DNA of 63,675 nucleotides, counting the filler, from Octopus bimaculoides (lineage: Eukaryota), in the NCBI RefSeq assembly GCF_001194135.2. It is 5 parts of 5 records of this genome, joined end to end, with 100 filler letters (N's around TTAATTAATTAA, not from the genome) between each part and the next. Parts side by side here need not be neighbours in the genome. Positions count along the whole stretch, not along the records: positions 1 to 31,741 come from NC_068988.1; 4 more parts are not named here. One strand, 5' to 3'. A program made the position numbers and the translations under genes. The notes below the pieces were generated by a model. That model did no database searches. It was not told the origin of the DNA and saw only the letters and a list, made by a program, of their open reading frames with translations. Below are positions 1-63,675 of this stretch, one piece after another; the first letter of the stretch is position 1; every line of letters starts with the position of its first letter.

Positions 1-103
1 AAGTATATTTTAAAAATTGGTAATAAAATCCGTATTCCTTTTACAAATTTATTGAAACAAATGATACATGTTCTTCATTAAATGGGAAAATGAAAGTAAA
101 TCT

Positions 104-335
104 TCATATTTCAATGTAAGCACCGGTGGCGTCATCCACTTTCCTCAAACGGCCAGGGATGAATGAACAACCTTCTGAAGGATGTCATCTGGGATATCAT
201 TGAGAATCTCCTGAATCCGTGTCTCCAAGTCTTCCAGTATGTGAAGTTTTGTCTTGTACACCTCATTTGTGTAATCTCACAGGTAAAAATCACATGGAGT
301 GAGATTTAGACTTCTTGGAGACCATTCCACATTCC
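104..335 (-). mobile_element. Tc1/mariner transposase C-terminal remnant (pseudogene)
   Basis: Minus-strand translation VEWSPRSLNLTPCDFYL*DY..EVYKTKLHILEDLETRIQEILNDIPDDILQKVVHS/..GRLRKVDDATGAYIEI* matches the WPPRSPDLTPCDFYLWG motif and helical tail of Tc1/mariner transposases. One stop and one frameshift are present. Confidence 0.8.
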
Positions 336-1746
336 AGAAGAAAGAGAAGTCAGTCTATTCAAAAATAGAATTGGTAATTTCCATTATCCCTTGCCATGGA
401 TTATCATGAAATATTCACCCATGGAACTGCTAGTGGCCCTTATATATAACTTTATTGTTTATTCGATCATGGAACTACCTAACACATATACTTTTCACTC
501 TGGTCCTTCTTTCATTTTTCAACAAATCCTCGATTTTGGATATTATCCATTTTATATTTTCTGCTCAAGTACTATGTGATTGAACCCAAGGCCATAATTG
601 CAGAGCAAAATTCTTAACTACACATCCATGATAGCACCCACTTCTAGTGGTGTGTACTGTCGAGTCTAATACCGTGACACGGCATTAATTCCTAATTGGC
701 GTCCTTTCGATGCGACGATGTCAATAATGCTAATGCTAAAACACCCATTCTCTCTCTGTTTCTCTCTTTCTCTCCCCTCTCTCTTTCTCTCTGTCTCTCT
801 CTTTCTCTCCCCTCTCTCTGTCTCTTTCTCCTCCTCTCTCTCTCCCTCTCTCTAAATGTGAAGGCGTTTGAACTTTAAATGAAGTCTGTACTTATTTCTT
901 CGGGAACACAATTCTTCACCTAGTTACAGAGAAGACTGAAGAGATTGGGTGACATTCATACCTTTTTCAAGTAGATTAGTGGCGTAAATGAAGTTAGAGA
1001 ACTACAAGCATATGTTGAAACTGATTGGTGTACTTAGCTTGTCGAGAAACTTCACTGGATAATGTCATTCTATTTATTTTGGAAAGGGGGAAAATAAAGT
1101 ATATTGTTCCCGGGGACATGATCTTGTATCGTTCAGACCATTGCAAGGACTTGAATGATATCTTTTAAATCTCGGATAGCAATTGATAGCTGAAGCTTTC
1201 CTCTAGTTGCATTGTTTGAAACGAAATATAGATCTATCACAGGTAATATTTAAAATGAGATATAGGTTTATCTCAAGTTATATTTTCGATCGATAAAACA
1301 AGACATTTCTAATACCCTCAAAACAAAAGCATACTTTTTTTGTTGAATTGGTGTGAAGTTCGATGCAATGATTTTCAGTAGCAATAAAATATTTTGTAGA
1401 ATATCATTGGCACTATGTGCTAAAAAGAGAGAATAAAAATAATTGCTTTATTCTGTTAGGAGAGGATATGATTTCTGAAACAAGGGAGATCACATTCGCT
1501 ATCTTGATCTCAATCGTTTCTCTTTTTTCTATTCTGCTGACATAGTTACTGACACAAGAAAAAGTTTGGTGCCAAGATATGAACCATTGACTACTATCTA
1601 AGATAATGCCGACTTTCCCGTTCATCACGACTCCTTTGAAGGTTTATTTAATTTCTTACGATAATTGTAACATGTAAACTTTTCCTTATATTTTATTATA
1701 TTTTAATTTTGTAGATATTAATGTGATACTTACTTAGTTTCTTTAT

Positions 1747-2075
1747 GTAGGCGTAGCTGCGTGATAAAAAGCTTGCTTCCAAACCACATGGTTCCGAGTT
1801 CAGTTCCCTTATGAGTAGATTCAGTGAACGGAAACTGAAAGAAGCCCATCGTATATAAATGTGTGTGTGTGAGTTTGTCCCCCCACCACCATTGCTTGAA
1901 AACCGGTGTTTGTGTATTTACGTCCCCGCAACCTACCGGTTCGACAAAGAGACCGATAGAATAAATACTAGGCTTACAAAGAATAAGTCCTGGGGTTGAA
2001 TTGTTCGACAAAAACACTTCAAGGGGGTGCTCCACATTGGCCGTAGTCAAACGACTGAAACAAATAAAAGAATAA
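1747..2075 (+). mobile_element. SINE family B, part of the body deleted
   Basis: tRNA-like head (aagcttgcttccaaaccacatggttccgagttcag), gaaactgaaagaagccc, internal (TG)n, and a 3' tail gaccgatagaata..ctgggg..gtgctcca..gactgaaacaa. Matches the copy at 47858-48259. Confidence 0.8.
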
Positions 2076-3190
2076 TTATTTCATTTATCCATAAGTTTTT
2101 ATTTGTTTAATATTTACTTCTCCCATTGACACAAAGCTACAGTCAAGTGGCTTCCAGTCATTTCAATCGATCTCTGTACCTGATACTTATTTCAACAACC
2201 CAAGAAAGACGGACGACAGAAACACCCAAGCGAGATTTAGACCAATCGAAACTAAATCATGCAGGAAGAATGAAAATATTCAGTAAGTCTTCCTAGTCGT
2301 TGAGTCACTGTAATGAAATCATGGGTGAGTCATTCTACGGACCCTTTTCTCTTTAAGAGTCCAAAAATCTCCAAGACACCAGAAGGCACAAAAGCATGCA
2401 ATAACTTAAATGGTTCAAATATAAATTGAACCTGTGCGATATACTCAACTCACATTCTTCATAATAGTTATTGTTGTTAATATTGTTTTATAAATAAGCT
2501 CTGTGTGTGTGTGTGTGTGTGTGTNNNNNNNNNNNNNNNNNNNNNNNNNNNNNNNNNNNNNNNNNNNNNNNNNNNNNNNNNNNNNNNNNNNNNNNNNNNN
2601 NNNNNNNNNNNNNNNNNNNNNNNNNNNNNNNNNNNNNNNNNNNNNNNNNNNNNNNNNNNNNNNNNNTTGCTTGCTTGCTTGCTTGCTTGCTGGTTGCCCG
2701 GCCGGCTGGCTGATTAACTGGCTTGCTGGCTGGCTGGACGGTTGGCTGGATGGTTGGCTGGATGGATGGCTGGCTGGTTGGTTGGTTGGTTGGTTGGTTG
2801 TTGATTAGCCTTAAGTTAACTTCGATCGAAGAGACCAAATGTATTCTAACTGTAACCATCCCAGGTTTGCTTTTTGTTTTGCTTTTTTTCAAATATAGCA
2901 TTCAATTGGTCCTTAATTATTATAAAGACATCGGGGTGTGATGTGAGGGAAATTTGGCTGCTGACCAGTAAAAGTTCCCTCGTTGGTACTTGTGAGCAGT
3001 TCAATTTTCTCAAACGTGAAGTACAACCAAGAAAAACAATAAAAACACTCAAAACAAAATGGAGCACATCGACTGAATGCGCTTATCTAGTTGAGCAACA
3101 AAACAGAAAAACTAAAAAGTGAATATCTTCGTGTTTGTATCTGGTTTGCAAGCTTCTTTATGTGAAATGGTGTGTTGAGACAAATTATGC

Positions 3191-3541
3191 TGTGTCTAGG
3201 GAAAGTCATTACGCTAATATTAATAAGACACGCACTGGTTCACTTCCACTCTTTTATTAATTAGTCAATTGGTTAAATTAATCGATCGTTTGTTGGTTAA
3301 ATAGTCAGTCGTTTGTTTTGCTTTTGCTTTTTGTTGAATCCTTTCGTTGCTACTTGCAGCCTTTTCATTGATTTCTCTCTCAGTTTGTAACGAAAAACTA
3401 AAACAAAACAAACGACTGCCTGTTTAACCAACAATTTAAACAAACGATCGATTCATTTAACCAATTGACTAATAATAAAGGAGTGGAATTGAACCAGTGC
3501 GTGTGTTATTGATATTGGTGTAATGACTCTCCCGAGGCACA
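3191..3541. repeat. Long inverted repeat / foldback element (arms about 3191-3320 and 3404-3541)
   Basis: Left arm tgtgtctagggaaagtcattac...gtcgtttgttttg is the reverse complement of the right arm, with about 12 substitutions and 2 indels. Spacer is about 80 bp. Confidence 0.9.
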
Positions 3542-4043
3542 ATAAAGAATGGTTCTAATTTGCATAAGTTCCCATGGTGGCTAATTGGTTGAAATGGCAA
3601 AAATATTGAATAAAATATCACATGACATTAAGCTTTTATTTTAATTCAAATCATGCCGAAATAGAAGTTGCTTGTCCACCAATAAAATATATAGCAGTAA
3701 TATACTGCGGTCGATTCAGTGCAATTATCCAGGTGATGTGTTGATGAGATTCAGAGAAAGTGTAGACCACAATAATCATTAGCAATGTGTTCAAACGATA
3801 TTAGCTTAAATTAATTATTCAAAATCAGATTCAACACCTAAAGGTTTTCTTTTTAACACAAAATAATGCTGATATGGATGTCTAACACTGTCAAAATGTC
3901 TTAGAGATATAAACAAATGAAGTCAACTGTTTTGATTTGACAAATATGACATCTTTTGGTGGCGGGGAAGGAAACCCACCGTCATCCAACCTTCATTAAT
4001 CCTGGAATTTCTTTCTCAATATATTCTCTAAAACCTCTCTAAC

Positions 4044-4044
<1 letters not shown>

Positions 4045-4117
<73 letters not shown>
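4045..4117. repeat. (TG)n microsatellite
   Basis: Perfect dinucleotide run. Confidence 0.98.
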
Positions 4118-4119
<2 letters not shown>

Positions 4120-4838
4120 TTTTTCACTCTTTTTATCTAATTGTTTTAACTTCCTGCCGACACCTCCAACTATTTCTGTCTCTCTCACATTCTCTCTACA
4201 CACTCTCTCTCCCTCTCTCTCTCTCCCCTCTCTCTCTCCCTCTCTCCCTCCCTCCCCCCTCCTTTCTGGGTTTTATTTATTCAATATTTCTGTCAAATAT
4301 TTGCCATATGCCTCATAAATCTGTTGGGTTTTTTTTTAGTATAAAGTGTTTAAATTTTCCCCTACTAATGAAGGGAACACCTTGTACCTATTCTAATTAG
4401 CAACGAGGAAACCTCTAAATGACTGTTCAACTGTAAGAAACAGTAACTACATTTCCCTCAATTCACACTTTAATGACATTAAAAATTAAGGACCCAATAC
4501 AGATTATGTTTGAACGACAAAGACCTACCAGAAATAATAGTCAGCGCTCCCTTAAATCACACAACTTGAAAGTCTTTGATCATAACTAAGCTTGGTAATG
4601 GTTAATCCGGGTCCAAGCAAATAACAAACAAGAAACTACTCTCCTTACCTTTCCGAAGTATTTCTTGAATAATTTTGATAGTGTCTAATATAAACTATCT
4701 TTCTTTCTATCTATCTATCTATCTATCCATCTATCTATCTATCTCTGTTTATTTTTCTCTCTCTAGCCATCTATCGCTTTCGATATTGTCTTTACTCTTT
4801 CAATCTCCTTCAAGTTTTTAACCCGAATATTACTCCTT

Positions 4839-4875
<37 letters not shown>

Positions 4876-5433
4876 TCTCTTTCCCTCTTTATTTCTTTCT
4901 TTATCTCTCTCCTTTTTGCCAGTCCCGTGGTTTTGTTGCTTTCTATTTTTGTTTTTGTTTTTGTTTTGTCTTTTTTTGTTTTGTTTTTTGGTGGGGGAGG
5001 TTTATCTGTTCATATCTACAATAAGCGAGTTGTAACTCAAACATAAACACGAACCTGGAGGTGCTAATTTCGACCCGTGTCTCCCGACTCGCTGCTACAC
5101 CTAATTTCTTTTTCCTTTTCTTCTTCTTTTCTCTTTTTTTTTTTTGTTTTTTTTCGCTTTAGTTTTTATTTCCATCCCAGAATCACCACCCCATTCGCGG
5201 CTTTTCTATTTTTCTCTTCATCCCTCTTCCTCACACCCACCCCACAGCTTCTACTCCATCTGTTTACCTGAGAATGCAGCAGCCACCCTCCTCTCTTGCA
5301 GACCATCTTATCATTTATTTCTACTCGCCTCTATCCATCACTGCAGCTTCATTTTTCTTCTTTTGCTGACTCCATCACATTCTCATTCTCCTCTCTTCCA
5401 TTCACCCTGCTCTTGCACTCCCTGTGCGTATGC

Positions 5434-5464
<31 letters not shown>

Positions 5465-7308
5465 TGTGTTTGTACGCACATGCTTTCCCCTCCCTCCCTC
5501 TCTCTCTGCTTCTCTGTCTGTGTGTTCTCTCCCCCCTTACGACCATCTTCCGTTTACTTACACGTTGTTGTCAAGCCTGTCACATATATAACACCCATAC
5601 TCCACCTCCACCCTCGCCACCAACACTGCACCAAAGACTACCACCGCTGCCACCACAACCACTAGCACCACGAACCGCCCCCTCCCTCATCAACCCCACC
5701 GCCTTCGCCACCATCAACGTGATCTCCACCACCATCATCATCACAATCTCCACCATAGCTGCCGCCACCAACACCACCACCTTTATCGTTGCTCAACAAT
5801 ATACTCCACCACCACCACTACCGCCCAGTCCAACCTTATATTGCTTGTCCTCATAACTTCCTCAGCTTCGGTAGGGACCACTTCAAACGACCCCTTCATT
5901 CACAAACCATTCATTGAAGTGGTCAGGTAGACAGTTGTTGGCAAGCCTCTCCCACTATTATTGTAAGTCTTTCTACCACCCCCGTGTCAGTCTGTGGGGC
6001 AGTTCTGTTCCACCCAGCATTACCACCACGTCGTTCGGGCTCCGAGCACGAGTGTGTGTGCGCGCGCGCTTGGTGTGTATGTGCGTGCATGTGTGTGTGT
6101 GTGTGTGTGTGCGTGCATGTGTGTGTGCGTTTGCTCGCGCGCGTGTGTGTGTGTGTGCGTGCGTGCGTATGCGTGCGTGCGCGTCGGTCTGTTCGTGTGC
6201 GTTTGTGAATCGGGGAGAAGTGACTAAGTCTGCATGGAGTAATCTTTTCAACCGCCATCTGTCCTTCGCAATCTGTTCCATACAAACTTTCACCGATCAA
6301 CTGGCTACGCACACATGCAGACATACACACACACCCACTAACATACACACACACATACGTGCATATATTTATATAGATATATACATACACATGCACATGT
6401 ACACATATATGTATGTATATATGTATGTATGCATGTATGTGCATGCGAAAATCTCTACAACATGTATTGAGTACGTTTCTTCCTTTCGTTCATCCAAATA
6501 TATGTGTGAACAGAAGGCAATAACACTCACAAGAGTTCAAAAGAGTACATTTCAACTCGTCAAAGAAAAGAATAGCTTATATAAATGTGCTCAACGAAAT
6601 ATTTTAAATAAATATAAATTATCTGGGGCTATGACACTAGTCTAATCGGGACGCACCAATTACTGATACACTATATAGAGAAAATAAGTACGAGTATCTC
6701 AGTTTTTTCTGGACCAATCCCATCTTATGTCTCCTTTACTCACCCTTTCTCACATTGAACTTTATTCATTTCTCATGTTCTGAAAGCTCTGTCGTCATTA
6801 TAGTTCGTAAGTCGGACTCCTATCTTTTTATTTGCCAAGCTATCTCTTTCTTTCCCTCTCTATCTTTCTTGCAAACTGCTCTTATTAGCTTTCACTTGTT
6901 ATTTATCCCTCTCTTTATCTTTCTTCTTGTCCCTCTCTTGTGTTTTCTCTCATCTGACTTATACTAAGACGAAAGTAATATATTTATTCCTCCATTCACG
7001 CTAGCTTCGGGTCGTATATTTTTGCCAAAAGACAATATTCGTACTTGCCATTGCACAGTCTCACATGTATCTGTTTGTCCTTAATTTTCCGTCTCTCTCG
7101 TACATATTCTAGGTTTGTTTGTCTTTCTAGAGTTCACTACCTCAGTGTTGTTTTACCATCACTGGCATATCTAGATGAGTAATTTCATGGGATTAAGCCT
7201 CAAGATTTACGCGCTCTGAAATGTTGGATTCTGGCCCGTTGGCTGTCGAGAATTGTTCCATGTCTAATTGTATTTCCTGTTAATCGTTTCCCAGTTCGTC
7301 CTACTTTA

Positions 7309-7310
<2 letters not shown>

Positions 7311-7366
<56 letters not shown>
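7311..7366. repeat. (CT)n microsatellite running into an assembly gap
   Basis: Perfect dinucleotide run, followed by an N gap and then (AT)n. Confidence 0.95.
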
Positions 7367-7884
7367 NNNNNNNNNNNNNNNNNNNNNNNNNNNNNNNNNN
7401 NNNNNNNNNNNNNNNNNNNNNNNNNNNNNNNNNNNNNNNNNNNNNNNNNNNNNNNNNNNNNNNNNNNNNNNNNNNNNNNNNNNNNNNNNNNNNNNNNNNN
7501 NNNNNNNNNNNNNNNNNNNNNNNNNNNNNNNNNNNNNNNNNNNNNNNNNNNNNNNNNNNNNNNNNNNNNNNNNNNNNNNNNNNNNNNNNNNNNNNNNNNN
7601 NNNNNNNNNNNNNNNNNNNNNNNNNNNNNNNNNNNNNNNNNNNNNNNNNNNNNNNNNNNNNNNNNNNNNNNNNNNNNNNNNNNNNNNNNNNNNNNNNNNN
7701 NNNNNNNNNNNNNNNNNNNNNNNNNNNNNNNNNNNNNNNNNNNNNNNNNNNNNNNNNNNNNNNNNNNNNNNNNNNNNNNNNNNNNNNNNNNNNNNNNNNN
7801 NNNNNNNNNNNNNNNNNNNNNNNNNNNNNNNNNNNNNNNNNNNNNNNNNNNNNNNNNNNNNNNNNNNNNNNNNNNNNNNNNNNN

Positions 7885-7933
<49 letters not shown>

Positions 7934-8225
7934 CATATATATTGTGTTAGAAGAGGCTCAGTAATGTAAACATTATCAGTGGCATACTTTATGTATGTGT
8001 GTTGTTAAATACTTGTAGCAACAGTATTCCGTGTCAAGGAAGTCCCTTTAAGACTGTAATGAGTTTTAAAAAAACACAGTATACTTCAAAATTAAGCGAA
8101 ACGAAATCGTTCTGGACGGAAACGAGAATGACAGACATTGATATTTCACAGTTCATGCTACTGACCAGTATCGTGTACTCGACCCACATCTGAAACGAAA
8201 TCGAAATAACCAACTAGAAGTATAT

Positions 8226-8411
8226 AACTGGAATCAGATCATGGTATTTATAAATCTAAACATAATTGCTGAGTTGCAACAATAGAATAAAAGGAAGTAA
8301 GAAGTAAATAAGTTGTGAAAACCTTCCTTTTTCCTTACTATCTAATCTATTGTAACAATTCAGCAATTATGTTAAAATATATAAATGCCACAATCTAAAC
8401 TGGAACCAGTT
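8226..8411. repeat. Inverted repeat (core arms about 8242-8286 and 8345-8390)
   Basis: tggtatttataaatctaaacataattgctgagttgcaacaatag versus reverse complement of the right arm tggcatttatatattttaacataattgctgaattgttacaatag. Confidence 0.8.
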
Positions 8412-8523
8412 GTTTGCCTGATCATGTTTTCTATCTTGGAACCCTCCGCTTAGCAGGTTAATCCACTAAGCGGGAAGAGCTATTCTAAGAGCGCGTTCTG
8501 CTTCATCTTCGAAACGCCTAGTT

Positions 8524-8705
8524 TAGAATAGAGGCAGCTGATGAAGGAAAAGTTCCATAAGTGGCTCGTCTGTTTTCCTGTGTTCATTCTGTTGTCTGTA
8601 AAAAAGTTCGTTTTTTTTGTGCTTTATGTTCCCGTTCCTTTTTTGACGTCTTGTACCCCGGTCTATATATATATACATGTAGATGTAGGTATGTACATAT
8701 ATGTA
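8524..8705 (+). repeat. Interspersed repeat, copy 1 (possible Penelope-type terminal segment)
   Basis: agaatagaggcagctgatgaaggaaa...tgacgtcttgtaccc...atacatgtagatgtaggtatgta is homologous to 19225-19385. Confidence 0.65.
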
Positions 8706-9206
8706 TGTATACATGCATATGCTTATATATCATTTGTATTATTATATTATCGAACGCCACGCGTCTATTTGCAAGTAAGTTTTAACTTTATATATATATA
8801 TATATATACGTGTATATATATGTGTGTGTGTGTTTGTATGTATGTATGTGTGTGTATAAATATATGCGTGTGTGTGTGTGTGTGAATATATATGTGTATA
8901 CACACACACATAAACACACACTGCATGGCACCTTGGGCAAGTGTCTTGCTTAACCTCGGATTCATGTGGGTCGAAATTTGTGAATAAAATCTGTAACTAC
9001 CGATTTTCCATTATGTCTTGAGATGAAAATTTTGTATGACGAAACTATATAACAGAAACTTTTTTTTTCAGAAAATGTTCACCAGAAACAGGTTGCTCAA
9101 CTGCGTAGTCATTAGACCTGCTTAATTGGTAGCTTAATCTCTTTTCCACGCTTCCTACTATGCAGAGTTGGACTGTTTAACATCAATATTGGTTACTATC
9201 TATGCA

Positions 9207-9399
9207 TTATAGATTTCTTTTTTCATTACTCATGCTTCAATTTCAACGTTTTTACAGTGTTTAAAACATTATATAGAATATTGCTGCTATAATACATTAT
9301 AACCAACATATTCTATATAATATTTTAACCACTACAAAACATTGAAATTGAAGCATGAACTTTAGAATATAAGTGATGAAAATAGGAAGCTATATAAAC
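9207..9399. repeat. Inverted repeat (core arms about 9231-9281 and 9306-9357)
   Basis: catgcttcaatttcaacgtttttacagtgtttaaaacattatatagaata versus reverse complement catgcttcaatttcaatgttttgtagtggttaaaatattatatagaata. Weaker outer extension. Confidence 0.85.
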
Positions 9400-9509
9400 T
9401 GTTTTAAATGTAATGTGAGTAATGTTAGAAGGTAAAAACTATTTACATTGAGAATGTACAGCAGCGGTTCCGCTGCCATACTGTTGATATAATATCTTAA
9501 ATATTGATT

Positions 9510-9722
9510 TCAAATTTTGACTCAAGGCTAGCAATTTCAGAGCAGGAGACAAGCAGATTACATCGATCCCAGTGTTCAACAAATACTTATTTTATCAACG
9601 CCGAAATTATGAAAAGCAAAATTTACCTCGGCGGAATTTGATCTCAGAACGTAAAGACGGACCAAATAACGCTAAGCATTTTGCCCGGTGTACTAACGAT
9701 TCTGTCAGCTCGCACCTTAAAC
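9510..9722 (-). mobile_element. SINE family A (tail type 2) with 19-bp target-site duplication
   Basis: Head gagctgacagaatcgttag, B-box-like gagatcaaattcc, tail caaaatttgaaa. aatatcttaaatattgatt is repeated at 9491-9509 and 9723-9741. Confidence 0.85.
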
Positions 9723-10354
9723 AATATCTTAAATATTGATTGAATATCATAATATTGATAAATTGACAAGCTTAACATAATTTCATATTTTTCTTTCTTA
9801 CTAGTAATGAGTATCTACTATTTTGTCTATAACTCGTGTTTATATGAAAAATTTCAAACTGAGTTAGTTCTTTAACAATTAGATGAAAGTCAATGCAAGA
9901 TGAATGGTGCATAACCAGAATGGAGCCACTGAACCAAATTATTTAAACAATAAACTAAGAGCCAAATGACAACTTCTGTGAGGTCGTTTAAACTGCTAGA
10001 AACAGCTGCCAAACTCCTGCAAATTACACATATTACCATCTTACGATTATAAAGCATATGGATAATGTAGTCATTGATATATAAAAAGACGGTGTAGTCA
10101 TAGTTGGAAAGTCTTTGTTCATAGCTAAAGAGCAACAATAGCTAAGAAAGAAAATATCTCCACTTGATTTCTAATATGCTTATCTCTTGCACAATTAAGC
10201 CCTTTATATATTAATAATGGATACTTTCGAAATAGTAACTTCCAGTTGACATAGGGTAGTGCTTTAACTTAGTCGCTATCAGGCAATTAAACAGATATGT
10301 ATGTCTTTGGAATAAACTGAACTATGTTGAAAATATCTCAAGAGGAATCTGTAG

Positions 10355-10723
10355 TATATCAAAAATCCCATTGCACGCCCTACAAAAAGTCAAGCATATC
10401 TTCCTGTTCAAGTTTATAAGATAGATTTTGGAAGGGCTCTCATTTCCAAATTGTTTGGACGTGCAAATTAAAGAGAACTTCATGCGTTCCATTACACTTG
10501 TGTCCTCGCAAAGAACTCTTAGGGAAATGAGTTTTCCACCTCGAATGTTGCTCAGCTTCTGTGATTTAGTCGAATAAGAAAGAGCAGTACCAATAACATT
10601 TATGACTATTTTCAGGGTCTCTGGAACTAGTACGAGGAATGGAGAAAGTTTCTCTCGGGTTGGAATGTTGTCTTTTATGCTTGCAATAGAGCAAACTTCG
10701 CTAAAGTTAATACATTGCAGTAA
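10355..10723 (+). pseudogene. Possible decayed Mutator-like (MULE) transposase fragment
   Basis: Plus frame with several stops: KIDFGRALISKLFGRAN*RELHAFHY ... IYDYFQGLWN*YEEWRKFLSGW..NTLQ. This loosely resembles the MULE D-F-E-x-A...C-x-F-H and Y-F-x3-W motifs. Weak similarity, judged by eye. Confidence 0.3.
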
Positions 10724-11610
10724 ATGATACCGTAACTACGTCATATGGACCGAAACAAATTGCAACAGGTTACGGAAAGTTAAAAATCATTGACTACCGA
10801 CTGCAGTCAGCATCACTTCAGACAATAGTCATCTCAGCTTCAAACTTCACCCCTTGCAGCCATATATATATATAAGTAACGCTAAAGGTACAGTCGGACT
10901 TATGACTATATTTGGAAACAGTCTTCACTTTTCATAACTTTACTACACAAATGAACATGTCACTCTATATTTAGGGGATTATGCCTTTGTTTGGATATCA
11001 ACTTATATTTCAATGTAATCTATTGTATTATTTTTTCATTTACTATTGTATTATACGTCTATTATGTATAAATGTTCCGTGTACTTTTTGTTCTTTTATA
11101 ATGCATAATGAAAATGAAATAGAACAGACTTGAAAAGAATATCTAAATGCTTTAGAGAATTGCCTTTCCTCAATAACATTCACTTATTTTTCCTTTTCAT
11201 TATCAGAACCAAAACGAAAACGTTCTTCAATGAAAAATGGAAAAAATGTTTTTCGATTTAGCGAAAGAACCTCTGTGTGATCTCGTTACTCACACGAAAT
11301 ATCATCAATATCTTCCTATGTAATACCTCGCTGTTTAAAAAGGGGAACATGTTCGGTCATCGGTCTACTCGATTAGTTCTGATCTGAGCCCAAATAACAA
11401 GAGCAAACATGCTTTACTTAAATTTCAGAATTAGTTGGAAATGTTTATAAGGATAGTGTGACTATTCTGACGGTAGACAGTCTAACAATCTCCTACACCT
11501 TAACTAGTCNNNNNNNNNNNNNNNNNNNNNNNNNNNNNNNNNNGGGTGGGCGGGTAGACTCTGTTCCTTAAAATAAGTAACTTTTGTTTTCATTATTAAG
11601 GTAACTCAAA

Positions 11611-11890
11611 GCATGAGCAGGCAGAATCGGTAAAACGTCGGAAAAAATGCTTAGCGGCATTTCAACCGTCTTGACGTCCTGAGTTCAAATTCCGCCATGG
11701 CCGACCTTGCCTTTCATCCTTTCACGGTCGATATAAGTACCAGTTGCATACTGGGATCGATCAAATCGACTGGCCCCCTCCCAAAAAATTTCGGGCCTTG
11801 TGCCTTTAGTAGAAAAGGATATAATAAGTAGATGTAATCGACTTTTCCTTCGAAATTGCTGGTCTTGAGCCAAAATTTGAAATCAATGTT
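11611..11890 (+). mobile_element. SINE family A carrying tail type 1 followed by tail type 2
   Basis: gcagaatcg...gagttcaaattcc...gcctttcatccttt...ccttgtgcctttagtagaaaagg, then gatgtaatcgac...tgctggtcttgagccaaaatttgaaatc. Confidence 0.8.
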
Positions 11891-11991
11891 AAGGCTACTA
11901 ATAATAAATGCTGCTTAGTTTTATAATTAGGAACTGAGCAGAGGTGCAAGTTTGCAGACTCTTTGATCGTAAGTTCGTTCTCTGGATTATA

Positions 11992-13192
11992 GGGGAGACC
12001 GGGTCTAGCTGTTACATTTTTTCATTGTTTTGCCTTCGCACCCACATAAATGAACACAGCTGAAGTTTCTTTTCATATTTAATTAATAAAACATCTTTAT
12101 TTATTGTTATCACCAGCAAAAAAAAACAGAAATTACATAACATTAATTAGACAGGTTCTAATTAATGAGGCGGTGTCAGCAGTAACAATTTTCCCCGAGT
12201 GCGGGTACGTTGTGACACTTACTGGGGTACTTTATTACAACTGTCGATAACTCGGGATTATGTTAACAAACAAGTTTAAAATGAATACGTCTCCTGTTTC
12301 TTGCATCTAGGAAGTATTATTTTAATTACTTAACTGTGCTTTGAACCACCTCAAATCCTAACTGTAATACTGAGAGTCCTCATTAGCCAATTTCCCCATT
12401 GTTACATGTGCCATCTAGTCGGAATCGTCCTCCATTAACTTCTCACCACACAGATCACACAGAAAGTCCTGTCGTCCATCGGAACAGTCAGTGTGTGCCC
12501 AGTCTTTACAGATCATGCAGTGCACCTATTCTTCACCTGGAACGGAGCTGGAATACCAATCTGAGCAGACAAAGCATTTCCAATCGGCGACTTGCTTGCT
12601 GCGAGGCTGCTTCCCTTTGCCTTTACCTATTTTAGTTGACTTTTCTTTCCCTTTTGTTGCCTTTTCTGTGCTAGTTGCCTTCTTTGATTTGGATTTCCGT
12701 TCGTCTATTTCATCCACTATGCGCTGCTTTACGGTAACATCCCGTAATGATTTCTTTTCATCCACAACTTTTCTGGCGGCTCTTTCCATAACATCAGGAG
12801 GAGTATCCCTCCTTGTAGTCTTCCTTTCGTAATTTCTAGGCATGGCATGTTAAACACAGCACTAGCAATGCATGGCATCCAGGACACACCTTCATATAAC
12901 GAAGGCAATTTCCAACACTTCCTAATGAGCCACAAAGTACTTCAGTAACATCACTTGTGCTTTAGTAGTTAAGGAAATAACTTTGTGGCAAAATTTCACT
13001 TTTGGAGTAAAAAATCATTTTTTGAGCCATACCTTTCCTGGTGACAGCCCGCCAGTGAAATACACATGTGCAGTCATGATGCTATGGAGTTGGCCTTCAC
13101 AAGGTAGAGACCCGAGTACCACCTATTTCTTGAAGTTGGAAACAATGGGCTTGTAACAACTTACCCGTGTAACAACTAGAGCCGGTCTCCCC
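11992..13192 (-). mobile_element. Complete non-autonomous TIR DNA transposon (Tc1-mariner superfamily, pogo/DDE_1-like), 1201 bp
   Basis: 25-bp TIRs ggggagaccgggtctagctgttaca (11992-12016) and tgtaacaactagagccggtctcccc (13168-13192), 23/25 match. TA lies immediately outside both ends. Internal transposase-derived ORF. Confidence 0.9.
12415..12843 (-). pseudogene. Internally deleted transposase: psq-like HTH start + Lys-rich linker + PHD finger, with one nonsense codon
   Basis: MPRNYERKTTRRDTPPDVMERAARKVVDEKKSLRDVT|VKQRIVDEIDERKSKSKK...WKCFVCSDWYSSSVPGEE*VHCMICKDWAHTDCSDGRQDFLCDLCGEKLMEDDSD*. Has Cys4-His-Cys3 spacing, a TAG where W is expected, and no DDE domain. Confidence 0.8.
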
Positions 13193-15044
13193 TATTTTGT
13201 GTTGAGCTCTTGAGCATGTTTCATAATTTTATATATGATATTTTTTTAAAATAATTCGTAATTATTGTTAATAACTAGCAGTTGGCTCTCTTAGTGTAGA
13301 GGAAAAACCTTCAAGTCTGTCCAATGTAATCTTTTTATGCACGTGTGTTGGAATTGAACTCACTGATCTGCATTTGACACAACGTCCCCATGCACTTGTC
13401 CACGACTCTAGGGGTAGTGGCTGGAGGAATATTAAGTAATATACCAAAACTTTACCGAGTAGTTGTATCTTATTTTTTCTCTATATGCTTCGTAAAGAAA
13501 TCATTATGAGTTACATGTTGTAGCGAACTCAATAGAGTAGAGGCAAACTTTCAACGATCAGTATCCGAAAGTTGGTTTCGTTTCCCCGTGTAGCTATCTA
13601 CTTCACGTCTTAAATACTATAGAAGAAGCATTAATATCATGTCTTATATTTGTTCTCTAATAAATGCGATAGCTATATAGAAAAGTAGTGATAGTCAGAG
13701 ATAATAGGTTTACTAAACTTCAGAAACACAAGATTTAAAAGTTGTCAAAACATTACTTTTTACCGAGTGAATTGACAGTAGTGTGAGAGTATTAGCAGAA
13801 GAGTCAGTTGCTTGACTCCTTGCACCAACACTGATCACTGTACATACACTTAGTAGATGTTAAGTATGTGGTGAATACAGCTTATTGCTATATGTAGCGA
13901 GGCTTAGTGTGATTATTGAATATCTTGTTGGCTTCCACTGCTGAGTTTCAAGCTATCTTCGGGCCTTGTCTGTAAAAGACAACGCGTGTAAGCCCTAATG
14001 TATTTTCCCTTCAAATTCCTGTGGAGGATTTACTTATAGTACCATTAGTGAATTGAGGGGATACTTTTTCTGTTAAGACTTGTATTTAATCACTTGCCTT
14101 TAGTTGTCAGTACCAATTAAATTTCCTCACTGGGTGCTTAAACAGTCGAAGCTAAACACCACAGAGTATAATTTTTTCTATGTTCATCAAAAGCGTCTTC
14201 ATAATTATTTGCAGTTTTAATTAAGATTCTTGTGCTCTTGTTTATAGATTCAAATTCATTAGTTTGATTATAAAGAGTCGATTATCTCTGTCAAGACAAT
14301 AATCAGAAGACAACATCAACTAATAATGATGGAGTTTATATTTTGTCCATCATATATTAATAAGAAATTAATTCTTCTACGCAAAGTAATTGTCGCAAAA
14401 TTGTTCTAGTAAATTGGACGCCATTGATAATTTGATTAATTAATTTTTATTTGTGTTAATCATCAATATTCACATGAAAATGAAGTCCTTCTGGTCAAAA
14501 ATGAAATCGATATCAAAGCCTATGGCTATCATGAGGAAGAACTAATTACACGTTTAATTTTTTACCAACCAAATCATTTTTTAAATACAAACATATTTAC
14601 ATTGAAAATTTATAACCTACGATCATTTATAGTATAAAATGATGCGTTTCTTTCACCATTTGTAAATGTATACCATAATGTATACCTTAAACTGAGAGTC
14701 CTAATTAGTTTGATTAATAAAAGTGTTAACATGCCAACTGAAGGTACGCAGTCTGCACCATTTCAACTGCCAACATAAACTTATATGACATATAGTAGTC
14801 CGTTGTAGGTAGCGGGAATATTCTTTAATTGATAGGTGCTACTTTAGCTTATTGTTCCGGTTTCAAATTTTATAATAAATGTAACTGATAACACTGAGCT
14901 TCACCAGGCAAACTTCCTCCATACACCCTAGGGCAGAGTTTTCCGTCTCTGTCTCTCCCTCTCGCAGCCAATAAATTGTGGCCTGTATTTTATTTTACAT
15001 TATAGATAGTTCCACATCATTATTATAATGACAATCCATGTACC

Positions 15045-15222
15045 AACCGCATGGAAGAAGGAGTCAGTCGATTACATTGGCCCCAGTACTCAACTGGTAT
15101 TTATTTTATCGACCCGCAAAGTTGAACCCGGCAGCATTTAAACTCAGCACGTCGAGACAGGACGAAATGCCGCTAAGCATTTTGCCCGACGTGCTTAGCA
15201 AGTCTGTCAGCTCACCGCCTTA
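15045..15222 (-). mobile_element. SINE family A, degenerate
   Basis: Reverse complement of taaggcggtgagctgacagac...cttagcggcatttcgtcc...gtcgataaaataaataccagttgagtactgggg. Confidence 0.75.
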
Positions 15223-16366
15223 GCAAATAAATATTGATAGACACTTTACTCTAGACTTTCATCTTAAAAACGATATAGAGTATTTCCTTTGAGTAATAAA
15301 AATAACCAAAACAAAGTAACACTTGTAGTACACTGTAAAGAGGAAAGGATAGTAATACATTGTAGTACATTGTAGAGGCAAAATGTTTATTATTGAGGAA
15401 ACATTCATTCTACTACAGATGGTGTTTTTACATCTACATTTTCAATATTTCTTGCATAGTAAATCATGATTTATAGCTAGTAGAAGGTAAAGAATAAGCA
15501 ACCGAGAAACCGTCACCATATTCTTTGTGGCAAGGTGATTACCACTCAAAAGTCAAGTCCACCCAGTGCCGCAACGCATGAACAACTAAATGCAGTAAGT
15601 AGTAACACCGCTGAAATCTTTCGCTAATGCTTGGTGCACTGAATGCAAATACCAAGATACCAAAATGTTAATTTGCCCTCCTGACACATTGCTTGAGAAC
15701 AAAGTCTTCAGAAGATTATAAAACTCGCCAACAACGCTGCTAACATTTGTTTACAGAATTCAAACCATCCTCACTAAGGTTACTGTAGCATGCTTCCATA
15801 CGTTCGTTGCTGAATAATTAAATAGTCATTTTATTTCTATACGGTAACAATTGTTTTTGAAACTGGAACTAGACGTGAAAGTTATATCTCTGTAGTGTCA
15901 TACAGATCGTTTTAACTTGGTTTTAATTTGAACCAGCAAAGTCAACACACGTGAACCTCAAATGCTATCTATTATTGCTGGTTGGAAGCTGTAAATAACA
16001 CAGCCATTGACAACATTTTATTCTATCGCTCTTCTCAACTAACGACGTCCTTGAGGTTCTTTTAATTTACTTTGGTTTGTTTAACTCGTTTGTTTGTTTT
16101 CCGCGAACTTTTACCTAATGATGATTGCATTTTCAACAGAACTCTAATTTCGGTTTCCTGCCTCTATCACTGTTAGGTTTCCGTAATGATTGCTCGCAGG
16201 AAGAGGCAGGCCTGTTTGCCGTCAGTGAGGGGAGGAGCATAACCACACCAAGATGCCTGCTGAGGTTGTAATGTGTAAACAGTGTCTTGTTCTTTCGCTC
16301 AGTCTTTCTCGTCCATTTCATTCTCTCAATCTCCTTGTACCTCTCTCTTTATCATTCAATTTCTCC

Positions 16367-16547
16367 AAGACGGCAAACTGGCAGAATTCTTAGTGCGTCG
16401 GACTAAATGCTTAGCGGAATTTCTTCCGACCCTTTACATATTTGTTCAAGTCCCGCTGAGGTCAACTTTGCCATTCATCTTTCCAGTACTAGGGTTGATA
16501 TATCAATTTGCACCCAACTCAAAATTGCTGGGCCAAAATTAGAATAA
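16367..16547 (+). mobile_element. SINE family A, degenerate (tail type 2)
   Basis: aagacggcaaactggcagaattcttag...gaggtcaactttgccattcatc...aaaattgctgggccaaaatt. Confidence 0.7.
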
Positions 16548-16587
16548 TTTCATTTTTGATTCTCTTCTTCTCTATTTTCTTTATTAC

Positions 16588-16589
<2 letters not shown>

Positions 16590-16671
<82 letters not shown>
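16590..16671. repeat. (CT)n microsatellite
   Basis: Perfect dinucleotide run. Confidence 0.97.
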
Positions 16672-16673
<2 letters not shown>

Positions 16674-18109
16674 TCTCGTTCTTCATCTCAATTCACTTTA
16701 CCTTCTGTTCACTTCAAATATTGTTCTCTGATTACACTTTTGCCCTTCTTTCCAGTCTCATTTCCCCCCACTTCTCTTTCCTTCTTATCCTCTCTTCCTC
16801 AACCTTTCACTTTCTCCTTTACCACTTCTCTCATATTCTCCCCTTGCCTATATTGTTTTCTTTTTACTCGCTATTTCCTTCTTTAGTCACTCTATCATAT
16901 CTTACAATCTCGCGCCAAGTTCCCTTCCTCTTCCTCCCTAACTCTCTTTCTTTCTTTTTTTCTTTTTCCCCTCTACATTCTCTTTATCTTATTTCTGCTC
17001 TCTTAATACTTGCCGTACCCATTGGAACAGGCTTGCTCTGCCTTACTCACATAATACGAAAAGAAAAAAAAAACTACGCCCATACGTCCGTGTGTTAAAG
17101 CCCACACGTACTTAAGGCATACACACGCGTGTCTACACAGAGGCACACACGCATACCTATCGAATATAAATCAAACCGAGCCGATGATGTAACATTTTGA
17201 ATATATGTGACACTGATTGCCAGGGTCATTGCTTCTAGTAATAATCGATATCACCACCATATGGCATTGTGTACTAACTGAAACTCCACTATATGTTTTA
17301 TTACTTAAGACACCACAGTGGCGAGCTATGCTGTGATGACACCACAGAAAACATCATCTTCGTGTAATTTTTCTCTGGCAAGCCGGCGTCTTTGTATCAA
17401 TACCATATTTGTTGTGGTTATGAGTCATCGTTTATATTTTGTTTATCCTCCAAGGCAGCAGTGTTGGTTTTCATTTTCTCTAATACATTATCTGGTTTCG
17501 GCCCCAGTAGGGGTGTCACATATGAACGCCAATGAGCGAACATCAAAGGGATCACTCAACTCGCTAGAAATCGCAGTTAAATGTTCTCAGATACGCCCTA
17601 CCGTCCTCAGTAAGAAGGCATAAGTTTTACATGCTCCAAAACAGACGGGATAGCACTATTAAATGTCTTTGATTGTAGGTCGACTCGATCAGGATTTCAT
17701 TTGAGGATAAACAACAGCAGCTACATTCTTTTACATTCTTCCCATAGAGAGGGATGCTTTACTTAATATTAGGTTCTCTCTTTAGAGATTACTAATTGCT
17801 TTTATGGTATTATTGGTTAGCCTCATGTCAGTTCTGATCCAACAGATATAGGACCAAAGACATTCCAACTGTGACCATTCTGTTTTTTCTTTTCGGGGTT
17901 CAGAATTGAGCCTTTTTTCTTTTGAGATGTACTGTTTTTTTCTTCTTTTTAATGTGCAGTATATCCTTCCTTTTTTAAGATGATAGAAAGTGATTTGTGG
18001 GAGATTTGGTCAGTACTTCTAACAAATCTAGCGACAACGTACTTCGTTACTGTTGGCTTCCATATTCCCTATTTCTATCGGAATTAACAGTTTCTATGAT
18101 TCAAATACA

Positions 18110-18720
18110 AATAAGGTGCTTCGCAGACATCAGGATGGTGCATTGCCATGCCAACCATGCACAAACAAGGCTACAAGAGCGCTGATCAGAGTGGCGTTAT
18201 CGTTATGTTCTCTGGGAAGACAAGTTTGTCCTTCAGGTCCACTTAGTCTGAGGCTGAAGCTGAACGCAAAATAGAAAATGGATCCCCTGCCATTGCTTTA
18301 GATCAGAAATGTACAAAAACAATCATCATGATCGAATTCACAATATCCTGGGAGGACAGACTCGATATTTCCCACCAAGTAAAGAAAATCAAATAGCAGG
18401 ACTTGGTCGGCGAGGCCCTTGTCAAGGGATAGCACGCGGCCCCATTCCCTAGTGCGCTATTTCCTGCGAAAGATAAGTCTGGAACCCAGACAACGAAAGA
18501 AAGCCATCAAGGAGACAGGTACGGCAGCTGAAGCCATCTCAAGGTTGATAAGAGACTGCAAGTGGAACCCTTCTTCAGGCGAAGACTAATACAGTCCTCG
18601 CTGCCTCAAGCGAAGCGCACAGGCTAAGGAGCAAATGCTTGTAACCCTGAGATTCCTGCTGACGATACGGAAGGGTTTTCCAGCATTGCGATGGATTTAG
18701 AAGAGCTTGCAAAATATCTG
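18110..18720 (+). mobile_element. HERO-like (R2 superfamily, restriction-like endonuclease) non-LTR 3' fragment
   Basis: SLGRQV ... TKTIIMIEFTISWEDRLDISHQVKKIK*QDLVGEALVKG* ... QRKKAIKETGTAAEAISR resembles the IELTVPWE..AHERK..KY.DL..GW and terminal motifs of HERO-type elements. Many stops and frameshifts. Confidence 0.65.
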
Positions 18721-18774
18721 AGTAACGCCTACAGTTTCTGCATGAGGCAAAGCATTCCTGATATTTATTTCACT

Positions 18775-19050
18775 TGGAGATATGTCTTACACTTTTTGAT
18801 AAATACAAGTGAAGTAAGAAAACACCACAGAAACTTTGTGATGTGACCGTGTGGCTTGATTACAGAAAGGCATTTGACTCTATTTCCTACCCATGACTGT
18901 CGTAGTCATTGACGAAAGTGCCTGCTGTCCAAATTGCTACTCTTGCAATGCTCACGAAGACCTGGTCAACAATCACTCTTGTAGCTGAAAGTAGAATAAT
19001 CCCTTCCGAACAAATAAATATTTCAAAGTGAAGGTTGCAATGATACATTC
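18775..19050 (+). mobile_element. R4/Dong-like reverse transcriptase fragment
   Basis: EVRKHHRNF..VWLDYRKAFDSI..KTWST corresponds to the RT WIDY(K/R)KAFDS motif region of RLE non-LTR elements. Confidence 0.65.
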
Positions 19051-19060
19051 ACTCTCACGG

Positions 19061-19095
<35 letters not shown>

Positions 19096-19176
19096 NNNNN
19101 NNNNNNNNNNNNNNNNNNNNNNNNNNNNNNNNNNNNNNNNNNNNNNNNNNNNNNNNNNNNNNNNNNNNNNNNNNNN

Positions 19177-19224
<48 letters not shown>

Positions 19225-19230
<6 letters not shown>

Positions 19231-19385
19231 GGGGCAGCTGATGAAGGAAATATTCTCTATGTGGCCTGTTTGTTTTCTGTGCTCTGTTTATGTTCTGCTT
19301 TTCCTTTTGTCCACGTTTTTTTGTGACGTCCTGTACCCAGATATGCATCTATATACATGTAGATGTAGGTATGTATATACACACA
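19225..19385 (+). repeat. Interspersed repeat, copy 2 (homologous to 8524-8705)
   Basis: agaataggggcagctgatgaaggaaa...gtgacgtcctgtaccc...atacatgtagatgtaggtatgta. Confidence 0.65.
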
Positions 19386-19396
19386 TAAACCTAACC

Positions 19397-20490
19397 ATGT
19401 ACTCCTACTACGTGTATGAGCTCAACATAGTAGCCAGAGCATCCCTACAAGACAATGTTGATGATCTAGAAGCTAACACTATGGAGAGTATCCAGCAAAT
19501 ACCTAACTCCATCCACCAGAGTATAGAAATAACGATAGACTACCCTAGTAAGCACCCTAACTATAGATTACCCGTTTAAGACATTGAACTCTAGCCAGAA
19601 ACGAAGAACGGTAAGGCCCAGATCCTTCACTCTCATTATGCCAAACCCATGGCCACTAAGTACCTTGTTCACAAGAACGCAGCGATTGCAGACAACGCCA
19701 AGTTCAACATTCTGATAGCTGACTTGGTGAGAATGATTAGGAATGTGTCTCGCATGTGTGACCCAATGGAATTGGAAATACACATACAACACTTCATCCA
19801 CTTCATGCAGTTCTCTGGCTCTGACCAAAGGGACAGGATTATAGTGTACAATGGAGCCAGGACTAAGTACAAAACCATCAAAGAGAGTGATGCTAAATCC
19901 TGGAACAGCACGGAAAGGACCAGTAATAAGATAAATAAGGCCAACACTTGGTATGACAACAAAAAATACCAGAGTGTCATGCTCGTTGATGCTACCCTTG
20001 GCGGCGAACTGCGATACCTTTTGAGAAAAACATCAAGTAAGGCTAATCTACGAATTAAAGTAATTGAGAGGCCTGGTACCCCTTTAAAATCCTTGATCTG
20101 CAATACATAACCTTTTGATAAGTTCCCCCTGTACGGAGTACAGTTGTGTTGTATGTAGGATGAACCCACAGGTTAACTGTAAGATTAGGAATGTAGTGTA
20201 TAGCTTACGGTGTACTGAGGGACAGAGCAGAAACATGACAACTACCTATAAAGGAGAGACTGCACGCAGCATAGGAGAGCGTACAGTTGAACATTGGCGA
20301 CAGCTCAAAGAAGGGAAAAGCTCGTCAGTGCTCTACTAACCTGCAGAACATGGAGGCTTGATTCATAGTATAGAGGTTAAAGTACTATCGACACATAGAA
20401 TTGACACACTTAGATTACAGAAGCTACACACATAACGGTAGACTGACCGAGCCTCAATAGAAAACATGAATGAAACAGTAACACCCACCA
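19397..20490 (+). mobile_element. Penelope-like retroelement remnant: RT C-terminal half + GIY-YIG endonuclease
   Basis: YVYELNIV (decayed YVDD), NSIHQSIEITIDYPS..LPV*DIEL, HYAKPMATKYLVH, TWYDNKKYQSVML, IKVIERPG, PCTEYSCVVC..NCKIRNVVYSLRC..TYKGETARSIGERTVEH, LNRKHE*N. RT followed by GIY-YIG, with several stops and frameshifts. Confidence 0.85.
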
Positions 20491-20750
20491 CTACACCATA
20501 CAATATGATTAAAGACAGTAGGGATGTGAAGTGAAAGGGGGGAAAAAGAAAAAGGAAAGAAAAAGAACCCTTAAATAATACACAGAAACATAGAGGGAAA
20601 TACACACACAATAGACATATATGCACTTACCTGTGATACTTATGAGATATAGAGATCGAGGTATATAAAAAATAAATAAATAAATAAATATATAGATAGA
20701 TAGATAAATAAATATANNNNNNNNNNNNNNNNNNNNNNNNNNNNNNNNNN

Positions 20751-20781
<31 letters not shown>

Positions 20782-21170
20782 CTGCTACATACCTGTGATA
20801 AATGTAGGACAGAGATAGATAAAATTAATAAATGAAACTATATAAAGGGCATGGATACATACAACATACGAAGTGAACCCATACACAAACACAAACACAC
20901 ACATGAAACTTCAAGGACGGCCATAACGACGCCAACAACACAACTAACACGTTCAGCAGCAGTGGCGGTGCCAGCGATGGCAATGACAACAACAACAACA
21001 ACAACTACGATGGCAACACTGTGGGCGAATACACATACACAGGGGAATACAGGAACTGTACCATTTTTTTCTCGGGTCTTAGGACAGCAGCAGCAAAATG
21101 GAGTTAGGGGATGGGGCTGAAGGGAAGTCCACACTTCTGCTAAAAACTATGACACGCACACAAGCACACA

Positions 21171-21205
<35 letters not shown>

Positions 21206-21243
21206 GCGCATGCACACACACACACACACATACATACATACAT

Positions 21244-21274
<31 letters not shown>

Positions 21275-22411
21275 CGCGCACGCGCGCACACTCGCAAGCT
21301 AACAAACAATCAGGCAAGGGCGCAAACGCATGTGCATATAAGGATACATATCTTGGAAGAACAGAACGGAGGAAGTGGAGCAAGAAAACACACGGGAAAG
21401 AAAAGTGTCGCTGAAGAGGTCACAGATGTGTGACAAAAGATTTCCGGACAATGGACATAAAATAAATAAGAAAAGTAATAAACGAGTGAAGAAAAAACTT
21501 ATATAGTGCGTGTGTTTATTTGGCAAAAGATAATANNNNNNNNNNNNNNNNNNNNNNNNNNNNNNNNNNNNNNNNNNNNNNNNNNNNNNNNNNNNNNNNN
21601 NNNNNNNNNNNNNNNNNNNNNNNNNNNNNNNNNNNNNNNNNNNNNNNNNNNNNNNNNNNNNNNNNNNNNNNNNNNNNNNNNNNNNNNNNNNNNNNNNNNN
21701 NNNNNNNNNNNNNNNNNNNNNNNNNNNNNNNNNNNNNNNNNNNNNNNNNNNNNNNNNNNNNNNNNNNNNNNNNNNNNNNNNNNNNNNNNNNNNNNNNNNN
21801 NNNNNNNNNNNNNNNNNNNNNNNNNNNNNNNNNNNNNNNNNNNNNNNNNNNNNNNNNNNNNNNNNNNNNNNNNNNNNNNNNNNNNNNNNNNNNNNNNNNN
21901 NNNNNNNNNNNNNNNNNNNNNNNNNNNNNNNNNNNNNNNNNNNNNNNNNNNNNNNNNNNNNNNNNNNNNNNNNNNNNNNNNNNNNNNNNNNNNNNNNNNN
22001 NNNNNNNNNNNNNNNNNNNNNNNNNNNNNNNNNNNNNNNNNNNNNNNNNNNNNNNNNNNNNNNNNNNNNNNNNNNNNNNNNNNNNNNNNNNNNNNNNNNN
22101 NNNNNNNNNNNNNNNNNNNNNNNNNNNNNNNNNNNNNNNNNNNNNNNNNNNNNNNNNNNNNNNNNNNNNNNNNNNNNNNNNNNNNNNNNNNNNNNNNNNN
22201 NNNNNNNNNNNNNNNNNNNNNNNNNNNNNNNNNNNNNNNNNNNNNNNNNNNNNNNNNNNNNNNNNNNNNNNNNNNNNNNNNNNNNNNNNNNNNNNNNNNN
22301 NNNNNNNNNNNNNNNNNNNNNNNNNNNNNNNNNNNNNNNNNNNNNNNNNNNNNNNNNNNNNNNNNNNNNNNNNNNNNNNNNNNNNNNNNNNNNNNNNNNN
22401 NNNNNNNNNNN

Positions 22412-22456
<45 letters not shown>

Positions 22457-22885
22457 ATACATACATATATATATATTCTTACATATATAGGTATATATAC
22501 AAACATATATATAGAAACATATATACATACATACTTAAGTAGGTAGGCAGGCAGGCAATCAGGTAGGTAAATAGGTAGGTAGGGAAGGAGGGAGGTAGGG
22601 AGGGAGGTAGGAAGGTAGGTGGAGAGAAAGAGAAGGGGAGAGGTAGACAGACAAACAACCAGACAGAGACAGATACGTGTATGCATAGATATCGCTAGAT
22701 ATATAAGTGCGGATGTACATGTATAATATACGCACACACACATACATATACACACACACACACACTCACGCACACATATCGATATACAAATGTGTTATAA
22801 ATGAACAAATGTGTATGTATATATATATATATATATATGAGTATATATATGTGTGTGTGTTTGTGTGCTTTTGTGAGTGTGTGTG

Positions 22886-22920
<35 letters not shown>

Positions 22921-23408
22921 NNNNNNNNNNNNNNNNNNNNNNNNNNNNNNNNNNNNNNNNNNNNNNNNNNNNNNNNNNNNNNNNNNNNNNNNNNNNNNNN
23001 NNNNNNNNNNNNNNNNNNNNNNNNNNNNNNNNNNNNNNNNNNNNNNNNNNNNNNNNNNNNNNNNNNNNNNNNNNNNNNNNNNNNNNNNNNNNNNNNNNNN
23101 NNNNNNNNNNNNNNNNNNNNNNNNNNNNNNNNNNNNNNNNNNNNNNNNNNNNNNNNNNNNNNNNNNNNNNNNNNNNNNNNNNNNNNNNNNNNNNNNNNNN
23201 NNNNNNNNNNNNNNNNNNNNNNNNNNNNNNNNNNNNNNNNNNNNNNNNNNNNNNNNNNNNNNNNNNNNNNNNNNNNNNNNNNNNNNNNNNNNNNNNNNNN
23301 NNNNNNNNNNNNNNNNNNNNNNNNNNNNNNNNNNNNNNNNNNNNNNNNNNNNNNNNNNNNNNNNNNNNNNNNNNNNNNNNNNNNNNNNNNNNNNNNNNNN
23401 NNNNNNNN

Positions 23409-23445
<37 letters not shown>

Positions 23446-24287
23446 CGTACATATATATATATATACATGCACACATACATATATATATATACATATACAT
23501 TCATATACTCAAACATGCATACATACATATATACATACATTCATACATACATACATGCATACACATGCACCCGACTATAAGTTACTCACATTAAGCAGCT
23601 ACATATTTTGCCTCCTAGACATACAAGTTCACCTACATTGTACCAACGACATATTTATCGACATAAGGTTCATATCAGATTCGATGTTTTAAACACACCA
23701 CGCAAAACAAAAATACGTAATAAATAACAACAACAAAAAAATTATAATAGCGACAGCAGCAACAATCGTATCATGCATTGAATGATAAGGTTTTAACAAA
23801 AGCTTATTTCAGAGAGTCCTCCTGAATACTGGCTGACACTCGATTCTGACCAGCACCACCATCCTTTAATAACGTCAAAATCGCACAGATGGTCGGACAC
23901 AGTTAGTTCGTTCTATTGTAGTCATCCAACTGAAGGAAATGGTTATATGTATTTATAGTTTCCATAGCTTTATTATTTTTGTTTTCTTTTTTTCTTAATC
24001 CAAATTGCCGCAACTGTTTTTCTTTTTTTTTTTATTCTTTGTTTATTATTTTTTTCTTTATCTCACTTTCATTGATATTTTATCACTTTTGATCTATTTC
24101 TTGTTGTTGTTGTTAATGATGATGTTTTGTTTGTTTTGTTTTTTGCTTGTTTTTTGTTGTGCTTTTATTTTTCGATATTTTGGCTAATTATATTTTTGTT
24201 TTTATTCTAGCAATCTTGCAGCAGTTGTTTTATTTTCTGGAGTCTTTTGTTTTGTTTTATTTATTCCTGCTTTTCATAGACAAGATT

Positions 24288-24505
24288 GATGGATTGGCAG
24301 AATCGTTAGAGCGTCGGACAAAATGCCTCACGACATTCATCCTAATTTCTTAAGTTTTAAGTTCACATCCTGCCGGAATCAAATTTTGCCTGTCATCACT
24401 TCGGTGTCGAGAAGATAAAGTACCAGTCTAGTATAGGGGTCGATTTAAACGACTAACCTCCCCGCTCAAAATTGTTCACCTTGTTTAAAAATTGGAAACA
24501 ATTAC
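24288..24505 (+). mobile_element. SINE family A, degenerate (tail type 2)
   Basis: ttggcagaatcgttagagcgtcggacaaaatg...aagtaccagtc..ggggtcgattt...aaaaattggaaacaatta. Confidence 0.7.
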
Positions 24506-24511
24506 ACACAT

Positions 24512-24746
24512 ATTTTTCTTTTATCTTTTAATTGTTTCAGTCACTAGGTGGCGGCAGTGCTGGGGCACCGCCTTGAATTCTTGTCGAATGAGTCGATCCC
24601 GGTACTTATTTTTTAAAGCTTATTCGACTCTGTTGCCGAATAGCTACGTTACGAGGACGTAAACAAACCATCACCGGTTGTCAAGCGGCGGTGGAAGACA
24701 AACACAGACACAGACGCGCGCGCGCATATATATGTGTGTGTGTGTG

Positions 24747-24781
<35 letters not shown>

Positions 24782-36233: not shown

Positions 36234-37267
36234 NNNNNNNNNNNNNNNNNNNNNNNNNNNNNNNNNNNNNNNNNNNNNNNNNNNNNNNNNNNNNNNNNNN
36301 NNNNNNNNNNNNNNNNNNNNNNNNNNNNNNNNNNNNNNNNNNNNNNNNNNNNNNNNNNNNNNNNNNNNNNNNNNNNNNNNNNNNNNNNNNNNNNNNNNNN
36401 NNNNNNNNNNNNNNNNNNNNNNNNNNNNNNNNNNNNNNNNNNNNNNNNNNNNNNNNNNNNNNNNNNNNNNNNNNNNNNNNNNNNNNNNNNNNNNNNNNNN
36501 NNNNNNNNNNNNNNNNNNNNNNNNNNNNNNNNNNNNNNNNNNNNNNNNNNNNNNNNNNNNNNNNNNNNNNNNNNNNNNNNNNNNNNNNNNNNNNNNNNNN
36601 NNNNNNNNNNNNNNNNNNNNNNNNNNNNNNNNNNNNNNNNNNNNNNNNNNNNNNNNNNNNNNNNNNNNNNNNNNNNNNNNNNNNNNNNNNNNNNNNNNNN
36701 NNNNNNNNNNNNNNNNNNNNNNNNNNNNNNNNNNNNNNNNNNNNNNNNNNNNNNNNNNNNNNNNNNNNNNNNNNNNNNNNNNNNNNNNNNNNNNNNNNNN
36801 NNNNNNNNNNNNNNNNNNNNNNNNNNNNNNNNNNNNNNNNNNNNNNNNNNNNNNNNNNNNNNNNNNNNNNNNNNNNNNNNNNNNNNNNNNNNNNNNNNNN
36901 NNNNNNNNNNNNNNNNNNNNNNNNNNNNNNNNNNNNNNNNNNNNNNNNNNNNNNNNNNNNNNNNNNNNNNNNNNNNNNNNNNNNNNNNNNNNNNNNNNNN
37001 NNNNNNNNNNNNNNNNNNNNNNNNNNNNNNNNNNNNNNNNNNNNNNNNNNNNNNNNNNNNATGCTCGCCGTCATCATCACAATCATCATCATCATCACCA
37101 CCACCACCACCACCATCATCATCGTCAACGTCGTCATTGTCATCATCAACATTATTGCAGAGTGACAGAAGATGAGTATTGAATACAGAAGAGAGGTGAA
37201 AGCTGGAAAGAAATGAGATGTGTCTGCTTCACTCGATGAAAAATGTCAGCATGGATCTTCTGTTATT

Positions 37268-37470
37268 CTGTTATTCTTTTATTCTTTTACTAGTTTCAGT
37301 TATTGAGTGGTGGTCATACTAGAGCATCACTTTGAAGGATTTTTGTCAAACAAATCAAACTCAAATACTTATTTTTAAGTTTGGTACTTAATCCATCAGT
37401 CTCCTTTGTTCGACTGCTAAGTTATGGACGTGAACTAACCAACAAGTTTTAACATGTGTTGAGACACAAA
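37268..37470 (-). mobile_element. SINE family B tail, degenerate
   Basis: tagtttcagttattgagtggtggtcatactagagcatcactttgaagg...ctgctaagttatggacgtgaac. Confidence 0.65.
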
Positions 37471-37693
37471 CATAAGCACATAGACGCACACTCACATATA
37501 CATACACACATGCACACATGCACACACACACGCACAGGCAGACACACGTGCACACACACATGTGCACACACACGTGCACACATACACATGCACACACACA
37601 CACACGAGCATGCACACACACGCTCATGCGCATGCACACACATGCTCATGCGCATGCACACACACATACATATGGATATATTTTTGATTTGTA

Positions 37694-38113
37694 TCCTTTA
37701 CTTGTTTCATTCATTAGACTGTGGCCATGCTGGAGCACCACCTTGGAGAATTTTTAGTTGAATGAATCAGCCCCAGTGCTTATTTTTTCTTTAAGTCTGG
37801 AACCCATTCTAGTGGCCTCTTTTTGCTGACCCGGTAATTTACAAGGACGAGGGATGTAAACACACCAACACCAGTTGTCAAGTGGTGGGTGAGACAGACA
37901 CATAGATACATACACAAAAAAACCCACACCACACACACACACACATTTACAATGCACTTCTTTCAATTTCTGTCTACCAAATCCACTCACAAGGTTTTGG
38001 TCTGCTCAAGGCTATATAGTAGAAAATACTTGCCCAAGGTGCCATGCAACAGGACTGAACCTGGAACCATGCTGTTGGGATGCAATCTTTCTATCACACA
38101 GCCATACCTGTGC
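37694..38113 (-). mobile_element. SINE family B, full length
   Basis: Tail (tgtggccatgctggagcacc), internal (CA)n and head (tacttgcccaaggtgcc..gaacctggaaccatg) are collinear. Confidence 0.85.
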
Positions 38114-38228
38114 CGACATAATTATTTTTAAGAAATTCTTCAAGCAAAGCAGGTGAGAAATTATGAAAAATATGTAAAGTGATACCAATACACAAAGACA
38201 AAGAAAATATACTGGATTACCATCCATG

Positions 38229-38425
38229 GGTTGTTTAACGCCTCTATTATATTTTGGGAAAGCTTTCCTTTATCAAATATAAGATAGAAAATAATCCAAG
38301 ACTTTGGTGGACCATTCTGAAGTGTTTGGTTGATGATAATAGGCTTGTTCTGAACTTTTGGATTATTTTCTATCTCAAAAGATAAAGAAAGCTTTCCAAA
38401 AATATAATAGATGCATTAAGCAACC
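38229..38425. repeat. Inverted repeat (arms about 38229-38303 and 38354-38425)
   Basis: ggttgtttaacgcctctattatattttgggaaagctttcc..gatagaaaataatcca versus reverse complement ggttgcttaatgcatctattatatttttggaaagctttc..gatagaaaataatcca. Confidence 0.88.
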
Positions 38426-38747
38426 TATTTAAGGTGATAAAATATCTTTTCTTTGTTTTTATTTATTAGGATCATCTTACACAATTTCCCTAATTTCACA
38501 CCTGCATTGCTTAAACACACCCACTCACACACATACAGCCAGACAGCCAGCCAGACAAACAGACACAGACACACACACACATGGATATACAAGCGGAAAT
38601 CTGTGAACATTCAAAGAGTCGATACAGAAGAATTTTAATACAAGAAGATTATTTAAGATTTGTATTAAAATACCATACTTTCTCCCCTTAATTTTCTGTG
38701 TCTTTGCTCTCTGTAAATCAGTTCTGTTAATATATATAAATATCTAG

Positions 38748-38892
38748 TGAGTTCAAATTCCACTTAGGTCAACTTTGCTTTTCATCCTTACGGGGTCGAT
38801 TTATTAAGTACCAGTTGCATACTGGAGTCGATCTAATCAACTGGCCTCCTCCCCAAAAATTTCAGGCTGTGCGCCTAGAGTAGAAAAAAAAA
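38748..38892 (+). mobile_element. SINE family A, 5'-truncated (tail type 1)
   Basis: tgagttcaaattcc..ttttcatccttacggggtcgat..aagtaccagttgcatactgg..tttcaggctgtgcgcctagagtagaaa. Confidence 0.8.
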
Positions 38893-39407
38893 TAAAAGAA
38901 CAAACATCTAGATGTATATACATGAATAATCATCTTCTGAATATCTTCAGTTTTGTTTCTCTCTATTTACATGTATATCTATATTTATATTTTATATATC
39001 AAGCCTAAGTGCTTCTGCTTGTTTATTTGTATTATTATTTCCATATCTACTCATCTTGATTCCTCTTATAGCCATTCTTTACCTCAAAGACCTTATCTTC
39101 GGAAATGGTTTCAGAATGTAAGTTCAAATCATTTGAGAGCTAAGTGTTTTCTATACTGAGCATCTCTGAATCTAATCTGTTGATTTTNNNNNNNNNNNNN
39201 NNNNNNNNNNNNNNNNNNNNNNNNNNNNNNNNNNNNNNNNNNNNNNNNNNNNNNNNNNNNNNNNNNNNNNNNNNNNNNNNNNNNNNNNNNNNNNNNNNNN
39301 NNNNNNNNNNNNNNNNNNNNNNNNNNNNNNNNNNNNNNNNNNNNNNNNNNNNNNNNNNNNNNNNNNNNNNNNNNNNNNNNNNNNNNNNNNNNNNNNNNNN
39401 NNNNNNN

Positions 39408-39580
39408 CACATTTTGAATTGAAATTTCGCGGAGGTTCACTTTGCCTTTCATCCTTTCGGGGGTCGATTAAATAAGTACCAGTTACGCTCCGGGGTCGAT
39501 ATAATTGACTTCATCCGTTTGTCTGTCCTTGTTTGTCCCCTCTGTGTGTAACTCCTTGTGGGCAGTAAAGAAATAAGAAT
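39408..39580 (+). mobile_element. SINE family A (tail type 3), 5' end in gap
   Basis: ctttgcctttcatcctttcgggggtcgatt..tttgtctgtccttgtttgtcccctctgtg..aaagaaataag. Confidence 0.8.
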
Positions 39581-40589
39581 AGGAACTTTTATATGTTTTC
39601 AAAATGTTTTCCATAAATGAACTTAAAGGATATGTATACACATATGTATGTACATGTGAATATATATATGTATGTGTGTATATGTATATGTATGCATGTA
39701 TGTATATGCACATGCGCATTCATACAACAATATACTACAAATGGTTAGGCATTTATTTACTCATACACTGGAACGAGTATTCTGCTATTTCTTCTGTAGT
39801 CTTGCAATTTCTTTCCTCAACGTTTGCAGTATGATCGTCTCTTCACCATCGTTGCTACCTCCACCACCACCGCCACCACCACCACCACCACCACCACCNN
39901 NNNNNNNNNNNNNNNNNNNNNNNNNNNNNNNNNNNNNNNNNNNNNNNNNNNNNNNNNNNNNNNNNNNNNNNNNNNNNNNNNNNNNNNNNNNNNNNNNNNN
40001 NNNNNNNNNNNNNNNNNNNNNNNNNNNNNNNNNNNNNNNNNNNNNNNNNNNNNNNNNNNNNNNNNNNNNNNNNNNNNNNNNNNNNNNNNNNNNNNNNNNN
40101 NNNNNNNNNNNNNNNNNNNNNNNNNNNNNNNNNNNNNNNNNNNNNNNNNNNNNNNNNNNNNNNNNNNNNNNNNNNNNNNNNNNNNNNNNNNNNNNNNNNN
40201 NNNNNNNNNNNNNNNNNNNNNNNNNNNNNNNNNNNNNNNNNNNNNNNNNNNNNNNNNNNNNNNNNNNNNNNNNNNNNNNNNNNNNNNNNNNNNNNNNNNN
40301 NNNNNNNNNNNNNNNNNNNNNNNNNNNNNNNNNNNNNNNNNNNNNNNNNNNNNNNNNNNNNNNNNNNNNNNNNNNNNNNNNNNNNNNNNNNNNNNNNNNN
40401 NNNNNNNNNNNNNNNNNNNNNNNNNNNNNNNNNNNNNNNNNNNNNNNNNNNNNNNNNNNNNNNNNNNNNNNNNNNNNNNNNNNNNNNNNNNNNNNNNNNN
40501 NNNNNNNNNNNNNNNNNNNNNNNNNNNNNNNNNNNNNNNNNNNNNNNNNNNNNNNNNNNNNNNNNNNNNNNNNNNNNNNNNNNNNNNNA

Positions 40590-42490
40590 TGGGGATGATG
40601 ATAATGATGACAATGATGACGGTTATGATGATGATGGTGATGATGAAAATGGTAATGGTAATGGTTATATGACGATGATGATGATGACGGTGATGGTGGT
40701 GATGACGATGATGATGAGGAGGAGGGGACAACGACAATGATGATGATGATGATCACAATGATGATGGTGATGGTGATGATGATGGTGATGATAATGATGA
40801 CGATGACGGTGATGATGAAAATGATAATGGTAATGNNNNNNNNNNGAAGAAGAAGAAGAAGAAGAAGAAGAAGAAGAAGAAAACAACAACAACAATAACA
40901 ATTACTACCACTACTATGACGACGACAAAGACAACAACAATAGCAAGAATATCTTATGTTGTCACGTGTCCGCAACATTTTCTAATATGCTTCGATGCCC
41001 TCCCTCTTTATGCTCTTCAGTACATTCAGATATGGCGCTTAGCTTATCGATCCCGCAAGGATGAAAAGAAACACAGTTGACCCAAGTGGAATTTTCAAAA
41101 TTTTGAAATTGGAATTTTAAAGAAATGAAATGAAATCTTGTAAATTTTTCGATGTGACAGACAGACAACCTTTATTTAATGCTGATGATGACGATGAGGA
41201 GGATGATGGGGATGATGATAATGATGACAATGATGACGGTTATGATGATGATGGTGATGATGAAAATGGTAATGGTAATGGTTATATGACGATGATGATG
41301 ATGACGGTGATGGTGGTGATGACGATAATGAGGAGGAGGAGGGGACAACGACAATGATGATGATGATGATCACAATGATGATGGTGATGGTGATGATGAT
41401 GGTGATGATAATGATGACGATGACGGTGATGATGAAAATGATAATGGTAATGGTTATATGACGATGATGATGATGACGGTGATGGTGGTGATGATAACGA
41501 TGAAGATGAGGAGGTTAATGGTAATGATAATAATGGTAATGATGGCGATGAAGAGGAGGAGGGGACGACGACAATGATGATGATGATGATCGTGATGATG
41601 ATGATGATGACAGTGATGATGGTGATGGTGATGTTGATGATGATGATGGTGATGTTGATGATGGTGATGATGATGGTGATGATTATGATAATGTAAATGA
41701 GATGGTGGTTAGTTACTACACTATCTATCAGCCTGCTAGAAACAGCAGCAAAATCTTTAGATCGCATATTGCTATCTTATAAAAACAAAAAGAAAACAAT
41801 AAAAAAAAAACCAACATATTTAACGATAAAGTTCTGGATGCATTGTGTGTAGGACAAAAAAAATAATAAAATAAAAATACAGGATTGTCATGTCTGGAAT
41901 GCATTGGTAATAAGATTATGGCATCAAGGATGGTTTGGAGCAATTCAATAATAACAATAGTGAAGGAGATGATAATTATGATGATGATGTTGATGATGAT
42001 AATGAGACTGATGATGGTATTGGTGGTGGTGGTGATAGTGTTGATGATGATAATGATTATGGTGGGGATGTTGATGATAATGAAGATCATGCTGATGATG
42101 CTGATGACAATGACAATGATAATGATGAGGATGATGACAATAGCAGTGATGACGATGATAATGTTGATAATGAGGATAATGATGACGATGACGGCAATGA
42201 CAGCAGTGATGTTGATGAATATGGAGATGGGAAGATGGTGATCATGTTGATAGTGGTGGTGGTGGTGATGGTGGTGGTGGCGGTGGTGGTGGTAGTGGTG
42301 GTGGTGGTGGTGATGATGATGATGGTGATGATGATGGCAATGATGATGATGATGACAATGATGATGACAGTGATAATGATGATATTGACAATAGAAATGA
42401 GGAAGATGATGATCATATTGACAGTGATAGTAGTGGTGTTGACGATGACGACGACAATGCTATTGGTGATGATGACGATGATGACGACAG
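40590..42490. repeat. Extended degenerate (GAT/GAC/AAT/GGT) triplet tracts, with a duplicated block of about 245 bp
   Basis: Low-complexity triplet sequence. 40590-40835 recurs at about 41205-41452. Confidence 0.85.
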
Positions 42491-43226
42491 CGATTTATTT
42501 TTACTTTTTTCCCCAGACCCAGAAAATTTGCGTTGTTGCTCCAGATGATGATTCTTGTACGACACTCATAATTGCCATCAACAATTATTGACAGTAGGTA
42601 ATTAACGATTTAGTCACTAAATATAGAGGGTGCTTTATTATTCTACACGAAAACAAGAGAGATGGAGGTGGAGGTCAATTGACCCCCATAAGAAATTGGT
42701 CATAAGCTAAAAGTGTGTATGAAAACATTATATGACACATCAATTCTGCTGGCAATGAGAATCGCAATTTAGGCAAAAAAGGGGGAAAAAAAAAGAGAAA
42801 ATGCCTCGATATATATTTTCTAAATGAAGTGTTTAAGTGGAACAGTTTGAGGCTGTCCAGTTATGAGTCAGTGAAGGGGTTGGCATGAGTATATTAATTA
42901 CGGGGAGACTTAATTAAGACCTAAGGTTGGAGGAGAGCTATTAATCTCTAAGTTGAAATTGCTTATAGAAGTATTAAGGTATTAAGAATGCTGATTTGGT
43001 AATTGCATGCATTTACACTCATATATACACATATACAATCAAAACGTATAGAATTTGTGTGCATGTATGTGTGTGAGTGTGTGTGTGTGCATGTCCATTC
43101 CAACAAGTGTATATGTATATGCATGATGATCTGTTCATATATATGCATATATATACATTAGCCAATATGCATACATACATACATACATACTTGCACACAC
43201 ACAATATATACATACATATATATATA

Positions 43227-43370
43227 GGGTGGCGAGCTGGCAGAATCATTAGCATGCCGGGCGAAATACTTAACGGTATTTCGTCTGCCTCTACATTCTG
43301 AATTCAAATTCCGCCGAGGTTGACTTTGCCTTTCATCCTTTCAGAGTCGATTAAATAAGTACCAGTTACG
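43227..43370 (+). mobile_element. SINE family A, 3' end in gap
   Basis: ggtggcgagctggcagaatcattagcatgccgggcgaaat...gcctttcatcctttcagagtcgattaaataagtaccagtt. Confidence 0.85.
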
Positions 43371-43380
43371 NNNNNNNNNN

Positions 43381-43445
<65 letters not shown>

Positions 43446-44317
43446 GATAGATAAATAGATGGATAGATAGGTACATACAGACATACATATGCATACATAT
43501 AAGCACATATATATTCACTATATATACATTCACTTATAAGAGTGCATATACCTACATACGCAGGCTTTCCTTTTATCAACGAGTGTTGATCATTCAAATT
43601 GTTTATGTTGGTAGAGAAAATCTTTCTCCGTAGTAATTTTTCTTCTTCTTCTCCTTCGTTGAGAGAAAATATGGAGGTTTCTATGCAGAAGCCATGTTTT
43701 GCTATTGAATTCGCAATGAAGGAAGGGATGCAGGCTTTCTGACATCCACAGATGGCCACAGGTTGCTTAAAGAGAGGACTTCATTAATGAGAGCAATGTG
43801 CAAGGGATGAAGAAATTTAAAGAAGAGGAAACCAGCATTGAGGACAAACTGTTGCTTGTTTCATCTTCAAAGCTAGGAGATAGTTCATTGTAACCACTGA
43901 CAGTAGTATGGACCATAGTAGAATGGGCGACTGCACTGTGACAGTGTATCATTGCATCCGGGTGGATGGCATTTTTGCATCACTCAGGCAATAACCCTCC
44001 AACTTGTGGGTCTGTCTGGCCTGTTATTATTGCTGGTTGAGGGTTTTACGAGGTCAAAGTGCAAATCCTACCTCACCTTATTTTAGTTGCCTTCTCAGCA
44101 CACAAAAGAAATGCTGGGTTTATTCTTTGACATTCTGGTCTTCACACTGCAGTAGAACAACATGAAATGAAGTGTTACCTGGTTCAGGAATTGAACCTAT
44201 GATCTGGTGATTTTGAGAGCAACACCCTAACCATTTGGATAAGTGCTTTCACATATAATAGACAAATCAAAATCTGTGAGATTGCTACACAACTGGACTA
44301 TACTCTTTTTTTTTTTT

Positions 44318-44760
44318 AATCTTTTACTCTTTTACTTGTTTCATTCATTTGACTGTGGCCATGCTGGAGCACCGCCTTTAGTCGAGCAAATCGACCCCAG
44401 GACTTTGTAAGCCTAGTACTTATTCTATTGGTCTCTTTTGCTGNNNNNNNNNNNNNNNNNNNNNNNNNNNNNNNNNNNNNNNNNNNNNNNNNNNNNNNNN
44501 NNNNNNNNNNNNNNNNNNNNNNNNNNNNNNNNNNNNNNNNNNNNNNNNNNNNNNNNNNNNNNNNNTCAAACATAGACACACAAACACACACACACACACA
44601 TATATATGACAGGCTTCTTTCAGTTTCCGTTTACCAAATCCACTCACAAAGCTTTGGTCGGCCTGAGGCTATAGTAAAAGACACTTGCCCAAAGTGCCAT
44701 ACAGTGGGACTGAACCCGGAACCATGTGGTTGATAAGCGAGCTACTTACCACACAGCCAT
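44318..44760 (-). mobile_element. SINE family B, full length with internal gap
   Basis: Tail tactcttttacttgtttc..gtggccatgctggagcaccgcc and head cttctttcagtttccg..gaacccggaaccatgtggtt. Confidence 0.88.
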
Positions 44761-44829
44761 ATTTCAAGATATTTTTATGTAATTTTGGTAACTATATCTG
44801 TTAAAATGAGATGTCAATGTTATTTTCAA

Positions 44830-44960
44830 TCAAATCCACTTGCAAAGCCTTGATTGGCTTGGGGGCTATAGTAGAAGACACTTCCCCAAGGTGCCACACA
44901 GTGGGACTGAACCCAGAACCATGTGGTTGGGAAGCAAACTTCTTACCACACAGCCATACA
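44830..44960 (-). mobile_element. SINE family B head
   Basis: aaatccacttgcaaagcc..tagtagaagacacttccccaaggtgcc..gaacccagaaccatgtggttgggaagcaaacttcttacc. Confidence 0.85.
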
Positions 44961-45636
44961 GGAAAACTAAGCAAACAAACTTTGAACTTGCCTATTTTAG
45001 TTCCCGTTACCATAACAACTATTTTGATGGGGATTTTGTCAAATTCTTCCTATAAGCAATACCATGCAATTTGTTTTGTTTTTTTCAGTAATTCTTGCAT
45101 AATTCTTGAGAATTCTGTGGACTCATTCACCTCATGTATGAGCAGATATAAAAAGTACAATGATGGAGGTGGTGCTGCTGGAGAAGATGAAGAAGCTGGA
45201 TAATAATGATGGGAATGCTGGTGATGAAATAGGCAATAATGATGCTGATAATAGTGGTGGAGGTGGTGGTGGTGATGGTGATGTTAATGATGATGATGAT
45301 GACAAGGATGGTATTGGTGATAGTCGTGGTGGTGATGATGATGATGATGACGACGATGATAATGAGGAAGAGGACAAGGATGACAATAATGATGATGATG
45401 ATAATGATAATGACGATGATGATGATGACAATGATGATGATGACGATGATAATGACTTTTGTTGTTAAATTTGTCTGACAATGCAAATTCTTTGTTATAA
45501 TAAATAAAAATAATAAAAATAAAGACATGAAACACAATGACATAAAAAAAAGAAATGAAAGAGCAAAGGGGAGAGGTGGGGGAGGTGGGGGAGAGAAGGG
45601 AGAAAGTTAAGGAACCTGAAGAAAGAAAAATTAAAA

Positions 45637-45672
<36 letters not shown>

Positions 45673-46339
45673 GGGTGGGGAGGCAAGTCTGAGGAAGAAG
45701 GCAAAGGAGAAAGAGCAAGACAGTGAAAGAAAGAAGGGAGTTAGTGTATGAGGGATGCAAATATCTAACAGGCAGATTCTCAAGGGTACTGCAAGGTGGT
45801 TATAATTAGAACTATCTGCAAATGTGTTTCTGCTGCAAGGGAAAATTGCAGCCAAAAAACCAAAAACCAAAAATAAATAAACTAATAAAAAAAAATGAAT
45901 AAAGAAAGCGAAAAGAAAAGAAAGAAAAGAAATGCTATGCATTTTTAAATTGTGAAATATTTCACGAAGCACTGTTCACATGCCACCTTGTGTTGATGGA
46001 AACATGCATACATTTAATTAGTGACTCACTCAAGCCCTTTGATATCAAGGCAGCTGTTTCTTTACTCGGGGTAGCCATCTCTTCAGATTTTGGGAAAACA
46101 AAAACAACAAGGATTAAGAAGCGGGGGAGGGGAGGGTCGATGAGGGTTGAGTGTGGGGGGAAGTGAAGAAATATGCTCCTTCTTACATAAACATATGCAC
46201 ACACACACACGCACACGCACACACATACATGTACAAGTATATACCTCCCCCACCACGACCATCACCACCAGTGAGATTGATANNNNNNNNNNCATGTATA
46301 TACCTCCCCCACCACGACCATCACCACCAGTGAGATTGG

Positions 46340-46960
46340 TAACAATGGCAGCAACACCAATGACAACACAGCGACAGCGATAGAAACAATGTCAACAAAC
46401 AGTAACATTGACATCAGCAATAATAACACAACAACGTCCACCACAATAACAAAAGCTTCGACAGCAATAACAACAACAACAACATCAATAACTTTGCAAC
46501 AACTACTATAAAATCAATAGCAACAACAACATCGACAGCGATAACAGCAACAATAGCAACAGTACCCGCCACAATAGCAATAAAAACAACATCAACAACT
46601 TCAAAATCAGTTGCAACAACAACTATAAAATCGATAGCAACAACAACATCGGCAGTGATAACAGCAACATTAGCAACAACCAGAGCAATATCATCAGCTT
46701 CAAAAGCAACGAAAATGTAACCAACACCAAACATTAGCACCAACGATATCAACAACAATGATGACAACGTAATAGAGATTGCAATAATATCAACAAAATA
46801 GCAACGCAAACAAATAACTTCACCATCAGTAGCAATGACATCAAGAACAATAGCAACTGCAATGGATGCAACAATACTGGACAACATTAGCAACAGCAAC
46901 AATATGAAGAATGGCAACAACTTCAGTAGTGATAGCAACAATTAAAAGCACTACAATAAC
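46340..46960. repeat. Degenerate (ACA/GCA/ATA) triplet tract with an internal duplication of about 120 bp
   Basis: actataaaatc(a/g)atagcaacaacaacatcg(a/g)cag(c/t)gataacagcaaca occurs at about 46504 and 46623. Confidence 0.8.
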
Positions 46961-47857
46961 AATAAAAACAAACCTAAAAACAGGAATTAAATTTCAGAAC
47001 TACAAGGAGTAAAGAGGAGGGGGATATATTACACCCTCCCCTCTCTCTTTGCACACATACAAACACACACACACACTTGTACAGACTTCACATAAAGTTA
47101 AACGAACGTGATGACATGGACAAATTTGCTAGGGTCGCCAATATTTAATATAGTGAGAAATCAGATCTGTTTAATTTAAGCTGGGTCATTAGAGCATCAG
47201 AAATGATGCTTTGTGGTTTTGTGACAATTCTTTGACACCTGAGTTCAAATCCTGTCAAAGTTACATTTGCTTTTCGTCATTTTGGGTAGGGTGGGGTGGT
47301 TGAAAAATCTATGATGATGGATTGGTAGAACTGTAAGAAGATCAGACCAGATGACTTGAGGTATTTGTTCTGCCACTTTACAATCTGTGTTCAAACCCCA
47401 CCAAGGCCTGCCTAGGTGGCAGATTTAATTCAAACCTGTTTTAATGCCGTCACCTAGCCACTTAGGTGTTTTTAGCACTTCCACCCCAACAACTCTGTTA
47501 TAACTACCAGGCATGAGGATAACTTCCTTGTTCCTTTCCTCCAAGTGGTTTCTGAGGCTCTTTAATTTTGATTAACAATTTAATAAAGCACAGAGTGCAC
47601 CCCATCCATAATAAAGAGAAAATTCATTAACATGATAACTGTTGTCAGAAGCAAGAAAGAAATCTGGAATCCAAATTGATTTAACTCTTTAGCATTTAAA
47701 CCAGCTATATCTGGCCCAAATATTCTAATTGTTTGATATTCAAAATGTCTGCATCTGACCTCTCACACCTAACCTACAATGTCATTCTAAATATAAGCAA
47801 TCATATCATCAAAATCTCAAACATAAAAGATAATGCATGGTTAATTCAAAACAATGT

Positions 47858-48259
47858 GGAGTGGCCTTGTGGTAAGTAGCTTGCTTACCAACTACATGGT
47901 TCCGGGTTCAGTCCCCCTGCGTGGAACCTTGGGCAGGTGTCTTCTACTATAGCCTCAGGCCGACCAAAGCCTTGTGAGTGGATTTGGTAAACAGAAACTG
48001 AAAGAAGCCCGTCGTATATATATATATATGTATATATGTATGTGTGTTTGTGTGTTTGTGTTTGTCCCCCCACCATCACTTGACAACCGATGGTGGTGTG
48101 TTTACGTCCCTGTAACTTAGCGGTTCAACAAAAGAGACCGATAGAATAAGAACTAGGCTTCCAAAGAATAAGTCCTGGGGTCGATTTGCTCGACTAAAGG
48201 CGGTGCTCCAGCATGGCCACAGTCAAATGACTGAAACAAGTAAAAAAGTAAAGAGAGTA
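47858..48259 (+). mobile_element. SINE family B, best-preserved copy
   Basis: tRNA-like head (tgtggtaagtagcttgct; ggttccgggttcagtcc), CORE-like ccttgggcaggtgtctt, internal (TA)(TG)n, tail ending gactgaaacaagtaaaaaagtaa. Confidence 0.92.
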
Positions 48260-48964
48260 CATTAGGCAATAATCTGAATGTTAAACAAACAAAAAGGAGG
48301 AAGGAGTACAGTAGGATATTTGGCAATGAGGAAGGCAACTATGGACATGTTTCAGTATTATGAAACCTCTTTAACTCACTATAGGTTTATTTGTAGTTGA
48401 CAGATTTTAGAATGACTGAGAGGATATACAAGATTTTAGTAAAAGATAAAAGCAAAAGAAAGCAAAATAAAACAAAATAAATATCATTTAAAAGATTTGA
48501 CACCTAAAACTGATGACATGTGAATATTTTCCCAGTGATACAAATACTTATGGAACAACGGAAGCAACAACAATAGCTATACCACCACCACCACCACCTC
48601 CACCTCCACCAGCAGCAGCAACAACAACAACAACAACAAAAATTAAAATAGAAACTGAACTGAAATTCTGACAGTAACAATAACAAAATGAATACAAAGA
48701 AATAATAACAAAAATAACAACAACAATAACAATAAGAATTCAAGCAAAAGCAGCAACTGCAGGACTTACAACTAATACCACTGCTGCTACCAGCAAAACC
48801 ACCCACCAGCACCACCACCACCACCCTTCAATCTCGCTGCCACAACCACCACCACCATCACAACCAACACCAACACCAACACCAACACCAACACCAACAC
48901 CACCACGACTGTTGCGACTGCTTTTATGCTGAAGGTAAGAATGGATGTATTGTTATGAAGTTTG

Positions 48965-49100
48965 TTTTTCATCCAAATGGTTTGAGTTCAGTTTCGATGC
49001 ATGGCATCTTGGACAAAAGGCTTCTATTATAACCCTGGCACAACTAAAGACCTTGTGAAAGGATCTTGAAATGGAAACTAAAGCAAGCCCATCTTATACA
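48965..49100 (+). mobile_element. SINE family B head, degenerate
   Basis: atggtttgagttcagtttc..ggcatcttggacaaaaggcttctattata..ggaaactaaagcaagccc. Confidence 0.6.
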
Positions 49101-49127
49101 TGTAACTATGTGCCCAACGTCGCCTTC

Positions 49128-61361: not shown

Positions 61362-61959
61362 GCGCGTGCGCGTGCGAGCGATCGTGCTCGCATGTGTAGG
61401 TTCGTCTGCAGGAGTGTGAGAGACGAAGCGAGCACCTATGCACTGACTGCTTGTATGTATGTATATATGTATGTATGTAGGTATGTATGTGTGTCTGTGT
61501 GTGTGTCTATGTATGTATGTATGTGTGTCTGTGTGTGTGTGTGTGTCTATGTATGTGTGCCTCTGTGTGAGTCTATGTATGTATGTATGTATGTAATGTA
61601 TGTATGTACCTTGTGTCTATGCGTAAGCATACTCCCAGTCGCATATATGCTTGCATAGACAGTTGTATGTGTGAAGACAGTTGCATACGTACATAGGCAG
61701 CCGTATGTATGTCTAGAAAGCTGTATGTGTTTATCTGCAACCGCTTAAATGGAGAATGTGTGAGAGAGAAACAAGCAAAAGATAATGTGCACACACTAAC
61801 ACATACACACTAACACATACATACACACATACAAACATACATATATATATATATATTGAGTGTGTGAGTACAAGTGTCAGCATGTATGTGTATATGTGTA
61901 TATACGTGTGTATCTATAATGGTGTGTGCTGGTCCCACTGGTGCGTGTATCTGTGTCTA

Positions 61960-63675
61960 ATTATGCGGTAGTGCATGAGAAATGTCTGTTGTGGTTGTAT
62001 GAGTGATGGTGGCGGCTGCGTCGATGGCGATGCAGGTGATGCTGATGGTGGCTGGTGGTGGTGGTGGTAGGGTTGGGGCTCGAAGCGGTGTTGGTGTCGG
62101 TGGTTAGCGTGTGCGCTGTGGGGAGGAGGGTCAGGGGAGGGTTAGTCGCGGTGATGGTAGCAATGGCAGCCGCGATGAAGATAACGGCTGCACCGCTCGT
62201 GGTGGAAGCGCGCGCCGGTGATGGCGCTGACGGAGGTAATGGCGCTGGCGATGGTGGCAACGGTGGAGCTGGCGATAGTGGTGGGTGTGAGGAANNNNNN
62301 NNNNNNNNNNNNNNNNNNNNNNNNNNNNNNNNNNNNNNNNNNNNNNNNNNNNNNNNNNNNNNNNNNNNNNNNNNNNNNNNNNNNNNNNNNNNNNNNNNNN
62401 NNNNNNNNNNNNNNNNNNNNNNNNNNNNNNNNNNNNNNNNNNNNNNNNNNNNNNNNNNNNNNNNNNNNNNNNNNNNNNNNNNNNNNNNNNNNNNNNNNNN
62501 NNNNNNNNNNNNNNNNNNNNNNNNNNNNNNNNNNNNNNNNNNNNNNNNNNNNNNNNNNNNNNNNNNNNNNNNNNNNNNNNNNNNNNNNNNNNNNNNNNNN
62601 NNNNNNNNNNNNNNNNNNNNNNNNNNNNNNNNNNNNNNNNNNNNNNNNNNNNNNNNNNNNNNNNNNNNNNNNNNNNNNNNNNNNNNNNNNNNNNNNNNNN
62701 NNNNNNNNNNNNNNNNNNNNNNNNNNNNNNNNNNNNNNNNNNNNNNNNNNNNNNNNNNNNNNNNNNNNNNNNNNNNNNNNNNNNNNNNNNNNNNNNNNNN
62801 NNNNNNNNNNNNNNNNNNNNNNNNNNNNNNNNNNNNNNNNNNNNNNNNNNNNNNNNNNNNNNNNNNNNNNNNNNNNNNNNNNNNNNNNNNNNNNNNNNNN
62901 NNNNNNNNNNNNNNNNNNNNNNNNNNNNNNNNNNNNNNNNNNNNNNNNNNNNNNNNNNNNNNNNNNNNNNNNNNNNNNNNNNNNNNNNNNNNNNNNNNNN
63001 NNNNNNNNNNNNNNNNNNNNNNNNNNNNNNNNNNNNNNNNNNNNNNNNNNNNNNNNNNNNNNNNNNNNNNNNNNNNNNNNNNNNNNNNNNNNNNNNNNNN
63101 NNNNNNNNNNNNNNNNNNNNNNNNNNNNNNNNNNNNNNNNNNNNNNNNNNNNNNNNNNNNNNNNNNNNNNNNNNNNNNNNNNNNNNNNNNNNNNNNNNNN
63201 NNNNNNNNNNNNNNNNNNNNNNNNNNNNNATGATGGTCAAGCGTGAGTGGTTTGGTTTTTATGTGGTCGGTTTATGGAAACGGTAATGATGCTTGATACT
63301 AGACGGGTGGGTGTTGTTGTTGTTGTTGTTGCTGCTGCTGGTGGTGGGGGTGATGTTCAGGTGGGGATGATTTTGTGGTGTTGGTGGTTTCTTCTGTGAC
63401 AATAGTAATTCATTGTAGTGTTGGCTGTAGTATTAGTGGTGGTTTTTATCACAATGTTATAAATTGCAGTGTTGGTCGTACTGCTAGTGGTGGTGGCCGT
63501 GTTAATGGCTTGGGTATTCGTAGTGGTGATGCGAATGTTGGTCTTCATGTTCGAGGATGTAGTGGTGGTGTTGGTTTTGGTGGTGGTAGTGGTAGTAGTG
63601 ATGGTGGTAATGGTGGTAGTGTTGGTGGTAGTAGTGGTGATGGTGGTAATAGTGGTGGTGGTGGTGGTGGTGGTG
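61960..63675. repeat. Degenerate (GGT/GTG/GTA) triplet tracts flanking a large gap
   Basis: Direct sequence. Low complexity. Confidence 0.8.

What the first reader, a model, noticed from the sequence alone, without database searches (positions are those of the whole stretch)
11992..13192. Complete 1.2-kb mini-transposon encoding a psq-like N-terminus fused in frame to a PHD finger, DDE domain deleted
Seen: 25-bp TIRs (23/25), TA on both sides, a minus-strand ORF with gccATG context at 12843, AATAAA signals near 12096-12105, and a Cys4-His-Cys3 PHD finger with a single TAG at a Trp position. The join near 12733 (KKSLRDVT|VKQRIVDE) keeps the frame. Established: pogo/DDE_1-type transposases begin with a psq-type HTH and many end in a Lys-rich linker plus PHD, and PHD fingers often read histone H3 tails. 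Inference: this deletion derivative could be a family of small non-autonomous elements expressing a chromatin-reader mini-protein, for example a repressor or targeting factor analogous to internally deleted P-element repressors. The HTH looks only partly retained.
Basis: partly seen in the sequence, partly recalled or inferred. Interest (0 to 1): 0.72.

Follow-up and report, generated by a model that had tools for sequence, protein, structure and literature searches.

The report
Decayed deletion copy of octopus pogo transposon
This 1.2-kb stretch is an ordinary non-autonomous copy of an octopus pogo-type DNA transposon that lost its enzyme core in one internal deletion, and its leftover small reading frame is a decaying by-product, not a working chromatin-reader gene.

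Summary
Window 11992-13192 is a complete element with 25-bp inverted ends (2 mismatches), TA on both sides, and a minus-strand frame. The frame joins the first 37 codons of a pogo-type transposase to its Lys-rich linker and C-terminal PHD finger, and has one TAG at an invariant Trp.

A 2.73-kb parent recovered from Octopus vulgaris shows that a single 1,520-bp deletion with 2-bp CC microhomology made the element. The deletion removed the HTH recognition helix, an intron, the second HTH and the whole DDE_1 core.

The same junction occurs in six O. vulgaris copies at unrelated TA sites, so this is an amplified non-autonomous family. The mini-protein idea is not supported:
- All seven copies carry different disabling lesions.
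- Private substitutions are neutral (omega 0.96; 1.34 over the PHD codons, all substitutions).
- Two copies inserted independently after sharing a premature TAA.
- Two other derivatives of the same parent have different breakpoints and no joined frame.
- No intact 142-aa product is on record.

The PHD finger is a conserved part of the full-length transposases (103 of 119 relatives). Retention of the frame is best read as chance. This is a new member of a known kind, of low interest.

The parts
11990..11991 (.). TA target-site duplication, left
   Evidence: The other complete copies also have TA on both sides, at unrelated sites.
11992..12016 (+). Terminal inverted repeat. This is the 3' end of the element in ORF orientation. 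It ends in the TGTTACA motif.
   Evidence: 0 mismatches to the pattern; none expected by chance..
12096..12105 (-). Two overlapping AATAAA poly(A)-signal-like hexamers in the 3' untranslated part
   Evidence: AATAAA is present at the same place in 4 of the 6 aligned copies (win, L002, L005 and the overlapping form; L004 has a deletion there, L006 has AATAAAC-CAT variant). Function not tested.
12399..12406 (+). Internal copy of the TTGTTACA subterminal motif, just past the natural stop codon. Putative transposase-binding site.
   Evidence: There are 7 copies in the 1,273-bp family consensus against 0.07 expected. The positions are conserved in the intact relative L007.
12415..12843 (-). Remnant fusion reading frame of 142 codons. 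ATG is at 12841-12843, a premature TAG is at 12526-12528, and the natural stop is at 12415-12417.
   Evidence: The family consensus of this frame is intact.
12733..12843 (-). Codons 1-37. This is the N-terminal remnant of transposase exon 1: a basic KRK stretch and the first part of the HTH_psq. The recognition helix is missing.
   Evidence: HTH_psq is only weakly scored even in the parent (13.2 bits against a cut-off of 20.4).
12732..12735 (-). Deletion junction. Parent position 480 is joined to parent position 2000 (about 1,520 bp lost), with 2-bp CC microhomology. In this copy codon 37 is Thr (ACC) where the family has Ala (GCC).
   Evidence: Six O. vulgaris copies have the same junction.
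12577..12732 (-). Codons 38-89. This is the Lys-rich linker that lies between the catalytic domain and the finger in the parent.
12448..12576 (-). C4HC3 PHD finger, codons 90-132. It is interrupted by TAG at codon 106 (12526-12528), which replaces an invariant Trp. All eight zinc ligands are present.
   Evidence: The fold of the closest intact relative's finger matches PHD fingers only.
13152..13159 (-). Subterminal TTGTTACA motif, the second direct copy at the 5' end in ORF orientation
13168..13192 (-). Terminal inverted repeat. This is the 5' end of the element in ORF orientation. It has 2 mismatches to the other end and contains TTGTTACA.
   Evidence: The first 41 nt of the family consensus are identical to the end of the intact relative L007.
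13193..13194 (.). TA target-site duplication, right

Best explanation
Window 11992-13192 is a dead copy of a non-autonomous family derived from a pogo-superfamily (DDE_1) DNA transposon of octopus.

Origin (shown). A full-length element of about 2.73 kb encodes a two-exon transposase with this layout: HTH_psq, CENP-B-type HTH, DDE_1 core, low-complexity spacer, Lys-rich linker, C-terminal PHD finger. One internal deletion of about 1,520 bp, with 2 bp of microhomology, removed the 3' end of exon 1, the intron and most of exon 2.

Mechanism of the deletion (inferred). This is the signature of interrupted gap repair or end joining after excision.

Spread (part shown, part inferred). The derivative kept both 25-bp terminal repeats and the repeated TTGTTACA subterminal motifs. 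Transposase supplied in trans by full-length relatives could therefore cut and paste it into TA sites (inferred). At least seven copies with the identical junction lie at unrelated loci (shown).

The reading frame (inferred). The in-frame fusion of 37 N-terminal codons to the linker and PHD finger is a by-product of where the two breakpoints fell. It was not needed for spread, and it is decaying neutrally in every copy examined. In this copy the lesion is a TGG-to-TAG change at an invariant Trp of the finger.
For: Anatomy of the element:
- TIRs and TA flanks are present.
- Parent L001 9632-12363 aligns to the element as positions 1-480 and 2000-2724.
- The junction reads gatgttgCC|gtaaaa, with CC present at both parental breakpoints.

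Identity of the parent:
- It has a GT..AG intron inside the HTH_psq coding region and a DDE_1 match above Pfam's cut-off (24.4 against 22 bits).
- It has 1,303 DDE_1 relatives across Metazoa.
- 103 of 119 long relatives end in the same C4HC3 finger.
- All 42 sampled fingers match Pfam PHD.
- A model of the finger (pLDDT 91) has only PHD fingers among its top 50 PDB matches, with query TM-scores of about 0.5-0.7.

Evidence that it is an amplified family:
- Six O. vulgaris copies (L002-L006, L010) share the junction.
- Their flanks are unrelated, and the complete copies carry their own TA duplications.

Evidence of decay:
- 7 of 7 copies are broken at different sites.
- ORF divergence is 5.3% against 5.9% for the noncoding parts.
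- Private substitutions give omega 0.96; all substitutions in the PHD codons give 1.34.
- 7 stop-creating substitutions were observed against 9.8 expected.
- L005 and L006 share TAA at codon 79 but sit at independent insertion sites.

Other support:
- L008 and L009 are independent deletion derivatives with different breakpoints.
- L007 is a complete relative with an open transposase frame across the same intron and identical ends, so suitable trans-acting transposases exist in this lineage.
- TTGTTACA occurs 7 times in the consensus against 0.07 expected.
- The process is documented for Tc1/mariner elements, where microhomology-mediated miniaturisation gave rise to MITE families (PMC3814204, listed).
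Against: - The consensus of the seven copies is an intact 142-codon frame. The founder could therefore have encoded a protein.
- Counting all substitutions gives an omega-like ratio of 0.65 (43 synonymous of 134 against 23.4% expected, p = 0.024).
- Variants shared by two or more copies split 10 synonymous to 10 non-synonymous. This could reflect some constraint on master copies. It could equally reflect recurrent hot-spot mutation, since many of the sharing patterns are mutually incompatible, or non-independent counting.
- Only seven copies were seen. They were found through gene models, which favours copies with long open frames. The genome-wide copy number and the fraction of intact copies are unknown.
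- Trans-mobilisation and expression were not tested.
Confidence: 0.9

Rival explanations
1. The deletion derivative is a family that expresses a small nuclear PHD-finger protein. This protein would act as a regulator, either a repressor of the parent element like the KP product of P elements or a chromatin-targeting factor. Its in-frame junction would be kept by selection.
For: - The junction is in frame and shared by all family members.
- The consensus frame is intact.
- The ATG context and AATAAA signals are present.
- The finger is a genuine PHD fold whose closest structural matches are histone-tail readers.
- There is a weak synonymous excess when shared variants are counted.
- The window copy has only one disabling lesion.
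Against: - 0 of 7 copies are intact.
- Private changes are neutral, and the PHD codons show no constraint.
- A subfamily kept transposing with a stop at codon 79, upstream of the finger.
- The HTH recognition helix and the second HTH are deleted, so no DNA-binding domain remains for a KP-like competitor.
- Sister derivatives have breakpoints that keep no frame.
- No intact product was found among 5.8 billion clustered proteins.
Confidence: 0.04
2. The window copy specifically is rescued at the RNA level. Coleoid cephalopods edit A to I very widely, and UAG edited to UIG is read as Trp, exactly the invariant residue. On this reading, this single-lesion copy could still yield a full mini-protein.
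For: - TAG is the only disabling lesion in the window copy, and it sits at the invariant Trp codon.
- The degenerate parent L001 carries the same TAG at the same codon.
- Extensive A-to-I recoding in coleoids is established knowledge. It was not tested here.
Against: - G-to-A is the commonest substitution in these elements (48 of 921 non-CpG G sites).
- 20 of 426 ORF sites are hit in two or more of six copies, so a recurrent TGG-to-TAG change is unremarkable.
- The window copy's frame is no better conserved than its noncoding parts (4.7% against 3.4% divergence from consensus).
- No RNA data are available.
Confidence: 0.02
3. The segment is a host gene or exon derived from a transposase (a domesticated PHD protein) and not a mobile-element copy.
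For: The O. vulgaris annotation contains gene models built on such copies (P0001-P0005, P0129).
Against: - It is bounded by intact TIRs and a TA duplication.
- It is present in multiple decayed copies at unrelated loci, with none intact.
- The window has no neighbouring exons with family matches.
Confidence: 0.01

Closest known systems
Internal-deletion (non-autonomous) derivatives of Tc1/mariner/pogo DNA transposons, formed by microhomology-mediated deletion and amplified in trans (for example the mosquito Tc1/mariner miniaturisation described in PMC3814204)
   Same: - TIRs and a TA duplication are retained.
- A single internal deletion with short microhomology removed the catalytic core.
- Several independent derivatives of one parent exist.
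- One derivative was amplified to multiple loci.
- The coding remnant decays neutrally.
   Different: At 1.2 kb it is larger than classical MITEs. It also happens to retain an in-frame fusion of the N-terminus to the C-terminal domain.
pogo superfamily transposases (pogoR / Tigger / Passer families; Gao et al. 2020, PMC7386202)
   Same: - The parent has an N-terminal HTH_psq-type region, a CENP-B-type HTH region and a DDE_1 core, with a TA target site.
- Relatives are named tigger- or jerky-like by source databases.
   Different: - The parent clade carries a conserved C-terminal PHD finger. That survey does not mention one: 'PHD' occurs 0 times in its text.
- The family within pogo was not assigned here, because no phylogeny was made.
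KP and other truncated-transposase repressors of P elements
   Same: An internally deleted element whose remnant frame joins N- and C-terminal transposase parts.
   Different: KP keeps the THAP DNA-binding domain and a dimerisation region, and it is expressed. Here the DNA-binding helices are deleted, all copies are broken, and no expression evidence exists.
Histone-reading PHD fingers (BPTF, MLL1 PHD3, ALFIN-like, TAF3, ARID5)
   Same: - C4HC3 ligand spacing and a PHD fold, with query TM-scores of 0.6-0.72.
- Profile matches to these fingers.
- Aromatic residues (Y/F/W11, W20, W29) fall where methyl-lysine cage residues lie in MLL1 and BPTF. The alignment is; the cage positions are from memory.
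   Different: It is attached to a transposase, and no binding data exist. The analogous Cys-rich C-terminal domain of piggyBac binds DNA and not histones (from memory). The ligand is therefore open.

Membership tests
pogo / IS630-Tc1-mariner DNA transposon (non-autonomous derivative) | Terminal inverted repeats | tested here: met
   25 bp, 23/25 matching, none expected by chance. The same ends occur in all related copies and in the intact relative L007.
pogo / IS630-Tc1-mariner DNA transposon (non-autonomous derivative) | TA target-site duplication | tested here: met
   TA on both sides in the window copy, L002, L005, L006, L008 and L001. L004 has GT/TA. L003, L009 and L010 are truncated at one end.
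pogo / IS630-Tc1-mariner DNA transposon (non-autonomous derivative) | A parent that encodes a DDE_1 (DDD) transposase | tested here: met
   The L001 fragment scores 24.4 bits against a cut-off of 22 for PF03184. There are 1,303 relatives, almost all annotated PF03184. The domain is absent from the window element itself, so the element is non-autonomous.
pogo / IS630-Tc1-mariner DNA transposon (non-autonomous derivative) | N-terminal HTH_psq plus CENP-B-type HTH DNA-binding region in the parent | tested here: inconclusive
   HTH_psq scores only 13.2 bits (cut-off 20.4) in L001. PF05225 and PF03221 are recorded for some full-length relatives, and the region aligns throughout.
pogo / IS630-Tc1-mariner DNA transposon (non-autonomous derivative) | Mobilised as a unit: several copies with one junction at unrelated sites | tested here: met
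   Seven copies share the junction, and their flanks are unrelated apart from other interspersed repeats.
MITE (miniature inverted-repeat element) | Small size (typically under about 800 bp), no coding capacity, high copy number | tested here: not met
   The element is 1,201 bp (1,273 bp in the consensus) and has a 142-codon remnant frame. Copy number could not be measured. It is better called an internal-deletion derivative.
PHD finger | C4HC3 zinc-ligand pattern and a match to the Pfam PHD profile | tested here: met
   All eight ligands are present and invariant in 42 relatives. All 42 match PF00628 at E < 0.01. The window finger scores 24.1 bits (cut-off 24) with Trp restored, and 20.7 as it stands.
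PHD finger | PHD fold | tested here: met
   The model of the finger of P0009, which is 71% identical to the window's, has pLDDT 91.3. Its top 50 PDB matches are all PHD fingers. The window's own finger could not be submitted because of its stop codon.
PHD finger | Binding of histone tails | not testable with these tools
   There is only positional similarity of aromatic residues to known cages (plus memory).
KP-type truncated-transposase repressor | Retains the transposase DNA-binding domain | tested here: not met
   The deletion starts after SLRDVA. The recognition helix and the whole second HTH are gone.
KP-type truncated-transposase repressor | Intact, expressed reading frame | tested here: not met
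   0 of 7 copies are intact, and no intact product is on record. Expression itself was not tested.

The most novel reading that the evidence does not exclude
While still intact, the founder of this family encoded a 142-residue nuclear protein made of a basic N-terminus, a Lys-rich linker and a PHD finger. This protein could have interfered with, or redirected, its parent's chromatin targeting. If so, rare intact or RNA-edited copies might still do this. In the window copy UAG could be edited to UIG, which is read as Trp. That would make it a PHD-only, DNA-binding-free counterpart of transposon-encoded repressors. The weak synonymous excess among shared variants is the only hint in this direction.
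Probability: 0.04. Interest if true: 0.6.

Novelty: new member of a known kind. Interest (0 to 1): 0.2.

Why it matters
The element matters little in itself. It documents one more non-autonomous pogo derivative in a cephalopod genome, and it shows that several 'hypothetical protein' models in the O. vulgaris annotation are fragments of this transposon.

The more useful by-product concerns the parent. A large, pan-metazoan clade of pogo-type transposases carries an invariant C-terminal PHD finger whose closest structural matches read histone H3K4 methylation. The pogo survey I read does not mention this finger. If it reads chromatin, it would be a natural case of histone-mark-guided DNA transposon integration, and this could be tested with recombinant protein.

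Tried and rejected
Steps that led nowhere or were blocked:
- An exact-protein look-up of the window's 105-aa ORF found nothing on record. The source assembly and any transcripts could not be traced.
- A search for accession SRR11869389, the source of the intact relative L007, found no paper. Its organism remains unknown.
- A first literature search failed on syntax. A first Pfam call failed because of stop codons.
The closest intact relative's finger was used instead.
- Rfam found nothing in the window. Pfam found nothing for two other window ORFs.

Readings considered and rejected:
- Precise loss of a 5'-UTR intron in the window copy. The 94 bp missing upstream of the ATG cannot be excised as GT..AG to give the observed sequence. 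It fits a deletion with GTT microhomology.
- Segmental duplication of L005 and L006. Their flanks share only short non-collinear repeats.
- Naive Nei-Gojobori pN/pS (0.54) as evidence of selection. It rises to 0.65 after correction for the element's own mutation spectrum and to 0.96 for private changes. The out-of-frame controls give 0.84 and 1.42.

Full report
**1. Observation**

- The arms 11992-12016 and 13168-13192 are inverted repeats with 2 mismatches in 25. The pattern occurs nowhere else in the window, and none is expected in shuffles.
- TA flanks both ends.
- On the minus strand, an ATG in a gccATG context at 12841-12843 opens a frame of 105 codons that ends at TAG (12526-12528).
- The same frame continues for 36 more codons to the natural stop at 12415-12417.
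- The last 43 codons before the acidic tail hold a C4HC3 pattern with all eight ligands present.
- Two overlapping AATAAA lie at 12096-12105 on the minus strand.

**2. Source organism and relatives**

- Searching the conceptual 142-aa product returned only Octopus vulgaris 'hypothetical' proteins.
- Five of them (P0001-P0005), and later a sixth (P0129), contain the same join, SLRDVA|VKQRIVDEI.
- Three others (P0006-P0008) continue with KDFE and, in P0006, VNFMTLQRY. That is an uninterrupted HTH_psq.
- About fifteen short interspersed repeats in the window also match the O. vulgaris loci.
- The window is therefore a cephalopod scaffold, probably Octopus. It is rich in microsatellites and N gaps.

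**3. The parent**

The DNA around these proteins was fetched from the O. vulgaris chromosomes. L001 9632-12363 is a full-length-type element of 2,732 bp with the same ends and TA flanks.

The window element aligns to it as parent positions 1-480 and 2000-2724. One deletion of about 1,520 bp therefore separates them. At the breakpoints the parent reads ...gatgttgCC|aaagat... and ...aaccaCC|gtaaaa..., and the family junction reads gatgttgCCgtaaaa. That is two bases of microhomology.

The parent copy is itself degenerate, but its layout is clear:
- Exon 1 encodes MPRNYKRK...SLRDVAKDFE.
- A GT..AG intron spans L001 10125-10241.
- Exon 2 carries the rest of the HTH_psq, a CENP-B-type HTH region and a DDE_1 core (PF03184, 24.4 bits against a cut-off of 22).
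- A Q/P/N/D-rich spacer follows, then the Lys-rich linker and the finger.

The deletion removed the end of helix 2 and the recognition helix of the first HTH, the intron, the second HTH and the entire catalytic domain.

**4. The transposase clade and its finger**

- A conceptual translation of the parent finds 1,303 DDE_1 proteins from insects, echinoderms, fishes, Hydra and bivalves. Most are 600-680 aa and are covered end to end.
- In a 12-protein alignment the eight zinc ligands and two Trp residues of the C-terminal finger are invariant.
- 103 of 119 long hits end in this finger.
- All 42 sampled fingers match Pfam PHD at E < 0.01. The window's finger reaches the cut-off once the TAG is read as Trp (24.1 against 24 bits), and scores 20.7 bits as it stands.
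- A profile of the fingers finds MLL1 PHD3, BPTF, PHF13, ARID4 and KDM5A as its best single-domain PDB matches.
- An AlphaFold model of the finger of the closest intact relative (P0009, pLDDT 91.3) has only PHD fingers among its top 50 Foldseek matches, with query TM-scores of about 0.5-0.72.

The TAG does replace an invariant Trp, W20 of the finger.

**5. It is a family, and it moved**

Six O. vulgaris copies carry the identical junction:
- L002 9506-10807
- L003 9579-10668 (its 3' end is replaced by a GT microsatellite)
- L004 17555-18823
- L005 9558-10725
- L006 about 9558-10854
- L010 9481-10703

They lie on at least five chromosomes. Their flanks are unrelated except for other interspersed repeats, and the complete copies have their own TA duplications.

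The motif TTGTTACA occurs seven times in the 1,273-bp family consensus against 0.07 expected. It sits in both TIRs, as a second direct copy 16 bp inside the 5' end, and at several internal places. The same positions are occupied in L007. These are plausible transposase-binding sites (inference).

L007 is a 2,977-bp Logan contig from an unidentified sample (SRR11869389). It holds a complete related element with these properties:
- about 70% amino-acid identity to the parent
- an open 613-codon exon 2
- an open exon 1 and the same intron
- TA flanks
- a 5' end identical to the family consensus over its first 41 nt

Suitable helper transposases therefore exist in this lineage.

**6. Is the mini-frame functional?**

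The consensus of the copies is an intact 142-codon frame. Every individual copy is broken, each differently:

| Copy | Lesions |
|---|---|
| window | TAG at Trp106 |
| L002 | third Cys changed to Arg, CGA to TGA at codon 124, two 1-bp insertions |
| L003 | CAA to TAA at codon 108 |
| L004 | ATG to CTG, a 1-bp deletion and a 1-bp insertion |
| L005, L006 | a shared TAA at codon 79, plus further stops; L005 also lost most of the finger |
| L010 | a frameshift after codon 12, an extra deletion of about 60 bp, a stop, a Cys to Ser change, a truncated TIR |

Rates and selection tests:
- Divergence from the consensus is 5.3% in the frame and 5.9% in the noncoding parts.
- The neutral expectation was built from the element's own noncoding substitution spectrum, with CpG sites treated separately. 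On that basis all substitutions give an omega-like ratio of 0.65 (43 synonymous of 134 against 23.4% expected, p = 0.024).
- Stop-creating changes are at the neutral level, 7 observed against 9.8 expected.
- Substitutions private to one copy, which arose after insertion, give 0.96 (p = 0.90). All substitutions in the PHD codons give 1.34. The two wrong frames give 0.84 and 1.42.
- The residual signal comes from 20 variants shared by two or three copies, 10 synonymous and 10 not. Many of their sharing patterns contradict one another, which suggests recurrent hits.
- L005 and L006 share the premature TAA and five other variants, but sit 2 Mb apart at different TA sites with unrelated flanks. The element therefore transposed after its frame was dead.
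- No intact product was found when the consensus was searched.

**7. Other derivatives**

L008 (parent 1-601 joined to 2092-2724) and L009 (parent 65-573 joined to 1679-2723) are independent deletion derivatives of the same parent. Both break inside the intron, and neither keeps a joined frame.
- Three different deletions that all spare the two ends are the usual product of interrupted repair after excision.
- One in-frame case in three is the chance expectation.
- The PHD coding region lies within the 3' 630-1,050 bp that all three retain.

**8. Verdict**

The best explanation is an ordinary internal-deletion derivative of a pogo-type transposon, mobilised in trans and now decaying (confidence 0.9).

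Limits of this verdict:
- Only seven copies were examined, and they were found through gene models.
- No genome-wide census could be made.
- No RNA data were available.
- The source species is not identified.

**9. Comparison with what is known**

- The process matches microhomology-mediated miniaturisation of Tc1/mariner elements (PMC3814204).
- The parent belongs to the pogo superfamily as surveyed by Gao et al. 2020. [quoted passage not shown]
- A recent O. vulgaris repeat annotation lists many Tc1-Mariner families without this level of detail.
- The element is too large, and too 'coding', to be called a MITE.
- It fails the defining features of a KP-type repressor.

Noticed in passing
Relatives P0009-P0128: A large pan-metazoan clade of pogo-type DDE_1 transposases carries an invariant C-terminal PHD finger (103 of 119 long hits). 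Its best sequence and fold matches are H3K4me-reading fingers. The pogo superfamily survey PMC7386202 does not mention it. It may be a chromatin-targeting or end-binding domain.
   Followed up: partly
L008 9579-10868 and L009 9622-11257 (O. vulgaris): These are two further, independent internal-deletion derivatives of the same parent. Their breakpoints lie inside the transposase intron: parent 1-601|2092-2724 and parent 65-573|1679-2723.
   Followed up: yes
L007 1-2977 (Logan SRR11869389, organism unknown): This is a complete related element with open exon 1, the conserved intron, an open 613-codon exon 2, TA flanks and ends identical to the window family's. The contig ends just outside the element, as expected for a multi-copy, recently active repeat.
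   Followed up: partly
L001 11825-11827 compared with window 12526-12528: The same TGG-to-TAG change at the invariant finger Trp occurs independently in the degenerate full-length O. vulgaris copy and in the window copy. It is compatible with recurrent G-to-A mutation. In a coleoid, A-to-I editing could read UAG as Trp, but this was not tested.
   Followed up: no
window 12854 (between 12853 and 12855, just 5' of the ATG in ORF orientation); L002 about 9843-9935: The O. vulgaris mini copies carry 72-94 bp just upstream of the ATG that the window copy lacks. L001 lacks a different part. The region holds TTGTTACA-type motifs in both orientations. The window's gap fits a deletion with GTT microhomology and is not a GT..AG intron loss.
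   Followed up: partly
O. vulgaris gene models P0001-P0008, P0129 (GCA_951406725.2): These annotated 'hypothetical proteins' are fragments of this transposon family. Several models (P0003, P0005, P0007, P0008, P0129) splice the element's first exon to exons 8-50 kb away, so they are probably artefacts or chimeric transcripts.
   Followed up: partly
window 1807-2075, 9491-9723, 11593-11822, 15056-15222, 24351-25278, 28983-29449, 31201-31678: Short interspersed repeats of about 110-480 bp are shared with most of the fetched O. vulgaris loci. They are SINE-like by size and frequency. One lies 170 bp to the left of the element.
   Followed up: no
window 27516-27659 (-), part of ORF 26694-27659: A short frame (MRDLGIDMSDDASFQVHITRMATKCRRLAGWILRTFRTRDKETMMILW) runs into an N gap. 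From memory it resembles the C-terminal part of non-LTR retrotransposon reverse transcriptases. It has no Pfam match.
   Followed up: partly
window 19649-20110 (+): A 153-codon open frame has no Pfam match. An antisense 166-codon frame overlaps it. Its nature is unknown.
   Followed up: partly
window 1-31741: The scaffold is interrupted by many N runs bordered by TG, TC, TA, AG and ATAC-type microsatellites. The large 'inverted repeats' reported by the repeat finder are N runs and simple repeats.
   Followed up: no
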